From: Kangiella sp. | Lineage (GTDB): Bacteria > Pseudomonadota > Gammaproteobacteria > Enterobacterales > Kangiellaceae | DNA length: 64,000 nt | Direction: 5' to 3' | Assembly (NCBI RefSeq): GCF_014762745.1 | Contig: NZ_JABURJ010000015.1 | Coordinates: 21,303 to 85,302, forward strand | In this document: piece after piece, positions 1 through 64,000 of the stretch | How positions within the stretch are numbered: position 1 is the stretch's first letter | Layout of the letters: each line of letters starts with the position of its first letter | Notes under the pieces: generated by a model | Database searches by the model: none | What the model was told of the DNA's origin: nothing | What the model saw: only the letters and a program-made list of their open reading frames with translations | Program-made: the position numbers and the translations under genes

Positions 1-365
1 TGAAGCCCTTGATTTATACTGAAGAGCAATACTGAAAACGGCAACAGCAACCACTCAGGACTTAAAACTTCGAAATAAATTAAAGTTGTTACAATTAACC
101 CTAAAACCACAAAAAATATTAAGTTTAAGTCTATGGTAAGCACAGTTAATAACCATGACTCCTGCTTGTTTTTAGATGCATTAATTGCATACTCGTACCT
201 AAGAGAGCTAATAGACCCTAGCATCATGGTAGACACAAAAAACAATGAAAACCTTCCAAAAGACTCTTGACCTAATCCTAGTGTCAAAAAAGGGAGTACA
301 ACGAAAGGCAAAATCTGAGCAACAACAGTCCCACCAGTTAGACTAATGATATTTCTTAATTTCAA
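1..365 (-). CDS. wzx: O-antigen/polysaccharide flippase (Wzx-like), 5' part only, runs off the window
   Basis: Not in the ORF track. Manual translation from TTG at 365, which overlaps the wbpE stop as TTGA: MKLRNIISLTGGTVVAQILPFVVLPFLTLGLGQESFGRFSLFF...LRYEYAI. This is a typical hydrophobic flippase N-terminus. Confidence 0.75.
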   Translation of the reverse strand, partial: MKLRNIISLTGGTVVAQILPFVVLPFLTLGLGQESFGRFSLFFVSTMMLGSISSLRYEYAINASKNKQESWLLTVLTIDLNLIFFVVLGLIVTTLIYFEVLSPEWLLLPFSVLLFSINQGL

Positions 366-1441
366 ATCAGATTACTTAGATATGCATGCATTGGTAAGCT
401 AAAAACTTCTTTTGATAATCTTGTTGCAACAGGATAGTCGTTATCAGAGTATCCTAGGTATTCAAAGGCAGTTTGTTGATGCATACAAGTACCATAATAA
501 ATCATAGTGGGCATACTCTTTTCCTGAAACTGCCCCATAACCACTTCACGATTCTCTGACTGAAGTGTATATTGAGCCCAGGAGCTAAAATAACCTTCAG
601 GAACAAATGGTGTTTTGTATCTGCCTTTGAACTCAGCGTTGTATTTGTCTGCAGCAACATTGCGCGCCTTTAACTCGACCGGGAACTCTTCTAATTTTTC
701 AAGCAGTATAGCTGCTTGAATTGTGTCGAGACGGCTATTCATTCCAATACGAACATTATCGTACTTGTCTTTACCCTGACCATGAACTCTATACGACTTA
801 ATCAATGCAGCAAAGTCATCGTTGTTGGTGAAAACTGCACCCCCATCACCATAACATCCTAGAGGCTTCGCAGGAAAAAAGCTTGTTGTAGCTATATCAC
901 CAAAGCTACCGGCTCGCTTACCATTAATCTCACCACCAAAACCCTGAGCAGCATCTTCGACTAGCTTGAGATTATATTTATGAGCAATAGCTTCTATTTC
1001 TGGATAATTTGCCGGTAATCCAAATAGATCCACAGCTATAATTGCTTTGGGGTTTAGCTCTCCTTTGGAAATTACTTCTTGGATTCTTTTCTCAAGATCT
1101 TTAGGGCAGATATTAAAAGTATCGGGATTGGAGTCGACAAATACAGGAGTCGCCCCCTCATAAGCAATCACTTCGGCTGTAGCAAAAAAAGTGAAAGTCG
1201 GACAAAAAACTGCATCGCCTTCCTTTACCCCCAAAGTCATCATGGCAAGTGTTAATGCATCGGTTCCATTTGCACATGTTATTGCATGTTTAGCTCCAAC
1301 ATAATCAGCCAGTTTTTCTTCTAACTCAAGAACTTCAGGCCCCATAATGTACTGACCATGCTCAAGTACTTTTTGAATTCGTTTATCTATTCTTTGCTTT
1401 AGATGTTTATATTGTGCTGCTAAATCAATAAATTGCATCAT
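362..1441 (-). CDS. wbpE: DegT/DnrJ/EryC1/StrS PLP aminotransferase (UDP-2-acetamido-2-deoxy-3-oxo-glucuronate aminotransferase)
   Basis: FIDLAAQY start, EDAAQ, SFFPAKPLGCYGDGGA PLP-lysine motif, NSRLDTIQAA; adjacent to wbpB/wbpD. Confidence 0.85.
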   Translation of the reverse strand: MMQFIDLAAQYKHLKQRIDKRIQKVLEHGQYIMGPEVLELEEKLADYVGAKHAITCANGTDALTLAMMTLGVKEGDAVFCPTFTFFATAEVIAYEGATPVFVDSNPDTFNICPKDLEKRIQEVISKGELNPKAIIAVDLFGLPANYPEIEAIAHKYNLKLVEDAAQGFGGEINGKRAGSFGDIATTSFFPAKPLGCYGDGGAVFTNNDDFAALIKSYRVHGQGKDKYDNVRIGMNSRLDTIQAAILLEKLEEFPVELKARNVAADKYNAEFKGRYKTPFVPEGYFSSWAQYTLQSENREVVMGQFQEKSMPTMIYYGTCMHQQTAFEYLGYSDNDYPVATRLSKEVFSLPMHAYLSNLI

Positions 1442-1447
1442 TCTTAG

Positions 1448-4262
<2,815 letters not shown>

Positions 4263-4272
4263 GACATGAAAC

Positions 4273-5244
4273 CTATTTTTTTCTTATGAAATTGAGTACA
4301 AAGACGAATACAACACTCAGGAAGCCACCTAGAAATATGCTCAGCAAAACAATTAAAGTCCTTTTGGGTTTGTCTTTCTCTTCTGGTATTTTTGCTTCAC
4401 TGACGGTTTTAAAAACATATTCGTCTGACACTTGAGCAAGCATCTTAGTTTTGTGTTGTTCTTGAATGAGCTCACTAAATACAGTACGTATCTCAGCCAC
4501 AGATGTCTGGTTTATTTGCTCTTCCAGATATTTAATGCTTTCATTTGCTTCGTGAAGAGCTCTTCCTTTCATGTGACTATTGATTTCTTTTACTAACAAG
4601 TCGGTCCATTGCTTTGCAATAACTGGAGAGTAGTGAGTTACAGAAATACTAACCAAGCCGGTCTCTTTGTCTTGACTTATCGATAGTCTCTCTTTGAACT
4701 GCTCATAAAGCTCCCAGCTTGTTGGTTCTACAGTCTTGCCTTTAGGAGCTTTTCTTATCCATTTATTTTGTTGCGGATCATATAGGTCTTCGTCAATCAC
4801 AAGTTTATTTGTTGATTGAGTCCATTCTTCAGCAGCAAATAGAGGAACTGCTAAGTCGTGTTTCTTGATAAATTGCTCTGCGAAGCCCCAGCTTTTCATG
4901 ATTTCCATCGCTATTACGGCATCTGTTGACTCGCCAGCTCCTAAGTTAATTCCAGCTAAGGATGCTAAGCCGCCAAATTGGCCAGCTAGTGATGCTAGTT
5001 TTCCACCGCTACCACTATCATTTGGTTGTACTAAAGCGGTTGCTTTGTATTCGTTTGGAAGTGAGAGTGCAATGAATACCGAGCCAACAGCGAACACAAA
5101 TGTTATTGCTATGATTAACCACTTGCCTTTCCATATTATCGAGAAGAGTTCACGAAGATCAATTTCGTCTTCTTGGTATTGTGGCTGAGGGTAATAGCCT
5201 TGGCTTTGTGGTTGTACGTTTTGTTGGTTGTTTTCTTGATTCAT
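4273..5244 (-). CDS. wzz: Wzz/FepE/Etk N-terminal domain chain-length determinant
   Basis: EIDLRELF...GKWLII TM1, periplasmic coiled coil, PEEKDKPKR followed by TM2. Confidence 0.85.
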
Positions 5245-5263
5245 AATTTAATTTCTTTATTCT

Positions 5264-5412
5264 GGCAGGCACATTGGCCTGCCCCTACCTATTGCGTGAT
5301 TGGGAAAAGTACTGTTGGGATTCACACCGTTGATCCTACCCTAGCAGTACATAACCAACCTACTAAGCTGCCTCATTTCTACTTTATCGGGCAATTCGTG
5401 AATTGCCTCTAC
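5264..5412 (-). repeat. Cluster of three different GTAG-type REP-like palindromes in the wzi-wzz spacer
   Basis: Minus strand: GTAG-GGGCAGGC-CAATGT-GCCTGCC (5264-5288), a GTAGGATCAAC...GTGAATCCCAAC unit (5314-5344) and GTAG-AGGCAATTC-AC-GAATTGCCC (5389-5412). Confidence 0.65.
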
Positions 5413-5454
5413 GCATGCCGTTAAACACTTGTATTGACCTTATCAATTGATGCC

Positions 5455-6912
5455 TTATAGTTCCATGGTCCAGGATATTCCAATGTTGTATTTGTCCTGT
5501 TGGTAGCCGTAAGAGTCGATCAGTTTGTCTTTAACATCGAGCTCAATTCCTAGCAGACCATATCGGGTTGGGTGCTGATACTTAAGTTCAATTTGGTTAA
5601 AGCTAATAGCTGCTTCGTTTATGATATGTGTACCGGTTCCATCGCTATTTAAATCTACTTTGGCGAAACGGAGTTTATACCTGTCACCGTTTTTATGGGT
5701 CGCTAAAAACCCAAGTGCCAAACTTTGAGTATCGTTATCGTAAGTGGAGCCGATACTTTTTAGCTCAGTACGATAACCTGTTTGGTAAATGCTATGTTCA
5801 TAGGTCACATTTGGACCGTATTCATTCTCTGTATCACCATATTCTAAGTATCCAGTTACCGCAAAGTCACTGATATAAAAGTTTGCGCTATATCCTAACT
5901 GGTAGAACTTTCTCGAAGGAGCATAACCTGCTTCATCTTCACCAATCAATTGACCATATACACTTCCAATATAACTTTTGGTGGGTAAGCGCCAATCAAA
6001 ATCTATTCCTGCTAGTTGGTTACCTGCTTCATTTGAGTTCAGCCGGTCACCACATCCATCATCGATTTCATCACAATTTGTTCTTCCTATTACGAGGTCA
6101 ACTAAACTTGATAATGACTCTGGTCGGCCTTCACCGCCCCACTGGGCAGTTCTTCTAAGTCCAATTTCTAGGGATTCAAACGGTTTGAAGGTTACGCTCA
6201 TACCCAATAACTTAGCATGTGGAATAAAACGATCACTTTCTAACTGGCCTGCAAATGCATTTAGGCTCCAAGGACCTATCCATGATAGCCATGGCGTTTC
6301 AAATGGGTCACTGTAATTTCTTTGCAGAGAAATTGCCGGTACTGGGCGAGCATTGTTACTCAGAATCAGGGAGCTGTCCCAGCCTGGCCCATACCACCTT
6401 TCCTGAGAACCTGCCGAAATGATCCAGTTACCCCAGATTGTCGCAACATAAGAATGATCAAGCCTTTCTTCTTCACCGTCTAGAGGATCGAATGCTTTTG
6501 TAGCCTCAATATTCCATGCAAAGTTTTTGCTAACACCAGTTAATCGGCTACTAACTTCAGCCTTTTCCCGTCGGTCATCCCCGAAGTGGCGCAACAGCTT
6601 TGACTGATTACCTGCTTTCAATGATAAACGTTTATAGGTTTCACTATCCGTTTCAAGTCTTGCTTTACGCTTAACACGAAGAAATACCGGTAAAATATTA
6701 TCATCTAAGTCAGCTCTTGAAGCCGCTTCGAGATCTTTTATTATAGGTGCCCACGGCAATGGCCAAGTCGTAATTGGTGTTTTGATAATTCCTTCGTTAG
6801 CTAAAACTTCAATGTCTGCTCGTAGCCAAACATCACGAGTATCCAGCCAAGGCTCAGCTTTAGATATAGATGCGCTAAGTAGTAATAATGTTATTAGAGT
6901 TTTTTTCATCAA
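5455..6912 (-). CDS. wzi: Capsule assembly Wzi family outer-membrane protein
   Basis: Signal peptide, LRADIEVLA..G.IKTPITTWPLPW, RWYGPGWDSSLILSNNARPVP, GNQLAGID. Confidence 0.88.
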   Translation of the reverse strand: MMKKTLITLLLLSASISKAEPWLDTRDVWLRADIEVLANEGIIKTPITTWPLPWAPIIKDLEAASRADLDDNILPVFLRVKRKARLETDSETYKRLSLKAGNQSKLLRHFGDDRREKAEVSSRLTGVSKNFAWNIEATKAFDPLDGEEERLDHSYVATIWGNWIISAGSQERWYGPGWDSSLILSNNARPVPAISLQRNYSDPFETPWLSWIGPWSLNAFAGQLESDRFIPHAKLLGMSVTFKPFESLEIGLRRTAQWGGEGRPESLSSLVDLVIGRTNCDEIDDGCGDRLNSNEAGNQLAGIDFDWRLPTKSYIGSVYGQLIGEDEAGYAPSRKFYQLGYSANFYISDFAVTGYLEYGDTENEYGPNVTYEHSIYQTGYRTELKSIGSTYDNDTQSLALGFLATHKNGDRYKLRFAKVDLNSDGTGTHIINEAAISFNQIELKYQHPTRYGLLGIELDVKDKLIDSYGYQQDKYNIGISWTMEL

Positions 6913-6961
6913 TCTTTATACAGGGCAAACCTATTGGTTTGCCCTAGAATTTAAAACGTTA

Positions 6962-9559
6962 TTAGAAACTATTGATAGCCGCTGCACCTAGAGCCATCTG
7001 ATAGACTATTTGACTGACTTTAGTCCATAGCTCCAAGCTATCCACTCTGTCAGTGTCCAGAGGCACAACAATGGTATCTCCTGGCTCGATGTCGGCTTCA
7101 CTATGCGTTAACCAGGAAGACTTGTTTGGTAACACCACCGAGCCATCTGCTTTTACTATATAAATAGCTTCACTGTTTGAGGTCTCTTTCTCACCACCAC
7201 TTCTTTCGATATAGTCTATGAAGTCCAAATTGGAGTTGTATAAATGCGATGTTGGTACCTGTACTTCGCCAACAACCGTAACTTCCTGTCTAAAGGCAGG
7301 AACAATTAACTTATCCCCATCTTTTAAAACCACGTCTGTGACTGAGCCTTCCAGAACCGCATTTACATCAATCACCAATCGCCCAGTAGCTTCTGTAGTA
7401 TCAAGAACATCTAGCAAGGATTCGGCTTTTGCAACATCTGCGGATTTGCCAAGGTTTGATTGCTCAAGTTCGGTTGCTGCGATTTCTTGACGAAGTCTAT
7501 CTTGCAAAAGTTTGATTTGTTCCTGCTCCCTTTCTCTCAACTCCTTTCTTGAAAAGATTGTCGCTTTCACGTGTGCAAATTCTGAGAAACCACCCACTCT
7601 TTTTATCAATTGCGATAAGGTTTCACCACGACGAATGGTGTACTGCCCCGGAAACTTTACTTCTCCAAGAACCTCCACTCTGGCCACATCCCTAAATTCA
7701 GGTGTTGCTTTAATCGTCACCTGATCGTGCGGTTTTAATTCAAGTTGAACCGTCCCTAAAAACTCTTGTTGCAAGTCAATAAGCATGTGGTGAACATCTG
7801 CTTGCTGAGGGTTGGTTAAATCTTGGCGAGTAACTTCAGCTTCTAAAGTATAAGCTGATTCCGCAAACCCTCCTGCTAATTGAATAAGGTCAACTATAGT
7901 CATGTCTTTTGATAGAGGATACTGTCCGGGGAACTTAACCGGCCCATCAATTGAAACAACTTTGGCTGGAGAGTTAAAACTGGCTTGATTGACCAGTTCT
8001 ACATTAATCGACTTCAATACTTCCATCCTAAGTTCTTGAGTCAGCTCCGCTTTTAAGCTCGTTAGCTCTTGCTCAGTAAGGTAACTCTTTCCTTTTTCTT
8101 CCTTTTCAAAGTATTCCTCTAACTTCTTCTCCAAATCGTCCCTTTCTACAACATTAGGCAATACTACAAACCGATCTCTTGGTTCAAGCGAGAGGTTCTC
8201 CTTACTTGTGGGGTTTTGGAGTACTTCTCTTAGATTGACTTTTAGGGGCTGCAGATTACCTAAGGAATTAGTCTCACGGATAATCAGGGCTGCATCAATA
8301 TTAGCATTCTGCTTAAGGTATTGAGCACTCGGCACTAAGTCACTAATGCGCATCCCTTTTTTCCATGCAACCAAGCCAGGACGCAGTACGTGACCTAAAA
8401 GTTCAACCACATTTTCATTTTTATCTGCAACAGGATAAATCTTTAGGAAATCACCATTTTTAATTGCAGTAGACTTTCCAGCTATTGTCATTAAGTCGAT
8501 ATCAACAGCTGTTTTTCTGTTTTTCTCATCTATTCTTTCAATTCGAACATCTTGCGCGTAAGCAGTTGGCAATAAACCGCCCGCCAGTTCTACCAATTCA
8601 GAAACTGTCTTTTCATCATTTATTTCATAAATAGCAGGGCGGACAACTTCACCGGCAATCGAAGCAGTCTTTTTTACTGAAGGAATAAAGATGACATCGC
8701 CAGATTGTAGGCGGCGATCTGCGCGTGTATCGCCTTTCAACAGGAAGTCATATAAGTCAATTGTACTGACAAGCTGTCCATTTCTTTTTAGTTGAATATT
8801 TCTTAATGAACCAACTTCTTTAACACCACCACTGACATACAGCGCATTCATAACGGTAGAGAGTGATGAAACTGTGTAAGCACCCGGCTTGTATGACTCA
8901 CCAAGTATGAATACTTGGATTGATCTTAGCTCGCCTAGACTGATATTTGATTTGACCCCAATAAATTGTTCGCTAATTTGTTGTGTTAAAGATTCTTTTA
9001 ATTCGGTGTAAGATAAGCCTGCTACATTAATTGGGCCTAATTGAGGAAATTGTATATCTCCACTTCGTGAAACGGTCAGCTCATAACTATTGTTTTCTTT
9101 ACCATAGAGCTGAATCTTGATGACATCGCCAGGGCCAACAACATAATTTGATGGCACGGGGATATCGGTTACTGGTGTATAAGTGGTGGGCACACCCGCG
9201 AATAAATCATAACCGAACTTTTCAAGCTTTTGTTCAATCTTAGGTTTTTTTTCCGTCTCTTGCGTATCTTCCCCTGAGTCTTTAAGTTCTTTTTCTAAAG
9301 GAAACTGTTCTATTTCTCTGGGCAGAATGGAGCTTGCATTTTGTTGCTGACCATTACTACTAGAAGTCTGGTTCTTTAAAGACGCACAAAGAGCATCGAC
9401 ATCATAGCCAGCCGCTCTTGCCATCTCTCTTTGTTGTGCCGAAGCGTTCTCACATAGTTGCTTTGCTTGCGACAAATCTTGAGCTGCAAATGTTGATTGT
9501 GACAGTAATGCACTTAAAACAAATACAAAACCCAATGATATACCCAGTAACTTATTCAT
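6962..9559 (-). CDS. Multi-SLBB polysaccharide export protein (Wza/KpsD/OtnA-like)
   Basis: Poly_export motif YVVGPGDVI, repeated SLBB domains (GEVVRPAIYE, GEVKFPGQY, GEVQVP), C-terminal LWTKVSQIVYQMALGAAAI. ATG at 9559 overlaps the cysQ stop and is preferred over 9580. Confidence 0.85.
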   Translation of the reverse strand: MNKLLGISLGFVFVLSALLSQSTFAAQDLSQAKQLCENASAQQREMARAAGYDVDALCASLKNQTSSSNGQQQNASSILPREIEQFPLEKELKDSGEDTQETEKKPKIEQKLEKFGYDLFAGVPTTYTPVTDIPVPSNYVVGPGDVIKIQLYGKENNSYELTVSRSGDIQFPQLGPINVAGLSYTELKESLTQQISEQFIGVKSNISLGELRSIQVFILGESYKPGAYTVSSLSTVMNALYVSGGVKEVGSLRNIQLKRNGQLVSTIDLYDFLLKGDTRADRRLQSGDVIFIPSVKKTASIAGEVVRPAIYEINDEKTVSELVELAGGLLPTAYAQDVRIERIDEKNRKTAVDIDLMTIAGKSTAIKNGDFLKIYPVADKNENVVELLGHVLRPGLVAWKKGMRISDLVPSAQYLKQNANIDAALIIRETNSLGNLQPLKVNLREVLQNPTSKENLSLEPRDRFVVLPNVVERDDLEKKLEEYFEKEEKGKSYLTEQELTSLKAELTQELRMEVLKSINVELVNQASFNSPAKVVSIDGPVKFPGQYPLSKDMTIVDLIQLAGGFAESAYTLEAEVTRQDLTNPQQADVHHMLIDLQQEFLGTVQLELKPHDQVTIKATPEFRDVARVEVLGEVKFPGQYTIRRGETLSQLIKRVGGFSEFAHVKATIFSRKELREREQEQIKLLQDRLRQEIAATELEQSNLGKSADVAKAESLLDVLDTTEATGRLVIDVNAVLEGSVTDVVLKDGDKLIVPAFRQEVTVVGEVQVPTSHLYNSNLDFIDYIERSGGEKETSNSEAIYIVKADGSVVLPNKSSWLTHSEADIEPGDTIVVPLDTDRVDSLELWTKVSQIVYQMALGAAAINSF

Positions 9560-10367
9560 TGATAACAGGCCCTTTAACAATAAAGTATGGATTTAATAAA
9601 GACTCTTTGGTGTTATAGGTCAGGTCTTTAGTTTCCGAATTAGTATTTTCATCAAATATCACACAGCGACCACCAGCTGCATTTACTACTGCATGTGCAG
9701 CAGCTGTATCCCACTCGCAGGTGGGTCCTAAGCGAGGATACAAGTCTGCTTTACCTTCTGCAACAACACAAAGCTTTAGTGAACTCCCCATTGGAACCAC
9801 TTTATAATCTGGAAATTGCTTTAAGTAACCAGCCATTGCATCTGACTGGTGGGATCTGCTGCCAACGATTCTAACGGGAGTTTCTGGGCGATCAGCTACC
9901 TTAATCTGCGCTAAATACCCTGCTTGTTGCATCCAGGCGCCTATTTCAGTCGTTGCATAATAAAGTGTATCGATCACTGGTGCATAGACCACACCAAGCA
10001 CAGGTTCATTTTCATGGATAAGCGCAATATTGACGGTAAACTCACCGTTTTTCTTTATGAATTCTTTGGTGCCATCTAATGGATCAATAAGCCAATAGGT
10101 TGACCATGTTTGACGCTCTTGCCAGCTTATCTCAGCAGATTCCTCCGAAAGAATCGGATATCCAGCATCTAATTCCGCAAGCTCGTTCATAATATACTGA
10201 TGGGAAGCCAGATCGGCCTCAGTGAGAGGAGATTTATCCTTTTTTTCGTAAACATCAAAGTCCTTTTCGTAGATAGCCATAATTTTTTGTCCCGCATTTA
10301 TGGCTATCTCGTTAATTTTATTAATAAATTCCTGTTTTAAAAAAGATTGATTATCCATTTTATCCAT
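9552..10367 (-). CDS. cysQ: 3'(2'),5'-bisphosphate nucleotidase CysQ
   Basis: SPLTEADLASH, LSEE, WLIDPLDGTKEF, GSSLKLC, WDTAAAHAV. Start likely 10367 or 10358, not 10430. Confidence 0.9.
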   Translation of the reverse strand: MDKMDNQSFLKQEFINKINEIAINAGQKIMAIYEKDFDVYEKKDKSPLTEADLASHQYIMNELAELDAGYPILSEESAEISWQERQTWSTYWLIDPLDGTKEFIKKNGEFTVNIALIHENEPVLGVVYAPVIDTLYYATTEIGAWMQQAGYLAQIKVADRPETPVRIVGSRSHQSDAMAGYLKQFPDYKVVPMGSSLKLCVVAEGKADLYPRLGPTCEWDTAAAHAVVNAAGGRCVIFDENTNSETKDLTYNTKESLLNPYFIVKGPVINE

Positions 10368-10378
10368 ATCATTCGGGT

Positions 10379-10390
10379 ACGCTACCGCCC
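10379..10390 (-). promoter_or_regulatory. ops element (RfaH loading site, JUMPstart)
   Basis: Minus strand GGGCGGTAGCGT, matching the ops consensus GGCGGTAGnnT, between rfaH and the first polysaccharide-operon gene. Confidence 0.85.
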
Positions 10391-10534
10391 GTGGGTTTTG
10401 GTTCCCAAAGCACCATAGCAGCCAGCCCATCTGTTTGTTTTTTGTCCGCTTTTTTTACAAATTCTCAAATCGCGCGCTATTATAGTCAAATAGCTCACAA
10501 TTGTAACCGCAAGATTTAATTAATTTCCGTCCAT

Positions 10535-11038
10535 TTAGACTTTTTTTAATTTTGTATTCTCCAACTCCATCTCAGTCACCTTACCTAGGATCGTGAGTAG
10601 GACGATCGAACGTTCTTCACCGTTACTGATTTTGAAAACACCTTCGAGGTCTTTAAAAGGTCCATCAGTAATGACAACCTTATCGCCGGTTATAGGCGCA
10701 TTGGTTTCAAGCTTAGTTTGTGTGGTATCGATTAGTTTCAGGTGTTCCAACACTGCTGGAGGCACTCTACCCGGCACTCCTCCAAATCGAACAAAGTCAC
10801 GCACACCACGGGTAGAGCGGATTTTTGACCAATCCTGCCCATCCGTCTGCAGTTCAACGAATAAATAGCCGGGGAATAGTGGCTCTGAGACTTTTTGTCT
10901 TTTGCCTCGAATGATCTTCTCAACCTCTATCAAGGGCAAGACACAGCTAATCTTTTGATTTTTAAGGTGCTCTTCAGCCCTGAACTCTTGGCGTGGTTTA
11001 GAATGAATTAAATACCAGCCTGTTTCACAATCTATCAC
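10535..11038 (-). CDS. rfaH: Transcription/translation antiterminator RfaH
   Basis: WYLIHSKPRQEFRAEEHL, EPLFPGYLFV, IRSTRGV..FVRFG, KOW GDKVVITDGPF; ops site immediately downstream. Confidence 0.9.
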   Translation of the reverse strand: MIDCETGWYLIHSKPRQEFRAEEHLKNQKISCVLPLIEVEKIIRGKRQKVSEPLFPGYLFVELQTDGQDWSKIRSTRGVRDFVRFGGVPGRVPPAVLEHLKLIDTTQTKLETNAPITGDKVVITDGPFKDLEGVFKISNGEERSIVLLTILGKVTEMELENTKLKKV

Positions 11039-11673
11039 TTTCTAGCAACCTTTAGTTTTTTGTTAAATTCTTGATTTTTATTATTAAGGTCGGCTAAAAC
11101 CCCTTCCAGACCTTTCTGATCAAAGGTTGTCTGGAAGTAATTCTGCTTCATTTTAACAAAGCTAATGCCTTGAAAACTAAAGTCATAAATAGTCCATGAC
11201 CCGTCTTCTTTATAGATTTTCAGGTCAATGGCGAGATCTGGTAATGAGGGGCTGTCTAATACAACGGTTAGCCAGCCCTTATTTTGCTTAGCGTTCAGTC
11301 TAATGGAGTCTACCGTGGCAATCTGCCCCTGGTATTGACTCATGACTTCATAAAGATAACGACGCATGGTTTGCTCATAGGCACGAATCAGTTGCGACTC
11401 TTGCTCGGGATTTAATTGTGACCAGCGTTTAGCACCCAGCATGGCGCGAATAGTATTTTTCGCTGACCAGACTGTCAGTAAGTCATTATCAACAAACGCC
11501 ATTAAGATCGAAGGGTTATGCAGGGCTTTTTCATGATTTTCCTGCATGAAAAGATTTATATTGTCTAATTTATGCTGAAAAAACTGCTTCAGGCCTTGTT
11601 TATCAAGGCTCGCCAGCGCTTGTTGACCGAAGAACAACAAAACAAGCAAGCTGTATCTGACTGTCTTTGTCAT
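11035..11673 (-). CDS. mlaC: MlaC/Ttg2D phospholipid-binding periplasmic protein
   Basis: Signal peptide, LGAKRWSQLNPEQ..L...Y, C-terminal W.IYDFSFQGISFV..KQN.F typical of the Ttg2D family. Confidence 0.7.
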   Translation of the reverse strand: MTKTVRYSLLVLLFFGQQALASLDKQGLKQFFQHKLDNINLFMQENHEKALHNPSILMAFVDNDLLTVWSAKNTIRAMLGAKRWSQLNPEQESQLIRAYEQTMRRYLYEVMSQYQGQIATVDSIRLNAKQNKGWLTVVLDSPSLPDLAIDLKIYKEDGSWTIYDFSFQGISFVKMKQNYFQTTFDQKGLEGVLADLNNKNQEFNKKLKVARK

Positions 11674-11902
11674 TAATACTCCCAGACCTTCACCTGTAAA
11701 ATCAAAAACTTAAACAATATTATAAAATTATCGAACTACTATAGCCGTGTTTAATTAACCTCGGCTTAATGCTCTATTTTCAGTTGGCTATACAACCTTG
11801 AGCTTAGCGCCACATTGTAGCATCTGAGCAAGGAGTTAAACAAAGGTTCAATAAGCCTATTTTATTTTGTGAAAGGGTTTTCTTTTTATATTAAGGAACT
11901 TA

Positions 11903-12510
11903 GGGCGAACGCAGTTCGCCCCTACAGAGAGGGTGGTAATTTAGATTTTAGGTTGGTGATGCTCCCAAGAGGTGGAGAGCCAAACCCGCCCTCTGGTAGG
12001 TGCGACGAAGTAAATCCCAGCGAAGCCTTCTCTCTGAGTGCAGCAAAAAACGAGATGGGTTACGGCCAAGGCCTAACCCATCCTATATTGATATTCCACC
12101 TGTAAGATCTGAACACAAAATAGGGCCACGTTGATGGCGAATGCCATTCTCGACATACTTGTCATTCCGTACTCCGATACGGAATCTGCTCTTGGCTCTT
12201 AACGATCCGTAGACGGGTGATGCACCCAAAGGGCAGCCCCTGAGAGATCCCCACGATTTTAAAGCACGCATCTGCATTAATTTGGCAGTACAAAATTTAA
12301 AAGCAGATTCCCTAAAGGGATTCCCTTCGGTCGCCAGACTTTCGTCAGGCAGGCAATTCTCCAAGAATTGCCACTGCATTTCCCACATCCTTGTGGGTCA
12401 GATGACAGGTTTTGAGGTGAGCAGTTTGCTGGTGGCAATGGTCTTTTGGTAGTGTACCCTAGGGCAGGAGCAACGAAGAGAATCCAAGCGAAGGCTGCCC
12501 TTCTAGGTGC
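11903..12510. repeat. Intergenic mosaic of many dissimilar REP-like and RS3-like palindromes
   Basis: GGGCGAAC-GCA-GTTCGCCC-CTAC (11903), GATGGGTTA...TAACCCATC-CTAT (12054), ATTCCGT-N8-ACGGAAT (12164), GATTCCC-TAAA-GGGATTC (~12306), GGCAATTC..GAATTGCC (~12352), CCCACA-TCCT-TGTGGG (~12382). Confidence 0.7.
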
Positions 12511-12518
12511 GGAATAAA

Positions 12519-14507
12519 TCAGCTGGCCAGACTCGCTTCTCTGAGCTTTTGTATCTCGTCGCGAAGCTTAGCGGCTTTTTCAAACTCGAGGTTTTTGGCC
12601 AGCTCAAGCATCTGCTTTTCCATCTGGGCGATTTCTTTTACCGCATCAGCGAGTGATTTGACTTTGTATTGGCCCAGCTTTTCTGCCACTTTGCGACTTT
12701 TTTTGCTATGGCCTGTGTCCATGACATCGGTGATTTTCTTGCTGACACCAATAGGGGTAATGCCATGCTTTTCATTATATTCCTGCTGAATCGTGCGACG
12801 GCGGTTAGTTTCGCCAATGGCTCGCTCCATGGAGCCTGTAATTCTATCGGCATACAAGATAGCTTTACCGCTAAGATTACGCGCAGCACGGCCAATGGTC
12901 TGAATCAATGAACGCTCTGAGCGCAGGAAACCTTCTTTATCGGCATCAAGTATCGCAACCAAGGATACTTCTGGCATATCGAGACCCTCCCTCAGCAGAT
13001 TGATACCGACCAGTACATCAAACTCGCCTAGACGTAAATCGCGAATAATCTCCATGCGCTCTACCGTGTCGATATCCGAGTGAAGATAACGCACGCGTAC
13101 ACCGTGTTCGGACAAATAGTCGGTCAGATCTTCCGCCATCTTCTTGGTCAGGGTTGTCACCAGCACACGCTCATTTATTTCTACTCGAAGGTGAATCTCA
13201 GAAAGTAGATCATCCACCTGGGTTCCGACTGGCCGCACTTCAACTTCTGGGTCAATCAGTCCCGTTGGACGCACCACCTGTTCGACAATTTGTCCGGCAT
13301 GCTCTTCTTCATATTTACCGGGCGTTGCCGACACAAAAACAGTCTGTGGCGATATTCGTTCAAACTCTTCAAATTTTAAAGGTCTGTTATCCAGAGCCGC
13401 AGGCAGTCGAAAGCCGTAATTAACCAGAGTTTCCTTACGAGAACGGTCACCTTTATACATGGCGCCGATTTGCGACACTGTTACGTGGGATTCGTCGATA
13501 ATCATCAAAGCATCAGGCGGTAAATAGTCCAATAAACAAGGCGGTGGCTCACCAGGCTGTGCGCCGGACAGATAACGTGAGTAGTTTTCGATGCCTGAGC
13601 AATAACCCAGCTCCTGCATCATCTCAATGTCAAACTTCACCCGCTGCTCAAGTCGCTGCGCTTCAACCAGTTTATTCTGCTCGTAAAACTGGGCGAGACG
13701 TTCTTTCAGATCCACCTTAATCTGCTCAATGGCGTCCAGAATCGTCTGGCGCGAAGTAACATAGTGGCTTTTCGGGAAAACGGTCACGCGAGTCAGACGC
13801 TTCAATACTTCACCCGTTAGCGGATCAAAGGTTTGAATGGTTTCCACTTCATCATCAAACAGCTCAATCCTTATTGCATGTTTTTCCGATTCGGCAGGGT
13901 AAATATCAATCAGATCACCTCGCACACGATAGGTAGCGCGCTGCAGGTCAAATTCGTTACGGGTGTATTGAAGCTCTGCCAGACGTCTAAGAATGAATCG
14001 CTGGTCAACCGCATCCCCTACTTTCAGGTGCATCACCATGCTGTGGAAAGCTTTCGGATCACCCAGACCATAAATGGCGGATACCGAGGCAACGATAATG
14101 GTATCTCGACGCTCTAATAAAGCTCGCGTCGCCGAAAGTCGCATTTGCTCGATGTGCTCATTGATCGACGAGTCTTTTTCGATAAAGGTGTCCGAAGCGG
14201 CAACATAGGCTTCCGGTTGATAATAATCGTAGTAGGAAACGAAGTATTCCACCGCGTTATTAGGGAAAAACTCCTTCATCTCGCCATACAGCTGTGCTGC
14301 CAATGTTTTATTGGGCGCCATAATAATCGCCGGGCGACCGCTTTGCGCAATCACATTAGCCATAGTGTAGGTCTTGCCAGAGCCAGTTACCCCAAGCAGT
14401 GTCTGGTGTGACAAACCGTCTTCTAGTCCTTCCAGCAACTGCTTGATGGCTTTGGGCTGGTCGCCCGCTGGCGGGAACGGCGATTGGATATCAAATTGTT
14501 GGCTCAT
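12519..14507 (-). CDS. uvrB: Excinuclease ABC subunit B
   Basis: [16 protein letters not shown] Walker [14 protein letters not shown] beta-hairpin, DESH, C-terminal UVR domain. Confidence 0.97.
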
Positions 14508-14631
14508 GACTTTTACTTATACACTCTATGTAAAACAACGCTGCTAAAACTTGGGTGGGCGAAAAAGTTGGAGTATCATTGCCAGATATTCTCGCACACT
14601 CAACATCGATCAAACAAATTAAGGGGATACG

Positions 14632-15810
14632 GTGGCTATTCAACTTTCCGAACGTGTAAAACTTGTTAAACCATCACCAACGCTTGCGGTGGCAGCTAAA
14701 GCTAAGGAACTCAAGGCTCAAGGCCGTCCAGTTGTTGGATTGGGCACCGGTGAACCTGACTTTGATACACCGGAGCATATTAAGCAAGCGGCTATTGAAG
14801 CCATCAGAGGCGGCGCAACCAAATACACGCCAGTGGATGGTACACCTGAGCTAAAGCAGGCTGTTATCGACAAGTTCAAGCGTGATAATAACCTTGACTA
14901 TCAAGCCAACCAGATCCTTGTATCATGTGGGGGCAAACAAAGTTTTTACAACCTTTGCCAGGCTCTAATCAATGACGGCGATGAGGTTATTATTCCTGCT
15001 CCCTACTGGGTTTCCTATCCCGACATGGCCATCCTGGCAGGCGGCAAGCCGGTCATCATTGAAACCACCATTGAGCAACACCTGAAAATCACCCCAGAGC
15101 AGTTGCGAAACGCCATTACTGACAAAACCAAATTGTTTGTCATCAATAGCCCTAGCAATCCGACCGGTGTTGCCTACAGCAAAGAAGAACTCAAAGCCTT
15201 GGCTGACGTTTTGCTTGAGTACCCGAATGTTGTAGTGGCCACTGACGATATGTATGAGCATATCCTTTGGACCGAACAACCTTTTGTGAACATCTTGAAT
15301 GTCTGCCCTGAACTGTATGATAGAACAGTGGTTTTAAATGGTGTGTCCAAGGCTTATGCCATGACTGGCTGGCGCATTGGTTACGCTGGTGGCCCAGCAG
15401 ACCTGATTGGCGCCATGAAAAAGATTCAGTCGCAAAGCACTTCGAATCCTGCTGCTCCGAGTCAGGCAGCGGCCACGGCAGCACTAGCCGGTGATCAGTC
15501 CTGCATTAAGCCAATGCTTGAAGCTTTCAAAAAGCGCCATGACTACCTGGTTCATGCTTTGAACAGTATCGAAGGAGTCACCTGCCTACCAAGCGACGGC
15601 ACCTTCTACGCCTTCCCGAATATGCAGGGTTTAATCGACAAGCATGGCTGTGAATCTGATCTTGATTTTGCTGAGCTGTTGATTGAAAAAGTGGACCTGG
15701 CACTGGTACCTGGTTCGGCATTTGGCGCACCAGGCCACCTGCGTTTATCCTATGCTGCAAGCATGGAAACGCTTGAGGAAGCTATCGCAAGACTCAGAAA
15801 AATGGCCTAA
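14632..15810 (+). CDS. aspC: PLP-dependent aspartate/aromatic aminotransferase class I
   Basis: GEPDFDTP, NSPSNPTG, DDMYE, SKAYAMTGWRIGY. Confidence 0.9.
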   Translation: MAIQLSERVKLVKPSPTLAVAAKAKELKAQGRPVVGLGTGEPDFDTPEHIKQAAIEAIRGGATKYTPVDGTPELKQAVIDKFKRDNNLDYQANQILVSCGGKQSFYNLCQALINDGDEVIIPAPYWVSYPDMAILAGGKPVIIETTIEQHLKITPEQLRNAITDKTKLFVINSPSNPTGVAYSKEELKALADVLLEYPNVVVATDDMYEHILWTEQPFVNILNVCPELYDRTVVLNGVSKAYAMTGWRIGYAGGPADLIGAMKKIQSQSTSNPAAPSQAAATAALAGDQSCIKPMLEAFKKRHDYLVHALNSIEGVTCLPSDGTFYAFPNMQGLIDKHGCESDLDFAELLIEKVDLALVPGSAFGAPGHLRLSYAASMETLEEAIARLRKMA

Positions 15811-15835
15811 ATTTAAAAAAATTATCACTTGGGTG

Positions 15836-15864
15836 TTGACCGTTAAGCGAAATATGTCTATTAT
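15836..15864 (+). promoter_or_regulatory. sigma70 promoter for tRNA-Asn
   Basis: TTGACC-17bp-TATTAT followed by a GC-rich discriminator (CTCGCCCC), typical of stable-RNA promoters. Confidence 0.7.
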
Positions 15865-15902
15865 CTCGCCCCGTTCAGCACACAAAGTGATGAACGCAAA
15901 AT

Positions 15903-15978
15903 TCCCCCTTAGTTCAGTTGGTAGAACGGTGGACTGTTAATCCATATGTCGCTGGTTCAAGTCCAGCAGGGGGAGCCA
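15903..15978 (+). tRNA. tRNA-Asn (GTT)
   Basis: Acceptor stem TCCCCCT/AGGGGGA, anticodon arm GTGGA-CTGTTAA-TCCAT, GGTTCAAGTCC T-loop, encoded CCA. Confidence 0.97.
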
Positions 15979-15983
15979 TATTT

Positions 15984-16015
15984 AAAAGGCCTTACAGCAA
16001 TGTAAGGCCTTTTTT
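15984..16015 (+). terminator. Intrinsic terminator after tRNA-Asn
   Basis: AAGGCCTTACA-GCAA-TGTAAGGCCTT followed by a T tract. Confidence 0.85.
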
Positions 16016-16098
16016 GTTGCGCAATATAAAAGTTGTGTAGACGTCATGTAGGCGGCAGAAAAAATGTGCTCAATTGTAATGCAGGGAAGTTATTCGGC

Positions 16099-16129
16099 AA
16101 ACGCTACTCACTTATGCAAGTAGCGTTTT
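16099..16129 (-). terminator. Terminator hairpin after uspA
   Basis: AAACGCTAC...GTAGCGTTTT inverted repeat 26 bp past the uspA stop. Confidence 0.55.
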
Positions 16130-16154
16130 CAGGGATGGTTTAACGCAACAGATT

Positions 16155-17006
16155 TTATCTCAACAGAATAAGTGGAATATTACTGTTGCTAATCATGGTT
16201 TGGGTATTACTGCCAACGAAGAATTGGCGAACGCGGGAATGCCCATAAGCACCCATGATCATCATTTCAATACCAACCTTATGGCGATAGGCTTTCAATG
16301 CTTCGATAACCTCGCCTTCAACTAATGCTGACTGGACAGTGTGGCCATGCTTTTTCAAAATCTCAGTGGCTTGGTTTAGGGCCTGATTATTTTTTTCGTT
16401 ATCATCACCGACCATCACAATATGCCCTTCCAAACCTTTCAACAAAGGACTCGCGGCGACGCGATCAATAGCTTTGTTGGCAGTATCGCTACCATCATAA
16501 GCAATCATGTAGTTCTTCGGAGCTTTGAACTCTCCTACCGCAACCAGAATCGGCACATGCATGGCGCGGATAACGCTTTCCAGCTGCGAGCCAATAGTAT
16601 GGGCTGAAATATCATGATCTTCGCCCAAGCGCCCAATAACCAATAAACGCATACTGGATTCGAGTTCTGTTAATGACTCAAGCAGACTGCCATGACGCTG
16701 TTGCATCAGGACATTAGTAGCACCCTGCTCCACAGCACGCTGACGTGCATCTTCCAGCATATGCTTACCATGCTCCAACGCAATCCGGCTACGCTTCTCA
16801 TCAAGCTCGGTTAGCTGCTCTAGCAGGGATTCTCGAGCACCCAGTCCAATTGAACCAGAAAGGTTTTCATTTTCAGGGCTGACTGTTTTTTCCAGTACAT
16901 GGAGCAGATTCAAAGGTGCTTCCAGCTTTTTGCTCGCCCAGACCGCTGCGTCACACACCGAAGCTGACATGGCAGAGCCATCAATACAGGCAATTATATT
17001 TTTCAT
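16155..17006 (-). CDS. Tandem-domain universal stress protein
   Basis: IIACIDGS start, LLVIGRLG, second Usp domain IAYDGS...MGAYGHSRVRQFFVGSNT. Confidence 0.9.
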   Translation of the reverse strand: MKNIIACIDGSAMSASVCDAAVWASKKLEAPLNLLHVLEKTVSPENENLSGSIGLGARESLLEQLTELDEKRSRIALEHGKHMLEDARQRAVEQGATNVLMQQRHGSLLESLTELESSMRLLVIGRLGEDHDISAHTIGSQLESVIRAMHVPILVAVGEFKAPKNYMIAYDGSDTANKAIDRVAASPLLKGLEGHIVMVGDDNEKNNQALNQATEILKKHGHTVQSALVEGEVIEALKAYRHKVGIEMMIMGAYGHSRVRQFFVGSNTQTMISNSNIPLILLR

Positions 17007-17027
17007 ATCATTCTCCTCAGGTGCAGA

Positions 17028-18518
17028 CTAGTGTCCAGACATCAGCTTTTCAACCTCTTCCGGTTTATCATAAATACTAAACTTATCGACAACCGTTTTT
17101 GAGGCTTCATTCAGTCCAATTACATTAACATGAGTGCCCTCACGACGGAACTTGATAACGACCTTATCCAACGCACCAACCGCAGTGATATCCCAGAAGT
17201 GGGCATGCGTCAGATCAATGGTGACTTCTTCAATGGCTTCCTTAAAGTCGAAAGCACCAATAAACTTCTCCGAGGAAGCAAAGAACACCTGACCAACCAC
17301 CTCATAGTAGCGTGAACTCACGTTTTGCTCATTCGTACGTTTAATGATCATAAAGCGGCCAATTTTATTGGCAAAGAATAGCGCCGCCATCAAGACACCA
17401 ACGAATACACCGATTGCCAGATTATGAGTTGCGACAACCACGACGACGGTTGCTACCATCACCAGATTGGTAGACATCGGGTGTTTTTTGAGATCTTTAA
17501 TAGATGACCATGAGAAAGTACCGATTGAGACCATGATCATTACCGCAACGAGTGCGGCCATCGGAATCAAGCTAATCCACTCATCCAGAAAAACCACTAA
17601 AACAATAAGAACAGAGCCTGCAATAAAGGTCGACAAACGCCCACGACCACCTGACTTAACATTAATCACAGACTGACCAATCATGGCACAGCCCGCCATA
17701 CCGCCCATCAAACCGGCACCAATATTGGCAATACCCTGACCTTTACACTCGCGATTCTTATCGCTCGGTGTATCGGTTAAATCATCGACAATGGTAGCTG
17801 TCATCAACGATTCTAGAAGACCGACTACAGCCAATGCCGCCGAAGTTGGGAAAATAATCATCAATGTTTCCAGGTTCAGAGGAACATCAGGCCACAAGAA
17901 GATTGGTAAGGTATCAGGCAATTTACCTTTATCTCCGACCGTCGGTATATCCCAACCCAGCGCCACTACAGCGATAGTAATTCCGACAATACAAATCAAA
18001 GGCGACGGAAGAATTTTTCCGATAACAGGGATCAGAGGAAATAAATAGATAATGGCCAAACCTACCGCGACAAAGAAATACACATGCCAGGTAACATCAA
18101 TCAGTTCGGGAATCTGCGCCATAAAAATCAATATCGCCAGAGCATTAACAAAACCAGTAACCACCGAGCGGGAAACAAAACGCATCAGCCCATCAAGACG
18201 AAGATAGCCTGCAGCGATTTGTAAAATACCGGTAAGAACCGTAGCAGCCAACAAATATTCAAGTCCATGCTCTTTGACCAGCGTCACCATAAGCAAAGCC
18301 ATAGCGCCGGTTGCTGCCGAAATCATGCCCGGACGACCGCCAACAAAGGCAATGATAACCGCGATACAGAAAGAGGCATAAAGGCCAACCTTAGGGTCAA
18401 CTTCAGCAATAATTGAAAAAGCGATAGCCTCTGGGATTAAAGCCAGAGCAACCACTAAACCGGCAAGCAGATCGCCTCTGATGTTTGAGAACCAGTCTCT
18501 TTTGATAGTTTGTAACAT
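17028..18518 (-). CDS. sulP: SulP family inorganic anion transporter with STAS domain
   Basis: GLVVALALIPEAIAFS, GGRPGMISAATGA, GCAMIGQSVIN, STAS GQVFFAS...HFWD. Confidence 0.92.
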   Translation of the reverse strand: MLQTIKRDWFSNIRGDLLAGLVVALALIPEAIAFSIIAEVDPKVGLYASFCIAVIIAFVGGRPGMISAATGAMALLMVTLVKEHGLEYLLAATVLTGILQIAAGYLRLDGLMRFVSRSVVTGFVNALAILIFMAQIPELIDVTWHVYFFVAVGLAIIYLFPLIPVIGKILPSPLICIVGITIAVVALGWDIPTVGDKGKLPDTLPIFLWPDVPLNLETLMIIFPTSAALAVVGLLESLMTATIVDDLTDTPSDKNRECKGQGIANIGAGLMGGMAGCAMIGQSVINVKSGGRGRLSTFIAGSVLIVLVVFLDEWISLIPMAALVAVMIMVSIGTFSWSSIKDLKKHPMSTNLVMVATVVVVVATHNLAIGVFVGVLMAALFFANKIGRFMIIKRTNEQNVSSRYYEVVGQVFFASSEKFIGAFDFKEAIEEVTIDLTHAHFWDITAVGALDKVVIKFRREGTHVNVIGLNEASKTVVDKFSIYDKPEEVEKLMSGH

Positions 18519-18722
18519 TGTAATAACCGTAAAATATGAATCACGACTGTTAAGCCGTATTTAAAAACAAGCAGGAAATACTCGCAGCCAGGGGCGAGCC
18601 AATTGATAACTAGAGGTGTTATCTAAGGGAATAAGTGTGCGCTATGGCGGACTAATGAGCATTAAAACTCGGTTCTGGCTAAAAGGAGCGCGGAGTTTAC
18701 CAGCGAGGATAGTCAATTACAA
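18519..18722 (-). promoter_or_regulatory. sulP promoter and long 5' leader, possible cis-regulatory RNA (sul1-like)
   Basis: TTGTAA-17bp-TAAACT (18722-18694) gives a ~170-nt leader with AAACTC/GAGTTT complementarity. The family assignment is unverified. Confidence 0.4.
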
Positions 18723-18775
18723 ATTAACTTGATTGCCTCAGGAGCTAAGATTAGTAATGTCGGTAGCCGCTTGGC

Positions 18776-18858
18776 TGGGTCTCCCCCTTCGGGGATTTCC
18801 GACCTACGGAGTGAAGCATGAGCAATTGTTGGGATTCACTCTGTTCATCCCCACCTAC
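18776..18858 (-). repeat. Two GTAG-type REP-like elements
   Basis: GTAGGTCGGAAATCCCC-GAA-GGGGG (18807-18776) and GTAGGTGGGGATGAACAGAGTGAATCCCAAC (18858-18828). The second is 24/31 identical to 5314-5344. Confidence 0.6.
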
Positions 18859-18927
18859 ATCCACCCAAAGTACTTTGGCCTGCTACAGGCATGATCGTCC
18901 ACTCTAAAGTGGCTAAATATTTTGGGC

Positions 18928-19100
18928 AAAAAAAAAGCCGAGAACGAATCTCGGCCAAATCCCACCATATAGCTGAAGGAAAACTGATTAGGGGTATGCC
19001 CTATTTCTGAAATGGAAACTTTTGCTTCAATACGATTCAATACTTTATTTGTCTTCCACTCTGTGATACAAATAGCTATCGAATGCATTTCAGAACTTGG
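18928..19100 (-). ncRNA. Candidate ~170-nt small RNA transcribed divergently from the XRE regulator
   Basis: Promoter TTGATT-17-TATTAT (19134-19106) and terminator GCCGAGA-TTCGT-TCTCGGC-T9 (18954-18928). No ORF with an RBS fits between them. Confidence 0.5.
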
Positions 19101-19105
19101 TTTAA

Positions 19106-19134
19106 ATAATAATGCAAATATGCATACAAATCAA
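19106..19134 (-). promoter_or_regulatory. sigma70 promoter with an ATGCA-N4-TGCAT operator-like palindrome in its spacer
   Basis: -35 at 19134-19129, -10 at 19111-19106, inverted repeat 19112-19125, extra TGCAT half-sites at 19083 and 19143. Confidence 0.55.
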
Positions 19135-19165
19135 ACCGAATTTGCATCTTTTTTAGGAAATCTGA

Positions 19166-19555
19166 ATGAGCGAAATAATTGATCAACTAAAACAGCTTAT
19201 GCAAAGCCTTGGAGAAACGGATTATTCCATGCAGCATAAGGCTCACATCAGCCAATCGACCATTTATCGTATTTTAGAGGGGAAAACATCTGATCCAGGT
19301 GTTCATAAAATCGATGGTTTGGCTAGAGCGCTTGGATATAGGCTGGCTCTGGTTCCAATGAGCGAATACTATACTCAGGTAGATTATGGTGCAGAGGTTG
19401 ACACACTTGGCAAAATCATCGCCTTAGTAGAGTCACTATCAACAACTCGCGGTATTAACCTTACTCCTGAAGAGAAAGCAGAATTAATCCTCCAAAACTA
19501 TCGTGCTAATAGCAGTAAAGAAGAACTTGGGGTTAGAATCGCCAATTTGAAGTAG
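19166..19555 (+). CDS. XRE/cI-like helix-turn-helix transcriptional regulator
   Basis: ISQSTIYRILEGKTSDPGVHKIDGLARALG HTH_3 pattern, C-terminal LTPEEKAELI helix, AGGA RBS. Confidence 0.85.
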   Translation: MSEIIDQLKQLMQSLGETDYSMQHKAHISQSTIYRILEGKTSDPGVHKIDGLARALGYRLALVPMSEYYTQVDYGAEVDTLGKIIALVESLSTTRGINLTPEEKAELILQNYRANSSKEELGVRIANLK

Positions 19556-19605
19556 CTTTCTATTAGCTATTAGAGTTAGCCAAAAGAATTTTAAACAGAT
19601 AAACC

Positions 19606-19632
19606 AAAGGCCTGCAATTGCAGGCCTTTTTT
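19606..19632. terminator. Bidirectional intrinsic terminator between convergent genes
   Basis: AAAGGCCTGC-AATT-GCAGGCCTTT followed by TTT. Confidence 0.8.
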
Positions 19633-19654
19633 GTACTTTGAAAAATTATTGGTA

Positions 19655-20041
19655 TTAAGTTCTAGTGAACTCTGTTGGCGCTTTAGTGCTTTGTAGCTGA
19701 ATAGGCTTTAAGAAACCACGTGATTGAATAATACGTCGATTATTGGTTTCAAACTCCTGTAGCTTTTGGTTCCACAACAGAATCTCACGCAACTTATCTT
19801 TCTCAGGTAAGTTGCTAGACTCAATCTGTGAATATTCCTGGAGCAAACGCAAACCAATCATATCAGCTCGTTGGAAAGCTGATAGATCTATAACGTTGCC
19901 ATTAGACTCATATTCGCTATCTAGCGAATACTCATCATAAGGAACGTCGATTCGTCCGCGGTAAGCTTTCAGGATTAGCCAAAACAGCGCTGCTGCGAAC
20001 GCTGCTAACACTAAACCGTAGGCCAAAAATAGTAATGCCAT
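19655..20041 (-). CDS. Hypothetical single-pass membrane protein
   Basis: N-terminal TM (LLFLAYGLVLAAFAAALFWLIL) then KAYRGR, AGGAAG upstream, ends just before the terminator; overlaps the upstream ORF by 107 nt. Confidence 0.6.
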   Translation of the reverse strand: MALLFLAYGLVLAAFAAALFWLILKAYRGRIDVPYDEYSLDSEYESNGNVIDLSAFQRADMIGLRLLQEYSQIESSNLPEKDKLREILLWNQKLQEFETNNRRIIQSRGFLKPIQLQSTKAPTEFTRT

Positions 20042-20531
20042 TGATTTTTCTTCCTAATGTTACCACCAGCTGTTTAGCCACTGGTGTTAATAAAGCTAAT
20101 ATGATGCAGATGTTTACGGCATTCAGCGTATAGCTTTGTATGCCTTTTATTATTTCGAAATCTGTATAGTGTCTTTCTATAAAACGGATTAAGTGAAATC
20201 CAATTGCAAGAATAGTTAGCACACTTACTGCAAACTCTTCTTTTAAAACTCTACCAGTGGTCACTGCTCTATAAGCCACATAGAGTAGTATCAATATATC
20301 TGTGACCATCCACGATATATACCATATAAACTTTGCTTCTGTATGATTCCAAAGAATTGGAGTAATAATCCAATTTATAAACTGAATTACAACAATTGCC
20401 ATACAAAACTGAACAAGCCTTGAGTTCTTTGTAAATGCCAAATGCAAAATTAAACACCCCACAAGCGATAAAGTAAAAATATCGCTCGTGAGGTCAAGTA
20501 AGTTATACTGATTTACAAAGTTTTGAATCAA
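19935..20531 (-). CDS. Hypothetical polytopic membrane protein (~5 TM)
   Basis: Five hydrophobic segments separated by short charged loops; TTG start overlaps the stop of the upstream peptide ORF (TTGA). Confidence 0.75.
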   Translation of the reverse strand: MIQNFVNQYNLLDLTSDIFTLSLVGCLILHLAFTKNSRLVQFCMAIVVIQFINWIITPILWNHTEAKFIWYISWMVTDILILLYVAYRAVTTGRVLKEEFAVSVLTILAIGFHLIRFIERHYTDFEIIKGIQSYTLNAVNICIILALLTPVAKQLVVTLGRKINGITIFGLRFSVSSVRSSAVLANPESLPRTNRRSL

Positions 20532-20683
20532 TTCTCTTTCTCTTTATTTGGGTTATCACCTGGGTCACCACCACCACCACCAGTGAAAACATGCACTATT
20601 GGTGTTTCTTCAAACGCAGGCGCTTCAAAATTTTGTGGTTCTGAGATAGATAAATAGCAGATCATAGCGATAGTTTCAAACAT
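20528..20683 (-). CDS. Unannotated 51-aa peptide with a Gly5 tract
   Basis: MFETIAMICYLSISEPQNFEAPAFEETPIVHVFTGGGGGDPGDNPNKEKEN; AAGAGG RBS 8 nt upstream; stop overlaps the next start. Confidence 0.7.
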   Translation of the reverse strand: MFETIAMICYLSISEPQNFEAPAFEETPIVHVFTGGGGGDPGDNPNKEKEN

Positions 20684-20907
20684 AATATTTTCCTCTTAAG
20701 TAGATGATTTAGTAAAAAAAAGCCTATAGAATTTACTCACATAGCATTTAGAAAAACAAATTGCACGGGGAACGTTAACTAACTCATTGCTTTTAAAAGA
20801 ATTTCCTAACAGCTCTCATTTTTGCAATCCATTTACTCTGTACAAATTTTAGCCACAGTTGATTATTAAAAGTGTGAACTAAATTTTACATTTGATAAAA
20901 ATATTTT

Positions 20908-21525
20908 ATGAGTCGATTTCTTAAAAAATACGCATTCGCATTACTCTTAAGTCATATTTGCATTATTAGCTACCTACTTTTGCCTCAATCTAACTTATGG
21001 ATGGCTTATGATCGACCCCTTGTCGAAAATGGACAGTGGTGGCGCTTTATTACAGCAAACCTGGTTCACCTTGGTGGCTGGCATACCATTATGAACTTAG
21101 CCAGTCTTTGGCTGATTAGCTTTATCTTTCAGCCACTGTTAAAAATGTCTCACTGGATTGGTTGGGTGCTACTGCTTTACTTTGTTAACATCTTGGCGAT
21201 GCATCTATGGACCCCACATATTATTCACTACGTTGGTATGTCCGGGGCTCTATACGGATTGATTGCGGCATGTGCGACTGCAGAGCTAAGACTTGGTGTA
21301 AAAATCAGTGGTGTACTGCTGATTATCGTCGGCATAAAAATCTTTTTGCCACAAATTGTTGGTGTTGAATCTGAATATGATGAATTTTTAGGTGGGGCAG
21401 TGGTTGAAGAGTCTCATATTATAGGCTTTATTCAGGGGATCATTCTCGGTCTCTTGTGGCCTAAGCAATTACTGAACGGGCCAGTGCTTCAGTCAATCCT
21501 CAAATCAAACAAGTCTAAAGAATAA
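20908..21525 (+). CDS. Rhombosortase (rhomboid protease, GlyGly-CTERM processing)
   Basis: GQWWRFITANLVH....H..MN, YVGMSGALYG catalytic Ser, late H (ESHIIG). Confidence 0.75.
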   Translation: MSRFLKKYAFALLLSHICIISYLLLPQSNLWMAYDRPLVENGQWWRFITANLVHLGGWHTIMNLASLWLISFIFQPLLKMSHWIGWVLLLYFVNILAMHLWTPHIIHYVGMSGALYGLIAACATAELRLGVKISGVLLIIVGIKIFLPQIVGVESEYDEFLGGAVVEESHIIGFIQGIILGLLWPKQLLNGPVLQSILKSNKSKE

Positions 21526-21557
21526 TTAACAACTCATCTGTATTCTCACAAACCAAT

Positions 21558-21584
21558 AAAAAAGCCCAAATCACTTTGGGCTTT
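21558..21584. terminator. Bidirectional terminator
   Basis: AAAAAAGCCCAAA-TCAC-TTTGGGCTTT between convergent genes. Confidence 0.7.
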
Positions 21585-21596
21585 GATAACGAATAT

Positions 21597-21908
21597 TTAG
21601 AGCTTAATTTTGCTTTTGTTCTTATCGACCGTTTTCTGGCCAATGCCTTTCACTGCTGTCAGCTCATTGGCCGATTTGAATGGACCAAACTTCTTCCGGT
21701 AATCGATAATGGCCTCAGCCTTCTTTTGACCTACACCAGTTAATACTTTTGAAAGCTCTTTGGCATCGGCAGTATTAATATTGACTGTTGAGACTTGCTC
21801 AGAGGCTCCCTTGCCATTGGCAGCAGCCAAACCGCCTGGTTCCTTGGCGGCTAATGTTTGTGAGCTTACAGCTAATAATAGTGAAAGAATTAAAGCGAGT
21901 TTTTTCAT
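21597..21908 (-). CDS. comEA: ComEA helix-hairpin-helix DNA-binding protein
   Basis: Signal peptide, VNINTADAKEL, GVGQKKAEAII, VKGIG. Confidence 0.9.
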   Translation of the reverse strand: MKKLALILSLLLAVSSQTLAAKEPGGLAAANGKGASEQVSTVNINTADAKELSKVLTGVGQKKAEAIIDYRKKFGPFKSANELTAVKGIGQKTVDKNKSKIKL

Positions 21909-21989
21909 GGTTATCTCCTTGTTTTTAATATCCTTTTGTCGCTTTGATGCGACAGGGTGGAGAATATTATTTAGAGATAATGATTACAA

Positions 21990-22685
21990 CTAGCTTACGA
22001 TGCTTTCAGAAATATCGTACAGGGCTTTTAGCGGATCGCTAGCTTTTGTTATTGGGCGACCTATAACTAGATAGTCCGAACCAGCAGCTACCGCCTGCTC
22101 AGGGGTCATTATGCGGCTTTGATCACCGATTTCACTGCCTGGAGGGCGAATACCTGGCGTGACTAACTTAAACTCTTGCCCCAGCTGCTCTTTGAGTCGC
22201 TTTGCTTCCCAGGCAGAACAAACCACACCATCCAGACCAGCGGATTTTGAGATACTTGCCAGATGCTCTACCTGTTCCGGCAGATCGCGCTTGAAGCCTA
22301 TTTCACTATAGGCAACTTCATCCATACTGGTTAAAAGAGTTACCGCTATCAACAGTGGGCGGTTGTCGCACTCTTCTATGGCCTGACAAGCGGCGTGCAT
22401 CATTTTACTGCCGCCTGAGGCGTGAACGTTAACCATCCATACCCCAAGCTCAGCAGCGGCCTTACAGGCCTTTGCAACCGTATTCGGAATATCGTGAAAC
22501 TTGAGGTCTAGAAAGACCTTAAACCCTTTACCAACCAATTGCTTAACAAACTCGGGGCCAAACAGGGTAAACATCTCTTTGCCGACTTTTAAGCCACACA
22601 GCTCGGGTTTTAACTTATCAACTAGTTCAAGTGCCTCTTGCTGATTATCGTAATCCAGCGCAACCAGAATTTTAGGATCGGACAT
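21990..22685 (-). CDS. pyrF: Orotidine-5'-phosphate decarboxylase
   Basis: [31 protein letters not shown]. Confidence 0.97.
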
Positions 22686-22689
22686 TGTA

Positions 22690-23865
22690 TTACTCGCCTT
22701 CTATACCTTTAATGGGTTTAACAGAGCTCCACTCTTTACAGCTTGGGCATTGCCAGTAGATCGCTTTGGTGTGGAAACCACAGTTCTGGCACTCATAACG
22801 GGGCTTTCTTTGCAACAATTTTTCAACGATACCATCCAATAGTTGTAAACTTGGCTTTGCTGTATCCTGAGCATGCTCAATATGTAATGAAATCAGCCGG
22901 TGCAAGCCTTTCAATGAGGGCTTCTCCTGCAAATAATGGCCAATTAAGAGGGCTGCCGCCTTATCCCCCTGCTCCTTTTGGACAATCTTTGACAGCTCAA
23001 TAAGTAAAGAAACACCGGCGTCCTGCTCGAGACTTTCATTCAGGAACTGTTTATAGCCTTTGTCATCATGCTGCGCGCTGTAAGCCTCAGCAATTTTTGG
23101 TAAGGCTTCCGGTAAAAAGGCAATGTCCTGTTTAAGAATACGCTGGTAGGATTTAATGGCCTGCTTATAGTTATTTTGCTGTAGGTAAATATCACCTTGC
23201 AGCATACTGGCCCGGACTGAGTCGGGATTGATGGATAATGCTTTTTTCAGATTTGCCAGCGCGGCCTTGATGTCTCCTTCTCCTCGTTTCTGATCAGCCA
23301 GCTCGCAATAAAAATGGGCCAGAGGCTTGGATTGCTCTTCCCCCATCGAAGATTGGAGCTGTTCGGCTATTTTAGCCGCCTGGTCCCAGTCTTTAGTTAG
23401 CTGATAGATGTTCAGGAGTTGATGCAGAGATTCAGACTTATGCTCAGGGTCGGATAATAGCTCGTTAAACAGGCTTACTGCCCTGTCATACATTCCGACA
23501 GCATTGTAATCGAGTCCTAGCTGATACAGAGCCGTGTTGCGATCTTCGGTTTTAAGCTGAGGACGTGCAATGAGGTTTTGATGTAGACGAATGGCACGGT
23601 CAACCTCACCTCGTTTACGGAAAAGATTGCCCAGTGCAAGATGCGTTTCAACTGTATCAGTATCAACTGTAAGCAAGTCTATAAAAGTATCGACCGCCTT
23701 ATCTGCCTGCTCGTTCAGGAGATAGTTTAAGCCTTTGATATAATTACTGGACAAGCTGCCGTTGGAGCTGCTCTGTTCTTTACGTTGCTTACGGCCGAGT
23801 CGGTAGCCTGAAAATGCGGCAATGGGAAGTAGCGCCAGCACCCCATATAAAAACCAATCATTCAT
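22690..23865 (-). CDS. lapB: LPS assembly protein B (TPR plus rubredoxin domain)
   Basis: [42 protein letters not shown]...WQCPSCKEW. Confidence 0.95.
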
Positions 23866-23866
23866 C

Positions 23867-24160
23867 TCAAACCGTATCCTTGACCGGCGCAGTCCTCAAG
23901 TTTTTCAATTCCTGTTCAGCTTTATTTAGCCGGCTCTGACAACGCTTCAGTTTAACTCTCAGCTTAAATACCGCAATAGTCATAGCCAGAACACCCAATA
24001 CCAAGCCTATTAAGGCTACCCAGAAGATAAGGGTAGAAAGGGCAAGCTCAGACTCAGCAAAAAGATAATCAACCACAATCGGCTGATTATTATTAAGTGC
24101 GAAGACGGTGCTCAGGATCAACAGAGCAATGAAGAGTATTATCGCGAAGAGTTGTCGCAA
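23867..24160 (-). CDS. lapA: LPS assembly protein A
   Basis: Two TM segments with FA..N.Q...VDY pattern, between ihfB and lapB. Confidence 0.85.
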   Translation of the reverse strand: MRQLFAIILFIALLILSTVFALNNNQPIVVDYLFAESELALSTLIFWVALIGLVLGVLAMTIAVFKLRVKLKRCQSRLNKAEQELKNLRTAPVKDTV

Positions 24161-24201
24161 GGTATTCTCCGTTTTGTCAGAAATGCTTATTTAAGAGGTA
24201 A

Positions 24202-24510
24202 TTAAGGCTTTATCGGTTTATCCTGGCCATCGTTCACACGCTCACGCAGCTCTTTGCCTGGCTTGAAGTGTGGAACATATTTACCATCTAACTTGACCGA
24301 CTCACCCGTTTTAGGATTACGGCCTACGCGTGGCGCTCTGTAGTGCAGCGAAAAGCTACCAAAGCCACGGATCTCAATGCGGTCTCCGTCAGCCAGAGAT
24401 TCCGACATTTGATCTAACATGGATTTCACTACCAGTTCGACATCACGTACTGATAGCTGTGGATTCTTATCCACTAAGCGCTCTATCAATTGCGATTTTG
24501 TCATGGGCAT
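24202..24510 (-). CDS. ihfB: Integration host factor beta
   Basis: [39 protein letters not shown]. Confidence 0.97.
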
Positions 24511-24615
24511 TATCCTTACATCGTTAAACCTGATGGTTACAGTATGGTGGATTTTACCTGAAAATGCACCTAACTGTTTTAATTATATGATCTTTTTTAC
24601 ACTTTTTCTAAGCAC

Positions 24616-24641
24616 AAAAAAGCCCGACCTGAGTCGGGCTT
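24616..24641 (-). terminator. rpsA terminator
   Basis: AGCCCGAC-CTGA-GTCGGGCT with a T tract on the minus strand. Confidence 0.8.
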
Positions 24642-24678
24642 GATTTGGATCATGATGCTATAAGCAATCAATACGCGA

Positions 24679-26346
24679 TTATTCGTCGCCTAATTGCTCT
24701 TTCAACAAGTCACCCAAGGTCGCTGGAGCAGAAGAATCATTGCTGAATTCTTTGATTGCAGCAGCTTCTTCAGCAGCATCTTTCGCCTTAATAGAAAGGT
24801 TCAAGTTACGGTTTTTCTTGTCAACACCCATGAATTTGGCTTCGATTTCGTCACCAACACTCAGGTGTTTGCTAGCATCTTCAACACGATCAGTGCTGAT
24901 GTCTGAAGCACGCACGTAGCCGTCAATGTTGTCAGCCAATTCAATCAATGCACCTTTCGCATCAACTTCTTTAACCTTACCTTTAACAAGACTACCTTTT
25001 GGATGTTCAGAAAGGTACTCAGCTAATGGGTCTGAATCAACCTGCTTGATACCTAGAGAGATACGCTCACGCTCAGCGTCAACGGCTAGAACAACCGCTT
25101 CAACTTCGTCGCCTTTCTTGTAGTCACGAACGGCTTCTTCACCTGGAACTGTCCAAGAAATGTCAGACAAGTGAACAAGACCATCGATACCACCGTCAAG
25201 ACCGATGAAGATACCAAAGTCAGTGATAGACTTAATGCTACCAGATACTTTGTCGCCTTTGTTATGAGTTGCAGCGAATTCGTTCCAAGGATTTGGTACG
25301 CATTGCTTGATACCTAGAGAGATACGACGACGCTCTTCGTCGATATCAAGAACCATAACTTCAACTTCATCACCCAAGTTAACCACTTTAGATGGGTGGA
25401 TGTTTTTGTTAGTCCAGTCCATTTCAGAAACGTGAACCAAACCTTCAACGCCATCTTCGATTTCAACGAAGCAACCGTAATCAGTAAGGTTGGTTACACG
25501 ACCTTGTAGACGTGCACCTTCTGGGTAACGGTCATTGATATCAACCCATGGATCTGAACCCAATTGCTTGATACCTAGTGATACGCGGTTACGCTCACGG
25601 TCAAATTTAAGAACTTTAACGTCGATTTCGTCACCAACCTGAACCACTTCACTTGGGTGCTTAATGCGTTTCCAAGCCATGTCGGTGATGTGTAGCAAGC
25701 CATCAATACCGCCCAAGTCAACGAACGCACCGTAATCGGTAAGGTTCTTAACGATACCTTTAAGCTCTGAACCTTCTTCCAGATTCTCAAGAAGCTCTTC
25801 ACGCTCAGCACTGTTTTCAGACTCGATAACAGCACGACGAGAAACCACTACGTTGTTACGTTTTTGGTCTAGTTTGATAACTTTAAAGTCAAGCTCAACA
25901 CCTTCAAGGTGTGTTGTATCACGTACTGGACGAACGTCTACCAATGAACCTGGCAAGAACGCACGAATTGATTGAACGTCAACTGTGAAACCACCTTTAA
26001 CTTTACCAGTGATAACACCTTTAATCGTTTCGTTCGCTTCATGAGCAGCTTCCAAAACACCCCAGGCCGCAAAACGCTTAGCGCGCTCACGTGATAGGCG
26101 TGTTTCACCAAAACCATCTTCAACAGCGTCTAAAGCAACTTGTACTTCATCACCGACAGAAACTTCCAGCTCACCCGAATCGCTTAAAAATTGATTACGT
26201 GGGATAACACCTTCAGATTTCAAACCAGCGTTTACAACAACTACTTCGTTGTCAATATCAACCACCACACCAGTGATGATTGCACCTGGACGCATTTCTA
26301 TGTTTGCTAAACTTTCTTCAAAAAGTTGTGCGAAATTTTCGCTCAT
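24679..26346 (-). CDS. rpsA: 30S ribosomal protein S1
   Basis: [12 protein letters not shown], six S1 domains, TLGDLLK end. Confidence 0.98.
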
Positions 26347-26478
26347 TCGTTAGTACCTGATATTCTTTGCCGGCAAAAACCGAACAAAGGCTTGTTTAAA
26401 TCACCACACTATGGTCCTATAGTCATGGGTCAGTTAGTTAAGCCAGCTCAACCATCCTTGCAAGCCAGCGTTTAAAAA

Positions 26479-27165
26479 TTATTCAGAAAATCCTATAAAA
26501 TCAAGGATTTGCTGAACCACTTCATCAATAGATAATTGTGAGCTATCAATAACAAAAGCACCCTCTGCTGGCACCAGTGGGGCCACAGTTCGAGTGCGAT
26601 CACGCTCATCTCTATCGATGATGCTTTTTAAAAGGTGCGAAATGTTAGCATCTACGCCCTTTTCGATCAACTGTTTATAGCGTCTTTCTGCCCGTATTTC
26701 GGGGCTTGCAGTCAAGAAAATCTTGTAGTCAGCATCGGTAAAAACTACCGTCCCCATGTCACGTCCATCCGCAACTAAACCCGGAGCCTGTCTAAACTGT
26801 CGCTGCCTGGTCAATAAAGCTTCTCTGACTTCTGGAATGGCTGCTACCTTTGACGCCATGGCACTCGTTTCATCGAGACGAAGTTTTACGCCTACATACT
26901 GACCATTGAGCAGTACCTTTTGCTCACCATCGGGATTCGGCTCAAACACCACATTAAGGTTTAATGCGGCATTGGCTACGGCCTGAGTATTTTCAGGGTC
27001 AATGCCCTGCTCGATAACCGAAAGTGCCGTAAGACGGTACAAAGCTCCACTATCCAATAAATGATAGCCGAGCTTTGTTGCAAGAATTTGACTGATGGTG
27101 CCTTTTCCGGAGCCGCTTGGCCCGTCAATCGCAATGACAGGCACCTGTTGATTAGTTTCACTCAT
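26479..27165 (-). CDS. cmk: Cytidylate kinase
   Basis: IAIDGPSGSGKGT, LDSGALYR, VADGRDMGTVVF. Confidence 0.97.
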   Translation of the reverse strand: MSETNQQVPVIAIDGPSGSGKGTISQILATKLGYHLLDSGALYRLTALSVIEQGIDPENTQAVANAALNLNVVFEPNPDGEQKVLLNGQYVGVKLRLDETSAMASKVAAIPEVREALLTRQRQFRQAPGLVADGRDMGTVVFTDADYKIFLTASPEIRAERRYKQLIEKGVDANISHLLKSIIDRDERDRTRTVAPLVPAEGAFVIDSSQLSIDEVVQQILDFIGFSE

Positions 27166-27172
27166 TTGACAA

Positions 27173-28273
27173 TTACTTAGTCATTTCACGCAGTACGCGA
27201 ATGAACTTGGCATTTTCTTCTTCAAGACCAATACTGATTCGCAAGTGATTGGGCATTTCATAATTGGCCACGGGACGAACAATCACGCCCTGCTCCAGCA
27301 TTTGCTGATACAAAGGTCCTGCTGCCTGTTTCATGTCGACTGTAATGAAGTTGGTTACTGAAGGAATATAGTCATAACCAAGCTCGTCAAAAGCGCTGAT
27401 CAGCTGCTGCATACCGGATTTGTTAACATCCAGGGCTTTTTGCAAGTAAGCGTGATCATCCAGCACAGCTTCTGCTGCTGCCAAGGCTAATGAATTCATA
27501 TTAAATGGCTGGCGCGGACGGTTGATCAGGCCAGTGATTTCTTCATTGGCAACCGCATAACCAGCACGAACGCCCGCTAAACCGTACGCTTTAGAGAAGG
27601 TGCGGGTCACGATCAGGTTCGGATATTCTTTAATCCATGGGATCGTTTGAGGGTATTCTGCATCTTCTACATACTCATAGTAGGCTTCATCCACTACCAC
27701 GATCACATCTTCCGGAACCTTGTCCATAAAGGCTTTGAGGTCAGTTTTATTGACCCAGGTACCGGTTGGGTTATTAGGGTTAGCGATGAAAATCATACGA
27801 GTATTAGGTGTGATTGCCGCAGCTGTCGCTTCAAGGTCATGGCCCCAGTCTTTAGCCGGAATAACCACCTTCTTGGCACCAATAGCCTGGGTCACAATCG
27901 GATACACCACAAAGGCGTGCTGCGAGAAGATCACTTCATGCTCAGGCGCAACAAAGACACGAGCAATCAGTTCAAGTACATCGTTAGAACCGTTTCCCAG
28001 CGTGATTTGACTGATAGATACGCCCATGCGCTCAGCCAGTTTGGCTTTCAGGTAATAACCGTTGGCATCTGGATAGCGCGCCAGGTCAGCAAACTCCTTC
28101 TCCATGGCAGCTTTCGCTTTAGCACTGATACCAATAGGGTTCTCATTACTTGCCAGCTTGACGATATTGGTAATACCCAGCTCTCTCTCCAGCTCAGAAA
28201 TCGGCTTTCCAGGCTGATATGGGTGCAGTTCCTGAACACCTTTATTGGCCAAAGCGATAAAATCACAACTCAT
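27173..28273 (-). CDS. hisC: Histidinol-phosphate/aromatic aminotransferase
   Basis: KLASNENP, ANPNNPTGT, DEAYYE, RTFSKAYGLAGVRAGY. Confidence 0.93.
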   Translation of the reverse strand: MSCDFIALANKGVQELHPYQPGKPISELERELGITNIVKLASNENPIGISAKAKAAMEKEFADLARYPDANGYYLKAKLAERMGVSISQITLGNGSNDVLELIARVFVAPEHEVIFSQHAFVVYPIVTQAIGAKKVVIPAKDWGHDLEATAAAITPNTRMIFIANPNNPTGTWVNKTDLKAFMDKVPEDVIVVVDEAYYEYVEDAEYPQTIPWIKEYPNLIVTRTFSKAYGLAGVRAGYAVANEEITGLINRPRQPFNMNSLALAAAEAVLDDHAYLQKALDVNKSGMQQLISAFDELGYDYIPSVTNFITVDMKQAAGPLYQQMLEQGVIVRPVANYEMPNHLRISIGLEEENAKFIRVLREMTK

Positions 28274-28493
28274 AACTTACTCCAGTCTTTTATACTTTCA
28301 ATCACGCTTAACACCGCATGCGTGACAGTCGATTCTTCGAAATGGCCGCCATTATCCTTGAAACTCACCAGATTTTCACCCCTTAAGCCTTAAAACATGG
28401 CTGCACTAGCTTGCGCTGGATTTTCGTGAATTTAATGGTATATAGTTAGTGCCTTAAAATTACGTATTATTAACAAACCACGGAAGACTCAAA

Positions 28494-30692
28494 ATGAAGT
28501 ATCTCATTATATTACTTAGTCTTATTCTGATTGGGGTGGGCATTTATTTCGCGACAACCGATAAAGCGCCTGATCCCGCCGAGCAAACCATAACCACTGA
28601 GACCGATGTGAACAACAATCAAGACAATCAGTCCCCACAGCCTCCTGTTGCTAAAAAAGTTACTCATGAGATGACCATTCATGGCGATACTCGCGTGGAT
28701 AACTATTATTGGATGCGTGACGACAGTCGCACCGATCCTGAGATTCTGGCTCATCTTGAAGCAGAGAATGACTATAAAGAAGCCATGCTTGCGGATACCA
28801 AGAGTTTGCAAGAAAAACTTTATAACGAAATGGTCAGCCGTTTGGAAAAGGATAAGTCTACGGTTCCTTACCGGCAAGGCGACTACTTCTATTATGTTCG
28901 CTTTGAAGAAGACAGCGAATACCCTATTTATGCTCGCAAAAAAGGGTCAATAGATGCAGAAGAAGAGGTTCTGCTTAATGTTAATGAGCTTGCGCAGGGA
29001 CATGACTACTTTAATGTAGCTGCAACTGAAGTTAGTCCTAACCAGAAACTGTTAGCTTACTCAGATGATAGTATTGGTCGCAGAGTTTACTCCATTCGGT
29101 TCAAGGATCTGACCACCGGAGAACTGTTAGCAGATACTATCGAGAACACTGAGGGCGGCGCAGTCTGGGCCAATGATAACCGTCATGTCTTTTACATCAG
29201 CAAAGACCCACAGACTCTTCTAGGTTACCAGGTCTATCGCCACAAGCTAGGTACAGAGCAGTCTGAGGATGTTCTGGTTTATGAAGAGGATGATCGCTCA
29301 TTCTACACCGGCCTTACCAAAACTCTGGATGGTTCTCTGATTAAAGTTGGGCATTACAGTACGGAGACTAAAGGCGAAAGCTTGCTCGACGCTAATGCTC
29401 CAGAAAACAGCGAATTCAAACCTTTTTATCCGCTTGAAGAAGGGCATGAGTACTCGACTTATAAATCGGGCGACTACTTTTATGTTCTGACCAATAAGGA
29501 CGCTAAAAATTTCCGCCTGATGAAAGTTCATCAAGACAAACATGATGATTTTTCTGCTTGGGAAGAAGTCATCCCACATCGTGAAGATACCCAAATTACT
29601 GCCGTTATCGCATTTAAGGATTATCTGGCAGTTACTGAGCGCAGCAATGGCTTAACCAGTATTCGTGTCATGGATTTTGCCGATGGTTCTTTCAAATCGG
29701 TCAGCTTTGACGATCCTGCATACGCGGCTCGTTTCTCCACCAATAAAAATTTCGACAGCAACACTTTAAGATATGCCTATTCGAGCATGACAACGCCTGA
29801 CTCCATCTATGACTTTGATATGGTCACTGGAGAAAGCACTCTATTGAAACAGGATAAAGTGTTAGGCGATTTTGACAGCAATGACTATCAGAGCGAGCGC
29901 CTCTTCATTGAAGCCAGGGATGGAGCAAAAGTGCCCGTTTCACTGGTTTATCGTAAAGATCAATTCAAAAAGGATGGTACCAACCCGCTCTATCAGTACG
30001 GTTATGGCTCCTATGGCGCAACCATGGATGCCAACTTCCGTTCAAACTGGTTATCGCTGGTCGATCGTGGTTTTGTTGTGGCCATTGCTCATATTCGCGG
30101 CAGTCAGATGCTTGGACGTCAATGGTATGAAGATGGGAAAATGTTCAATAAAATCAACACATTTAATGATTTTATTGATGTTACCGATGGTTTGGTTAAT
30201 CAAAAGTATGCAGCCAAGGATAAAGTCTTTATCGCAGGCGGCAGTGCCGGCGGTTTATTGATGGGCACCGTGATTAATATGGCTCCGGAAAAGTATGCAG
30301 GTGTCGCTGCGCATGTGCCTTTTGTTGATGTCGTCACCACCATGCTTGATGAGTCAATTCCATTGACCACTAATGAATATGATGAATGGGGCAACCCAAA
30401 TAACAAAGACTCTTATGAGTACATGCTGTCCTATTCACCTTACGACAACATCAAAGCTCAGGACTATCCGAACATGTTAGTCACTACCGGATTGCATGAT
30501 TCACAGGTTCAATATTTTGAGCCCATGAAATGGGTAGCAAAGCTTCGTGAATTTAAAACTGACAATAACAAATTGCTATTCCACACCAATATGGAAGCTG
30601 GTCATGGCGGTGCATCGGGTCGGTTTAAAAGACTTGAACAAACCGCAATGGAGTATGCGTTCTTTTTAGATTTACTGGGAATTAACGATTAG
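28494..30692 (+). CDS. ptrB: S9A oligopeptidase B (protease II) with N-terminal hydrophobic anchor
   Basis: DNYYWMRDD, GGSAGGL catalytic Ser, HDSQV, AGHGGASG catalytic His. Confidence 0.93.
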   Translation: MKYLIILLSLILIGVGIYFATTDKAPDPAEQTITTETDVNNNQDNQSPQPPVAKKVTHEMTIHGDTRVDNYYWMRDDSRTDPEILAHLEAENDYKEAMLADTKSLQEKLYNEMVSRLEKDKSTVPYRQGDYFYYVRFEEDSEYPIYARKKGSIDAEEEVLLNVNELAQGHDYFNVAATEVSPNQKLLAYSDDSIGRRVYSIRFKDLTTGELLADTIENTEGGAVWANDNRHVFYISKDPQTLLGYQVYRHKLGTEQSEDVLVYEEDDRSFYTGLTKTLDGSLIKVGHYSTETKGESLLDANAPENSEFKPFYPLEEGHEYSTYKSGDYFYVLTNKDAKNFRLMKVHQDKHDDFSAWEEVIPHREDTQITAVIAFKDYLAVTERSNGLTSIRVMDFADGSFKSVSFDDPAYAARFSTNKNFDSNTLRYAYSSMTTPDSIYDFDMVTGESTLLKQDKVLGDFDSNDYQSERLFIEARDGAKVPVSLVYRKDQFKKDGTNPLYQYGYGSYGATMDANFRSNWLSLVDRGFVVAIAHIRGSQMLGRQWYEDGKMFNKINTFNDFIDVTDGLVNQKYAAKDKVFIAGGSAGGLLMGTVINMAPEKYAGVAAHVPFVDVVTTMLDESIPLTTNEYDEWGNPNNKDSYEYMLSYSPYDNIKAQDYPNMLVTTGLHDSQVQYFEPMKWVAKLREFKTDNNKLLFHTNMEAGHGGASGRFKRLEQTAMEYAFFLDLLGIND

Positions 30693-30718
30693 TAAGAAAT
30701 GATTTAAGACAATGATTT

Positions 30719-30745
30719 AGGGCGACTATTCAGTCGCCCTTTTTT
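30719..30745. terminator. Terminator between convergent ptrB and serC
   Basis: AGGGCGACT-ATTC-AGTCGCCCT followed by TTTTT. Confidence 0.8.
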
Positions 30746-30759
30746 GTATGTCAATTGAG

Positions 30760-31845
30760 CTAAGATTTGCGCTCAAATTCCTTCATGAAGTCAACTAAGG
30801 TTTGCACACCTTCCAAAGGCATTGCATTGTAGATACTGGCTCGCATACCACCGAAGTCACGATGCCCTTTTAATGCCAGTAGACCTTGCTCTTTTGCTTG
30901 GTGTAAGAAAACCGAATCCAGTTCTGGATTACTTAAGGTAAAGGCCACATTCATCACTGAACGAGAATCTTTTGCGACTGGTGAGTGATAAAAATCTGAA
31001 GCATCTATGGCATCATAAAGCAGCTGTGCTTTCTGATGATTGACCTTCTCAATGGCTTCTACACCACCCTGTTCCAATAACCATTCGAATACCAGGCTGG
31101 CCAGATAAATACCAAAACTGGGCGGTGTGTTGTACATGGATTTATGCTGTGCCATCAGTGGGTACTGAAATAATGACGGCACTCGGTGGGTCTGCATTTG
31201 TTCGAATAAGTCTTCACGCACAATCACCACAGTCATTCCCGATGGGCCAATATTTTTTTGCGCACCGGCATAGATCAAGGCGTACTTTTCGATATCAATC
31301 GGACGCGATAAAATATCTGAACACATGTCGCACACAAGCTTCCCAGCAAACGCTTTTGGCTCGGTTTTGAACTGCACGCCGACAATAGTTTCGTTTGAAG
31401 TAAAGTGTAGATACTTTCCATTCTCATCCAGTTGCCATTCAGACTCGGGAACAATCGCTAAGCCTTCATTAGTTTGCTGAAAGCCCTGCTGAACATGGAT
31501 ATTGCCGAAGTTTTTCGCTTCCTGAATAGCCTTTTTAGACCAATGAGCCTGCTCAAGATAATTGGCAGTATCATTCGCAGCCAGAAAGTTCATCGGCACC
31601 ATTGCAAACTGATGGGAAGCACTACCGTGCATGAATAATACGCGGTAGTGGTTGGGGATATTGAGGAGTTTTCTAAAGTCGGCTTCGGTTTGCTCAAGCA
31701 GCTCAGTGAATTCAGGCGTTCTATGGCCGAACTCCATTACTGAGCAACCATGACCATTCCAATCTAGCAGTTCTTGTTGCGCCCTTTCGAGCACTTCGGT
31801 CGGCATGGCCGCTGGGCCAGCACTAAAATTATAACCACGGTTCAT
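30760..31845 (-). CDS. serC: Phosphoserine aminotransferase
   Basis: YNFSAGPA, NETIVG, GAQKNIGP, YNTPP, GHRDFGGMRASIYNA. Confidence 0.97.
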   Translation of the reverse strand: MNRGYNFSAGPAAMPTEVLERAQQELLDWNGHGCSVMEFGHRTPEFTELLEQTEADFRKLLNIPNHYRVLFMHGSASHQFAMVPMNFLAANDTANYLEQAHWSKKAIQEAKNFGNIHVQQGFQQTNEGLAIVPESEWQLDENGKYLHFTSNETIVGVQFKTEPKAFAGKLVCDMCSDILSRPIDIEKYALIYAGAQKNIGPSGMTVVIVREDLFEQMQTHRVPSLFQYPLMAQHKSMYNTPPSFGIYLASLVFEWLLEQGGVEAIEKVNHQKAQLLYDAIDASDFYHSPVAKDSRSVMNVAFTLSNPELDSVFLHQAKEQGLLALKGHRDFGGMRASIYNAMPLEGVQTLVDFMKEFERKS

Positions 31846-31898
31846 GTCGTAGCCTGTTCTCTAACCTGTTAACAAAACAAAGGAGCAAGCGTTAAAGC

Positions 31899-34550
31899 TT
31901 ACTCCTCATCACCTGCTTCGTCAGTCTCACTCTCAGTATGAGCCTCAGACTCGTCCGACTCAGGCGCTTCAGTCACTTCACTATCAAGCTCTTCACCGTC
32001 TAGGAGTTCGTCTTCATCATCTTCAATTTCAACGATACGCTGCAAGCCAACCAGAGTTTCACCGTCATCGAGTTTGATCAGACGTACACCCTGGGTGTTA
32101 CGACCCATCACACGGATGTCATCAACACCGGTTCGAATCAAGGTTCCGCCTTTACTGATCAGCATGACCTCATCACCATCAATAACAGGGACAGCACTGA
32201 CTACGGCGCCGTTACGCTCACTCATCTGAATAGAGATCACACCCTGGCCACCGCGACCTCGCAATGGATGATCTTCCATTGAGGTACGTTTACCATAACC
32301 ATTCTCGGTTGCAGTCAATACAGAACCGTTTTCTTCAGCAACGATCATCTGAATAACTTTGGCACCTTCAGGCAATTTCATGCCACGAACACCACGAGCG
32401 GTACGACCCATTGGGCGAACATTGGCTTCATCAAAGCGAATCACTTTGCCGGCATCACTGAACATCATGATATGGCTTGATCCATCCGTTTCAACAACAC
32501 TGATCAATTCGTCATCATCTGCAATAGTCAATGCGATGATACCGTTCGAACGCGGACGTGAGAACTGCTCTAGTGATGTCTTCTTAACCGTGCCATTGGC
32601 GGTTGCCATGAATACAAACTTATCTTCGGAGAATTCACGGATTGGTAGAATCGCATTAATGATTTCGCCTTCTTCCAGTGGCAATACATTAACGATTGGT
32701 TTACCACGCGAGCCTCGACCAGCGTTTGGTAATTCAAATACTTTGAGCCAATAAACTTTACCAGTTGAAGAGAAACAGAGGATGGTGTCATGGGTTGATG
32801 CCACCAGTAATTTTTCGATGAAATCTTCATCTTTCATCTTGGTTGCCGACTTACCGCGACCACCACGACGTTGCGCCTTATATTCTGACAGAGCCTGATA
32901 CTTCACATAACCTTCGTGTGATAGAGTCACTACCACATCTTCTTCAGTGATCAGATCAGCAATAGTTAAATCGAGTTTGCTTTCCAGAATTTCTGAGCGA
33001 CGTGCATCACCAAAGTTTTCTTTTACTTCTTCCAGCTCTTCACGGATCACTTCCAGCAATCGGTCAGTGCTCATCAGGATGCGCAATAATTCTTCGATAA
33101 GACCTAATAAGTCTTTATATTCACCAAGAATTTTGTCGTGCTCAAGACCTGTTAACTTGTGTAAACGCAAGTCAAGAATTGCTTGCGCCTGCGCTTCAGA
33201 AAGCTTGTAGAAACCATCATGGAAGCCAAACTCGGCTGCCAGCTCTTCTGGGCGACAGGCTTCGGTTCCTGCGCGCGCCAACATAGTGCTGACCTGGCCA
33301 GGTTCCCAGCTACGATTCATCAACTCTTCTTTGGCTTCTTTTGGCGTTGGTGACTGCTTAATCAGCTCAATCACTTCGTCAATATTGGCCAGCGCAATCG
33401 CCAGGCCTTCTAAAACGTGGGCTTTTTCGCGCGCTTTACGCAGTTCAAAAATAGTACGGCGAGTCACCACTTCACGGCGGTGAGTCACAAAGGCATCGAT
33501 CGCTTCTTTAAGATTAAACAGACGTGGCTGGTTATTATCCAGCGCCACCATATTGATACCGAAAACATTCTGCATTTGCGATTGGGCATACAGGTTATTC
33601 AGCACCACCTCTGGTACTTCACCTTTGCGCAACTCAATCACCATACGCATACCATCTTTATCGGACTCATCGCGCAGGCCGGTAATGCCTTCAATTTTTT
33701 TCTCTTTGACCAGCTCGGCAATTTTCTCAATCAATCGAGCCTTGTTAACCTGATAAGGAAGCTCGGTGACCACGATGGACTGCTTGCCTGATTTCTCATC
33801 AGTTTCCACGTGACTTCGCGCACGCAGATAAATTTTGCCGCGGCCAGTATTGTAGGCATCAATGATCCCCGCTCGGCCATTAATGATCGCAGCGGTTGGG
33901 AAGTCGGGGCCTTTGATGTATTCCATCAACTCAGAAATGGTGATATCAGGGTTGTCGATTAAGGCCAGACAGCCATCAATGACTTCGGTCAGGTTGTGTG
34001 GCGGAATATTGGTCGCCATACCAACCGCGATACCGGAAGAGCCATTGACTAATAAATTAGGGACACGGGTAGGCAGTACAGTGGGCTCTGACTCAGAACC
34101 GTCATAGTTGTCTTCGAAATCAACGGTTTCTTTTTCAAGATCTGCCAGCAGTTGATGGGCCAGCTTATCCATGCGAACTTCGGTATAACGCATCGCAGCC
34201 GCAGAGTCGCCGTCAATCGAACCAAAGTTACCCTGACCATCAACCAGCATGTAGCGTAAGGAGAACGGCTGAGCCATACGCACAATCGTGTCGTAGACCG
34301 CGGTATCACCATGGGGGTGATATTTACCGATAACGTCACCAACCACACGCGCGGATTTTTTATAAGGCTTGTTGTAGTCGTTTCCAAGCACGTTCATGGC
34401 GTATAAAACACGGCGGTGAACCGGTTTCAAACCATCGCGGACATCCGGTAAAGCACGTCCGACGATAACACTCATTGCATAATCAAGATAGGAAGTTTTC
34501 AGTTCGTCTTCAATATTGATCGGGAGGATCTCTTTGGCAAGTTCACCCAT
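31899..34550 (-). CDS. gyrA: DNA gyrase subunit A
   Basis: [26 protein letters not shown], GyrA-box QRRGGRG, acidic tail. Confidence 0.99.
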
Positions 34551-34810
34551 TGTAAAAACCCTTTAAAATCTGATAGTTATAATTAATTATCACAAACAGT
34601 ATGGTTTATGTTTTTAAGCGCAAAATTGTAACACAACGCCCTCTTTCAAGCTAATTTTATTCCATTAAATATCCAGCTATAAGCCCCGTCCTGACAGGAT
34701 TTTGACGCGCTTTTCACTCTGACTGAAACAAACTGACTAAAAGGTGAGCTTTTAGCTCTTGTTAGGTATAATCCTGAACCCTAAGTCATTGAATTATTGA
34801 AGAGCTGGCT

Positions 34811-36151
34811 GTGAGTCAAACTGTTGAACAAATAATAAGCGCCAAATGGGTCATCCCGGTGAGCAAGGACGGTAAAAAGTCGGATAAGGTCCTTAATGAC
34901 TATTCCGTGGTGATTGACAAGGGACGCATTCTGGAGCTGCTCCCAACCTCGGATGTGCTCGCTAAATACGATACCGACCAGCACTTTCAGCTGACCGATC
35001 ATGCGTTGATACCTGGCCTGGTCAATATTCATACCCATGCTGCCATGAGCCTGTTCAAAGGGCTGGCGGATGATCTGCCTTTAATGATCTGGCTGGAAAA
35101 CCATATCTGGCCAGCAGAGCGCGAATGGGTCAGTGACGAATTTTGTGAAGATGGCTTACAGCTGGCGATTGCCGAAATGATTCGCTGCGGTACTACCACA
35201 TTCAATGACATGTATTTTCAGCCAAACATGACCGCCAAGGTAGCCCATAAACTGGGAATGCGCGCCACCGTGGGCATGCTGATGTTTGACTTCCCGTCGG
35301 TCTGGGGTAATGGCCCCGAGGATTATCTCAAAAAGGGTTTGCAACTGCGCGATGATTATAAACATCATGAGATGATCCAGTTTGCTTTCGCGCCACACGC
35401 ACCCTACACGGTTTCCGATGAACCGCTGAAAAAAATTGCCACCTTAAGTAACGAATTGGGAATTCCGGTGCACATGCATGTCCACGAGACGGCTCATGAG
35501 GTTAAGGAAGCCCTGAAAGCCACTGGTAAGCGGCCTATCAAGCGCTTGCAGGAACTTGGTTTGATAACGCCAAACATGATAGCGGTGCACATGACCCAGC
35601 TACAACGCGGCGAAATGGAGCTATTAGCGCAAAATGGCGTTTCGGTTGCCCACTGCCCTCAATCGAACATGAAACTGGCCAGCGGCATCTGCCCAGTTCA
35701 AGAGCTGATGACCGCAGGGGTCAATATAGCGATAGGTACTGATGGCAACGCCAGCAACAATGACCTCAATATGCTGGCGGAGATGAAATCAGCCGCCCTT
35801 CTCGGGAAAGTCTTTACCGGCTCAGCCCAAGCCTGTTCGGCCCATGATATTTTACATGCTGCAACCTATGGCGGTGCCAAAGCATTGGGGCAGGAAGACA
35901 TTGTTGGCTCAATCGAAGTTGGCAAGGCTGCTGACTTGACCGCCATCAACCTCAACACCATCGAATCGCAACCTGTCTATGACCCAGTCTCACAAATCGT
36001 TTATACTGCTGGCCGTGAACAGGTCAGCCATGTCTGGATTAATGGCGCGATTAAACTTAATAACCAGCAGCTGGTCGGAATCGATACTGATGAAGTGATT
36101 AATCGAGCCAACCACTGGAAGAACGCAATTCAAGGTCAAGCCAAGTCATGA
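34811..36151 (+). CDS. mtaD: TRZ/ATZ amidohydrolase (MTA/SAH deaminase)
   Basis: [49 protein letters not shown]. Confidence 0.85.
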
Positions 36152-36867
36152 GTAATACAACTGAAAAGCAAGCCAACGTCGATCAGCACGAAATCAACAA
36201 ATTCGAACAGATGGCTTCCCGTTGGTGGGATAAGGAAGGCGACTTTAAACCACTGCATGATATCAACCCATTGCGCTTACAGTTTATTCTGGATAACGCC
36301 AACGGCTTGCAAGGCAAAAAGGTTTTAGACATTGGCTGTGGTGGTGGCATTTTAACTGAAGCGATGGCCAAAGAAGGTGCGAAGGTTACTGGTATCGACA
36401 TGGGCGAGATGCCACTTGAAGTTGCTAAGCTACACATGCTTGAATCCCGACTTGAAATTGACTATCAGAAAATCACCGCAGAAGAGTTCGCCGAACAGCA
36501 TGCAGGCGAATATGACGTGGTGACCTGTCTGGAAATGCTGGAGCATGTTCCCGATCCATCGTCGATTATTAAAGCCTGTCGCAAGCTGGTAAAGGCCGAT
36601 GGCCATGTCTTTTTCTCCACCATCAATCGTAATCCAAAGAGCTTCCTGTTCGCCATAGTTGGTGCAGAGTATCTGCTACAAATGCTACCGAAAGGCACCC
36701 ATGACTTTAAAAAGTTTATTCGTCCATCAGAGCTTGAAGCCTGGAGTCGTCCAGCCGGATTACCATTCCAGAGCATCATTGGTATGCACTACAATCCGCT
36801 GACCAAAAAGTACTGGTTAAGTGATAATGTGGATGTGAACTATCTGGTTCACACCCAACCTGAATAA
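36148..36867 (+). CDS. ubiG: Ubiquinone biosynthesis O-methyltransferase
   Basis: [33 protein letters not shown]. Confidence 0.97.
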
Positions 36868-36903
36868 ACTAACTTTGTTTCAAGTAATAAATCGAGAACA
36901 CTG

Positions 36904-37569
36904 ATGCTTAAAAATCTTCGCGCTGTTTTTTTCGATCTGGATGGCACCCTGCTAGACACTGCGCCCGATATGGCGCTGGCTCTGAATATTCAGCGCGAAG
37001 CTCATGGCAAAGAACCCTTACCCTTTTCAGAGATTCGTCCCTATGTTTCCCATGGCGCAGCAGCCATGTTGCGAATTGGCTTTGGACTGGAACCTGGCCA
37101 TAAAGACTTTGACGAATTTCGTAAGCAGTACCTCAATATTTACGCTGACAATATTGCCGTCCATACTGAGCTTTTTATTGGCTTGCAAGAACTACTCGAA
37201 AACCTGAACAAAAACAATATCGCCTGGGGAATCGCAACTAACAAACCTGAGTTTTTAACCCTTCCTTTGCTCGAAGCTTTGAATCTAAGTGACGCATGCA
37301 GTGCATTGGTTTGTGGTGATACCGTTAAGCCAACCAAACCACATCCCAATCCTCTTTTTTCAGCAGCGAAACAGGCAGGCGTCAAACCGGTTCAGTCAGT
37401 TTATGTGGGTGACGCCTGGCGCGACATTGCTGCGGGCCGCGCTGCAGGTATGAAAACGGTGGTCGCTGAATACGGTTATATTCAGCCGGAAGATAATATT
37501 TCTGAGTGGGAAGCGGATGTTATTGCAAAAGAATCAACTGACTTAAATCAGCTACTGCTTAATCGTTAA
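36904..37569 (+). CDS. gph: HAD phosphatase (phosphoglycolate phosphatase/MupP-like)
   Basis: FDLDGTLLDT, TNKP, KPHP, YVGD..RDI.AG..AG; follows ubiG. Confidence 0.85.
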   Translation: MLKNLRAVFFDLDGTLLDTAPDMALALNIQREAHGKEPLPFSEIRPYVSHGAAAMLRIGFGLEPGHKDFDEFRKQYLNIYADNIAVHTELFIGLQELLENLNKNNIAWGIATNKPEFLTLPLLEALNLSDACSALVCGDTVKPTKPHPNPLFSAAKQAGVKPVQSVYVGDAWRDIAAGRAAGMKTVVAEYGYIQPEDNISEWEADVIAKESTDLNQLLLNR

Positions 37570-40500
37570 CGCTGGGCTTGGCAACTTTAAAAATATCCAT
37601 ATCGATATAGCCTTTGCGCAATAACGGTTCAATGTCGCTGGCCGACTTTGGTTTACTGAAAAGATAGCCCTGCCCCAGATCACAATTATACTTTTGCAAT
37701 AAACGACACTGTTCAATGGTTTCAATGCCTTCAACCAGAGAAACCAGCTTAAAACTCTCAGCCAGACGAATAATATTTTTTATAACCAGCTGATTATCTT
37801 TAACCGCTTGCTCAGAAGCCTGCTTTAAGCCTTGAATAAAAGTCTGATCAATCTTAACCAGATCAACTGGAAGACTCGCCAGATAGCTGATTGACGAATA
37901 ACCCGTACCAAAGTCATCAAGACTAATTCCGATTCCCAGATCAGACAATTGACGAAGAGTTTGTACCGAGTGCTCCATATTGGCCATGGCCGCACTCTCA
38001 GTAATTTCTATATCCAGCAAGGTGCTATCAACCTGATATTTTTGCAGTGAACTTCGGATATCAGCTTCAAAGCCTTCGCGCTGAATATCTCGCGCCGACA
38101 AGTTAACCGCAATACGAGTATTTAAGCCCTTTTCAGACCAGTCTTTAATTTGCTTAACCGCATTATCGACCACCCAGCTAGTCAGCTTATAAATCAGGCT
38201 ATTGGCTTCAGCGATATTAACGATGGTTTGCGGTGAAACGTATCCATTTTGCGGATGATTCCAACGCAGTAAGGCCTCCACAGATTCAATAACGCCCGTT
38301 CTTAAACAGACCTTTGGCTGATAGAACAATTCGAGCGCCTCTTCATCAATGGCCTGCACCAGCTCGCGCTCAAGATTAATTCGATAACGAATACTTTCGC
38401 TATCCTGCGGCTGAAAGAAGGTATATTGAGTGCTCAGATTTTTGACTCGCCCTACTGCAACCTCAGCTCTACTCAATAAATCTTCTGCGTTATCAGCATC
38501 TTCCGGGTAGCGAGCAATACCGGCGCGCAGGGAAACCTTCAGATCCAGATCGCCAATACGGATAATATTGTCGAAAGAGTTTAAAATTCTTTCCACTAAC
38601 TGTGAAACCTCAAAAGGGTTCTGCTCGGTTAACACTACCGCAAACTCGTCATTACCCGAGCGTGCAATAAGGTCGAACTCATCCAGGTTCTCACGGATAG
38701 TACGCGCCACGTAATGCAACACCTGATCGCCAACCCAATGTCCCATGGCATTGTTGATGCTATTGAGCTGGACAATATCAAAATAGACTAAAGTAATTGA
38801 TGAAGGACCATTCTTGGATTTTTTAATTTGGCGCTCAATCTGTTGGCGCAGGAAATTACGATTTGGTAGCTCAGTTAAAGAATCATAATTTGAGATTTTA
38901 TAAATTGACTGTTCTGCACTTTTCTTATGGCTGATGTCTCTGAAATTACTGATGATACCATTGACCACTGGATCATCGAGCAGGTTAATTAAGGTATTTT
39001 CAACCCAGATCATATCGCCATCTTTTTTCAGCAACCTATAATCCGGAATTCGATATATTTGATTGGGATGCGCCATGACCCAGTGCCATGCCTTTCTAAC
39101 CAGCTCCACATCGCTGGGGAAGATAAAGTCGATACCGGTTTTGCTAGTAACATCCTCAGCCCTGTATCCTAATAGCTTTTCTACGCTTTTCGACAAGAAT
39201 TGGACTCTGCCCTTTTCGTCATAAAGAACAATGCCATCAAAAGCATTTTCCACCAGAGCTCGGTAATACTCTTCCTTGTTAATCAACTCACGCTCCATGG
39301 TTTTACGGTGAGTGATATCGCTAATAGTTCCGACCTCAATCAGCGGAGCACCCTGCTCGGTGCGCTTAACGATTTTGCAATGATTTTTTAACCAGACCCA
39401 GTCGCCCTTGGCATTCTTAAAACGCCCCTCAGACTTAATCACTTCATCGGAACGGCTATTCCTGATTTTGTCTCCACGGACTTCCAGAATAGGCAGATCG
39501 TTCGGATGAATGATATCCAACACCGAGCTCCATTTATCAAATCGGTTCTCATCATAACCAAGATAACGAGCAAAACGATCAGCGCCATCAATAATGGAAT
39601 CTTTCTCAAAATCGTAGACATAAATGACGTCAGGAGAAGTGTTGATAATATCCTGCATGAAGCGTTTTGAAGTATCCAGCTCTTTGATCACTTGCTGACG
39701 TTTGGAAACATCGCGGGCAACAGCAATAATGTTGTCATCACTTAACAGGCCAACCTTAACTTCCACAGGAAAGACGCTGCCATCTTTACGCTGATGCTTA
39801 CATTCGACCACAACCGGCTCACCCGGACGCAGACTTCTGTAAAAATCAATGCCACTATTTCGATTTTGGCCACTCTCGATATCAATATCTTTAACCCGCA
39901 TCTGCAACAGTTCTTCTCGCGAATAGCCAAGCGACAAAACTGCCTGCTGATTAACATCCAGGAATCGACCTGACTGATCATGAATAAAAATGCTGTCACT
40001 GGCCTGCTCCATCAGATTGCGGTAAAAGATTTCTTTATCGCGCAGTTTCTTTTCATCAAACTTGAGTTTTTCAATGGTCAGGTGCAGCTTCTCTTTTGAC
40101 TGGTGTTGCTTAATCAGATAGGCCGTCATGGAAGCAACTGTTTCGACATAACGCGCATCTTCTTCAGTGAAAAAAGCCTTATCTGGATGCTCCATATCAA
40201 TCACCCCAATCAGCTCGTCAGCTAATAAAATAGGGACACAAAGTTCGGAGTAATTCTTTTGCAGATCCTGAACGAAAATCTTACTTTGGTCGGTATCATC
40301 CACTCTTACTGTCTGCTTAATTTCAGCGGTATGACCAATGATTCCCGAGCCGAGTTTTACAGGCTTGAGTTTAAAAGACTCTTTTCCGCTATCACCCTGC
40401 TTGCGATAGGAGTAACAGATGAGATCCTGATGACTGGGTTCGTAAAGGAATAAGGCGCAATCAAAACTGTTTAGCTCGGAATAGATATGATCGACAATGC

Positions 40501-40597
40501 TGTCAAGCATGCCCTGTAAGTCATTGACTTTAGCAATGCTTACTGCAAGTTGTTGAATTGATTTTAGATGATTGGTTTTAATCGACTCAAATTCCAT
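37559..40597 (-). CDS. GAF-PAS-PAS-PAS-GGDEF(degenerate)-EAL c-di-GMP signalling protein
   Basis: GAF SELCVPI, three PAS domains, YDSLTELPNR, RSGNDEF in place of GGDEF, intact EAL, DDFGTGYSS and EGIE. Confidence 0.9.
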   Translation of the reverse strand: MEFESIKTNHLKSIQQLAVSIAKVNDLQGMLDSIVDHIYSELNSFDCALFLYEPSHQDLICYSYRKQGDSGKESFKLKPVKLGSGIIGHTAEIKQTVRVDDTDQSKIFVQDLQKNYSELCVPILLADELIGVIDMEHPDKAFFTEEDARYVETVASMTAYLIKQHQSKEKLHLTIEKLKFDEKKLRDKEIFYRNLMEQASDSIFIHDQSGRFLDVNQQAVLSLGYSREELLQMRVKDIDIESGQNRNSGIDFYRSLRPGEPVVVECKHQRKDGSVFPVEVKVGLLSDDNIIAVARDVSKRQQVIKELDTSKRFMQDIINTSPDVIYVYDFEKDSIIDGADRFARYLGYDENRFDKWSSVLDIIHPNDLPILEVRGDKIRNSRSDEVIKSEGRFKNAKGDWVWLKNHCKIVKRTEQGAPLIEVGTISDITHRKTMERELINKEEYYRALVENAFDGIVLYDEKGRVQFLSKSVEKLLGYRAEDVTSKTGIDFIFPSDVELVRKAWHWVMAHPNQIYRIPDYRLLKKDGDMIWVENTLINLLDDPVVNGIISNFRDISHKKSAEQSIYKISNYDSLTELPNRNFLRQQIERQIKKSKNGPSSITLVYFDIVQLNSINNAMGHWVGDQVLHYVARTIRENLDEFDLIARSGNDEFAVVLTEQNPFEVSQLVERILNSFDNIIRIGDLDLKVSLRAGIARYPEDADNAEDLLSRAEVAVGRVKNLSTQYTFFQPQDSESIRYRINLERELVQAIDEEALELFYQPKVCLRTGVIESVEALLRWNHPQNGYVSPQTIVNIAEANSLIYKLTSWVVDNAVKQIKDWSEKGLNTRIAVNLSARDIQREGFEADIRSSLQKYQVDSTLLDIEITESAAMANMEHSVQTLRQLSDLGIGISLDDFGTGYSSISYLASLPVDLVKIDQTFIQGLKQASEQAVKDNQLVIKNIIRLAESFKLVSLVEGIETIEQCRLLQKYNCDLGQGYLFSKPKSASDIEPLLRKGYIDMDIFKVAKPSVND

Positions 40598-40625
40598 ACC
40601 TTACCCTCATCACCATCATAATACC

Positions 40626-42638
40626 TTAAGGAGATGCGGTAAAATGTTTATTTCTCCAGACAATGTTGATAGAGACTCCGGAACCATTCTGCTCGTTTTC
40701 TGCGTTAACTTTGGCGCCATGAAAACTGGCAATCAAACGGGCAACGTATAAGCCCAGTCCCAAGTGTTGATTGCTGTGCTTACGACTTGAATGCATCAGA
40801 CTAAAAACATCGCGCAGGTGTTTCTTGTCAATCAGCGGCCCGGCATTACTCACACTGAGCACCAGCTGACGTTCTGTTCTATTGAGTCTGATCCGAATCG
40901 GCTGAGTCTTATTATCAAAGTCCACCGCGTTGGAAATCAGCTTATCCAGCATCTGCACAAACAGGTCCTTTGACCCCATAATGCGAGCTTCCTGCACGTC
41001 GCTAACCAACTCAAACTGATGTTCTGGCCAGTTGGTTCGGTAAGCCAGCACCAGGTCGTTCAATACCGGTAACATATCAAAAGGTTCTTTATCGGCGCTG
41101 CGGATCGCCTGTTCCAGCTTATTGGCTTCACTTAAGCGACTGATAGTCTGGCTCATGCGCTCAGCGCCTGACTGGGCATTATCAATCAGTTGTAGCTCAT
41201 CTTCTGGCAGGCTGTCACGGTTAATGTTATCCAGTGAGCTACGGATGATGGCAATCGGAGTTCTCAGTTCATGATTGAGGCGTGAAACCAGCTTTTCCTG
41301 ATAATCATGGTATTGCTTTAAACGATTGGTCAGCAAAGAAAAGCTATTGGTCAGATCAGACACTTCATCATCAAACTCTTCATCCATATCAATCACATAG
41401 CGGATCTGGCCTTCTTCACTGATAGAACCTTCGGTCAAGTCCCGCAACTCCATAATACGGCGACTGTAGCGACGACTTTGTTTGACCAGCCACCAGACAA
41501 ATAAGCCCCAGATCAGGCCCAGCAATAATAAAAAGCGTAGCCAGAAATCGCGTAGCTGTAGCTTCTCATTGATAGGAGACGACTCCAGGATCATGGCGCC
41601 CACCAGCTGGTTATTGCTATACAACGGCTTATAGACACGCGAGAAGGCAGACAGCTGCGTCGCATTGACCACCTCGGTCTGAGTGCGCCCGGTAAAAGCC
41701 AAATCAAGGTTAACGCTGGAAATACTTTTTTTGCCAAGCAGGCTATCGCTTAACTTTTCCTCAATGGCGGAAGACCAGATACGGTTTCGCCAGTTGGAAC
41801 GAATATCCGTATGCAGCTGACCAAATTGATAGAGAACCTCGCCCTGACTATTGGTGAGAGTCAGGCGATACAGCTCAGGCTCAAGCAAACTCAGCACTCC
41901 GCTTTGTAGCCGACTATGTAAACTTAAGGAGCCAAAGTTAGTAAATGAATAAATGCCCTGCAAGGCTACTCCACTTTGTGCTCGGTCAATATCCGTTATT
42001 TCAGCCGAAATGGTTTTGCCGACCAGGCTTTGGGGCACCCGAAACTCTAACTGATAGCCTTCGGTTCTTTCCTGCCAGACTGCGTATACAGGTGTCACCT
42101 CGCGATAGCCATTAGCAGTCTGCCTGAGCGCTGACACCTTGCCGGGAGCCATTGGCTTAAACTGCATCTGATAAGCGCCCAGCACCAGCGTAACCTTGTC
42201 TGACAAGCCCACCAGATCAAGTGTTTCGCGATACACAATCGAGTTGTCTTCCACTTCGAACAGACCATAGACAAAGTCTTTATCTTCGATCAAAGTCAAA
42301 CTGGCATTTTGTCCGAAGTTGCGAATGACAGTGCTGGCCGACTGATACGGATACCACTCATCAGCAAAACCGTCGATTAAAACAGCGGTTTCCTTGAGGG
42401 CAATTGGAAATTGTTTTTGTTGATTGGTATTGAGAAACTGCTGTTGCAGGCTTCGATCAGTTTGCAGCAACTGATTGATAAAACCTGACATAATCTGTGC
42501 CTGCTCTTTAGTCTGCGCCAGGCCATTTCTTTCAATGTCTTTTTCAAACTTTGCCAATAACAGCCAGCTGATCAGAGGAATCAATATAAATAAAAGACTC
42601 AGCAATAACAGTCGGCTGGTTAAAGACAATGAATTCAT
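40626..42638 (-). CDS. pdsS: Sensor histidine kinase, proteobacterial dedicated sortase system (PdsS-like)
   Basis: Two TM segments, large periplasmic domain, HAMP, NHELRTP, LDKLISNAVDF, NAGP, HLGLGLYVARLIA; coupled to pdsR. Confidence 0.7.
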   Translation of the reverse strand: MNSLSLTSRLLLLSLLFILIPLISWLLLAKFEKDIERNGLAQTKEQAQIMSGFINQLLQTDRSLQQQFLNTNQQKQFPIALKETAVLIDGFADEWYPYQSASTVIRNFGQNASLTLIEDKDFVYGLFEVEDNSIVYRETLDLVGLSDKVTLVLGAYQMQFKPMAPGKVSALRQTANGYREVTPVYAVWQERTEGYQLEFRVPQSLVGKTISAEITDIDRAQSGVALQGIYSFTNFGSLSLHSRLQSGVLSLLEPELYRLTLTNSQGEVLYQFGQLHTDIRSNWRNRIWSSAIEEKLSDSLLGKKSISSVNLDLAFTGRTQTEVVNATQLSAFSRVYKPLYSNNQLVGAMILESSPINEKLQLRDFWLRFLLLLGLIWGLFVWWLVKQSRRYSRRIMELRDLTEGSISEEGQIRYVIDMDEEFDDEVSDLTNSFSLLTNRLKQYHDYQEKLVSRLNHELRTPIAIIRSSLDNINRDSLPEDELQLIDNAQSGAERMSQTISRLSEANKLEQAIRSADKEPFDMLPVLNDLVLAYRTNWPEHQFELVSDVQEARIMGSKDLFVQMLDKLISNAVDFDNKTQPIRIRLNRTERQLVLSVSNAGPLIDKKHLRDVFSLMHSSRKHSNQHLGLGLYVARLIASFHGAKVNAENEQNGSGVSINIVWRNKHFTASP

Positions 42639-43330
42639 TAACGATAATTCCAGCGATACCCCATTCCATAAACGGTTTCAATCGCATCAAACTCCTTGTC
42701 AATGCGTTGGAATTTCTGGCGGATACGCTTAATATGCGAGGTGATGGTACTATCGTCTACAACCGCTTTAACTGCCTGCATCAGTTGATCTCGATTTTTA
42801 ACATGACCCGGCTTCTGTGCCAGCGCATTAACGATCCAGAATTCACTGACCGTTAAATCTACTGGTTGGCCCTTCCAGCTCAGCGCCAATCGCTCATTAT
42901 CAATTTCCAGATCACCAACCGTCTGTACGCTATTACCGGCCCCCGGAGTATTGATGGTGTCGAGACGCCGGAACAGGGCCGAAATTCGGGCCAGCAGATG
43001 TGGCATGCTAATATCTTTGGTCAAATAATCATCAGCACCGAGACGTAAGCCTGAAATAATATCGAAATCACTGTCCAGCGCTGTCAGGAAAATAATTGGT
43101 AACTGCGATGATTGTTGACGCAGGTTACGGCAAACTTCAAACCCCGCTTCTGGCTCGTCACCCAAACCAATATCCAGCAGCACCAGATCCGGCAGTCGCG
43201 TGCTAAATGCGGTCATGGCTTCTTTCTTGGTGCCATAAATCATCACGTCATAGCCAGCCTTCTTCAGGGCCATGCTGTAGTTTTGCTGTAATATAGGTTC
43301 GTCTTCAACTAAAGCGATTCGTTTTGCCAT
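42638..43330 (-). CDS. pdsR: OmpR-family response regulator, PdsR-like
   Basis: KRIALVEDE, LPIIFLTALDSDFDIISGLRLGADDYLTKDISMPHLLARI, DSTITSHIKRIR.KF characteristic of PdsR. Confidence 0.8.
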   Translation of the reverse strand: MAKRIALVEDEPILQQNYSMALKKAGYDVMIYGTKKEAMTAFSTRLPDLVLLDIGLGDEPEAGFEVCRNLRQQSSQLPIIFLTALDSDFDIISGLRLGADDYLTKDISMPHLLARISALFRRLDTINTPGAGNSVQTVGDLEIDNERLALSWKGQPVDLTVSEFWIVNALAQKPGHVKNRDQLMQAVKAVVDDSTITSHIKRIRQKFQRIDKEFDAIETVYGMGYRWNYR

Positions 43331-43335
43331 TTCTT

Positions 43336-43361
43336 TTTTGCCACTTTGTTTTGCCGCTTTG
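43336..43361. promoter_or_regulatory. 13-bp tandem direct repeat upstream of pdsR
   Basis: TTTTGCCACTTTG (43336) followed directly by TTTTGCCGCTTTG (43349). Confidence 0.45.
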
Positions 43362-43461
43362 TTCTACAATAAGGCGCCGAGCCTTATGCGGACTATTCGT
43401 TAATCATTAAGTAAGGTAGAATACCTGAATTCCTGAAACCAATCTATTGTAAGAAGTTTTC

Positions 43462-44214
43462 ATGCAAGATTATCAAGCCGCACCTGATTTATTAAAGGAT
43501 AAAGTGATTTTAGTCACTGGTGCAACTGCTGGTATTGGCAAGGAACTTGCCATGACCTATGCCAAACATGGAGCTACAGTCATTCTCCTGTCGCGCGACA
43601 CTCGCAAGCTGGAAAAGGTTTACGATGAAATTGAAGCCGCAGGCTATCCGCAACCTGCATACCTGCCGGTCAATCTACAAAACAATGACCCACAGCAGTA
43701 TCATCAGGTTGCTGAAGTCATTGAGAAAGAATTTGGTCGCCTTGACGCACTAGTGCATAACGCAGGTGATTTAGGTTTGCTCTCACCAATAGAACATTTT
43801 GATGAAGAAACCTGGTTTCGCGTGATGCAGGTTAATGTCAACGCTGAATTTCTGTTGACCAAATATTGCATCTCATTGCTACGAAAATCTGATGATGCAT
43901 CGATCCTGTTCACTTCTTCGGGTGTTGGTCGTCAGGGACGAGCTTACTGGGGTGCCTATGCAGTATCAAAGTTTGCAACTGAAGGTATGATGCAGGTTCT
44001 GGCTGATGAACTGGAAAGCGCTAAAATCCGCGTTAACAGCATTAACCCCGGAGCAACCCGCACCAAGATGCGCGCCAACGCTTATCCAGGCGAAGATCCG
44101 AACTCATTACCTACACCTGCTGATCTGATGCCAGCCTATCTATGGTTAATGGACAGCAAGGCATGCCCCAAAACGGGCCAGGCGATCAACGCCAGAGATT
44201 TTCTTAAGCAATAA
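43462..44214 (+). CDS. yciK: YciK family short-chain dehydrogenase
   Basis: MQDYQAAPDLLKDKVILVTGA..GIG, GRAYWGAYAVSKFATEG, SINPGATRTKMRA. Confidence 0.92.
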   Translation: MQDYQAAPDLLKDKVILVTGATAGIGKELAMTYAKHGATVILLSRDTRKLEKVYDEIEAAGYPQPAYLPVNLQNNDPQQYHQVAEVIEKEFGRLDALVHNAGDLGLLSPIEHFDEETWFRVMQVNVNAEFLLTKYCISLLRKSDDASILFTSSGVGRQGRAYWGAYAVSKFATEGMMQVLADELESAKIRVNSINPGATRTKMRANAYPGEDPNSLPTPADLMPAYLWLMDSKACPKTGQAINARDFLKQ

Positions 44215-44229
44215 AACAGGGACTTCTAT

Positions 44230-45777
44230 TTGACTTTCGAGGGACTCACAGAAGAAGCTATCAAGGAGCAGTTCGAATCTGCCGAGCAGGCGCAGCCCGT
44301 TCAGTATGCCGCCATCGACTTAGGCTCCAACAGCTTTCACCTGGCCATCGCCGAATACGATGGCCACTCCTTTCGAGTTATTGGTCGTCATAAAGAGAAG
44401 GTTCAGCTTGCCAATGGCCTTGATGATAATGATATCCTTTCGCAGGAAGCGATTGAGCGCGGATTAAACTGCCTCAAGCTGTTTCAGGAGCGCATTAAAA
44501 ATATTCCCGCCAAATACACAAAAGTAGTCGCGACCTATACTCTGCGCGAAGCGAAAAATGCTAAAGCCTTTGTTGAGCCGGCGGAGATGATTCTCAACAA
44601 CCCCATCGAAATTTTACCCGGCAAAGAAGAAGCACGTTTAATCTACGATGGTGTGTCTCACTACCATCCCGATATTGAAACTGCCCTGGTTGTGGATATT
44701 GGTGGCGGTAGTACCGAAATTATTCTGGGAGATAAATTTGAGCCAATCAATCTCGATAGTCTTTCCATAGGTTGTGTCACCTATCAGCGTTACTTTCCTA
44801 ACGGCAACATTAACGAAAACAATTTCAAGCAAGCAATACTAACTGCGGCCGCCGAAATATCGCGTATTGAGAAGCGCTATCTATCAACCAGCTGGAAACA
44901 CTGCCTAGGCTCTTCAGGAAGTATTGAAGCGGTTTACAAAGTGCTGGTTGAACTCGGTTTTGATGAGGGTTTTATCAGACCAGAGCATCTACAGCTTATT
45001 AAGGAAAAGCTGATCGAGATGGGCCATATCGATCAGATTAGCTTTAGCAGTTTATCACTCAGTCGTCAGAATACATTTGCGGTCGGTCTGGCCATTCTTA
45101 TAGCTCTATTTCAAGAATTGAAGATCGATAAAATGTATGTGGCAAATGGCTCTTTGCGTGAAGGGATTCTGATTGAGCTTGCAGAAGAGTTGAAAGGCAA
45201 TGATAACCGTCATCATACTGCGCTATCACTGATGAGCCGTTTCAATGTGGATCAGGAATATGCCATTCAGGTTAAGAATGCCGCTCAACATATTTTTGAC
45301 CAAGTTGCAGATATTTGGGAAATCAATAACCCAATCTACAAGAACTATCTCGACTGGGCCTGTCTGCTACACGAAATCGGCCTGTCCATCAGCTTCTCTA
45401 AATTGCGCCTTCATAGTGCTTATATTGTTCAGTATGGTGATATGCCTGGTTTTAGCCAACAGACCAAAGAGTCATTGGCAGCCATCATTGCCAATCAACG
45501 CAAAAAACTATATCCAGAACAGTTTGATAACAAATATGATCCTGCCTGTGCATTACTGGCAATCACACAAATATTACGAATTGCCATTCTGCTCAATATC
45601 AAAAGAGACCACGTGGATATTTCGGATTTGAAATTTGAGGCCAACAGCCGCAATCAATTGATGATTCGTATTCCTCAGCAGTGGGCATACAAGCATCAAT
45701 TACTGTTAGCAGAACTCAGCAAAGAGCAAGCTTACCTTGAATACCACCAAATCCAGTTAGACTGGGTAGTGGAATAA
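44230..45777 (+). CDS. ppx: Exopolyphosphatase Ppx/GppA
   Basis: AAIDLGSNSFHL, EEARLIY, DIGGGSTE, LREG, HD-like LLHEIG. Confidence 0.92.
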   Translation: MTFEGLTEEAIKEQFESAEQAQPVQYAAIDLGSNSFHLAIAEYDGHSFRVIGRHKEKVQLANGLDDNDILSQEAIERGLNCLKLFQERIKNIPAKYTKVVATYTLREAKNAKAFVEPAEMILNNPIEILPGKEEARLIYDGVSHYHPDIETALVVDIGGGSTEIILGDKFEPINLDSLSIGCVTYQRYFPNGNINENNFKQAILTAAAEISRIEKRYLSTSWKHCLGSSGSIEAVYKVLVELGFDEGFIRPEHLQLIKEKLIEMGHIDQISFSSLSLSRQNTFAVGLAILIALFQELKIDKMYVANGSLREGILIELAEELKGNDNRHHTALSLMSRFNVDQEYAIQVKNAAQHIFDQVADIWEINNPIYKNYLDWACLLHEIGLSISFSKLRLHSAYIVQYGDMPGFSQQTKESLAAIIANQRKKLYPEQFDNKYDPACALLAITQILRIAILLNIKRDHVDISDLKFEANSRNQLMIRIPQQWAYKHQLLLAELSKEQAYLEYHQIQLDWVVE

Positions 45778-45792
45778 TAAACCATCATCAGC

Positions 45793-47928
45793 TCAGGATA
45801 ACCTGGCTAACAGAAGGTCGTGCAACTTCTTGCTATTTTTAAGGTGAGTAAAATGATATTGACCATCTGCATGCAGGTGCCAGCTTTGAATTCTCTCAGA
45901 AGCCATCAGCTTTAACTCTTTGATCATTTGTTGCTTGGCTGACTCATACAAAATCGGGAAACAGGTTTCGACACGATAGTACAAATTGCGTTCCATCCAA
46001 TCAGCCGACGCTGCGTACAATTGCTCTTCACCATCCGCATAGAAATAATAAACACGCGAATGTTCAAGAAAGCGACCAATGATGGAAACGACTTCAATGT
46101 TTTCGGAAACACCTTCAATGCCTGGCCGCAAACAGCAAACGCCTCGCACAATCAGCTTTACCTTAACCCCAGCGATAGAGGCTTTATAAAGCGCTTCAAT
46201 CAAAGACTGGTCGGTCAATGAATTGACCTTGATGATAATGCCGCTTTTTTTACCAGCTAATGCATTTTCAGTTTCCATCTGAATGGCTTTCATGATGTTG
46301 TCATGCAGTGTAAAAGGCGCATGCCAGAGCTTATGCAATTGATACACCTTGCCCATACCGGTCAACTGCTGGAAAACTTTATGCACATCTTCACAAATTT
46401 CTGGGTCGCTGGTTAGCAAGCTATAGTCTGTGTAGAGCCTTGCATTTCCGGCATGGTAATTGCCGGTGCCAAGATGGGCAAAACGTATCAAATGTTTTTT
46501 CTCGCGCTTTACCACCAAAGTCATTTTGGCATGGGTCTTGTAACCAACAACACCATAAACCACCAAGACCCCGGCTTCCTGAAGTTTCTGCGCTAACTCT
46601 ATATTAGAAGCTTCATCAAAGCGAGCACGCAGCTCAACCACGGCGGTGACCTCTTTTCCAGACTGAGCGGCTTCAATTAAAGCCTCAACAATCGCAGACT
46701 GACTACCCGTGCGATATAAGGTTTGTTTGATAGCAAGAACTTCTGGATCGCTGGCCGCCTGACGTACGAAGTCAATCACAGGCTGAAAGCTTTGATATGG
46801 ATGATGCAACAGCACGTCACGCTCAGCTACAACATCAAAAACGCCACGACGGTGAATATCGTCAGGAACTTTAGGAGTAAAACCGGTGAATTTCAGATCA
46901 GGGCGCTCTACCAGCTCTGGAAGCGAAATAAGACGGTTTAAATTGACCGGGCCATTAACCCGATAGAGATCATCAGGCGTCAGGTTACACTTCTGTAACA
47001 GGAAGTTGATAATCTTATTGGGACAGGACTCTTCAACCTCAAGGCGCACTGCGGCACCAAAGTTGCGCGACTGCAATTCGCGCTTCAAGGCACTGGCAAG
47101 ATCCTCAATCCCCTTTTCCTCCAACAACAAGTCGCTGTCTCGAGTTAAGCGAAATTGATAACAGCCACTGATTTCCATGCCCGGGAAAAGATCCTCTGCG
47201 AACTCTGAAATGATGGCAGATAGATAGACAAAGTTATGCCCTTTACTACCGCCAATTTTTTCTGGCAATTCAATGATTCGAGGTAGCGAACGGGGCATGT
47301 GCAAAACGGCAAACTCAAGGTCACGGCCAAAAGCATCATTGCCATGAAGCTGGAGCAGGAAGTGCAAACTTTTATTAACCAGTCGCGGAAACGGATGAGT
47401 CAAATCCAGACTGATAGGGCTTATGACCGGCGTAACCTGCTGTTTAAAATATTTCTTAAGCCATTTGTATTGTTCGTCATCCCAATGTTTAGGAGACAGG
47501 AAGTGGATATCTTCTTCAGCAAGCCGCGGCAATAGCTCCTGATTAAATATTCGGTACTGCTCTTCAACCAGTTTATGAGCTTGCTCATTAACTTGGCGCA
47601 AAACTTCTTCTGTAGAAAGACCATTGAGCCCAAATCGGGACTCACCACGAGCCAAGCTATGGCGTAAACCAGCAACCCGAACCTCAAAGAACTCATCAAG
47701 GTTATTACTACAGATAAAGATAAAACGCATCCGCTCAAGCAATGGAGTCGAATGATCCAGAGCCTGCTGCAACACACGCCAGTTAAACGCTAATAGACTC
47801 AACTCACGGTTGAGGTAGTATTCGGGATTATTCAAAGGAATTTTATTTAAATCATCCATCGACAAAGCCGACTGTTGTGGCTTATCGTCTAAAGTAACGG
47901 TTGATGATTTATCTGCAGCGGATCCCAT
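45793..47928 (-). CDS. ppk1: Polyphosphate kinase 1
   Basis: YLNRELSLL.FN.RVL, HPFP, LLHHPYQSF, KTHAK, RFLEHSRVY. Confidence 0.97.
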   Translation of the reverse strand: MGSAADKSSTVTLDDKPQQSALSMDDLNKIPLNNPEYYLNRELSLLAFNWRVLQQALDHSTPLLERMRFIFICSNNLDEFFEVRVAGLRHSLARGESRFGLNGLSTEEVLRQVNEQAHKLVEEQYRIFNQELLPRLAEEDIHFLSPKHWDDEQYKWLKKYFKQQVTPVISPISLDLTHPFPRLVNKSLHFLLQLHGNDAFGRDLEFAVLHMPRSLPRIIELPEKIGGSKGHNFVYLSAIISEFAEDLFPGMEISGCYQFRLTRDSDLLLEEKGIEDLASALKRELQSRNFGAAVRLEVEESCPNKIINFLLQKCNLTPDDLYRVNGPVNLNRLISLPELVERPDLKFTGFTPKVPDDIHRRGVFDVVAERDVLLHHPYQSFQPVIDFVRQAASDPEVLAIKQTLYRTGSQSAIVEALIEAAQSGKEVTAVVELRARFDEASNIELAQKLQEAGVLVVYGVVGYKTHAKMTLVVKREKKHLIRFAHLGTGNYHAGNARLYTDYSLLTSDPEICEDVHKVFQQLTGMGKVYQLHKLWHAPFTLHDNIMKAIQMETENALAGKKSGIIIKVNSLTDQSLIEALYKASIAGVKVKLIVRGVCCLRPGIEGVSENIEVVSIIGRFLEHSRVYYFYADGEEQLYAASADWMERNLYYRVETCFPILYESAKQQMIKELKLMASERIQSWHLHADGQYHFTHLKNSKKLHDLLLARLS

Positions 47929-48042
47929 AGCTTTCCTTGAAGTGTGTAAATTTGCAGTAACCTTTTCATATTACCTGCAATCTGCAAGGAAAAGCTAGGG
48001 ACTAATATGACATTTTAAAGATAACGAAACTGTCGACCGAGC

Positions 48043-48846
48043 TTATCGTTTCTTCCAGACATTTTTTTGTTGACGCTTTTTCACTTCCGGTTGAGCGCGA
48101 CGAGGAGTGACTTCAAGTTCAACCAACTTCGCCAAATCCCTGATTTCCTGTTCATCCAGATCGATCCAGCGGCCACGACTGAGTCTCTGCGGTAAATTGA
48201 TAGGCCCGTACTGAACACGCATCAAACGGGATACTTCAACGCCTTGCGACTCCCATAACTTACGCACTTCACGGTTCTTACCCTCGGCCAGGCCTACTTC
48301 ATACCAGGTATTGGTGCCTTCGCCGCCCTTTTCCTGCACATAGGTAAACTGGCACATATCACCTTCAATCAGGACGCCCTTTTTAAGGTTGTTGATCATT
48401 TCCGGAGTCACTTCGCCATGCACCCGAACCGCATATTTACGCTCCACCTGATACGAAGGGTGCATCAGGCGATGCGCCAGCTCACCATTATTGGTGAACA
48501 GCAAAAGTCCTGTGGTGTTGATATCAAGTCGACCTATACTGATCCAGCGTCCAAAACTGGTTTTCGGCAAATTATCAAACACCGTTGGACGACCTTCAGG
48601 ATCCTTCTTGGTGGAAACTTCACCCAGCGGCTTGTTATAAGCCAATACACGAGTATAGGTTTCTTCCGAGGATTTTATGGTAATGACACGGCCATCAACT
48701 CGAATCGTATCCTTATCTGTGGCACGCTCACCCAACTTAGCAATTGAGCCATTAACACTGACACGCCCACCCTCAATCCACTTTTCGATTTCACGACGAG
48801 AGCCTAGACCAGCATTAGCAAGAATTTTCTGTAGTTTTTCAGACAT
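48043..48846 (-). CDS. rluB: 23S rRNA pseudouridine synthase B
   Basis: [11 protein letters not shown]4 domain, [24 protein letters not shown]. Confidence 0.95.
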
Positions 48847-48935
48847 GATGTTACCGCTTCAAGAATATAGCCGCATTTTAAGGGCTATAGCGGTATCAGT
48901 CGAGGGATATAAGGAAATATGATGCAGCGTGCAAT

Positions 48936-48961
48936 AAAAAAGCCGCTAAACAGCGGCTTTT
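48936..48961 (-). terminator. Terminator overlapping the receiver-gene stop
   Basis: AAAAAAGCCGCT-AAAC-AGCGGCTTTT. Confidence 0.65.
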
Positions 48962-49515
48962 GCTCTAAATCCTGTGCGTCTTAACACGCAGTCTTCATCG
49001 AGAAGTCGCTCAATACGTTTAAATACTTCATAACGGTTGAAGGGTTTACGCATAAAGTCATCAGCACCAATTCGTTCAGCATAGTATGTTTCGGTTGCCT
49101 GAACGTTGCCACTGATCATGATTACCGGAATATCGCGGGTACGTGGATCTTTGCGTAATTGACGCAAAGCAGCAAAGCCATTGATTCCTGGAAGTACGAT
49201 ATCGAGAAAGATTAAGTCAGGTTTTTCTCTTAATGCGACTTCTAAACCTTTCTCTGCATCGAGAGCTGGAAAAACATCATAATGATTCTGAAGAAGCATT
49301 TTGCGAAGTGTAACTTGAATGGTTTTTGAGTCGTCAATGACCAGGATCTTACTGCCTGGAGCTGCATTGCGACGGCGACGAGATCGACGCTCTACGGTGA
49401 GACTGCCATCTGCTGCCTGCTTTAAGACTTGTTGATTATCCGAATCTTCACTGCGCCCCAAACCACCAATCTGGCGATGATCAACTAATGTGCGCAACCT
49501 GCTTATAATGTTCAA
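48946..49515 (-). CDS. Single-domain response regulator (PilH-like) with N-terminal extension
   Basis: ILVIDDS, PDLIFLDIVLPGINGF, IPVIMISG, MRKPF. Confidence 0.85.
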   Translation of the reverse strand: MNIISRLRTLVDHRQIGGLGRSEDSDNQQVLKQAADGSLTVERRSRRRRNAAPGSKILVIDDSKTIQVTLRKMLLQNHYDVFPALDAEKGLEVALREKPDLIFLDIVLPGINGFAALRQLRKDPRTRDIPVIMISGNVQATETYYAERIGADDFMRKPFNRYEVFKRIERLLDEDCVLRRTGFRAKAAV

Positions 49516-49633
49516 TGTTACCCCCGACTTGGTTTACAAGGCCACTAACATTTTTGAAAGTGGCTGTAAAACTTGGGGCTATTATAATTTTTAGAAATAT
49601 GAAAAACCTAGATCCAATTATCAATTAGACTAA

Positions 49634-50584
49634 TTAATGGATCGGATAAGTTGCTTTTTGTTCTGAATCTGTGTCCAAGCTCTCATCTTCAAAGTCATCA
49701 TTATGATCGTCAGCTCGGTAGTCATCATCACTGTCCTGCTCTTCCAGCGTCTCAGAATCGAGTTCAGTACCGTCAAAATCTGACTGTTCGTCTTCGATAG
49801 ACTCTACACCCTCGGGATGACTTCCATCGTCATAGTGCTCATCGGCTTCCTCAATCCCCTCTTCATAACCTTCCTCGCTGGAATCAGGATCGACAGTTTC
49901 TGGATCGATAGTTTCTGGGCCAATAATCTCAGGATCATCTGTCTCAAGATCACTGCTTTTAGCAACCGAATCATCAGACTGTTCAGTATCATTTGTAGCT
50001 TCAGCGTCATCATCACCATCAAACTTCAATTCTGGATTCAAGTTATCCAGATCTTTTAGCTCCGATAATGAAGGCAGTTCATCAAGACTTTTGAGATTAA
50101 AATAATCTAGAAATGCCTTGGTTGTGGCATAAAGGGCCGGTTTTCCGGGAACATCACGATGACCAACCACTCGAATCCACTCACGCTCAAGAAGGGTTTT
50201 AATGATTGAAGAGCTGACGCTGACACCACGAACCTGTTCAATATCGCTTCGCGTGGTCGGCTGACGATAGGCAATCAAGGATAAGGTTTCGAGCAAGGCT
50301 CTGGAATAACGGGCTGGGCGCTCTTCCCATAAGCGAGCAATCCACTCAGCATATTCCTGACGTGCCTGGTAACGATAGCCACTGGCTACTTCTACCAGCT
50401 CAATACCACGCCCCTCGGCTTCCTGCTGCAACTGTTCCAAAGCAGCTTTGATTTGCTCAGGTTTGATTTTTTCTTCTTCTGCAAACAGCTCCAACATCCT
50501 GTCCTTTGACAAGGTGCTGCCTGCTGCTAAAAGCGAAGCTTCAATAATTCGAACGATTTTTTCTTGATTCATACCCACTGCCAA
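49634..50584 (-). CDS. scpB: SMC-Scp complex subunit ScpB with long acidic tail
   Basis: IELVEVASGYRYQ, YSRALLETLSLIAYRQP, PGKPALYATT..FLDYFNL. Confidence 0.95.
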   Translation of the reverse strand: MAVGMNQEKIVRIIEASLLAAGSTLSKDRMLELFAEEEKIKPEQIKAALEQLQQEAEGRGIELVEVASGYRYQARQEYAEWIARLWEERPARYSRALLETLSLIAYRQPTTRSDIEQVRGVSVSSSIIKTLLEREWIRVVGHRDVPGKPALYATTKAFLDYFNLKSLDELPSLSELKDLDNLNPELKFDGDDDAEATNDTEQSDDSVAKSSDLETDDPEIIGPETIDPETVDPDSSEEGYEEGIEEADEHYDDGSHPEGVESIEDEQSDFDGTELDSETLEEQDSDDDYRADDHNDDFEDESLDTDSEQKATYPIH

Positions 50585-50593
50585 TCAATCCCA

Positions 50594-51520
50594 TTAATCG
50601 ACCGTTGGCTCAATATCGGCCAACTTGTCTTCAAGCGATTCCGAGTCGTCCTCCCCTTCTACCCCAGAGCTGATTTTCGCTCTAACGTGGATGGGGCCAT
50701 AACCTTCGGTCTGAATAATTTCTAACAATGATTCTTTCGCCAGCTCCATAATTGCCAGGAAAGTCACCACCACACCCATGCGCCCTTCTTCAACATTGAA
50801 CAGTTGCGAGAAATCACAAAAGCTCTGCGCCGATAAACGCTCAAGAACGTGGCCCATTTTTTCTCTGACTGACAGGGCCTCGAACTGAATATGGTGGCTG
50901 GAAAACATTTCTGCTCGACGTAGCACATCTCGTAAGGCAAGCAAAAGCTCTTTCATTTCGACATCAGGATCAGGTTTTACAATATTGAGCTGCGGCTTTT
51001 TAGCACTGACTGCAAAATTGTCGCGACCCATGCGCGGCAATTCATCAATATCTTCAGCCGCCTGCTTAAACTGCTCATATTCCTGCAAGCGACGAATTAA
51101 ATCAGCTCGCGGATCGTCCTCATCATCCTCATCATCTTTTGGACGAGGTAATAAGACGCGACTTTTGATTTCCGCCAACATAGCCGCCATCACCAGATAT
51201 TCAGCAGCAAGCTCAAGGTGTAACACCTTCATCAACTCAACATATTCCATGTATTGCTCAGTAATGTGGGCAATTGGAATATTCAGGATATCGAGGTTTT
51301 GACGTTTGATCAGATAGAGCAATAAATCGAGCGGCCCTTCGAAAGCTTCCAGGAAAACTTCCAGCGCATCTGGCGGGATATAAAGATCTTTTGGGAAATC
51401 CTCAACCTGTTGACCATCAACCAGCGCAAAAGGCATCTCTTCCTGGAGATGTCCGGCTTCGGGTGAATGCTCATTAGCATTCGTAAGCTGTTCGCTGGTT
51501 GGTTCGCTCATAATGACCAC
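50594..51520 (-). CDS. scpA: Segregation/condensation protein A
   Basis: FEGPLDLLLYLI, EYLVMAAMLAEIKSR.LLP, VVVTFLAIMELAK. Confidence 0.95.
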   Translation of the reverse strand: MVIMSEPTSEQLTNANEHSPEAGHLQEEMPFALVDGQQVEDFPKDLYIPPDALEVFLEAFEGPLDLLLYLIKRQNLDILNIPIAHITEQYMEYVELMKVLHLELAAEYLVMAAMLAEIKSRVLLPRPKDDEDDEDDPRADLIRRLQEYEQFKQAAEDIDELPRMGRDNFAVSAKKPQLNIVKPDPDVEMKELLLALRDVLRRAEMFSSHHIQFEALSVREKMGHVLERLSAQSFCDFSQLFNVEEGRMGVVVTFLAIMELAKESLLEIIQTEGYGPIHVRAKISSGVEGEDDSESLEDKLADIEPTVD

Positions 51521-51528
51521 TTCATAGG

Positions 51529-52746
51529 TTATTTGTAAGAAAGGCCCATTGCCTGACGCACATCGTCCATCGTCTCACGCGCCACATCACGCGCACGCTC
51601 AGAACCTTCAGATACGATATTACGCACAATTTCAGGGCTTTCCTGGTATTCCTTAGCACGTTCAACAAAAACCTGCTGTTCGGCACACACCGCATCAATC
51701 ACCGGGCCTTTACAATCGACACAACCGATACCGGCGCTGGTGCAGCCTTTTTGAACCCAGTCTTTAACTTCCTCAGAAGAATAAATCTTGTGGAACTCCC
51801 ACACAGGGCAATTTTCAGGATTTCCCGGATCAGTCCGACGAACTCGTGCTGGGTCGGTCGGCATGGTCTTAATTTTCTTTTCCACCGATTCACGCGGCTC
51901 ACGCATGGCAATCGCATTGCCATAAGACTTAGACATTTTCTGACCATCGAGGCCCGGCATTTTTGACACTGGAGTCAATAGAGCCTGAGGTTCAGGAAGA
52001 ATGATCTTGCCTTCACCATCCAGATATCCGTATAAACGCTCGCGATCATTGATCGAGATATTGGCCTGTGATTCTACTAATGCTTGCGCGGTTTCCAACG
52101 CAGCCTGGTCACCTTCTTGCTGGAATTTTTTGCGTAAGCTGTTGTATAACTTAGCGTTTTTCTTACCCATCTTTTTGATGGCTTCGGTCACTTTCTCCTC
52201 AAAACCCGGCTCTTTACCGTAAAAATGATTAAAGCGACGCGCTGCTTCACGGGTCATTTCAACGTGTGGCACCTGATCCGCACCGACCGGTACATTCCCA
52301 GCTCGGTAAACCAGAATATCGGCTGCCTGCAACAGTGGGTAACCCAAGAAGCCATAAGTGGATAAGTCTTTGTTCTGTAGCTTTTCTTGTTGTTCTTTAT
52401 AGGTTGGAACACGCTCCAGCCAACCCAAAGGCGTCACCATCGACAATAATAAATGTAATTCAGCATGCTCAGGGACTTTAGACTGCACAAAAATAGTAGC
52501 CGCAGAAGGACTGATCCCCGCTGCCAACCAATCCAGAACCGTGTCCCACACGTATTCTTCTATGCGAGCCGTATCATCATAATTGGTGGTCAGGGCGTGC
52601 CAGTCGGCAACCATAAAAAAGCACTCGTACTCGTGCTGCATTTGTGCCCAATTCTTTAAAACCCCGTGATAATGTCCCAAATGCAAAGGGCCGGTAGGAC
52701 GCATTCCAGATAAAACGCGCTTCTGGCCAACAGTAATAGAACTCAA
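51529..52746 (-). CDS. trpS: Tryptophan--tRNA ligase
   Basis: SGMRPTG.LHLGH, YPLLQAADIL, VPVGADQ..H, KMSKS. Confidence 0.97.
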   Translation of the reverse strand: MSSITVGQKRVLSGMRPTGPLHLGHYHGVLKNWAQMQHEYECFFMVADWHALTTNYDDTARIEEYVWDTVLDWLAAGISPSAATIFVQSKVPEHAELHLLLSMVTPLGWLERVPTYKEQQEKLQNKDLSTYGFLGYPLLQAADILVYRAGNVPVGADQVPHVEMTREAARRFNHFYGKEPGFEEKVTEAIKKMGKKNAKLYNSLRKKFQQEGDQAALETAQALVESQANISINDRERLYGYLDGEGKIILPEPQALLTPVSKMPGLDGQKMSKSYGNAIAMREPRESVEKKIKTMPTDPARVRRTDPGNPENCPVWEFHKIYSSEEVKDWVQKGCTSAGIGCVDCKGPVIDAVCAEQQVFVERAKEYQESPEIVRNIVSEGSERARDVARETMDDVRQAMGLSYK

Positions 52747-52890
52747 TGAAATACCCTTATAATTATGTCGAAATAGTAAAAATAATAAGACTGCCCATTA
52801 TAACGAGAACATTCAAAAACGCTATCTTTCTATACCCATAACTGACCCCTGAAACTTTCGTGAAGCACCCTTCAAATTTTATTGTTAAAC

Positions 52891-52919
52891 TTGACACAAA
52901 CAAATACGTGTATATACAC
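52891..52919 (+). promoter_or_regulatory. MarR-operon promoter with palindromic operator
   Basis: TTGACA at 52891; perfect palindrome GTGTATATACAC (52908-52919) over the predicted -10. Confidence 0.6.
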
Positions 52920-52928
52920 TCACCTATA

Positions 52929-53324
52929 ATGAAACCACAATTTATCGAAGCAAAAGACTGCTTTTGTCTTGAAGCTCGGCGGAAAGCCAGAGCCATCACA
53001 AGGCTTTATGAAGAAAAGCTAAGGCCTCACGGACTACGCGCTACTCAATTTTCAGTGCTAGCCGTTCTGAAGTTGAAAGGGCCAACATCAACTACAGAGC
53101 TTGCTGACTTTTTAGTTCTTGAGCGAACCACAATGACTCGTGGAGCGGCAGTAATGGCAAAGCATGGATGGATTGAGCCCTCCCCGACTGAAGATAAGCG
53201 GGTTAAAGCATGGCGATTAACGCCATCGGGAGCAAAAAAGCTCGAAGAAGCCTTTCCTGCCTGGCAGGAAGTTCAACATCAACTTAAAAAAGGTATGGAG
53301 AGTCAACAAATCACTAAGGAGTAA
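52929..53324 (+). CDS. MarR family transcriptional regulator
   Basis: CFCLEARRKARAITRLYEEKLRPHGL..TQFSVL, LERTTMTR, DKRVK winged helix. Start at ATG 52929. Confidence 0.88.
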   Translation: MKPQFIEAKDCFCLEARRKARAITRLYEEKLRPHGLRATQFSVLAVLKLKGPTSTTELADFLVLERTTMTRGAAVMAKHGWIEPSPTEDKRVKAWRLTPSGAKKLEEAFPAWQEVQHQLKKGMESQQITKE

Positions 53325-53326
53325 CT

Positions 53327-53944
53327 ATGAAGCTTTATTATGCAGAAACTGCTAACTGCTACAAAACTTGTGCAGTTGCACAATATTTAAAATCCCCCAT
53401 CGAATTTATTCGAGTCAACCTGGGTGAGCTTGAACACAAGCAACCTGAGTTTCTTGCCAAAAACCCCAATGGTAAGGTACCGGTACTTGATACAGATGGC
53501 GGCGCATTATGGGAGTCATTTGCCATCATGTGCCATCTGGCACGCGAAGCAGGCTCCGACTTATGGCCCAACGACCAAAGACAGGTTGAAATATTGCGTT
53601 GGGTGAGCTGGGATTTTGATTGCTTCTTACCTAGTGCTGGTGCTTACTATTACGAAAACATTATTAAGCCTCAGTTTAATATCGGCAAACCTGATTCTGA
53701 GGCGCTGCAGAAAATTGAACCGCAGTTTAAACAGCACGCAGAACTTTTAAACAACCACCTCAAAGGAAAGGACTTTGTGGTTGGCAATAGCCTGACATTG
53801 GCAGATTTTTCTCTTGGAGTCATGCTGCCCTACGCAGAACAGGCTCAGATCCCATTAGATGACTTCCCCGAAATTCAACGCTGGCACCATAAGTTAATGC
53901 AACTTCCCGCTTGGCGCTCCCCCTTCCCCACCATAAATAAATAA
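53327..53944 (+). CDS. Glutathione S-transferase family protein
   Basis: NPNGKVPVL, LWESFAIMCHLA, LTLADFSL. Confidence 0.92.
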   Translation: MKLYYAETANCYKTCAVAQYLKSPIEFIRVNLGELEHKQPEFLAKNPNGKVPVLDTDGGALWESFAIMCHLAREAGSDLWPNDQRQVEILRWVSWDFDCFLPSAGAYYYENIIKPQFNIGKPDSEALQKIEPQFKQHAELLNNHLKGKDFVVGNSLTLADFSLGVMLPYAEQAQIPLDDFPEIQRWHHKLMQLPAWRSPFPTINK

Positions 53945-53954
53945 GGAGTTCATT

Positions 53955-54314
53955 ATGTCGTTTTATATTGATGGATATGTTTTACCGGTACCGAAAGACA
54001 AACTTGATGAATACATCGAAATGGCCAAGATGGCCGGCAGCGTCTGGAAAGAATATGGTGCTCTCAAGGTTGTTGAGGCGGTTGCTGATGATGTTCAACC
54101 AGGTAAAGTCACCTCGTTTCCACAAAGTGTGCAACTCAAAGACAACGAAACCGTTATTTTCTCTTACATCCTTTATGAGTCTCGCGAAGCTCGCGACGAA
54201 ATCAATGCAAAAGTCATGAAGGATCCACGCCTTGCTGATATGAAACCTGACAACATGCCCTTCGATGGGATGAGAATGTTTTGGGGCGGATTCAAACCTA
54301 TCGTTGAACTTTAA
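53955..54314 (+). CDS. DUF1428 (YbaA-like) protein
   Basis: YIDGYVLPVP, VWKEYGAL, TSFPQSV, PFDGMRMFWGGF. Confidence 0.9.
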   Translation: MSFYIDGYVLPVPKDKLDEYIEMAKMAGSVWKEYGALKVVEAVADDVQPGKVTSFPQSVQLKDNETVIFSYILYESREARDEINAKVMKDPRLADMKPDNMPFDGMRMFWGGFKPIVEL

Positions 54315-54345
54315 CGTTAGTTGATTTTAATTAAAGGAGTAAATT

Positions 54346-54822
54346 ATGAGTCACAACAATAATCAACCCAAACCACCTATTGCCCACCTTGTATGCAGCC
54401 CTTGCCACGAAGCCATTGAGTTTTATAAAAAAGCATTCGGGGCAGAAGAAGTACAAATAGTTCCCTCACCTGACGGAAACAAAGTCATGCATGCCTGTTT
54501 GAAGCTCGATGGCGGTTTTATCTTTCTAGCCGATGACTTTCCGGAGTTTAATCCTGAGGGCCAGTCTCGAACACCGCAGTCTCTCGGTGGAAGCTGCGTC
54601 ACCATTCACCGTCAAGTAACCAATTGCGATGCTGCCTTTAAACAGGCTATTGATGCAGGCGCTCAATCTCGCATGGAACCCGATGATACCTTCTGGGGTG
54701 ATCGTTGTGGTGTGCTAGTAGATCCTTTCGGGCATCATTGGTCAATCGCTCACCACATCCGAGATATTAGCGAAGAGGAAATAGAGAACTTCATGAAGAA
54801 TGAATTTACCAGTACGTGCTAA
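54346..54822 (+). CDS. VOC/glyoxalase family protein (PhnB-like)
   Basis: AIEFYKKAFGAEE, VMHA.L, DTFWGDRCG...DPFGHHW. Confidence 0.88.
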   Translation: MSHNNNQPKPPIAHLVCSPCHEAIEFYKKAFGAEEVQIVPSPDGNKVMHACLKLDGGFIFLADDFPEFNPEGQSRTPQSLGGSCVTIHRQVTNCDAAFKQAIDAGAQSRMEPDDTFWGDRCGVLVDPFGHHWSIAHHIRDISEEEIENFMKNEFTSTC

Positions 54823-54890
54823 GGCACTTACTGGTATTCATCTACCATTATCCATAAAAAATCACTCAAAAGGACATAAGGAGAAGTGAA

Positions 54891-55367
54891 ATGTCAAAAA
54901 TTACCACCAACTTATGGTTTGATAATCAGGCTGAAGAAGCCGCAAAGTTTTACACATCAATTTTTAAGAACTCTAAGATTAATGACATTACTCGATACGG
55001 TAAGGCCGGCTATGAATTTCATGGTCGCCCAGAGGGTAGTGTCATGACAGTAGCCTTTGAACTGGATGGCGATTCCTTTGTTGCGCTTAATGGCGGACCA
55101 ATGTTTCCGTTCAACGAAGCCATTTCCCTCATCATTAACTGCAAGGATCAAAGTGAGGTTGACTATTTTTGGGATAAGTTGACCTCTGATGGCGGTGAGC
55201 CCGGGCAATGCGGTTGGTTGAAAGATAAGTATGGCGTGTCATGGCAGGTCGTGCCAAAAGGCCTGCAATCATTACTGACCAATAGTGACCGAGCACGACA
55301 GGAACGTGTCATGTCAGTCCTTATGACCATGAGTAAAATCGATTTAAATCGGTTAGAGCAAGCTTAA
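54891..55367 (+). CDS. VOC family protein (3-demethylubiquinone-9 3-methyltransferase-like)
   Basis: KITTNLWFDNQAEEAA.FY, LNGGPMFPFNEAIS, CGWLKDKYGVSWQVVP. Confidence 0.9.
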   Translation: MSKITTNLWFDNQAEEAAKFYTSIFKNSKINDITRYGKAGYEFHGRPEGSVMTVAFELDGDSFVALNGGPMFPFNEAISLIINCKDQSEVDYFWDKLTSDGGEPGQCGWLKDKYGVSWQVVPKGLQSLLTNSDRARQERVMSVLMTMSKIDLNRLEQA

Positions 55368-55378
55368 GGGAGCAAATA

Positions 55379-55756
55379 GTGATGAGTAGTATTTACTTTG
55401 AAATTCAAGCACGTGAACCATCCAGAGCAATATCTTTCTATGAAAAAGTGTTTGGATGGAAGTTTACCAAAATGGAAATGTTACCAATCGACTATTGGCG
55501 CATAGAGGGCGATGAGCTTACTGGAGGCTTGCTACAAAGTCCTGCCCCACTCCCGCCACTGGAATGCGGAACCAATGCTTTCGTATGTTCTTTTGAAGTT
55601 AATAACTTTGATAAAGTGGCGCAGGTAATTGAGGCCGAAGGCGGCCAGGTAGCGATGCCTAAATTTGCAGTGCCGGGAATCTGTTGGCAGGGATACTTTA
55701 TTGATACTGAAAATAATACCTTTGGTATATTTCAACCCGATGAACAAGCCAGATAA
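55379..55756 (+). CDS. VOC/glyoxalase family protein
   Basis: YFEIQA..P.RA..FYEKVFGW, DTENNTFGIFQ. Confidence 0.85.
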   Translation: MMSSIYFEIQAREPSRAISFYEKVFGWKFTKMEMLPIDYWRIEGDELTGGLLQSPAPLPPLECGTNAFVCSFEVNNFDKVAQVIEAEGGQVAMPKFAVPGICWQGYFIDTENNTFGIFQPDEQAR

Positions 55757-55928
55757 CCTGGTAAGATCTACTCAAGAACCCTCGTATCCCGATAAACATT
55801 AACTCATAAAATTTGTTAAACACCTCACAAATGAGGCGCAAGCCTCTTGTTTTTTTATAAACAATATAAAAATTTATTTTGCCTACTTTGATAGGTCCTA
55901 GTTTATAGCTGAAAATAAAGGAGACATT

Positions 55929-56153
55929 ATGAAAAAAATGACTATCGGATTACTTTCCGCTGGATTAATTCTTTTTGTAGTATTTTTTAACTCTATATCT
56001 AAAGCTGCGATACACGTTACTGAAGATGGCGTCTATTGTGATAACGGGTGCGACGTATATGGTGGCTGGGGTAGTGTCACGATATGCGATGGAGGCACAA
56101 CAAACTGCATAAGAATGCCATCTGGGACACGTATACTTAACAAACCTCTGTAA
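55929..56153 (+). CDS. Small secreted Cys-containing hypothetical protein (74 aa)
   Basis: GGAG RBS, signal peptide ending SKA-A, four Cys in the mature part. Confidence 0.7.
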   Translation: MKKMTIGLLSAGLILFVVFFNSISKAAIHVTEDGVYCDNGCDVYGGWGSVTICDGGTTNCIRMPSGTRILNKPL

Positions 56154-56225
56154 TATATTTAATTTAGTTTTTAATTTTCAGTACATAGAGAGCTTAGTGT
56201 CTAAGCTCTCTCCTAGGAGACGATA

Positions 56226-56852
56226 ATGAAGATTTGGCTACCTATTTTTGTCGTTATCGGTGCGGTAATTATTTATTTAACAAAGCCAAGTGCTATAGAT
56301 TCACCAAAGACCGTACCAATACAATTAGAATCAACTAATGTTGGAAACCAGAATAATAAAAAAACTGACACAAATATAGAGCCTATTTTAAAAGTGCAAC
56401 AAGAACCAGAAGATGGTACTAACCATTATAAACCTTCCTCTGATAGTACCCGACCCGAATTAAATCATGAGAATTCATTAAACCTTACCGAACCATCAAG
56501 CGAGACTCCTTGGCCAAATACAAAGAATACCGCCGAAATGGACAGACACTTCTATCAACAAGCATATGATTCCAGTTGGGCTAGTGGGCAAGAGGTAAAT
56601 TTAATTGAAACCATTACCGAGGTCTTCATTACAAATGGACTTAGTAATGAACTAAAAAAAGTAGAGTGCAGAACAAATGCATGTAGAATTGAGTTTAATC
56701 AGAGTCTTCAGAATGAATACTTTAATGATGTTCTAGAAAGCTTATATGACAGAAATGAGGAGGGGCTAGCAAAGGCCATAAGTATAAGACAAACACAAGC
56801 TGGTAATACGCTCATTTATGTTAGCCGCAAACATATCAAGCCACCGCTGTAA
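56226..56852 (+). CDS. Hypothetical membrane-anchored exported protein
   Basis: AGGAGA RBS, N-terminal TM, low-complexity linker, C-terminal domain with ECRTNACRIE. Confidence 0.7.
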   Translation: MKIWLPIFVVIGAVIIYLTKPSAIDSPKTVPIQLESTNVGNQNNKKTDTNIEPILKVQQEPEDGTNHYKPSSDSTRPELNHENSLNLTEPSSETPWPNTKNTAEMDRHFYQQAYDSSWASGQEVNLIETITEVFITNGLSNELKKVECRTNACRIEFNQSLQNEYFNDVLESLYDRNEEGLAKAISIRQTQAGNTLIYVSRKHIKPPL

Positions 56853-56868
56853 CAGAATAATGAATGAT

Positions 56869-57492
56869 TTACTCAAAAACAGTGGCATCACCAGCACCAT
56901 AGCGGATGATTTCAGGATAACCACTGGTCATGTCAACAACGGTAGTTTCTTCATGGCCGCAATAACCGCCGTCAATAACGGCATCAACGCGGCCATTCAG
57001 TTCATCAAAAATTTCATGCGGTGCTAACACCGAACCTTCATCCTGCCCCGGCAAAATCAAACTGGTGTTCATCATTGGTTCACCGAGCGCTTCAAGAATC
57101 GCCTGGGCAATTGCATTATCTGGCACACGAATACCAATGGTTTTCTTTTTAGGATGCTTGAGTCGGTTTGGTACTTCGGCAGTTGCACGCAAAATAAAGG
57201 TGTAGGGCCCGGGAGTATTGTTTTTAATCATACGGAAAGCCGTATTATCCACTTTTGCATAAAAAGCCAACTCGGATAAATCACGACAAACCAGAGTGAA
57301 ATTATGATTCTTTTCCAGGTCACGTATCTGACGTATGCGATCCAAAGCCTTTTTATCACCAATGTGACAGCCTAGCGCATAGCCTGAGTCCGTCGGATAC
57401 ACCACAACACCGCCATTACGAATGATGGCTACGATCTGGCTGATGAGTCGTGGCTGTGGGTTTTCTGGATGTATTTCAATCAGTTGCGTCAT
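56869..57492 (-). CDS. yciO: Sua5/YciO/YrdC family protein
   Basis: IEIHPENPQPRLI, VYPTDSGYALGC, NNTPGPYTFIL, KTIGIRVPD. Confidence 0.93.
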   Translation of the reverse strand: MTQLIEIHPENPQPRLISQIVAIIRNGGVVVYPTDSGYALGCHIGDKKALDRIRQIRDLEKNHNFTLVCRDLSELAFYAKVDNTAFRMIKNNTPGPYTFILRATAEVPNRLKHPKKKTIGIRVPDNAIAQAILEALGEPMMNTSLILPGQDEGSVLAPHEIFDELNGRVDAVIDGGYCGHEETTVVDMTSGYPEIIRYGAGDATVFE

Positions 57493-57519
57493 AATTTATC
57501 TTTAGGTTTTGTTGTTCGG

Positions 57520-58350
57520 TTACTGCCACGCTGTCCATACAGGAGTGACCTTGTCAGGCATTGGTGGAAACTTTCCTAACAAGGCCCAGGGCTTATCCGG
57601 AGAGTGGAAATCAGAGCCCTGTGAGGCAAGCAGGTTATACTTTTGCACCCAGTTTGCCAATAGATTTTTCTTGCCGGGATGTATATTAGGATAACACACC
57701 TCTATCGCTTCACCGCCCAACCTCTGAAAAGTCTGTATCAGCTCATGCAACTGGTTAGAGCCCATTTTGTAGCGCGTGGGATGTGCTAAAACTGGAACGC
57801 CGCCCGCTTGTTTAATAATCGCTATGGCATCTTCCAGTTCAAACCAGTCATCTTTTACAAATGCCTTGCCGCCTTTAGCCAGGTACTTTTTAAAAGCATT
57901 GGCAAAATTATTAACCGCCCCTTTATCCAATAAGTATTGAGCCAGATGAGTACGGCAGACCATGTTCTGTTCCTGCAGCATGATTTCTACATCATTAACT
58001 GCCTGTTCAACCCCGGCTTTTTGCATCTTATGAGCCATTTCCAGCGCTCGGGTGTAGCGCTTTTGCTGCTGAAGCTTTAAAAATGAAGACAAGGCTGAGT
58101 GCTCAGGATCAATGTTTAAACCCACTATATGCAGGGTATGCTTTCCCCAGCCCGCTGAAATCTCAACACCTTCCACTATTTTTATATCGAAATCATGGGC
58201 TTGTTCACGCAGCGCTAATACGCCAGCCACTGAATCGTGATCAGTAATCGCAAGCTCATCGACACCACGTTCAACGGCCAGCTCGACAAGCTCATGCGGC
58301 GACAAACTGCCATCAGATGCCTGAGTATGATTATGTAAATCTCTTAACAC
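57520..58350 (-). CDS. yciV: PHP-domain phosphoesterase (YciV/TrpH-like)
   Basis: DLHNHTQASDG, AITDHD, LAHP.RY, GSDFH. Confidence 0.9.
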   Translation of the reverse strand: MLRDLHNHTQASDGSLSPHELVELAVERGVDELAITDHDSVAGVLALREQAHDFDIKIVEGVEISAGWGKHTLHIVGLNIDPEHSALSSFLKLQQQKRYTRALEMAHKMQKAGVEQAVNDVEIMLQEQNMVCRTHLAQYLLDKGAVNNFANAFKKYLAKGGKAFVKDDWFELEDAIAIIKQAGGVPVLAHPTRYKMGSNQLHELIQTFQRLGGEAIEVCYPNIHPGKKNLLANWVQKYNLLASQGSDFHSPDKPWALLGKFPPMPDKVTPVWTAWQ

Positions 58351-58436
58351 GTATGAATACCACTATTGAGTCTGTTACCAGTTTGCCTATCTTTTGCATT
58401 CAGGTAAACTTGGCAGGCACTTTTTTGGAGTCCACT

Positions 58437-59039
58437 ATGACCTTTTTGAAAGAAAACTATCCGCTGGTTGCCTTTATCGCGGTTTACCTTATCACAAAAA
58501 ACCTGATTCTAGCCGCAGCGGTCTGGAGCGCCGGTTCGTTAGTGCAAATTTTAACCAGCGTATTCACCAAGCAGTCAATTAAAAAAAGCCACATCGCCTA
58601 TTTTATTCTTGGTGTTCTATTAGTGGTTTCCGCCTACTACTTTGATGACGAAAACTTCATCAAATGGAAAACCACCATTATTTTATGGGTTGGCTCATTG
58701 TTTATCCTATTCCGCCAACTTTTCAGCAAAAAATACATCATTCAGGATCTACTCAAAGCCAATGACATCCTAAAAGATACAGCACCGCACAGCCTGCTGG
58801 CTAAGATCAACTGGCTATGGATTCTGTATTTAATTGGCTTCGGTTTCTTGAATTTGTATGTCGCCTATACCTTTAGCACCGATGTCTGGTTCTGGTTTAA
58901 AATTATCGGCCTCTTTGCATCAACCATGCTGCTATTCATTATCAGCATTATCATGCTCAAAGAACACGTAAATCTCGAAGAACCACAAAAGTCGGATTCA
59001 CAGGAAACCGACTCAGATAAAAATGACTCGCAGGAATAA
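58437..59039 (+). CDS. yciB: Inner-membrane protein YciB (septation protein A)
   Basis: FIKWK.TI, W..FKIIG; position between PHP and yciI; GGAG before ATG 58437. Confidence 0.8.
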   Translation: MTFLKENYPLVAFIAVYLITKNLILAAAVWSAGSLVQILTSVFTKQSIKKSHIAYFILGVLLVVSAYYFDDENFIKWKTTIILWVGSLFILFRQLFSKKYIIQDLLKANDILKDTAPHSLLAKINWLWILYLIGFGFLNLYVAYTFSTDVWFWFKIIGLFASTMLLFIISIIMLKEHVNLEEPQKSDSQETDSDKNDSQE

Positions 59040-59042
59040 AAT

Positions 59043-59342
59043 ATGTTGTATGTCATCTTTTCACAAGACGTTGAAAACTCATTGCCGCTACGCGCACAAG
59101 CGCGTCCAGCACATGTCGAACGGCTACAGGCACTTAAAGAACAAGGTCGCCTGATACTTGCCGGCCCCTGCCCAGCCATCGACGCAGAAGATCCCGGCGA
59201 AGCAGGCTTCACCGGCAGCATGATCGTCGCCGAATTCGACTCGCTTGAAGACGCCCAGGCCTGGGCCGACGCCGATCCCTACATCGAAGCCGGCGTTTAC
59301 CAATCAGTAATCGTAAAGCCATATAAAAAAGTATTGCCTTAA
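59043..59342 (+). CDS. yciI: YciI family protein
   Basis: R..ARPAH..RL, AGP.PAID..DPG.AGFTGS, DPYI.AGVY. Confidence 0.95.
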
Positions 59343-59468
59343 CCTAAGTTATATAGAAAATTAGCTTTATGCCATTTAGTTAATTCAAAGCTATGAACAT
59401 ATACTTTTAAGAGCAGATAGCACCAATTACCCCCTTATATTGAGCTAAGGCACGTACAAAATATAGCA

Positions 59469-59714
59469 ATCAAAATCGTGGATGATTTTGATAAGAATTT
59501 TCAGCACAGGGATGTGATGTAAATTCTGGTGCGTTAAGTATTTTGGGAGTGACGCAGGTAGTCACGCAAAGCGTGACCTCAATATCGGGGTGTCGTTTCT
59601 TTTGGTCCCTTTTCTTTGGACAAGCAAAGAAAAGGGACTCGCTGAGTAGCGAAACAAAAACCATAGGAATGGACAAGCGAAAAGATCATGGATTCCCGCC
59701 TCCGCGGGAATGAC
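59469..59714. repeat. Second intergenic mosaic of palindromes, including a dRS3-like element
   Basis: ATCAAAATC-N6-GATTTTGAT (59469), GTAG-TCACGC-AAA-GCGTGA (59558), 14-bp stem GTCCCTTTTCTTTG/CAAAGAAAAGGGAC (59605-59638), ATTCCC-N8-GGGAAT (59692-59711). Confidence 0.7.
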
Positions 59715-59773
59715 AAAGGGTTACGCCTTACAAGTAAAGAATATTATCGATACAACTAAAATTGGAGAACCTA

Positions 59774-60037
59774 ATGGATAATTCACAACGCCTTGAACGC
59801 ATGCAACAAATGATTCAGGACGCACTAAACCCGACACAACTTGAAGTTATTGACGACAGCCATAAACACATCGGACACGCCGGAGCCAAAGAAGGCAAAG
59901 GACACTTCACCGTAGTAATAAAAAGTGAAGCGTTAGAAGGTAAGCGAATGCTGCAACAGCATCGAATGGTTTATGAAGCGCTGGGTGATATGATGGAAAC
60001 GGATATCCATGCGCTGGCGATTAAAGTCATTAAATAG
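59774..60037 (+). CDS. bolA: BolA family protein
   Basis: LEVIDDSHKHIGH, GHF, QHRMVY.AL, IHALAI; GGAG before ATG 59774. Confidence 0.92.
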   Translation: MDNSQRLERMQQMIQDALNPTQLEVIDDSHKHIGHAGAKEGKGHFTVVIKSEALEGKRMLQQHRMVYEALGDMMETDIHALAIKVIK

Positions 60038-60044
60038 TTCAATG

Positions 60045-60083
60045 GTACCCCTAGGGCAGGATCTGCGTCACGACGCACCCTAC
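60045..60083 (-). repeat. GTAG-type REP-like element plus a motif shared with 12454
   Basis: GTAGGG-TGCGTC-GT-GACGCA on the minus strand; GTACCCCTAGGGCAGGA vs GTACCCTAGGGCAGGA at 12454. Confidence 0.55.
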
Positions 60084-60100
60084 TACATATAAATTAAAAA

Positions 60101-60661
60101 TCATTTTATAGTAAAAACCTCACGATAATCTGTGTGGCAATTATTAAGGCATGCATAAATATAATCAGGCTTCTCATCAACAAAAACAATTAAATCCCAA
60201 TAATATCCATACATTCCTCTATCAGCTCCTAATCGTATAGTATAAATATCTTTATAGAAAAACTCTTCGCCAAGTGCTTTTTTTAATAAGCCATTCATGT
60301 TTTTTATTTCAACTGAAGCTAACAGCTTAAAGTCATGAATCTTAATAAACTTATAGCTTGTCTTATTTATATTGTTCTTAGGAAAAGGCTCACCATATGG
60401 GCTTATCACCACTTCTTGCCCAGCTGTATTGTTTAGAGACAATTGCCCCTTCGTCGTAAAGTATTGTCCATTCTCATCATCACAAACCACTTTAAACTAT
60501 TGGTTTAGTGGCTCTGATAACTTGAGTTCATAATCATTGCTACTGCATGAACTGAACCAAGAGCACCCTTGCATAGATAAGGTTATTAGAAAGATAAAAC
60601 CTAAGTAAATCACTCTGTTTTTTCTTGACTTTAATGAAATATTTGGAAGGTTTGGGACCAT
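60101..60661 (-). pseudogene. Lipoprotein gene interrupted by an in-frame TAG
   Basis: ATG at 60661 gives MVPN...LITLSMQG-C lipobox ...EPLNQ*FKVVCDD. The TAG at 60499-60497 is in frame with the 129-aa ORF from the track. Confidence 0.65.
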
Positions 60662-60693
60662 GAGATGCTCTTCTTAATGTTAGGTATACCCAA

Positions 60694-61698
60694 CTACCTC
60701 TTCGGCAAATAACGCATTGGGTCTACAGGCTTACCTTTGAAGCGGATTTCAAAATGCAGTTTCGGGACATCGCTGTCGGTGTTACCGACTTCGGCGATTT
60801 TCTGACCGGCTTTGATGATTTCGTTTTCTTTAACCAGCAGGATTCGATTGTGGGCGTAGGCGCTGATGAAGTCGTTGTTGTGTTTGACTATGACGAGGTT
60901 GCCGTAACCACGTAGACCTCGGCCTGCGTAGACTACTCGCCCTGCGGCGGCAGCTCTTACCGGATCGCCCAAATTACCTGCTATATCGATGCCTTTGGAG
61001 CTTTTACTCGCTCCAGAAAAGCCTTGCAGGATTTGGCCCATGGTTGGCCACATCCAATATTTCACAGGAGAATTTGGCGAATAGGCAATGGGTTCTTTGC
61101 TACCACTCGAAGTATTGCCACTACTTGCAGGCTCTTTCTTGGGTTCTTTTTCAGATTCCTGTTGAGCCACTGGTTGCGTTGGCTGAGTGTCTGACTGTGT
61201 TCTTGATGGAGTTTGACTGCTGGTTGGTGTTCTAGGAACTTCAGTGACAGGCCTTCTAGAAACGCTGACTGGTGTACGACGGGATGCATCCGTTGACTGC
61301 TGAGTGCCGGGCGGTTCTGTGCCAGCGACTTCATAGTCATCTGCTGGTGTTATTTCCCGAGCTTTTTGTAGATTCAGGCGCTGCCCTGAGTGGATGGTGT
61401 AATTGCTGTCAATATCGTTGGCCTGCGCCAGGATGTTGTAGTCAAGGCCATAACGAAAGGCAATGGAGTATAGGGTGTCGCCCGGACGCACATAATAGAA
61501 CTGCTGACTGTTATCCACTTCAGAAGGCGGGTAGAAGCTGTGCAGCTGAGCCTTATAGTTGTTGGCTTCGCGCTCTTCGACTGGCGCCAGACGCTCATTG
61601 CCACAGCCCTGCAACCAGAAGACCACAAACACTATCGCCACAATCCACAGCGAGCGAATGGCTGAGCGCTTGAGTATCTCTTTGGTTTCTGGTCGCAT
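60694..61698 (-). CDS. nlpD: LysM/M23 lipoprotein NlpD
   Basis: Lipobox LQGC, LysM YYVRPGDTLYSIAF, KGIDIAG, AYAHN, LHFEIR. Confidence 0.92.
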   Translation of the reverse strand: MRPETKEILKRSAIRSLWIVAIVFVVFWLQGCGNERLAPVEEREANNYKAQLHSFYPPSEVDNSQQFYYVRPGDTLYSIAFRYGLDYNILAQANDIDSNYTIHSGQRLNLQKAREITPADDYEVAGTEPPGTQQSTDASRRTPVSVSRRPVTEVPRTPTSSQTPSRTQSDTQPTQPVAQQESEKEPKKEPASSGNTSSGSKEPIAYSPNSPVKYWMWPTMGQILQGFSGASKSSKGIDIAGNLGDPVRAAAAGRVVYAGRGLRGYGNLVIVKHNNDFISAYAHNRILLVKENEIIKAGQKIAEVGNTDSDVPKLHFEIRFKGKPVDPMRYLPKR

Positions 61699-61746
61699 GC
61701 CTTTGATAGAAATCCTTGTTTTACAATGGGTTATTGATGTTCTTTG

Positions 61747-62331
61747 CTACACGTACTGATAGATAATATAAGCGATTACGACAAGGATTAAAAAGCCCCA
61801 GCCAATCCAGTCTACATATTGACGCAATTTATGGCGCATTGGTTCCCCGCCCCACTTAATTAAACCGCTGATCAGATAAAACTGAGCAGCACGAGCTACT
61901 ACTGATGCCAATACAAATGGCAAAAACGCCATACTAAGCGCACCAGCGGTCAGGGTGAAGATCTTATAGGGTACGGGCGAGAATCCAGCGATTAATACCA
62001 CCCAGACGCCAAACTCTGCAAACCAGCCCACTGCTTTATCATAAGTCTCAAGATACCCTAGCTTTTCAATGGCTGGCAACGCCCAGGACTCAAAGGCGAA
62101 AGCGCCAATCAGATAACCGACCACGCCACCTAGAACTGATGTTACCGTAGCCAATCCAGCCAGGCTCAAGGCACGATGCGGCGTTGATAAGGCCATCGGT
62201 GCCAACATGGCGGCGGTAGGAATAGGGAAAAAGATTGATTCGATAAAACTGATAAAGCCTAAAATATAAACTGCGTACTTATGACGAGCCCAACGCATGC
62301 AAGCGTCGTACATCTTGGTAAAAATATTCAT
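61747..62331 (-). CDS. yqaA: YqaA/DedA family membrane protein
   Basis: SFIESIFFPIP, AGFSPVPYKIFT..AG. Confidence 0.88.
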   Translation of the reverse strand: MNIFTKMYDACMRWARHKYAVYILGFISFIESIFFPIPTAAMLAPMALSTPHRALSLAGLATVTSVLGGVVGYLIGAFAFESWALPAIEKLGYLETYDKAVGWFAEFGVWVVLIAGFSPVPYKIFTLTAGALSMAFLPFVLASVVARAAQFYLISGLIKWGGEPMRHKLRQYVDWIGWGFLILVVIAYIIYQYV

Positions 62332-62996
62332 CGAGCAACGCCACTGACTAACGGTACAAATTTAACTTTCTCAATCACGGTTTGCTTAAACTCGTCGCCC
62401 TGACGCTCAACCAGGATCAACTCCTGCGCAGTTTCGGTTTGTCCAACAGGAATAACCATCCGTCCGCCATCAGCCAGTTGTGCCAATAGCTTCTCAGGAA
62501 TTTGCGACGGCGCAGCGGTGACAATGATAGCATCGAAAGGTGCATTCTGCTGCCAGCCATTAAAGCCGTCGGCAAACAGATACTGCACATTGTGGATGCC
62601 CAGCTGACCCAGTGTTTTTCTAGCCTGCATATGGAGTGCGCGGATGCGCTCGACGGTGAACACGGTTTTGCAGAGTTTAGACAAAATTGCCGTTTGGTAA
62701 CCACAACCAGTGCCGATTTCGAGGACCTTATTCATGGAACCAGATTCAACCAGCGCCTGCGTCATGCGCGCGACAATATAAGGCTGAGAAATGGTTTGTC
62801 CCATGCCAATCGGCAAAGCAGTATCTTCGTATGCGCGATGTGATAAACCCTCATCAATAAATACATGACGAGGTGTGTCTTCAATGGCTTTCAAAACCTG
62901 TTGGTTGGTGATGCCCTCGGCAATCAGACGCTGTACCAGACGGCCACGCGTTCTCGCTGAAGTCATTCCAATGCCAGAAAAATGAGCTGCATTCAT
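62328..62996 (-). CDS. pcm: Protein-L-isoaspartate O-methyltransferase
   Basis: AYEDTALPIG.GQTISQPY, VLEIGTGCGYQTA, APFDAIIVTAA. Confidence 0.97.
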   Translation of the reverse strand: MNAAHFSGIGMTSARTRGRLVQRLIAEGITNQQVLKAIEDTPRHVFIDEGLSHRAYEDTALPIGMGQTISQPYIVARMTQALVESGSMNKVLEIGTGCGYQTAILSKLCKTVFTVERIRALHMQARKTLGQLGIHNVQYLFADGFNGWQQNAPFDAIIVTAAPSQIPEKLLAQLADGGRMVIPVGQTETAQELILVERQGDEFKQTVIEKVKFVPLVSGVAR

Positions 62997-63038
62997 AGTT
63001 ATCTATCTGTTCTGTATTGTTGTTATTGCTTGAGCCTA

Positions 63039-63806
63039 TCAGCTTTTAATTAATGGGCTGTCATAAGTACTCAAAAAGTCTTCCACTTCATCAAAGCTGT
63101 TATATGCGGTCAGATCCACATTGACGGGCGTTATCGAAACATAACCATGCTCAACGGCATGAAAATCCGTTCCTTCCCCAATATCTTGCCCGCTCGGTAA
63201 GGGGCCAAGCCAATAAACCTGGCGGCCTTTTGGATCCTTATCCGGAATAATAGTATCAGCACGGTGGCGATTTCCCAAGCGTGTTAGCTTAATTCCTTTT
63301 AATTCTTCATAAGGCAGGTCAGGAACGTTGATATTCAGTACCCGATCCTTGCCCAGCGGATGCTTAATTAAGCCCTCGATAATCTCCACCGCAACCCTCG
63401 CAGCAGTCTCGTAATGCTGGCAATTGTGGCCTACCAATGACACCGCAACGGCAGTATAACCCAGTGCACGCCCTTCCATTGCAGCAGCTACCGTGCCCGA
63501 ATATAGGGTGTCATCGCCCAAATTGGCGCCAGTATTAATGCCAGCCACCACCATATCCGGTGCTGCGCCCATCAAATGGTGCGTACCCAGGTGCACACAA
63601 TCAGTTGGCGTACCGGTTACCGCAAAAAATCCGCGCTCTGTTTGCCAGGCACGAATAGGATGATCCAGGGTTAATGAATTACTGGCTCCACTGCGGTTAC
63701 GGTCTGGCGCAACTACGGTGACCTGCGCGATACGTTGCAAATGGTCATATAAGGCATTAATTCCCGGCGCAAAAAAGCCGTCGTCATTACTTAGCAGTAT
63801 TTTCAT
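63039..63806 (-). CDS. surE: 5'/3'-nucleotidase SurE
   Basis: [41 protein letters not shown]. Confidence 0.97.
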
Positions 63807-63814
63807 AAGATTCT

Positions 63815-64000
63815 TTATTGGATGTAATCTTGTGTGTGGGTTTTCAATGCAAATAGTTCGCGCAATAAACTGGTCGCGAAAGCCCCCTTGGGCAAACTGA
63901 AGCTTATTTCCAGCGTTTGCTCATTATGCCATTGCAGCATGACATTTTTGGGAAACACACGAATCGCTCGACGCTCGCCATTAAGTCCTTTGCGCTCCAA
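63815..64000 (-). CDS. truD: tRNA pseudouridine synthase D, 3' end only
   Basis: ERRAIR...[18 protein letters not shown], the TruD C-terminal motif, upstream of surE. Confidence 0.85.

What the first reader, a model, noticed from the sequence alone, without database searches (positions are those of the whole stretch)
18928..19147. Candidate sRNA divergent from the XRE gene, with an operator exactly filling its promoter spacer
Seen: minus-strand TTGATT-17-TATTAT, whose spacer contains ATGCA-AATA-TGCAT, with two more TGCAT half-sites nearby. A strong terminator (7-bp GC stem plus T9) lies ~170 nt downstream, and no plausible ORF lies between. The XRE gene starts ~30 bp away in the opposite direction. 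Inference: a cI/cro-like divergent switch whose output is a non-coding RNA rather than a protein.
Basis: partly seen in the sequence, partly recalled or inferred. Interest (0 to 1): 0.65.

Follow-up and report, generated by a model that had tools for sequence, protein, structure and literature searches.

The report
Conserved small RNA facing its XRE repressor
A previously undescribed, structured ~170-nt small RNA gene sits next to a helix-turn-helix regulator in all Kangiella-like marine bacteria examined; its promoter carries the regulator's likely binding sites, and the regulator's own promoter appears to lie inside the RNA gene, facing it.

Summary

None of these motifs is significant alone. 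All recur in the same register in 21 loci from Kangiella and related MAGs, where the XRE protein falls to 51% identity.

The RNA (18928-19099, minus) has three helices with compensatory changes and a 26-nt invariant stretch before the terminator. It has no conserved ORF and no Rfam family at threshold. It is always paired with the XRE gene, whereas the gene beyond its terminator varies.

The locus is core chromosome, not prophage. In distant relatives XRE forms an operon with rhombosortase.

The "cI/cro-like divergent" reading is only partly right. Metatranscriptome contigs place the XRE mRNA 5' end at or left of 19086, inside the RNA gene. A conserved extended -10 element lies just upstream of that point. 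The two promoters therefore appear to face each other, with about 21 nt of 5' overlap, as in coliphage 186.

No sRNA transcript was seen and its target is unknown.

The parts
18928..19099 (-). Predicted small RNA gene, about 172 nt. The start is taken 7 nt after the -10; the end is the T-run.
   Evidence: One covariance-model hit per locus in 21 loci, 49-217 bits. 94% of cells paired and 19 of 22 pairs with compensatory changes. Fold z-score -3.4. No conserved ORF.
19129..19134 (-). -35 of the sRNA promoter (TTGATT).
   Evidence: TTG plus 17-nt spacing kept in all 21 loci.
19106..19111 (-). -10 of the sRNA promoter (TATTAT; TAATAT or TAACAT elsewhere).
19112..19125 (.). Operator O_B, ATGCA-N4-TGCAT, inside the promoter spacer.
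   Evidence: The half-sites match in every sequence except the L010/L011 pair, which reads ATGCG. The N4 takes 10 different sequences.
19134..19147 (.). Operator O_A over and upstream of the -35. Degenerate in this window (ATGCA-AATT-CGGTT); a full palindrome in distant relatives. Its centre is 22 bp from that of O_B.
19083..19088 (.). Extra ATGCAT, seen mainly in the K. aquimarina/koreensis clade.
19086..19095 (-). P1 5' arm (sRNA nt 5-14, UUCUGAAAUG).
   Evidence: Pairs with 19005-19014. At least 8 different helix sequences across clades. Cognate versus non-cognate permutation p = 1e-5. 9 of 10 pairs show double changes.
19005..19014 (-). P1 3' arm (sRNA nt 86-95, CAUUUCAGAA).
18989..19003 (-). 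P2 hairpin.
   Evidence: Found by the terminator scan. All 5 pairs show compensatory changes. Not evident by eye in the shorter RNAs of the distant clade.
18957..18982 (-). Invariant block UUUCCUUCAGCUAUAUGGUGGGAUUU, the presumed functional core or seed.
   Evidence: The 20-nt core is identical in every locus recovered, and the whole block differs only by one G to A change in L010/L011. Single copy in the window.
18928..18956 (-). Intrinsic terminator: 8-bp stem, 5-nt loop, T9.
   Evidence: 100% paired, 5 of 7 pairs with compensatory changes.
19044..19072 (+). Candidate XRE promoter inside the sRNA gene: TTTATT (19044-19049), 17 nt, TG (19064-19065), n, TACAAA (19067-19072). Predicted start about 19079.
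   Evidence: CTTTATTT[GA]-N9-[CA]TGTGnTAnAA is present in all 21 loci. The N9 varies in sequence but has a fixed length, and the n takes all four bases. RNA contig ends fall at 19086-19096 in 5 runs.
19166..19555 (+). XRE-family regulator, 129 aa: N-terminal HTH plus two long C-terminal helices.
   Evidence: Pfam HTH_3, 25.4 bits against a cut-off of 23. Structure model. Recognition helix ISQSTIYRI invariant. The family comprises 22 clusters, all Kangiella-like.
19606..19629 (.). Hairpin terminator after XRE; the hairpin reads the same on both strands, with a T-run on the plus strand.
20908..21525 (+). Rhombosortase (rrtA). It directly follows XRE in distant relatives (adjoining it or 5-17 nt away). 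In this window it is separated from XRE by two inserted genes.
   Evidence: TIGR03902, 137 bits against a cut-off of 84. Synteny.

Best explanation
This is a lineage-specific, structured, non-coding small RNA of about 135-190 nt (172 nt here) found in Kangiellaceae-like gammaproteobacteria. It is made from a strong sigma-70 promoter and ended by an intrinsic terminator.

Inferred regulation: the neighbouring XRE protein binds as dimers to two ATGCA-N4-TGCAT operators, 22 bp apart centre to centre. One covers the -35 and the other fills the spacer. Binding would shut the sRNA promoter off.

Supported indirectly: the XRE promoter is a weak extended -10 element inside the sRNA gene. The two promoters face each other about 20 bp apart, and the two RNAs are complementary over their first 17-35 nt.

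Inferred consequence: the strong sRNA promoter would occlude or interfere with the weak XRE promoter. XRE would relieve this by repressing the sRNA promoter, giving a two-state switch of the coliphage 186 pR/pL type, with a possible roadblock on its own transcript.

Inferred output: the RNA itself acts in trans through the invariant 26-nt stretch just before its terminator, on a target that was not identified.
For: Conservation
- Promoter, operators, spacing, block and terminator are conserved in 21 loci.

Structure
- 94.4% of cells are paired and 19 of 22 pairs carry double changes. The covariation score is 0.465, against 0.135 +/- 0.016 in shuffles (0 of 500 reach it) and at most 0.094 when partners are slid.
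- P1 pairs better with its own partner than with partners from other clades (-13.4 versus -7.6 kcal/mol, p = 1e-5). The helices are at least as stable on the minus strand as on the opposite strand, and clearly more stable in five of nine clades.

Coding and annotation
- No conserved ORF. No Rfam family at threshold.

Linkage
- The RNA is always linked to XRE, while the gene beyond its terminator varies.
- The XRE recognition helix is invariant, as are the half-sites.

XRE 5' end
- Contig ends fall at about 19086, 19088, 19091, 19095 and 19096 in five RNA runs from five studies, and at 19107-19113 in four low-depth runs.
- The variable base of the conserved TGnTAnAA element is exactly the n of an extended -10, and the spacing to CTTTATTTG is fixed.

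Precedent
- The 186 pR/pL arrangement and relief of interference by CI are described in PMC3675496.
Against: - No sRNA-only transcript was seen. RNA contigs that contain XRE lack the sRNA region, including one at depth 735.
- The few low-depth contigs over 18927-19175 cross the promoter and may be DNA.
- Logan contigs carry no strand, so the XRE 5' end is inferred from where contigs stop.
- The candidate XRE -10 has no T at its last position in any clade, and its -35 is poor.
- CACAG and CAAAUAAAG could instead, or also, be RNA-level features, because a UUUAU/AUAAA pairing is possible.
- The covariation alignment was fitted to the model's structure.
- No conserved target was found. The best hit in the window is an orphan gene. 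Pairing with the XRE ribosome-binding site is not conserved.
- XRE binding to the palindromes is inference only.
Confidence: 0.6

Rival explanations
1. Back-to-back divergent switch. The XRE promoter would lie between the operator and the XRE start codon, and the transcripts would not overlap.
For: Many sRNA/regulator pairs are arranged this way. The operator lies between the two genes.
Against: Only 40 bp separate O_B from the ATG, and no conserved promoter-like element lies there. RNA contigs continuous with XRE reach left to 19086-19096 in five runs.
Confidence: 0.1
2. The minus-strand RNA works only in cis. Its promoter and its 5' overlap interfere with or pair with the XRE mRNA, and the rest of the RNA has no target of its own.
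For: The geometry is face-to-face with 17-35 nt of 5' complementarity in all clades. No trans target was found.
Against: A 26-nt invariant block and three covarying helices far from the overlap would be unexplained. The overlap ends at least 65 nt before the XRE ribosome-binding site. Its sequence is not conserved and is largely sequestered in P1.
Confidence: 0.15
3. The palindromes are not XRE operators. They bind another factor, or they act as small hairpins in the XRE 5' UTR RNA.
For: They lie at about +33 to +68 of the inferred XRE transcript, and no binding was tested.
Against: The stems show essentially no covariation, while the loops vary freely. That is the pattern of protein-DNA half-sites. 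They coincide with the -35 and spacer of the sRNA promoter. They co-occur only with this XRE family.
Confidence: 0.1
4. The transcript is an mRNA for a small protein: either the 77-aa ORF or the MVGFG... ORF that starts in the block.
For: ORFs exist in this window.
Against: The 77-aa ORF is absent from the closest relatives. Indels of 1-2 nt occur within the clade. The MVGFG ORF runs through the terminator, has variable length (absent, or 22-69 aa) and has no Shine-Dalgarno sequence.
Confidence: 0.02
5. The invariant block is a DNA-level site, such as an integration site, rather than an RNA feature.
For: The DNA just beyond the terminator differs between strains.
Against: There is no second copy or partial repeat in the window, no integrase nearby, and the variable DNA starts after the terminator rather than in the block.
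Confidence: 0.03

Closest known systems
Coliphage 186 pR/pL switch (the P2 Pe/Pc switch is similar, from my own knowledge)
   Same: A strong and a weak promoter face each other and their transcripts overlap. The repressor is made from the weak promoter and its operators lie over the strong one. Repression would relieve interference (PMC3675496).
   Different: This locus is chromosomal, not phage. The start sites are about 20 bp apart rather than 62. The arm driven by the strong promoter is a terminated non-coding RNA, not a lytic operon. The repressor is a small XRE with a helical C-terminus, not 186 CI.
Lambda OR (PRM/PR, cI/cro)
   Same: An HTH repressor binds palindromic operators that overlap the opposing promoter, and adjacent sites are spaced for cooperative binding.
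   Different: The promoters are not back-to-back. There is no second repressor protein and no prophage.
sRNAs encoded next to their dedicated regulator (OxyR/OxyS, GcvA/GcvB, SgrR/SgrS, VqmA/VqmR; from my own knowledge)
   Same: An sRNA and its transcription factor form a conserved adjacent pair, and the sRNA acts in trans through a conserved seed.
   Different: Those regulators are activators transcribed back-to-back with the sRNA. Here the regulator looks like a repressor and its promoter lies within the sRNA gene.
IS10 RNA-IN/RNA-OUT and pCF10 prgQ/prgX (from my own knowledge)
   Same: Convergent promoters give transcripts with complementary 5' ends. In pCF10 an HTH repressor controls the opposing promoter.
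   Different: Here the overlap lies far from the ribosome-binding site, and the RNA has a large conserved part outside the overlap.
Rfam STnc480 and SorX (sub-threshold hits)
   Same: A terminator preceded by a short similar stretch.
   Different: Scores of 34 against 72 and 27 against 46.6. STnc480 maps to the glxK/allE convergent terminator in E. coli and has no XRE neighbour.

Membership tests
Any Rfam 15 family | Score at or above the family's gathering threshold. | tested here: not met
   The best hits are STnc480 (34.1 against 72), SorX (26.9 against 46.6) and anti-hemB (22.9 against 49.5). The whole-window gathering search gives nothing at this locus.
Trans-acting bacterial sRNA (kind) | Own promoter, intrinsic terminator, and no conserved ORF. 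| tested here: met
   The promoter is inferred from conservation, not from a mapped start site.
Trans-acting bacterial sRNA (kind) | The RNA is detectably expressed. | tested here: inconclusive
   There is no sRNA-only contig in 20 RNA or unlabelled runs. Low-depth contigs cross the region in X22, X28 and X35.
Trans-acting bacterial sRNA (kind) | A conserved seed complementary to conserved target mRNAs. | tested here: inconclusive
   A 26-nt invariant block exists. Only 64 kb plus the neighbouring loci could be scanned, and no conserved target emerged.
Trans-acting bacterial sRNA (kind) | Binding by Hfq or ProQ. | not testable with these tools
   Needs co-immunoprecipitation.
Lambda-type divergent cI/cro switch | Back-to-back promoters sharing operators, with non-overlapping transcripts. 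| tested here: not met
   The XRE RNA reaches 19086 or further left, beyond the sRNA start at about 19099. The conserved plus-strand promoter lies inside the sRNA gene.
Lambda-type divergent cI/cro switch | Prophage context and two antagonistic proteins. | tested here: not met
   Core-genome synteny XRE-rrtA-comEA-pyrF-lapB. No hit in viral contigs. The other arm is non-coding.
186/P2-type face-to-face switch | Convergent promoters with overlapping transcripts, and repressor operators over the stronger promoter. | tested here: met
   Met by sequence and unstranded RNA contigs only. No start site was mapped.
186/P2-type face-to-face switch | Interference of the strong promoter with the weak one, relieved by the repressor. 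| not testable with these tools
   Needs reporter fusions.
XRE / HTH_3 regulators | Pfam HTH_3 at or above the gathering score. | tested here: met
   25.4 bits against 23. The best fold matches are 434 Cro, SinR and C.BclI, but the model is poor (pLDDT 66) and none is significant.
IS10 RNA-OUT-type cis-antisense RNA | The 5' overlap covers the target's ribosome-binding site. | tested here: not met
   The overlap is about 19079-19099, while the XRE RBS is at about 19155-19160.

The most novel reading that the evidence does not exclude
A chromosomal, non-phage two-state switch. A structured trans-acting sRNA gene physically contains the promoter of its own XRE repressor, so the two face each other with overlapping 5' ends. 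The repressor is ancestrally co-transcribed with rhombosortase. The switch would then choose between an XRE/rhombosortase state and an sRNA state, and the invariant 26-nt seed would control a conserved regulon, possibly surface or secreted GlyGly-CTERM proteins.
Probability: 0.3. Interest if true: 0.7.

Novelty: new member of a known kind. Interest (0 to 1): 0.5.

Why it matters
It adds a well-supported new sRNA family, absent from Rfam, in a marine lineage with no sRNA biology to date. The family comes with a ready-made regulatory hypothesis: a cognate repressor, two operators, and promoters that face each other. If the geometry is confirmed, it would be a compact cellular example of the interference-based switch known from phages 186 and P2, with an RNA as one arm. 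The ancestral link to rhombosortase suggests a testable connection between an sRNA and C-terminal protein sorting.

Tried and rejected
- Leader or riboswitch of the downstream SulP gene. Rejected because the downstream gene differs or is convergent in other clades.
- STnc480 homology. Rejected: the score is sub-threshold and in E. coli the element is the glxK/allE terminator.
- The 77-aa ORF and the MVGFG ORF. Not conserved.
- The sRNA block pairing with the XRE ribosome-binding site. Good in this window (9 of 10 pairs) but among the lowest-ranked in most clades.
- Neighbouring gene families as targets. None is consistently complementary.
- The 74-aa secreted Cys-rich ORF at 55929 as a target. 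It is the best hit in the window (z about -3.7), but the protein has no homologue at all, so it cannot explain an invariant seed.
- Phage origin. No viral contig carries the block.
- A second copy or repeat of the block in the window. None.
- The 410-nt spacer at 18520-18930. No Rfam or plasmid match and no unusual fold.
- K. koreensis RNA data. A TSS map exists (PMC4987935), but its supplement is not held and the locus could not be sent to the run search. The run suspected to be K. koreensis (X29) is not.
- XRE structure. The model confidence is too low for the fold matches to mean much.

Full report
**1. What is in the sequence**

The minus strand carries TTGATT (19134..19129), a 17-nt spacer and TATTAT (19111..19106). 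About 170 nt downstream lies an 8-bp GC-rich hairpin (18956..18936) followed by T9.

The palindrome ATGCA-AATA-TGCAT occupies 19112-19125. That is 14 of the 17 spacer bases, flush against the -10. Further half-sites lie at 19143-19147 and 19083-19088.

The XRE gene runs from 19166 to 19555. It scores 25.4 bits on Pfam HTH_3 against a cut-off of 23, and starts 31 bp from the -35.

Taken alone the motifs are unremarkable. The scan found 2 promoter-like sites against 3.3 expected. The palindrome occurs once against 0.26 expected.

**2. Organism and relatives**

The XRE protein finds only Kangiella and related uncultured gammaproteobacteria. There are 22 clusters at 51-97% identity and nothing else down to E = 1e-3, even when searching with a profile.

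I collected 21 loci in which the XRE gene and its upstream region could be read. A scan of viral contigs for the conserved RNA block found nothing.

**3. The RNA gene is conserved as a unit with XRE**

Every locus has the same layout in the same register:
- two 14-bp sites ATGCA-N4-TGCAT separated by 8 bp;
- TTGnnn, then 17 nt, then TAnnAT;
- a variable 5' region;
- CACAG, then 9 variable nt, then (C/T)AAATAAAG;
- a variable stretch;
- the invariant UUUCCUUCAGCUAUAUGGUGG(G/A)AUUU;
- a terminator.

The upstream operator (O_A) is a full palindrome in distant relatives. In this window's clade only one of its half-sites remains.

The N4 of the operators takes at least ten sequences, while the half-sites stay fixed. 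This is the pattern expected of a dimeric HTH site. The XRE recognition helix (ISQSTIYRI) is likewise invariant.

The gene beyond the RNA's terminator is not conserved. It is SulP on the same strand here, and a convergent gene elsewhere. The RNA is therefore not a leader of SulP.

**4. It is a structured RNA on the minus strand**

Each homologue folds with a long-range helix P1. P1 joins nt 4-14 to the segment just before the 3' domain. P1 has a different sequence in at least eight clades:
- UUCUGAAAUG/CAUUUCAGAA
- ACUUUAAUC/GAUUAAAGU
- UUUACUU/AAGUAAA
- CUAGUUCA/UGAGCUAG
- UAGUUAAAU/AUUUAACUA
- UCCGGUUAAAU/AUUUGAACUGGA
- UUCAAUUA/UAAUUGAA
- AAGGGAAAU/AUUUCCCUU

Each 5' arm pairs much better with its own partner than with partners from other clades. 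The means are -13.4 and -7.6 kcal/mol, with permutation p = 1e-5. The helices are at least as stable on the minus strand as on the complement, and clearly more stable in five of nine clades, because of G-U pairs.

A covariance model built from the closest clade finds exactly one hit per locus, at 49-217 bits. On the resulting alignment:
- 94.4% of cells pair;
- 19 of 22 pairs carry changes on both sides;
- the covariation score is 0.465, against 0.135 +/- 0.016 for shuffles (0 of 500 reach it) and at most 0.094 for slid partners.

That alignment is fitted to the model, so the numbers lean towards the structure. The energy test does not depend on any alignment.

No reading frame is conserved. 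The 77-aa ORF is unique to this window, and indels of 1-2 nt occur within the clade. No Rfam family reaches threshold. The STnc480 near-hit corresponds to the glxK/allE terminator region of E. coli and is unrelated.

**5. Where XRE transcription starts**

No stranded reads or raw reads were available. Only unstranded assemblies of public metatranscriptomes could be used.

Contigs continuous with the XRE coding region stop on the left at these positions:
- about 19086 (X29, depth 735), 19088 (X27), 19091 (X6), 19095 (X36) and 19096 (X32);
- 19107-19113 in four low-depth runs.

DNA-like assemblies run straight through (X21, X23, X24, X25). The XRE mRNA therefore begins at or left of about 19086. 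That is on the far side of the sRNA promoter and inside the sRNA gene.

The only plus-strand promoter-like element conserved there is TTTATT (19044-19049), 17 nt, TG-n-TACAAA (19064-19072). Across loci TGTG and TA-AA are fixed. The n takes all four bases, and the spacing to CTTTATTTG is constant although the intervening 9 nt vary. The predicted start is about 19079.

The two promoters therefore face each other. The RNAs overlap by about 21 nt here and by 17-35 nt in other clades. The operators lie at about +33 to +68 of the XRE transcript.

Caveats:
- the hexamer has no T at its last position;
- the same conserved bases could also have a role in the RNA;
- a contig end is not a mapped start site.

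**6. Was the sRNA itself seen?**

No. Runs with good XRE coverage have no contig over 18930-19085. Three low-depth runs have contigs spanning 18927/18961/18974 to 19151/19154/19175. These cross the sRNA promoter and may be DNA.

This absence is compatible with repression by XRE, or with loss of a 170-nt structured RNA during library preparation. It is still the main gap in the evidence.

**7. Context**

In the distant clade the XRE gene is directly followed by a rhomboid gene, adjoining it or 5-17 nt away. After that come comEA-like, pyrF, lapB and lapA genes. The rhomboid is a rhombosortase (TIGR03902, 137 bits against 84).

In Kangiella proper, two unknown genes (128 and 198 aa) have been inserted between XRE and rrtA. 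They are duplicated in some species. This is core chromosome, not a prophage.

The XRE model is of low confidence (pLDDT 66). It shows an HTH domain followed by two long helices. The fold matches (434 Cro, SinR, C.BclI) are not significant.

**8. Mechanism proposed**

Shown by sequence comparison:
- a conserved promoter, operators and terminator;
- a covarying structure;
- an invariant block.

Supported indirectly:
- the XRE start inside the RNA gene.

Inferred:
- XRE dimers bind O_A and O_B on the same face of the helix, 22 bp apart, and repress the sRNA promoter.
- The strong sRNA promoter (9 of 12 consensus matches) interferes with the weak XRE promoter. XRE relieves this interference, as 186 CI does at pR/pL (PMC3675496).
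- The RNA acts in trans through the block.

Target searches in the window and in neighbouring loci gave nothing conserved.

**9. Verdict**

This is a new sRNA family with its cognate regulator, which is a known kind of system. The promoter arrangement is uncommon and attractive, but it still needs a mapped start site. A published K. koreensis TAP+/- map should settle both points (PMC4987935).

Noticed in passing
window 19655-20531 (-): Two overlapping genes of unknown function (128 aa and 198 aa, membrane-like, no Pfam or NCBIfam hit) lie between XRE and rhombosortase. They are absent from distant relatives and tandemly duplicated in K. taiwanensis, K. spongicola and K. japonica.
   Followed up: partly
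window 18520-18930: A 410-nt non-coding spacer lies between the sRNA terminator and SulP, with a GC-rich middle part. It has no Rfam or plasmid match and no unusual fold. It varies between strains: one run replaces 98 nt with 105 others at 18807-18906.
   Followed up: partly
window 59442-59560 (+): A TwoAYGGAY RNA match just above the Rfam gathering score (46 against 43).
   Followed up: no
window 10378-10415 (-): A JUMPstart element match just above threshold (36 against 35).
   Followed up: no
window 55900-56153 (+): An orphan 74-aa secreted, Cys-rich ORF with no homologue in 5.8 billion proteins. Its leader has a 10-nt perfect match (UAUAGCUGAA) to the sRNA block, next to the Shine-Dalgarno sequence.
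   Followed up: yes
window 19166-19555 versus neighbouring genes: XRE is far better conserved than its neighbours between this genome and K. aquimarina: 98% amino-acid identity, against 89% for SulP, 88% for rhombosortase and 73% for the 198-aa protein.
   Followed up: no
window 15903-15978 (+): tRNA-Asn lies at the edge of the variable segment (usp-like gene plus SulP) that separates the sRNA from the conserved aminotransferase-like gene. This segment is absent in other Kangiella clades.
   Followed up: no

Follow-up and report, generated by a model that had tools for sequence, protein, structure and literature searches.

Gene content, transcription and control of the locus

The window analysed here, a stretch of 64,000 nucleotides of Kangiella DNA, contains a compact cassette in which the genes for a 51-aa peptide, a five-transmembrane-helix (5-TM) protein and a 128-aa protein that passes the membrane once (the anchor) form one operon. 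This operon is convergent with the gene for a 129-aa XRE-type regulator, which in turn is divergent from a small RNA (sRNA) of ~170 nt (Table 1). The anatomy given in the initial annotation was confirmed, with every element present, and so was its statement that the cassette lacks enzyme domains: neither an enzyme nor a known family was found for the peptide, the 5-TM protein or the anchor in Pfam, NCBIfam, PHROGs and PADLOC. The cassette is not described in the literature searched. The GC content is 0.33-0.385 across the cassette region versus ~0.44 for the whole window. This AT-rich region has a tRNA-Asn gene nearby, and other phage genes are absent from the window.

Table 1. Position of the features of the Kangiella locus within the window
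Feature	Position	Strand	Remarks
Novel sRNA, ~170 nt	about 18928-19098	-	alignment of 12 Kangiella loci
Rho-independent sRNA terminator	18936-18956 plus T-run	-	terminator scan
Invariant 30-nt sRNA segment	18957-18986	-	12-locus Kangiella alignment
Covarying hairpin of sRNA	18989-19003	-	12-locus Kangiella alignment
Divergent promoter/operator-like region, O_R-like layout	19106-19152	.	promoter, palindrome and half-site
sRNA promoter	-35 19134-19129, -10 19111-19106	-	between sRNA and XRE gene
Palindrome ATGCAAATATGCAT	19112-19125	.	between -35 and -10 hexamers of sRNA promoter
TTTGCAT half-site	19140-19147	.	on XRE-gene side of divergent promoter
XRE/Cro-CI-type HTH regulator, 129 aa	19166-19555	+	Pfam HTH_3 1.5e-5; PHROG repressor families
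Bidirectional intrinsic terminator	19606-19629	both	hairpin with 10-bp stem, T-run listed on +; common to XRE gene and cassette
Single-pass membrane protein (anchor), 128 aa	19655-20041	-	own AGGAAG ribosome-binding site
5-TM protein, 198 aa	19935-20531	-	five long helices in AlphaFold model
Hypervariable type block	20099-20600	-	C-terminal two-thirds of peptide and 5-TM residues 1 to ~145
51-aa peptide ORF	20528-20683	-	motif-bearing peptide upstream of every 5-TM homologue examined
Cassette leader, ~215 nt, probable promoter region	20684-20899	-	repeated before every cassette in arrays
Conserved leader block TTTATCAAATGTAAAATTTAGTTCAC	20874-20899	-	within cassette leader
Operator-like sites, O_L-like layout	20931-20963	.	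upstream of cassette
Degenerate second operator-like site	20931-20944	.	beside CATATTTGCAT
CATATTTGCAT	20953-20963	.	identical to site at sRNA promoter

The genes of the operon are tightly coupled. The TTG start codon of the 5-TM gene overlaps the TGA stop codon of the peptide gene by 4 nt, and the last 35 aa of the 5-TM protein are encoded in a 107-nt overlap with the anchor gene, in which synonymous sites are frozen (pS 0-0.07). Metatranscriptome contigs of a related Kangiella show that both the cassette and the XRE gene are transcribed in situ. A single XRE transcript covers 19091-19623 and ends at the shared terminator, where the RNA contigs break, and a second contig spans the anchor, 5-TM and peptide genes, bearing out the proposed co-transcription of the cassette. 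An RNA contig also lies over 20641-20791 in the cassette leader region, for which RNAalifold predicts no pairs.

In every recovered Kangiella locus, the order is rhombosortase gene, one to three tandem copies of the peptide/5-TM/anchor cassette, XRE gene and sRNA. This recurrence of the gene order across Kangiella loci means that the arrangement is not due to chance.

In the regulator, a helix-turn-helix at residues 8-61 precedes a C-terminal domain of ~60 aa; identity across Kangiella is 75-98%. The protein contains no peptidase or TPR domain, its Pfam matches being limited to HTH_3, HTH_26 and HTH_31. Its assignment to the Cro/CI-type repressors is based on HTH_3, on the PHROG repressor/regulator families and on the palindromic ATGCA sites in the divergent promoter; equivalent repressors that adjoin the cassette in phage contigs are in line with this class. 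Elsewhere, only a weak capH match in PADLOC (E 0.004) and a weak HigA-like similarity (E 0.8) were obtained, and PDB sequence searches returned nothing significant for the XRE protein or the anchor.

In 11 of 12 Kangiella genomes, the 11-mer ATGCAAATATG occurs both at the XRE/sRNA promoter and upstream of the first cassette. All 21 exact matches in Kangiella lie either at this promoter or upstream of a peptide gene at a distance of 245-297 nt; by the authors' estimate, ~0.2 matches would be expected by chance. Internal cassettes are preceded by the same 11-mer (L012) or by related palindromes. Both operator-like sites upstream of the cassette in the window are located in the rhombosortase gene, within its initial 60 nt. 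Judged by their position only, these sites would be bound by XRE. The initial annotation had regarded the XRE regulator and the sRNA as the output of the system; the operator pattern suggests instead that XRE acts upstream of both the cassette and the sRNA.

On comparative evidence, the sRNA is real. Its promoter hexamers are conserved in the 12 Kangiella genomes, its terminator contains one compensatory change, and conservation stops at the T-run. Five base pairs have changes on both sides, a number equalled in 0 of 500 shuffles, and the folding energy of -47.5 kcal/mol corresponds to a z-score of -3.4, with a structured 5' domain. The sRNA is located where a lambdoid phage has cro, and matches to a 28-mer from it are confined to Kangiella contigs of identical layout. 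No Rfam family reached its gathering threshold in this region; the sub-threshold matches, to SorX (26.9 versus 46.6) and STnc480 (34 versus 72), span the terminator hairpin only. A reading of the region as a protein gene was rejected, as the 77-aa ORF (18855-19088) continues across the terminator and is not conserved in K. marina. Within the window, no convincing partner emerged for the invariant 30-mer, whose best non-self duplex is antisense inside gyrA, and the full sRNA scores no better than shuffles against the cassette leaders.

The peptide, its membrane proteins and their matched types

The Kangiella peptides begin with a nearly invariant N-terminus, MFE(T/S)IAMICYLS, whose codons show third-position changes. 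A variable middle follows, and the peptides end in a T-G-x-x-G-G-[E/D]-P motif and an acidic tail. In the test set out in the initial annotation, a micro-ORF with such a glycine motif was found upstream of the 5-TM homologue in all nine lineages examined. Across lineages, the motif G-x-G-x-[E/D]-P, present in 1-10 copies, is the sole conserved part of the peptides, while the N-terminal parts are unrelated export-type signals: Sec signals in two lineages and a double-glycine leader in one. The latter, in L020, is of textbook form (...ITDEELLRVSGG) and is absent from the Kangiella peptides, which begin with no recognisable signal peptide. The mature product of L017 and L014 would consist of nothing except 3-10 copies of the motif. 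From these features, the peptide is probably exported.

Several family assignments of the peptide were considered and rejected. The likeness of GGGGTDPIP and GGGGVEPIAV to the RTX calcium-binding repeat (GGxGxDxUx) exists by eye only, and the repeat peptides of L014 and L017 matched no Pfam family, HemolysinCabind included, at E <= 1. Membership in GlyGly-CTERM fails because the C-terminus of the peptides is an acidic tail that contains no transmembrane helix. The neighbouring gene does encode a rhombosortase (TIGR03902, 137 bits versus a cut-off of 84), which adjoins the cassette in Kangiella only and not in L013-L024; a functional link to it, in the sense of family membership, was rejected, the adjacency being Kangiella-specific.

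The 5-TM protein is predicted, from the count of positive residues on the inside, to have its N-terminus outside and its C-terminus inside. Its superfamily keeps W70, Y71 and R116 and largely D78, E/D119, R120 and N140, and its alignment contains no conserved His, Ser or Cys. The conserved W-Y...D...R-x-x-E-R...N set is predicted to lie near the periplasmic face. A Foldseek search of the PDB with the AlphaFold model of the protein found nothing better than E 0.75. The anchor has a transmembrane helix at residues 2-20; because this helix is followed by K/R residues, the protein is predicted to be N-out with a cytoplasmic helical domain. Beyond Kangiella, its sequence homology extends only to L014, and a gene of the same size and topology is found 3' of the 5-TM gene in 8 of the 8 lineages for which downstream DNA is available.

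The peptide and 5-TM genes share a hypervariable block that is flanked on both sides by near-identical DNA. Compared with L007, the block has 64-69% nucleotide identity and the flanks mostly 85-100%. Between types, dS is 1.47; the values for pyrF, anchor, XRE and SulP are 0.19-0.5 and that for the adjacent rhombosortase gene is 0.87, and the dN/dS of same-type pairs is 0.02-0.04. The C-terminal half of the peptide and the body of the 5-TM protein form discrete, ancient and strongly conserved types. The anchor is 92-99% identical among close relatives across types, i.e. type-independent.

The two variable residues of the motif track the 5-TM type in the sequences compared, in a small number of independent events. 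The 5-TM bodies are 70-95% identical among cassettes that share their x-x dipeptide, versus 47-77% where the dipeptides differ. In the pair L004 and L007, the peptides are 92% identical and differ in the motif by M versus T, and the 5-TM bodies are 65% identical. L004 is the locus of Kangiella aquimarina DSM 16071, a strain for which an RB-TnSeq library has been described (10.1101/072470). Motif and 5-TM gene are physically linked, ~40 nt apart. These matched types fit the earlier claim that the membrane protein may bind the peptide, and cognate recognition between the two is rather probable. When the peptide was modelled as a fusion to the 5-TM protein in AlphaFold, it remained undocked (pLDDT 27-37), and variability of the 5-TM protein is not significantly concentrated on the predicted periplasmic side (0.72, versus 0.75 on the cytoplasmic side, p = 0.4). 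The conserved DNA around the block, consisting of the peptide N-terminus with the leader on one side and the dual-coding overlap on the other, would provide "handles" by which type blocks could be swapped and stacked.

Relatives in phages and mobile elements

The trio of peptide, 5-TM protein and anchor is rare and unannotated, with 17 representatives among 1.8 billion proteins, and is an undescribed family. Most relatives belong to one genus, and the proteins are annotated as "hypothetical". The cassette is also found alone in chromosomes. Distant 5-TM relatives accompanied by a peptide, an anchor and a convergent repressor occur on contigs resembling mobile genetic elements: L013 with AlpA, L017 with an integrase, Bro-N and a T7-like RNA polymerase, and L018, L019 and L025. 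The convergent layout of cassette and repressor is thus shared by a lambdoid phage, a T7-like phage with an integrase and an AlpA-bearing contig, three mobile elements in which the trio abuts a phage repressor. The lambdoid representative, the IMG/VR contig L025, carries genes for CI, a Cro-like protein, O, DnaB, Ren, NinB, RusA and Q, and its cassette occupies the position of lambda rexAB. In phage L018, the palindrome TACATAATGTA is found between CI and cro as well as upstream of the cassette, and a TATAAT facing the cassette overlaps an operator-like palindrome. Members of the family are also matched by phrog_31674 at 2e-9. Among GenBank phages, no tblastn match was found for the 5-TM proteins or XRE, and no close homologue is carried; of the single-protein scans of IMG/VR, one gave one phage contig and another none.

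The link to lysogeny modules suggested by the initial annotation is therefore real, as the cassette abuts phage repressors in mobile elements. The expected neighbourhood of an XRE-type regulator holds in part: a convergent HTH repressor is present in 4 of 8 lineages, and no regulator adjoins half of the cassettes. The repressors of L013, L017 and L018 are 132-158 aa long, and those of the four lineages have no BLASTP similarity to one another. A co-evolving XRE partner was rejected, because the cassette-adjacent repressors of different elements are non-homologous. A relay from receptor to XRE at the protein level is unsupported for the same reason and because half of the cassettes lack a regulator. 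Since the repressors are unrelated, the adjacency may reflect only a favoured insertion site for accessory genes.

Possible roles and comparison with known systems

The locus probably originated from a prophage and retains its layout. The best overall explanation, offered tentatively and at somewhat less than even confidence, is that part of the immunity region of a temperate phage has been domesticated and carries a type-specific peptide-sensing cassette. The cassette is a self-contained unit of glycine-motif peptide, 5-TM protein and single-pass protein. The peptide would be exported by the Sec pathway in two lineages, by a double-glycine route in one and by some route in Kangiella as well. 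Its G-x-G-x-[E/D]-P motif would serve as the ligand of the cognate 5-TM protein, with specificity set by the two variable residues, and the nearly type-independent anchor would act as a common cytoplasmic partner. XRE would repress or tune the cassette or cassettes and the sRNA. The cassette proteins contain no output domain. Sensing or signalling as the biological role of the cassette is possible and is put forward with more reserve still; the role is most likely type-specific peptide sensing derived from phages, a pherotype-like self-recognition, rather than toxin production or an enzymatic function. The interpretation offered in the initial annotation thus finds support in part.

A more far-reaching version, peptide communication of a novel kind in Gram-negative bacteria and their temperate phages, is somewhat unlikely. 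The exported motif peptide, of which one precursor would at times yield up to ten copies, would reach the periplasmic face of the cognate 5-TM protein and signal through the generic single-pass transducer, with the two motif residues as the pherotype. In phages, convergent overlapping transcription would set the module against the repressor gene and thereby bias the choice between lysis and lysogeny; in Kangiella, it would have been domesticated along with a CI-like XRE and a new sRNA. Peptide communication and pherotypes are textbook knowledge in Gram-positive bacteria and the phages that infect them (Agr, Com, Rap-Phr, arbitrium); to our knowledge, next to nothing of the kind is known from Gammaproteobacteria and lambdoid phages. 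The three genes form a compact candidate with natural specificity variants, in which two motif residues can be set against the 5-TM type, and the phage-borne versions sit against the repressor gene.

The strongest competitor, itself an unlikely one, is superinfection exclusion or phage defence by accessory genes of the immunity region, similar to rexAB, nun or sie. The 5-TM protein and the anchor would block phage DNA entry or trigger membrane abortive infection, and the types and arrays would reflect an arms race. The location of the cassette beside the repressor in three unrelated mobile elements, the rexAB position in the lambdoid contig, the membership in a PHROG family and the AT-rich composition near tRNA-Asn all suit an exclusion gene, as do tandem expansion and hypervariable alleles. 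However, the 5-TM protein is under very strong purifying selection within types, exclusion leaves unexplained both the conserved, multi-copy motif of an exported peptide and its matching to the 5-TM type, and the overlap of TATAAT and palindrome in L018 hints at repression of the cassette in the lysogen. Nor does it belong to a known phage-defence system, as had been considered: the peptide, the 5-TM protein and the anchor have no match in PADLOC-DB v2 at E <= 1. Even as an exclusion or immunity device, the locus would still show an immunity region that was "grounded" and long retained in a marine genus with small genomes, and a P_R-type transcript turned into a conserved sRNA.

Less probable again is a bacteriocin- or microcin-like system in which the peptide is a secreted toxin, the 5-TM protein, with the anchor, confers type-specific immunity, and arrays stack types. 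The peptides are indeed small, acidic and rich in glycine, L020 has a double-glycine leader, and the types are discrete, matched and arranged in tandem. The conserved part of the peptide is nevertheless a motif of 7-9 residues only, and since the mature product of L017 and L014 comprises 3-10 motif copies, it has no room for a toxic domain. In addition, no C39/ABC exporter was found in the loci examined, and no bacteriocin or immunity family was matched.

An envelope toxin-antitoxin or abortive-infection system, in which a labile peptide neutralises a membrane-damaging 5-TM/anchor complex and its loss upon infection or stress leads to death or arrest, is improbable. Such a system would account for the small gene that precedes a larger partner with a 4-nt stop/start overlap, for the cognate specificity and apparent insulation of paralogues, and for the carriage on mobile elements next to an XRE gene, but peptides with a Sec signal or a double-glycine leader would exit the cytoplasm. 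Moreover, no toxin-antitoxin family was matched beyond the weak HigA-like similarity of XRE (E 0.8), and a three-gene unit with a conserved third gene is atypical for a toxin-antitoxin pair. A fortuitous grouping of small, unrelated genes or of mis-called ORFs without common function, which the "hypothetical" status of all the proteins and the concentration of relatives in one genus might suggest, has a negligible probability and is contradicted by the comparative data, as the trio recurs in nine lineages in differing genomic contexts, its genes are co-transcribed and all under purifying selection, and the operator-like sites are shared.

Among known systems, class II microcins likewise pair a glycine-rich, acidic peptide with a small polytopic membrane protein, and the double-glycine leader of one relative (L020) and the tandem, diversified cassettes extend the likeness. 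The cassette differs in having no exporter or family match and in that its conserved part is a short motif in up to ten copies. The leader occurs in L020 only, and a C39-peptidase ABC exporter is absent from all loci examined.

Staphylococcal agr resembles the cassette in the propeptide gene adjoining a polytopic membrane protein of ~190 aa, in the sharp-bordered hypervariable block over part of both, and in discrete old types whose conserved flanking DNA permits allele exchange. Membership in the Agr/Com/Rgg group, which had been raised as the underlying logic, was not borne out: no AgrB/AgrD, kinase or TPR receptor was found. Pfam, AgrB included, gives no match for the 5-TM protein or its relatives, the superfamily alignment lacks a conserved His/Cys and thus the catalytic pair, the peptide matches nothing in Pfam or NCBIfam and its core has no cysteine for a thiolactone, and the Kangiella loci contain no histidine kinase or response-regulator gene.

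In the arbitrium (aimR-aimP-aimX), Rap-Phr and other RRNPP systems, the gene for a small exported propeptide lies beside a temperate-phage lysogeny switch, the active short peptide forms the C-terminus or lies close to it, and the neighbourhood includes a small RNA; specificity types are numerous, and a genome may have several cassettes. The Kangiella cassette shares the propeptide near a lysogeny-type repressor, the C-terminal motif, the small RNA, the types and the multiple cassettes. It differs in its candidate receptor, which is a 5-TM protein with a single-pass partner and not a cytoplasmic TPR-HTH protein (the 129-aa XRE has no TPR), in its gammaproteobacterial hosts and in the half of cassettes without a regulator. 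Peptide uptake in RRNPP systems proceeds via Opp, for which nothing in this cassette speaks.

A parallel in architecture exists with the lambdoid immunity region. Membership of the RexA/RexB proteins was not found in Pfam, PHROGs or PADLOC, and the genomic position alone is equivalent. The cassette also differs from lambda rexAB in converging on the repressor gene instead of being co-transcribed with it, and the Kangiella repressor lacks an S24 peptidase domain, the position of cro being taken by a non-coding sRNA. In both cases, a CI-type HTH repressor is flanked by two sets of operators or operator-like sites, an accessory membrane-protein cassette lies between O_L and the repressor gene, which is exactly the slot used in L025, and a short rightward transcript starts from an O_R-type promoter. 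Kangiella reproduces this immunity layout with an operator-like sequence of its own.

The trio and its neighbouring genes

The initial annotation had described a coupled trio (the cassette) of a 51-aa peptide, a five-helix membrane protein (5-TM) and a 128-aa single-pass protein (the anchor), lying in AT-rich DNA and meeting a convergent Cro/CI-type HTH regulator (XRE) at a shared terminator. This anatomy is right in every detail, since the open reading frames, domain match, terminator scan, GC content (0.33-0.385 at the locus versus ~0.44 elsewhere), topology and RNA contigs agree. In metatranscriptomes, contigs of a closely related strain span the XRE gene, running from 19091 up to the terminator, while anchor, 5-TM and peptide are linked on one contig of their own. 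The three cassette proteins have no match in Pfam, NCBIfam, PHROGs or PADLOC. AlphaFold models the 5-TM protein as five long helices with a disordered tail, for which Foldseek found no relative in the PDB. Hydropathy and the positive-inside count give it an N-out/C-in topology, and for the anchor they place a cytoplasmic domain after an N-terminal helix. The 5-TM/anchor overlap is the most conserved DNA at the locus and nearly lacks synonymous change (pS 0-0.07) between genomes saturated elsewhere, as expected under true dual coding.

Features of the locus and its surroundings (positions in the window unless a locus is named)
Feature	Position	Strand	Basis or remark
Peptide ORF, 51 aa	20528-20683	-	ORF listing and sequence
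5-TM ORF, 198 aa	19935-20531	-	TTG start overlapping the TGA of the peptide
Anchor ORF, 128 aa	19655-20041	-	Own AGGAAG ribosome-binding site; 107-nt overlap with preceding gene
Overlap, 107 nt	19935-20041		5-TM tail in one frame, TM helix of the anchor in another
Hypervariable block	20595-20099		Comparison with L007
Hairpin where cassette and XRE units meet	19606-19629	both	Terminator score on each strand
XRE, 129 aa	19166-19555	+	HTH_3 match
sRNA, ~170 nt	Between promoter-like site 19134-19106 and terminator 18956-18936 plus T-run	-	Terminator/promoter scan
Rhombosortase gene	20908-21525	+	TIGR03902, 137 bits (cut-off 84)
XRE-type operator-like sites	20931-20963		Within first 60 nt of rhombosortase gene
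ATGCAAATATG site 1	XRE/sRNA promoter		Palindrome between sRNA -35 and -10
ATGCAAATATG site 2	280-297 nt upstream of first peptide gene		Within first rhombosortase codons
ATGCAAATATG site 3	245-277 nt upstream of internal cassettes		Kangiella locus L012
Anchor/repressor 3' overlaps	L018 4777-4780; L025 1452-1455; L013 1066-1069; L017 3337-3359		
FlgM-like motif peptides	L021 4647-4985; L022 5741-5986; L024 5718-5972		Alkalimonas type
Decaying array	L002 5840-9607		K. marina
Variable stretch	18734-18919		GC-rich hairpin GGGTCTCCCCCTTCGGGGATTTCC
tRNA-Asn	15903-15978		
Usp gene	16155-17006		
SulP gene	17028-18518		
Degenerate tRNA-Asn copy	18545-18566		3' part
JUMPstart element	10378-10415	-	Rfam gathering level; in low-GC first 12 kb
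TwoAYGGAY RNA	59442-59560	+	Rfam gathering level

Within Kangiella, the gene order is always pyrF, comEA-like, rhombosortase, one to three cassettes, XRE and sRNA. In K. marina (L002), an array of three cassettes is in decay: a frameshift breaks its second anchor gene into two pieces (84 + 46 aa), and the third cassette has a truncated 5-TM call and lacks an anchor gene. Near the locus, the Usp and SulP genes lie between tRNA-Asn and its degenerate copy, and K. marina lacks them there, with only ~400 bp separating the tRNA from XRE. The segment 15903-18566 has the look of a small islet that entered at tRNA-Asn.

Peptide motifs and matched 5-TM types

Relatives of the 5-TM protein number 29 in a collection of 5.8 billion proteins, where those bearing a source name are all Kangiella and the remainder are unnamed metagenome proteins; among 1.84 billion representatives, a profile search returned 17 proteins only. 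Distant relatives (116-189 aa) have the residues W-Y...D...R-x-x-(E/D)-R...N in common and share no His, Ser or Cys. The expected upstream glycine-motif micro-ORF was present in every non-Kangiella locus examined: a small ORF always precedes the 5-TM gene, its sole common feature being G-x-G-x-[E/D]-P-[P/I]. The L013 peptide carries the motif as ...VYTGGGGVDPDDD; elsewhere it follows a Sec signal in ten copies of GGGGVEPIAV (L014) or three of GGGGTDPIP (L017). It occurs as two copies of NGGGNEPP (L018), three of GNGAGIEPPK (L021), GHGWGNEPP (L022, Alkalimonas) and NGWGNEPPQ (L024), and as GNGNGNEIP behind a double-glycine-type leader (ITDEELLRVSGG) in L020. The N-terminal halves of the Alkalimonas-type peptides resemble FlgM (M-x-I-S-N-N..., D-x-V-x-L-S-x-E-A-x-x-K-L; TIGR03824 E 0.008, under the cut-off), which raises the idea that they may be exported via the flagellar apparatus. 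Downstream of the 5-TM gene, a single-pass protein of 95-130 aa is encoded in all eight lineages with downstream DNA available; anchor similarity between lineages is detectable only inside sub-groups.

Compared with L007, the closest genome to the window, identity is mostly 85-100% in the flanking DNA, versus 64-69% in a block with sharp borders. Peptide residues 1-14 are 100% identical and the rest 65%, while the 5-TM body, its tail and the anchor reach 65%, 98% and 99%. In the 5-TM body dS is 1.47, compared with 0.19-0.5 in pyrF, anchor, XRE and SulP and 0.87 in the adjacent rhombosortase gene. The window's 5-TM type is an old allele that arrived by recombination. The overlap and the peptide N-terminus/leader flank the hypervariable block, resembling paired recombination handles. 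Same-type pairs in distant genomes (window and L003, L004 and L006) have dN/dS of 0.02-0.04, and paralogues inside one array are as divergent (54-62%) as between-species alleles.

The two variable residues of the Kangiella motif T-G-x-x-G-G-[E/D]-P track the 5-TM type. Bodies are 79-95% identical where GG, MG, NG or GS is shared, 70-72% where SN or GN is shared, and 47-77% where the dipeptides differ. Between L004 (K. aquimarina DSM 16071) and L007, the peptides are 92% identical, one motif having M where the other has T, and the 5-TM bodies 65%. A Mantel test gives a correlation of 0.63 (p = 0.0002), to which linkage contributes, with few independent events.

Phage contexts, operator-like sites and the divergent RNA

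The cassette of L018, L019 and L025 (an IMG/VR contig) faces a CI-like repressor gene convergently. On its other side this repressor diverges from a Cro-like gene, beyond which lie O-like, DnaB-like, Ren-like, NinB, RusA-like and Q-like genes: this is a lambdoid phage with the cassette in lambda's rexAB slot. The L017 cassette converges on a repressor adjoining integrase, Bro-N and a T7-type RNA polymerase, and that of L013 on an XRE gene, with AlpA also on the contig. The repressors of L013, L017 and the lambdoid elements are similar neither to one another nor to the Kangiella XRE. A phrog of unknown function (phrog_31674) matches family members at 2e-9. The proposed conservation of a nearby repressor holds for these elements, but not for four lineages (L014, L021, L022/L023 and L024) in which the trio stands alone amid housekeeping genes. 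What is conserved as a unit, then, is the trio; a repressor next to it is frequent, not obligatory.

Where mobile elements carry the cassette, the 3' ends of anchor and repressor genes share 4, 4 and 23 nt in the three contexts, so their transcripts must overlap, which leaves room for transcriptional interference or antisense effects. The Kangiella genes are instead 99 nt apart, with a bidirectional terminator in the spacer.

The 11-mer ATGCAAATATG has 21 exact matches in ~205 kb of Kangiella loci (about 0.2 estimated by chance), confined to three kinds of place. At other internal Kangiella cassettes there are palindromes built as AGTCATTTATGCAT-N8-ATGCATAAATGACT, and every Kangiella cassette, internal ones included, has a terminator before it and its own ~235-nt leader with a conserved block. 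Phage L018 has two copies of the palindrome TACATAATGTA upstream of the cassette and one between CI and cro. From the positions of these repeated sites, the Kangiella locus reproduces the layout O_L, cassette, repressor, O_R, rightward transcript. XRE would bind these candidate operators. The conserved cassette promoter block ends 9 nt from the ATG of the divergent rhombosortase gene, and since operator-like sites fall inside its 5' end, XRE binding could also affect rhombosortase expression.

The putative sRNA divergent from XRE was borne out in an alignment of 12 Kangiella genomes. Its -35 and -10 hexamers, a block CACAG...ACAAATAAAG and an invariant 30-nt stretch are conserved; a hairpin stem varies as GGG/CCC, CGGU/ACCG, CAGA/UCUG and CAAU/AUUG; the terminator shows one compensatory change (G-C to A-U); and similarity drops abruptly past the T-run. 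Five pairs changed on both sides, a count matched by none of 500 shuffles, and the folding z-score of the window sequence is -3.4. No Rfam family reached threshold, and a target search found none. Four metagenome contigs contain the invariant 28-mer, each of them from Kangiella and identical in layout, and no viral contig does. A 77-aa ORF across the region is not conserved. The variable stretch that separates the sRNA terminator from the region upstream of SulP is unalignable or displaced in close relatives (18807-18906 is replaced in a related strain's RNA/DNA contig); its sole Rfam match, DUF3800-II, is weak (E 2.9).

Role and comparison with known systems

Three conclusions are robust: the locus derives from the immunity region of a temperate phage, its trio is a functional unit, and the peptide motif and 5-TM protein are matched partners. 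Sensing of an exported peptide is the favoured role, because a short linear motif is the peptide's only conserved part, can form the whole mature product and repeats up to ten times, because its N-terminal portions resemble export devices that can be exchanged for one another, and because the membrane partner comprises type-specific and type-independent subunits. A toxin/immunity system, an exclusion device and an envelope TA pair are less favoured readings. In an AlphaFold model of the peptide fused to the 5-TM protein, the peptide was not placed (pLDDT 27-37), and variability of the 5-TM protein differed little between its periplasmic (0.72) and cytoplasmic (0.75) sides (p = 0.4). A transposon fitness library exists for K. 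aquimarina DSM 16071, carrier of L004 (10.1101/072470), so a first functional test of the cassette is within reach.

A literature search found no description of the cassette. It is rated either as an accessory cassette belonging to the immunity region of a prophage or as a peptide cassette carried by mobile elements; that it founds a new class of peptide signalling in Gram-negative bacteria or phages seems rather unlikely. In layout the locus is like the immunity region of lambda, its logic recalls arbitrium and Rap-Phr, and its population genetics are similar to those of agr, but it differs from each in the features that define those families.

What the first reader, a model, noticed from the sequence alone, without database searches (positions are those of the whole stretch)
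20528..20683. Unannotated 51-aa micro-ORF with hydrophobic N-terminus, Gly5 tract and DPGDNP tail
Seen: below the ORF-track cut-off but with a strong RBS (AAGAGG), an ATG start and a TTGA overlap with the next gene. The sequence has three parts: a hydrophobic N-terminal segment, an acidic/Pro middle, and TGGGGGDPGDNPNKEKEN. Established: double-Gly motifs are cleavage sites in many bacteriocin and pheromone precursors. Inference: a processed signal or RiPP-like precursor, or a translational leader that controls the membrane gene.
Basis: partly seen in the sequence, partly recalled or inferred. Interest (0 to 1): 0.68.

Follow-up and report, generated by a model that had tools for sequence, protein, structure and literature searches.

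The report
Small Gly-motif protein of phage-type membrane module
The 51-codon ORF is a real, conserved small-protein gene in a Kangiella bacterium: it is the first gene of an undescribed three-gene membrane module that also occurs in prophages and, as a passenger, on blaPER-1 resistance plasmids, and its function is still unknown.

Summary
The ORF lies on the minus strand, 20683..20528. It has an AAGAGG ribosome-binding site 8 nt before the ATG and a TTGA stop/start overlap with a 5-TM gene.

It is a genuine gene. All 36 copies retrieved from Kangiella genomes and metagenomes are intact, every copy inspected has an RBS, and antisense frames are broken. Median dN/dS is 0.30, falling to 0.17 at the N-terminus and 0.20 at the Gly motif, with a near-neutral linker.

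It heads an operon of small protein, 5-TM protein and single-pass membrane protein, with conserved upstream DNA boxes and an adjacent XRE regulator. Kangiella species carry 1-3 tandem cassettes. In K. shandongensis one peptide holds about 8 tandem motif units.

Distant 5-TM homologues (phrog_31674, function unknown) occur in P2-like and lambdoid prophages, an AlpA island and 60 plasmids beside blaPER-1. Every homologue locus inspected has an upstream small ORF, and all but two of these carry a G-x-x-[GW]-G-x-[DE]-P motif (the other two carry near variants).

Tests for a double-glycine leader, GlyGly-CTERM and an arrest peptide failed. My best reading, which is an inference, is a disordered acidic partner that docks through the Gly motif onto the co-translated membrane proteins of a prophage-derived accessory module. 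A processed multi-copy peptide remains possible.

The parts
20528..20683 (-). Micro-ORF, 51 aa, first cistron of the operon
   Evidence: Intact in all 36 copies of relatives. dN/dS 0.30.
20692..20697 (-). Shine-Dalgarno AAGAGG, 8 nt before the ATG
   Evidence: GGAG/GAGG at the same distance in all 18 distinct copies.
20645..20683 (-). Codons 1-13, MFE[TS]IAMICYLS[IM]: N-terminal hydrophobic helix, invariant across Kangiella
   Evidence: The only changes are synonymous or T/S. AF2 predicts a helix at residues 2-12. dN/dS 0.17, with dS depressed to 0.42.
20549..20587 (-). Codons 33-45, FTGGGGGDPGDNP: the family signature motif [YF]-T-G-x-x-G-G-[DE]-P-x-x-x-P
   Evidence: dN/dS 0.20, dS 1.5. Related motif in distant homologues.
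19935..20531 (-). 5-TM membrane protein gene, 198 aa, TTG start overlapping the micro-ORF stop
   Evidence: AF2 shows five helices, pLDDT 73. Five hydropathy peaks. Distant homologues match phrog_31674.
19655..20041 (-). Single-pass (N-terminal TM) protein gene, 128 aa; overlaps the 5-TM gene by 107 nt out of frame
   Evidence: A bitopic ORF follows the 5-TM gene in every homologue locus.
19606..19629 (-). GC-rich perfect 12+12 hairpin directly after the operon, shared with the convergent HTH gene. The terminator scan lists it on both strands; the T-run is on the + strand only.
19166..19555 (+). Convergent XRE-family HTH gene (129 aa), probable regulator of the module
   Evidence: HTH_3 at E 1.5e-5. 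An XRE-type gene flanks the triad in all Kangiella loci and in 6 of 7 distant loci.
20875..20893 (-). Conserved box AAATGTAAAATTTAGTTCA (near-palindrome ATGTAAA-A-TTTACAT), about 210 nt upstream of the ATG; candidate operator overlapping the -35
   Evidence: Found at -207..-210 in 26 of the 27 distinct cassette upstream regions examined, paralogues included. Unique in the window. In most cassettes TTTAC[AT]-17-TATATT.
20780..20794 (-). Second conserved box AAAAGCAATGAGTTA, in the leader/promoter region
20908..21525 (+). Divergent neighbour: rhombosortase gene (adjacent; functional link not shown)
   Evidence: TIGR03902, 137 bits against a cut-off of 84. Adjacent to the cassette array in all Kangiella loci whose flank reaches that far but in no distant homologue locus.

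Best explanation
SHOWN. The ORF is a translated-type, purifying-selected small-protein gene. It is cistron 1 of a three-cistron operon: small protein, then a 5-TM protein, then an N-terminally anchored single-pass protein. The operon has its own conserved upstream boxes, an operon-end hairpin and an adjacent XRE-family regulator. The operon belongs to an undescribed module. In Kangiella the module is chromosomal and present in 1-3 tandem, diverged cassettes. Elsewhere it sits in P2-like and lambdoid prophages beside the immunity region, in an AlpA island, and as a passenger in the ISCR1-blaPER-1 region of resistance plasmids. The only feature shared by the small proteins of all branches is a near-C-terminal Gly-rich/acidic/Pro motif (G-x-x-[GW]-G-x-[DE]-P), present once, twice or about eight times. 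INFERRED. The Kangiella protein has no signal peptide and no TM segment. It is acidic (net -7) and largely disordered, with an 11-residue hydrophobic N-terminal helix. I propose that it stays at the cytoplasmic face of the membrane. The helix would tether it, and the Gly motif would dock onto the co-translated 5-TM/bitopic pair. Stop/start overlaps would enforce matched synthesis. In this way it would gate or neutralise the membrane pair, like the small labile partner in a three-component (regulator / small antidote / membrane effector) prophage accessory module of the exclusion, abortive-infection or addiction type, with XRE repressing the promoter through the palindromic box. Confidence by layer: real gene 0.95; member of this conserved module 0.9; docking/antidote mechanism about 0.3.
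For: Real gene. Operon anatomy and coupling. Conserved promoter/operator boxes upstream of 26 of the 27 distinct cassette upstream regions examined. Metatranscriptome contigs cover the micro-ORF and about 80-135 nt of leader. Module beyond Kangiella, with small ORF + 5-TM + bitopic + XRE. Motif specificity: 7 of 495 background ORFs match the regex, and six or all seven of those are the small ORFs themselves. Motif repeated 2x (L017, L021) and 7.9x (L016). No TM or signal, disordered, acidic. Location in prophage accessory slots next to repressor genes, with UmuDC and a KAP NTPase nearby.
Against: There is no experimental or structural evidence of binding, and AlphaFold-Multimer could not be run. 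No hit in PADLOC for any component. No toxicity data. The short group-3 small proteins are basic rather than acidic, so 'acidic antidote' is not universal. Genus-wide retention at one chromosomal site in Kangiella is unusual for a purely selfish or defence cassette. The 8-unit repeat variant is explained at least as naturally by a multi-copy processed peptide. The sense strand of the RNA contigs is unknown, and DNA carry-over is possible.
Confidence: 0.4

Rival explanations
1. Precursor of an exported, processed peptide (signal or bacteriocin-like, RiPP-like). The invariant N-terminus acts as a leader, the Gly-motif unit is the product, and the 5-TM protein acts as a novel processing/export or immunity protein.
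For: Leader-like invariant N-terminus plus a near-neutral linker (dN/dS 0.86) plus a conserved unit. A K. shandongensis paralogue with 7.9 tandem units resembles multi-core precursors, and Shewanella-type proteins carry 2 units. Tandem diverged cassettes pairing a peptide with a membrane protein resemble bacteriocin/immunity arrays.
Against: No signal peptide or TM, and the Shewanella-type members are wholly hydrophilic. No recognisable modifying enzyme, protease or exporter nearby. The 5-TM fold matches no known enzyme. The would-be product is highly acidic and disordered, unlike membrane-active bacteriocins.
Confidence: 0.2
2. Anti-repressor smORF working by the logic of prophage TF-smORF modules: the XRE protein controls the small ORF, whose product inactivates a repressor (the phage cI, or the adjacent XRE protein itself).
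For: In the prophage relatives an HTH gene is divergently transcribed from the small ORF, the arrangement described by Silpe et al. 2023 (PMC10432266). Small, domain-less, sequence-diverse proteins are typical of that class.
Against: The Kangiella loci have no prophage and the HTH gene is convergent. The two membrane proteins are constant companions, which the TF-smORF model does not need. The plasmid copy has lost the HTH gene yet keeps the triad.
Confidence: 0.12
3. Regulatory leader or arrest peptide (SecM/MifM-like) whose translation controls expression of the 5-TM gene.
For: It lies directly upstream with a stop/start overlap. The Gly/Pro/acidic run could slow ribosomes (established knowledge on D-P/E-P bonds; a lead only).
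Against: No structure sequesters the downstream start (z = +0.57). Some cassettes have a 160-nt spacer. The motif is repeated up to 8x. There is no TM or signal to sense translocation. No conserved RNA structure.
Confidence: 0.08
4. Substrate or cofactor of the neighbouring rhombosortase, i.e. a Gly-Gly sorting signal in another guise.
For: It is divergently adjacent to a bona fide rhombosortase gene in every Kangiella locus whose flank reaches that far, and it has a Gly run.
Against: The tripartite GlyGly-CTERM is absent: no hydrophobic helix or basic cluster follows the Gly run, and there is no TIGR03501 hit at E<=0.1. Distant module members have no rhombosortase nearby. In genomes with several targets (K. 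koreensis has 5), targets are not next to the enzyme (PMC3237569).
Confidence: 0.04

Closest known systems
Prophage TF-smORF induction modules (Silpe et al. 2023, PMC10432266)
   Same: A small, domain-less protein gene paired with an XRE-type regulator in temperate-phage genomes. It is divergent from the HTH gene in the prophage relatives. Sequences are highly diverse but the architecture is constant.
   Different: Two membrane proteins are always co-encoded and translationally coupled. The Kangiella copies lie outside any prophage, with a convergent HTH gene. Anti-repressor activity is untested.
Three-component toxin-antitoxin / addiction cassettes (omega-epsilon-zeta, paaR-paaA-parE; own knowledge)
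   Same: A separate regulator, a small acidic disordered protein encoded first, overlapping stop/start with the downstream effector genes, and residence in prophages, islands and plasmids with tandem chromosomal copies.
   Different: The effectors here would be a 5-TM and a bitopic membrane protein with no known toxin fold. No toxicity has been shown, and there are no matches in PADLOC or NCBIfam TA models.
Prophage exclusion membrane proteins beside the repressor (lambda RexB, P22 SieA/SieB; own knowledge)
   Same: Small multi-TM proteins encoded in the accessory slot next to the immunity genes of temperate phages.
   Different: No sequence or fold similarity was found. Those systems have no Gly-motif small protein.
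Double-glycine leader peptides of class II bacteriocins and competence pheromones
   Same: A small ribosomal peptide with a Gly-Gly element, encoded next to a membrane protein.
   Different: The Gly motif is near the C-terminus rather than at the end of a 15-30-residue leader. No C39-ABC exporter is nearby, and the tail is acidic and only 12 residues long.
GlyGly-CTERM / rhombosortase sorting (Haft & Varghese 2011, PMC3237569)
   Same: A Gly-rich element, with a rhombosortase gene next door.
   Different: No TM helix and no basic cluster follow the Gly run. There is no signal peptide, and adjacency is confined to Kangiella.
Multi-core peptide precursors (e.g. cyanobactin-type RiPPs, fungal alpha-factor; own knowledge)
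   Same: One paralogue (L016 2584..3339) carries about 8 near-identical 28-residue units behind a conserved N-terminus.
   Different: No recognisable protease or modifying enzyme. Most members have a single unit.

Membership tests
Double-glycine-leader bacteriocin/pheromone precursor | N-terminal leader of about 15-30 residues ending in GG/GA/GS, followed by the mature peptide | tested here: not met
   The Gly motif is at residues 35-39 of 51 and only DPGDNPNKEKEN follows it.
Double-glycine-leader bacteriocin/pheromone precursor | Dedicated C39-peptidase ABC exporter (PCAT) encoded nearby | tested here: not met
   Neighbours within about 4 kb are IhfB, LapA/B, PyrF, ComEA, rhombosortase, HTH, SulP and Usp. 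The rest of the window was not scanned by Pfam.
GlyGly-CTERM rhombosortase substrate | C-terminal tripartite signal: Gly/Ser motif, hydrophobic helix, basic cluster | tested here: not met
   No TIGR03501 hit at E<=0.1. The tail is acidic, and the best 19-residue hydropathy window (0.62) is at the N-terminus.
GlyGly-CTERM rhombosortase substrate | Rhombosortase present in the genome | tested here: met
   TIGR03902, 137 bits against a cut-off of 84, adjacent gene.
Regulatory arrest/leader peptide (SecM, MifM, VemP type) | Downstream start/SD sequestered in a structure that is opened by ribosome stalling | tested here: not met
   The junction folds no better than shuffles (z = +0.57). The stop and start overlap, while other cassettes have a 160-nt spacer.
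Regulatory arrest/leader peptide (SecM, MifM, VemP type) | N-terminal signal or TM segment that couples arrest release to translocation | tested here: not met
   Only a 12-residue hydrophobic patch. Shewanella-type members are wholly hydrophilic.
Regulatory arrest/leader peptide (SecM, MifM, VemP type) | Ribosome stalling at the conserved C-terminal motif | not testable with these tools
   Needs toeprinting or Ribo-seq.
RiPP precursor | Co-encoded modifying enzyme, RRE or leader protease | tested here: not met
   No Pfam, NCBIfam or PADLOC family for the 5-TM and bitopic proteins. No fold match. A novel enzyme cannot be excluded.
RiPP precursor | Conserved leader with one or more core units | tested here: inconclusive
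   The N-terminus is invariant and an 8-unit variant exists, but the 'core' is the conserved part and the N-terminus is not shared outside Kangiella.
Prophage TF-smORF module | Transcription-factor gene divergent from a small ORF inside a temperate phage | tested here: inconclusive
   Met in L017, L019, L021 and L023. Not met in the window, where the HTH gene is convergent and there is no prophage.
Prophage TF-smORF module | smORF product inactivates the phage repressor | not testable with these tools
   Needs reporter or EMSA assays.
phrog_31674 (5-TM partner family, function unknown) | HMM match of the 5-TM protein | tested here: inconclusive
   The window protein itself does not hit it. Its HMMER-detected relatives do: P0046 at 6e-15, P0048 at 2e-8, P0043 at 5e-7.

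The most novel reading that the evidence does not exclude
The module is a new ribosomal-peptide system of Gram-negative temperate phages, domesticated and amplified in Kangiella. In this reading the Gly-motif units (1, 2 or 8 per precursor) are released by the 5-TM protein acting as a new kind of intramembrane processing/export enzyme. The released units would serve as an extracellular or periplasmic signal sensed through the bitopic protein and the XRE regulator. That would be a Gram-negative counterpart of peptide-based phage/cell communication.
Probability: 0.1. Interest if true: 0.85.

Novelty: new variant of a known kind. Interest (0 to 1): 0.55.

Why it matters
The finding turns a below-threshold ORF into the entry point to a conserved, unnamed module: a Gly-motif small protein, a 5-TM protein, a bitopic protein and an XRE regulator. 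None of its parts has a Pfam, NCBIfam or PADLOC family. The module is spread across marine Gammaproteobacteria, P2-like and lambdoid prophages, and at least 60 clinically relevant plasmids, where it travels with blaPER-1 as part of the 'four orfs of unknown function'. If it is an exclusion, addiction or signalling module it would add a new small-protein-controlled membrane system to phage-host biology. It might also help explain why this passenger DNA persists on resistance plasmids. Finally, it shows that standard callers miss the 5-TM gene while calling the micro-ORF.

Tried and rejected
1. Chance ORF or antisense ORF: rejected. The sense frame is open in 36 of 36 copies, while the antisense frames are broken by stops. 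Third-position variability alone does not discriminate here, because the 44-aa antisense ORF shares its wobble positions with the sense frame.

2. Pfam, NCBIfam, PHROGs and PADLOC searches on the micro-ORF, 5-TM and bitopic proteins: no family.

3. Foldseek against the PDB with the 5-TM model: best E 0.76. PDB sequence-profile searches with A3, A4, A5 and A8: nothing significant.

4. The weak FlgM-like hit of the Shewanella-type small proteins (E 0.01-0.02, far below cut-off) was not reproduced against the PDB. I treat it as compositional.

5. Three viral-contig scans and four GenBank-phage tblastn searches: no hits.

6. The metagenome scan with the peptide profile returned only Kangiella-type loci, so the MFE[ST]IAMICYLS N-terminus is genus-specific.

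7. Conserved RNA structure in the 5' leader: none (-0.36 kcal/mol). Junction hairpin: none. Attenuator in the 160-nt spacer: none found.

9. Pairwise BLASTP of the XRE proteins from different branches gave no alignment. They share only the HTH_3/HTH_31 class, so 'XRE adjacent' is a class-level association, not an orthology-level one.

10. Rhomboid-recognition-motif reading of the N-terminus: considered by eye and dropped. There is no TM and no fitting P4/P1/P2' pattern.

Full report
1. OBSERVATION

The finding's coordinates hold a 51-codon ORF on the minus strand. The ATG is at 20683..20681 and the TGA stop at 20530..20528. The product is MFETIAMICYLSISEPQNFEAPAFEETPIVHVFTGGGGGDPGDNPNKEKEN. 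AAGAGG (20697..20692) lies 8 nt before the ATG. The stop overlaps the TTG start of a 198-aa ORF (20531..19935). That ORF overlaps, by 107 nt and out of frame, a 128-aa ORF (20041..19655). A perfect 12+12 GC-rich hairpin (19606..19629) follows.

The divergent neighbour (20908..21525 +) is a rhombosortase: TIGR03902, 137 bits against a cut-off of 84. The convergent neighbour (19166..19555 +) is an XRE/HTH_3 protein. The wider context is ihfB-lapAB-pyrF-comEA on one side and SulP-Usp on the other. Protein hits place the window in the genus Kangiella.

2. IS IT A GENE?

Yes. A search of 5.8 billion proteins returned nine 51-52-aa proteins at 71-100% identity. One is annotated as a hypothetical protein in Kangiella sp. 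M94.

- Across genome loci L001-L016 and metagenome loci L025-L033 I found 36 copies (18 distinct nucleotide versions in the first set). All are intact.
- Every distinct copy has GGAG/GAGG 7-9 nt upstream.
- Median pairwise dN/dS is 0.30, and 0.05-0.2 among close orthologues.
- By region, the N-terminal 16 codons give dN/dS 0.17 with depressed dS (0.42). The middle 17 codons give 0.86, which is nearly neutral. The motif plus tail give 0.20 at saturating dS of 1.5.
- The three paralogues within one genome (L016) differ in the N-terminal codons only by synonymous changes, so the invariance is not merely recent gene conversion.
- No antisense frame stays open across relatives.
- Metatranscriptome contigs from three runs cover the micro-ORF and about 80-135 nt of leader. 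This is weak evidence of expression: these are contigs, the strand is unknown, and DNA carry-over is possible.

3. ANATOMY OF THE PROTEIN

The invariant residues are M1-S12 (with T/S at position 4), P16, T34, G35, G38, G39, P41 and P45. The 'Gly5' run is therefore really T-G-x-x-G-G-[DE]-P-x-x-x-P.

The KEKEN codons (AAAGAGAAAGAGAAT) also form the purine-rich SD region of the next gene.

AlphaFold predicts only a helix at residues 2-12 and disorder elsewhere (pLDDT 61). The best 19-residue hydropathy window is 0.62, so there is no TM helix. Net charge is -7 and pI is 4.1.

4. THE OPERON AND ITS COPIES

The 198-aa partner has five hydropathy peaks and five AF2 helices (pLDDT 73). Its tail, residues 170-198, is disordered. 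This is the part encoded in the overlap, and it is absent from distant homologues. The 128-aa protein has one N-terminal TM followed by KAYRGR, so its C-terminal domain is predicted to be cytoplasmic.

The public collection's gene caller calls the micro-ORF and the 128-aa gene but leaves the 5-TM gene uncalled. The ORF is nevertheless intact and diverges by amino-acid substitutions in all relatives.

Kangiella species carry one cassette (the window clade), two (L012-L015) or three (K. shandongensis, L016). The array always sits between the rhombosortase gene and the XRE gene, and in L013, where I scanned, each cassette ends with its own terminator.

Nearly all cassettes, paralogues included, carry AAATGTAAAATTTA[CG][AT]TCA at -207..-210: 26 of the 27 distinct upstream regions examined matched, and the L016 cassette nearest the rhombosortase gene was the exception. 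In the window this box is at 20875..20893. The box is a near-palindrome that overlaps a TTTAC[AT]-17-TATATT promoter in most cassettes. All 14 aligned cassette leaders carry a second box, AAAAGCAAT[AG]AGTTA, at 20780..20794 in the window. No conserved RNA fold exists in the leader or at the peptide/5-TM junction.

In L016 the middle cassette's peptide is 251 aa long. It has the usual N-terminus followed by 7.9 tandem 84-nt repeats encoding FTGNGGGEPDDEPDETEKQKFRFAALES.

5. BEYOND KANGIELLA

A full HMMER scan of 1.84 billion representatives with the 5-TM profile found only 17 proteins. The distant ones are 116-189 aa long. Four of the six tested match phrog_31674, a phage family of unknown function, with P0046 at 6e-15.

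Their contexts were as follows.

- Shewanella xiamenensis P2-like prophages (GPD, Ogr/Delta, primase), near UmuDC and a KAP NTPase (L017, L018, L021).
- Lambdoid-like contigs with RecT/YqaJ or Rep_O, one from a virome (L019, L022, L023).
- A contig with AlpA (L020).
- L024, where the flanks are too short to judge.

In every case a small ORF lies 0-37 nt upstream and a bitopic ORF follows or overlaps the 5-TM gene. An HTH_3/HTH_31 gene is adjacent in 6 of 7 loci.

The small ORFs differ in length and charge, but all carry a Gly-rich/acidic element near the C-terminus:

- VYTGGGG[GV]DP (L020, L024)
- G[KN]GWG[ND]EP, twice (L017, L021)
- MPGNSGG[NY]D (L019, L022)
- MPGNSDGDD (L023)

A post-hoc regex, G-x-x-[GW]-G-x(0,1)-[DE], hits 5 of the 7 upstream ORFs. 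It hits 7 of 495 background ORFs in the same DNA, and six or all seven of those are the small ORFs themselves.

tblastn then found the 5-TM gene on 60 plasmids (IncC and others; Providencia, Pseudomonas, Vibrio, Acinetobacter, Klebsiella). It lies between sul1 and abct-gst-blaPER-1. The full triad is present, and the small ORF there is WP_032495677.1, 76 aa, ending LGGGWGNEPPK. This region is described in the literature as 'ISCR1-blaPER-1-gts-abct-4 orfs of unknown function-3'CS' (PMC3934969). That the triad accounts for three of those four orfs is my inference.

The module is therefore a mobile, phage-associated unit. In Kangiella it is a domesticated, amplified version.

6. MECHANISM

Shown:

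- The ORF is a selected small protein that is translationally coupled to two membrane proteins.
- It has its own promoter/operator boxes, and an XRE gene always lies nearby.
- The Gly motif is the only pan-family feature, and it can be multiplied.

Inferred (about 0.3): the protein remains cytoplasmic or membrane-peripheral. It docks through the motif onto the 5-TM/bitopic pair and gates or neutralises them. This would be a regulator / small partner / membrane effector design, typical of prophage exclusion, abortive-infection or addiction cassettes, and it would fit the module's position in prophage accessory slots beside repressor genes.

Rivals:

- A processed multi-copy peptide (0.2). It is favoured by the 8-unit variant and the leader-like N-terminus, but it lacks any recognisable export or processing machinery, and some members are wholly hydrophilic.
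- An anti-repressor smORF as in TF-smORF modules (0.12; PMC10432266).
- A leader or arrest peptide (0.08).
- A rhombosortase substrate (0.04). The tripartite GlyGly-CTERM is absent, adjacency is confined to Kangiella, and Haft & Varghese report that in multi-target genomes, including K. koreensis with 5 targets, targets are not adjacent to the enzyme (PMC3237569).

7. COMPARISON AND NOVELTY

No component belongs to a described family in Pfam, NCBIfam or PADLOC. The only link is the 5-TM relatives' match to a PHROG of unknown function. The tested defining features of double-glycine leaders, GlyGly-CTERM and arrest-peptide regulation are not met, and for RiPP precursors the modifying-enzyme criterion is not met while the leader/core criterion is inconclusive.

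The architecture resembles known kinds, namely small-protein-controlled prophage accessory modules and three-component TA logic, without homology to any of them. I therefore rate it a new variant of a known kind. There is a roughly 10% chance that it is a new peptide system.

8. VERDICT

Interest is 0.55: a real, conserved, widely disseminated but functionally unassigned small-protein/membrane module that is directly testable with standard genetics.

Noticed in passing
window 19935..20041 (-): There is a 107-nt out-of-frame overlap between the 3' end of the 5-TM gene and the 5' end of the bitopic gene. It is nearly invariant at nucleotide level in all Kangiella cassettes. The 5-TM tail it encodes is AF2-disordered and absent from distant homologues, where the overlaps are 10-62 nt. 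It is unclear which frame is under selection.
   Followed up: partly
L016 2584..3339 (K. shandongensis): This paralogue of the micro-ORF is expanded to 251 aa by 7.9 tandem 84-nt repeats at 98% identity. Each repeat encodes the Gly motif plus a spacer (FTGNGGGEPDDEPDETEKQKFRFAALES).
   Followed up: partly
L034 3760..4818 (pVVS1-per1) and 59 other plasmids: The whole triad (76-aa small ORF ending GGGWGNEPPK, 164-aa 5-TM gene unannotated in the PLSDB table, bitopic ORF) rides between sul1 and abct-gst-blaPER-1 in complex class 1 integron regions of IncC and other plasmids.
   Followed up: partly
L001-L006, e.g. L002 4157..4642: The public collection's gene caller leaves the 5-TM gene uncalled (a 486-nt gap) in Kangiella contigs, while it calls the 51-aa ORF. 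This is an annotation gap caused by TTG/GTG starts and the gene overlap.
   Followed up: yes
window 20908..21525 (+) and 21597..21908 (-): A rhombosortase gene (TIGR03902) lies back-to-back with a ComEA-type HHH gene. The cassette's conserved box at 20875..20893 ends only 15 nt from the rhombosortase start codon, so the two divergent promoters must share this 224-nt region.
   Followed up: no
window 59442..59560 (+); 10378..10415 (-); 15903..15978 (+): Rfam hits just above gathering score: TwoAYGGAY RNA (46 against 43 bits) and JUMPstart (36 against 35 bits). There is also one tRNA-Asn(GTT).
   Followed up: no
window 18520..19165: About 650 nt without a long ORF lie between SulP and the XRE gene. 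Several other Kangiella species have a 257-293-aa lipoprotein-like gene beyond the XRE gene (L012 5765..6538, L013 7340..8221, L016 6556..7332), which appears to be absent from the window clade.
   Followed up: no
L017 5751..5984; L021 2602..2838; L034 3760..3990: The Shewanella/plasmid-type small proteins share the block DTVTLS-x-EA-x-A and give sub-threshold hits to the N-terminal half of the FlgM model (E 0.01-0.02, 15-16 bits against a cut-off of 40.75). This was not reproduced against the PDB and is probably compositional.
   Followed up: partly
L012-L016, second-type cassettes (e.g. L013 5440..5600): In one cassette subtype (peptide motif TGNGGGEP, 5-TM proteins starting MFNFVLELNLWQ...) a spacer of about 95-160 nt separates the micro-ORF from the 5-TM gene, instead of a stop/start overlap. 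The spacer has no terminator-like hairpin, and its role is unknown.
   Followed up: partly
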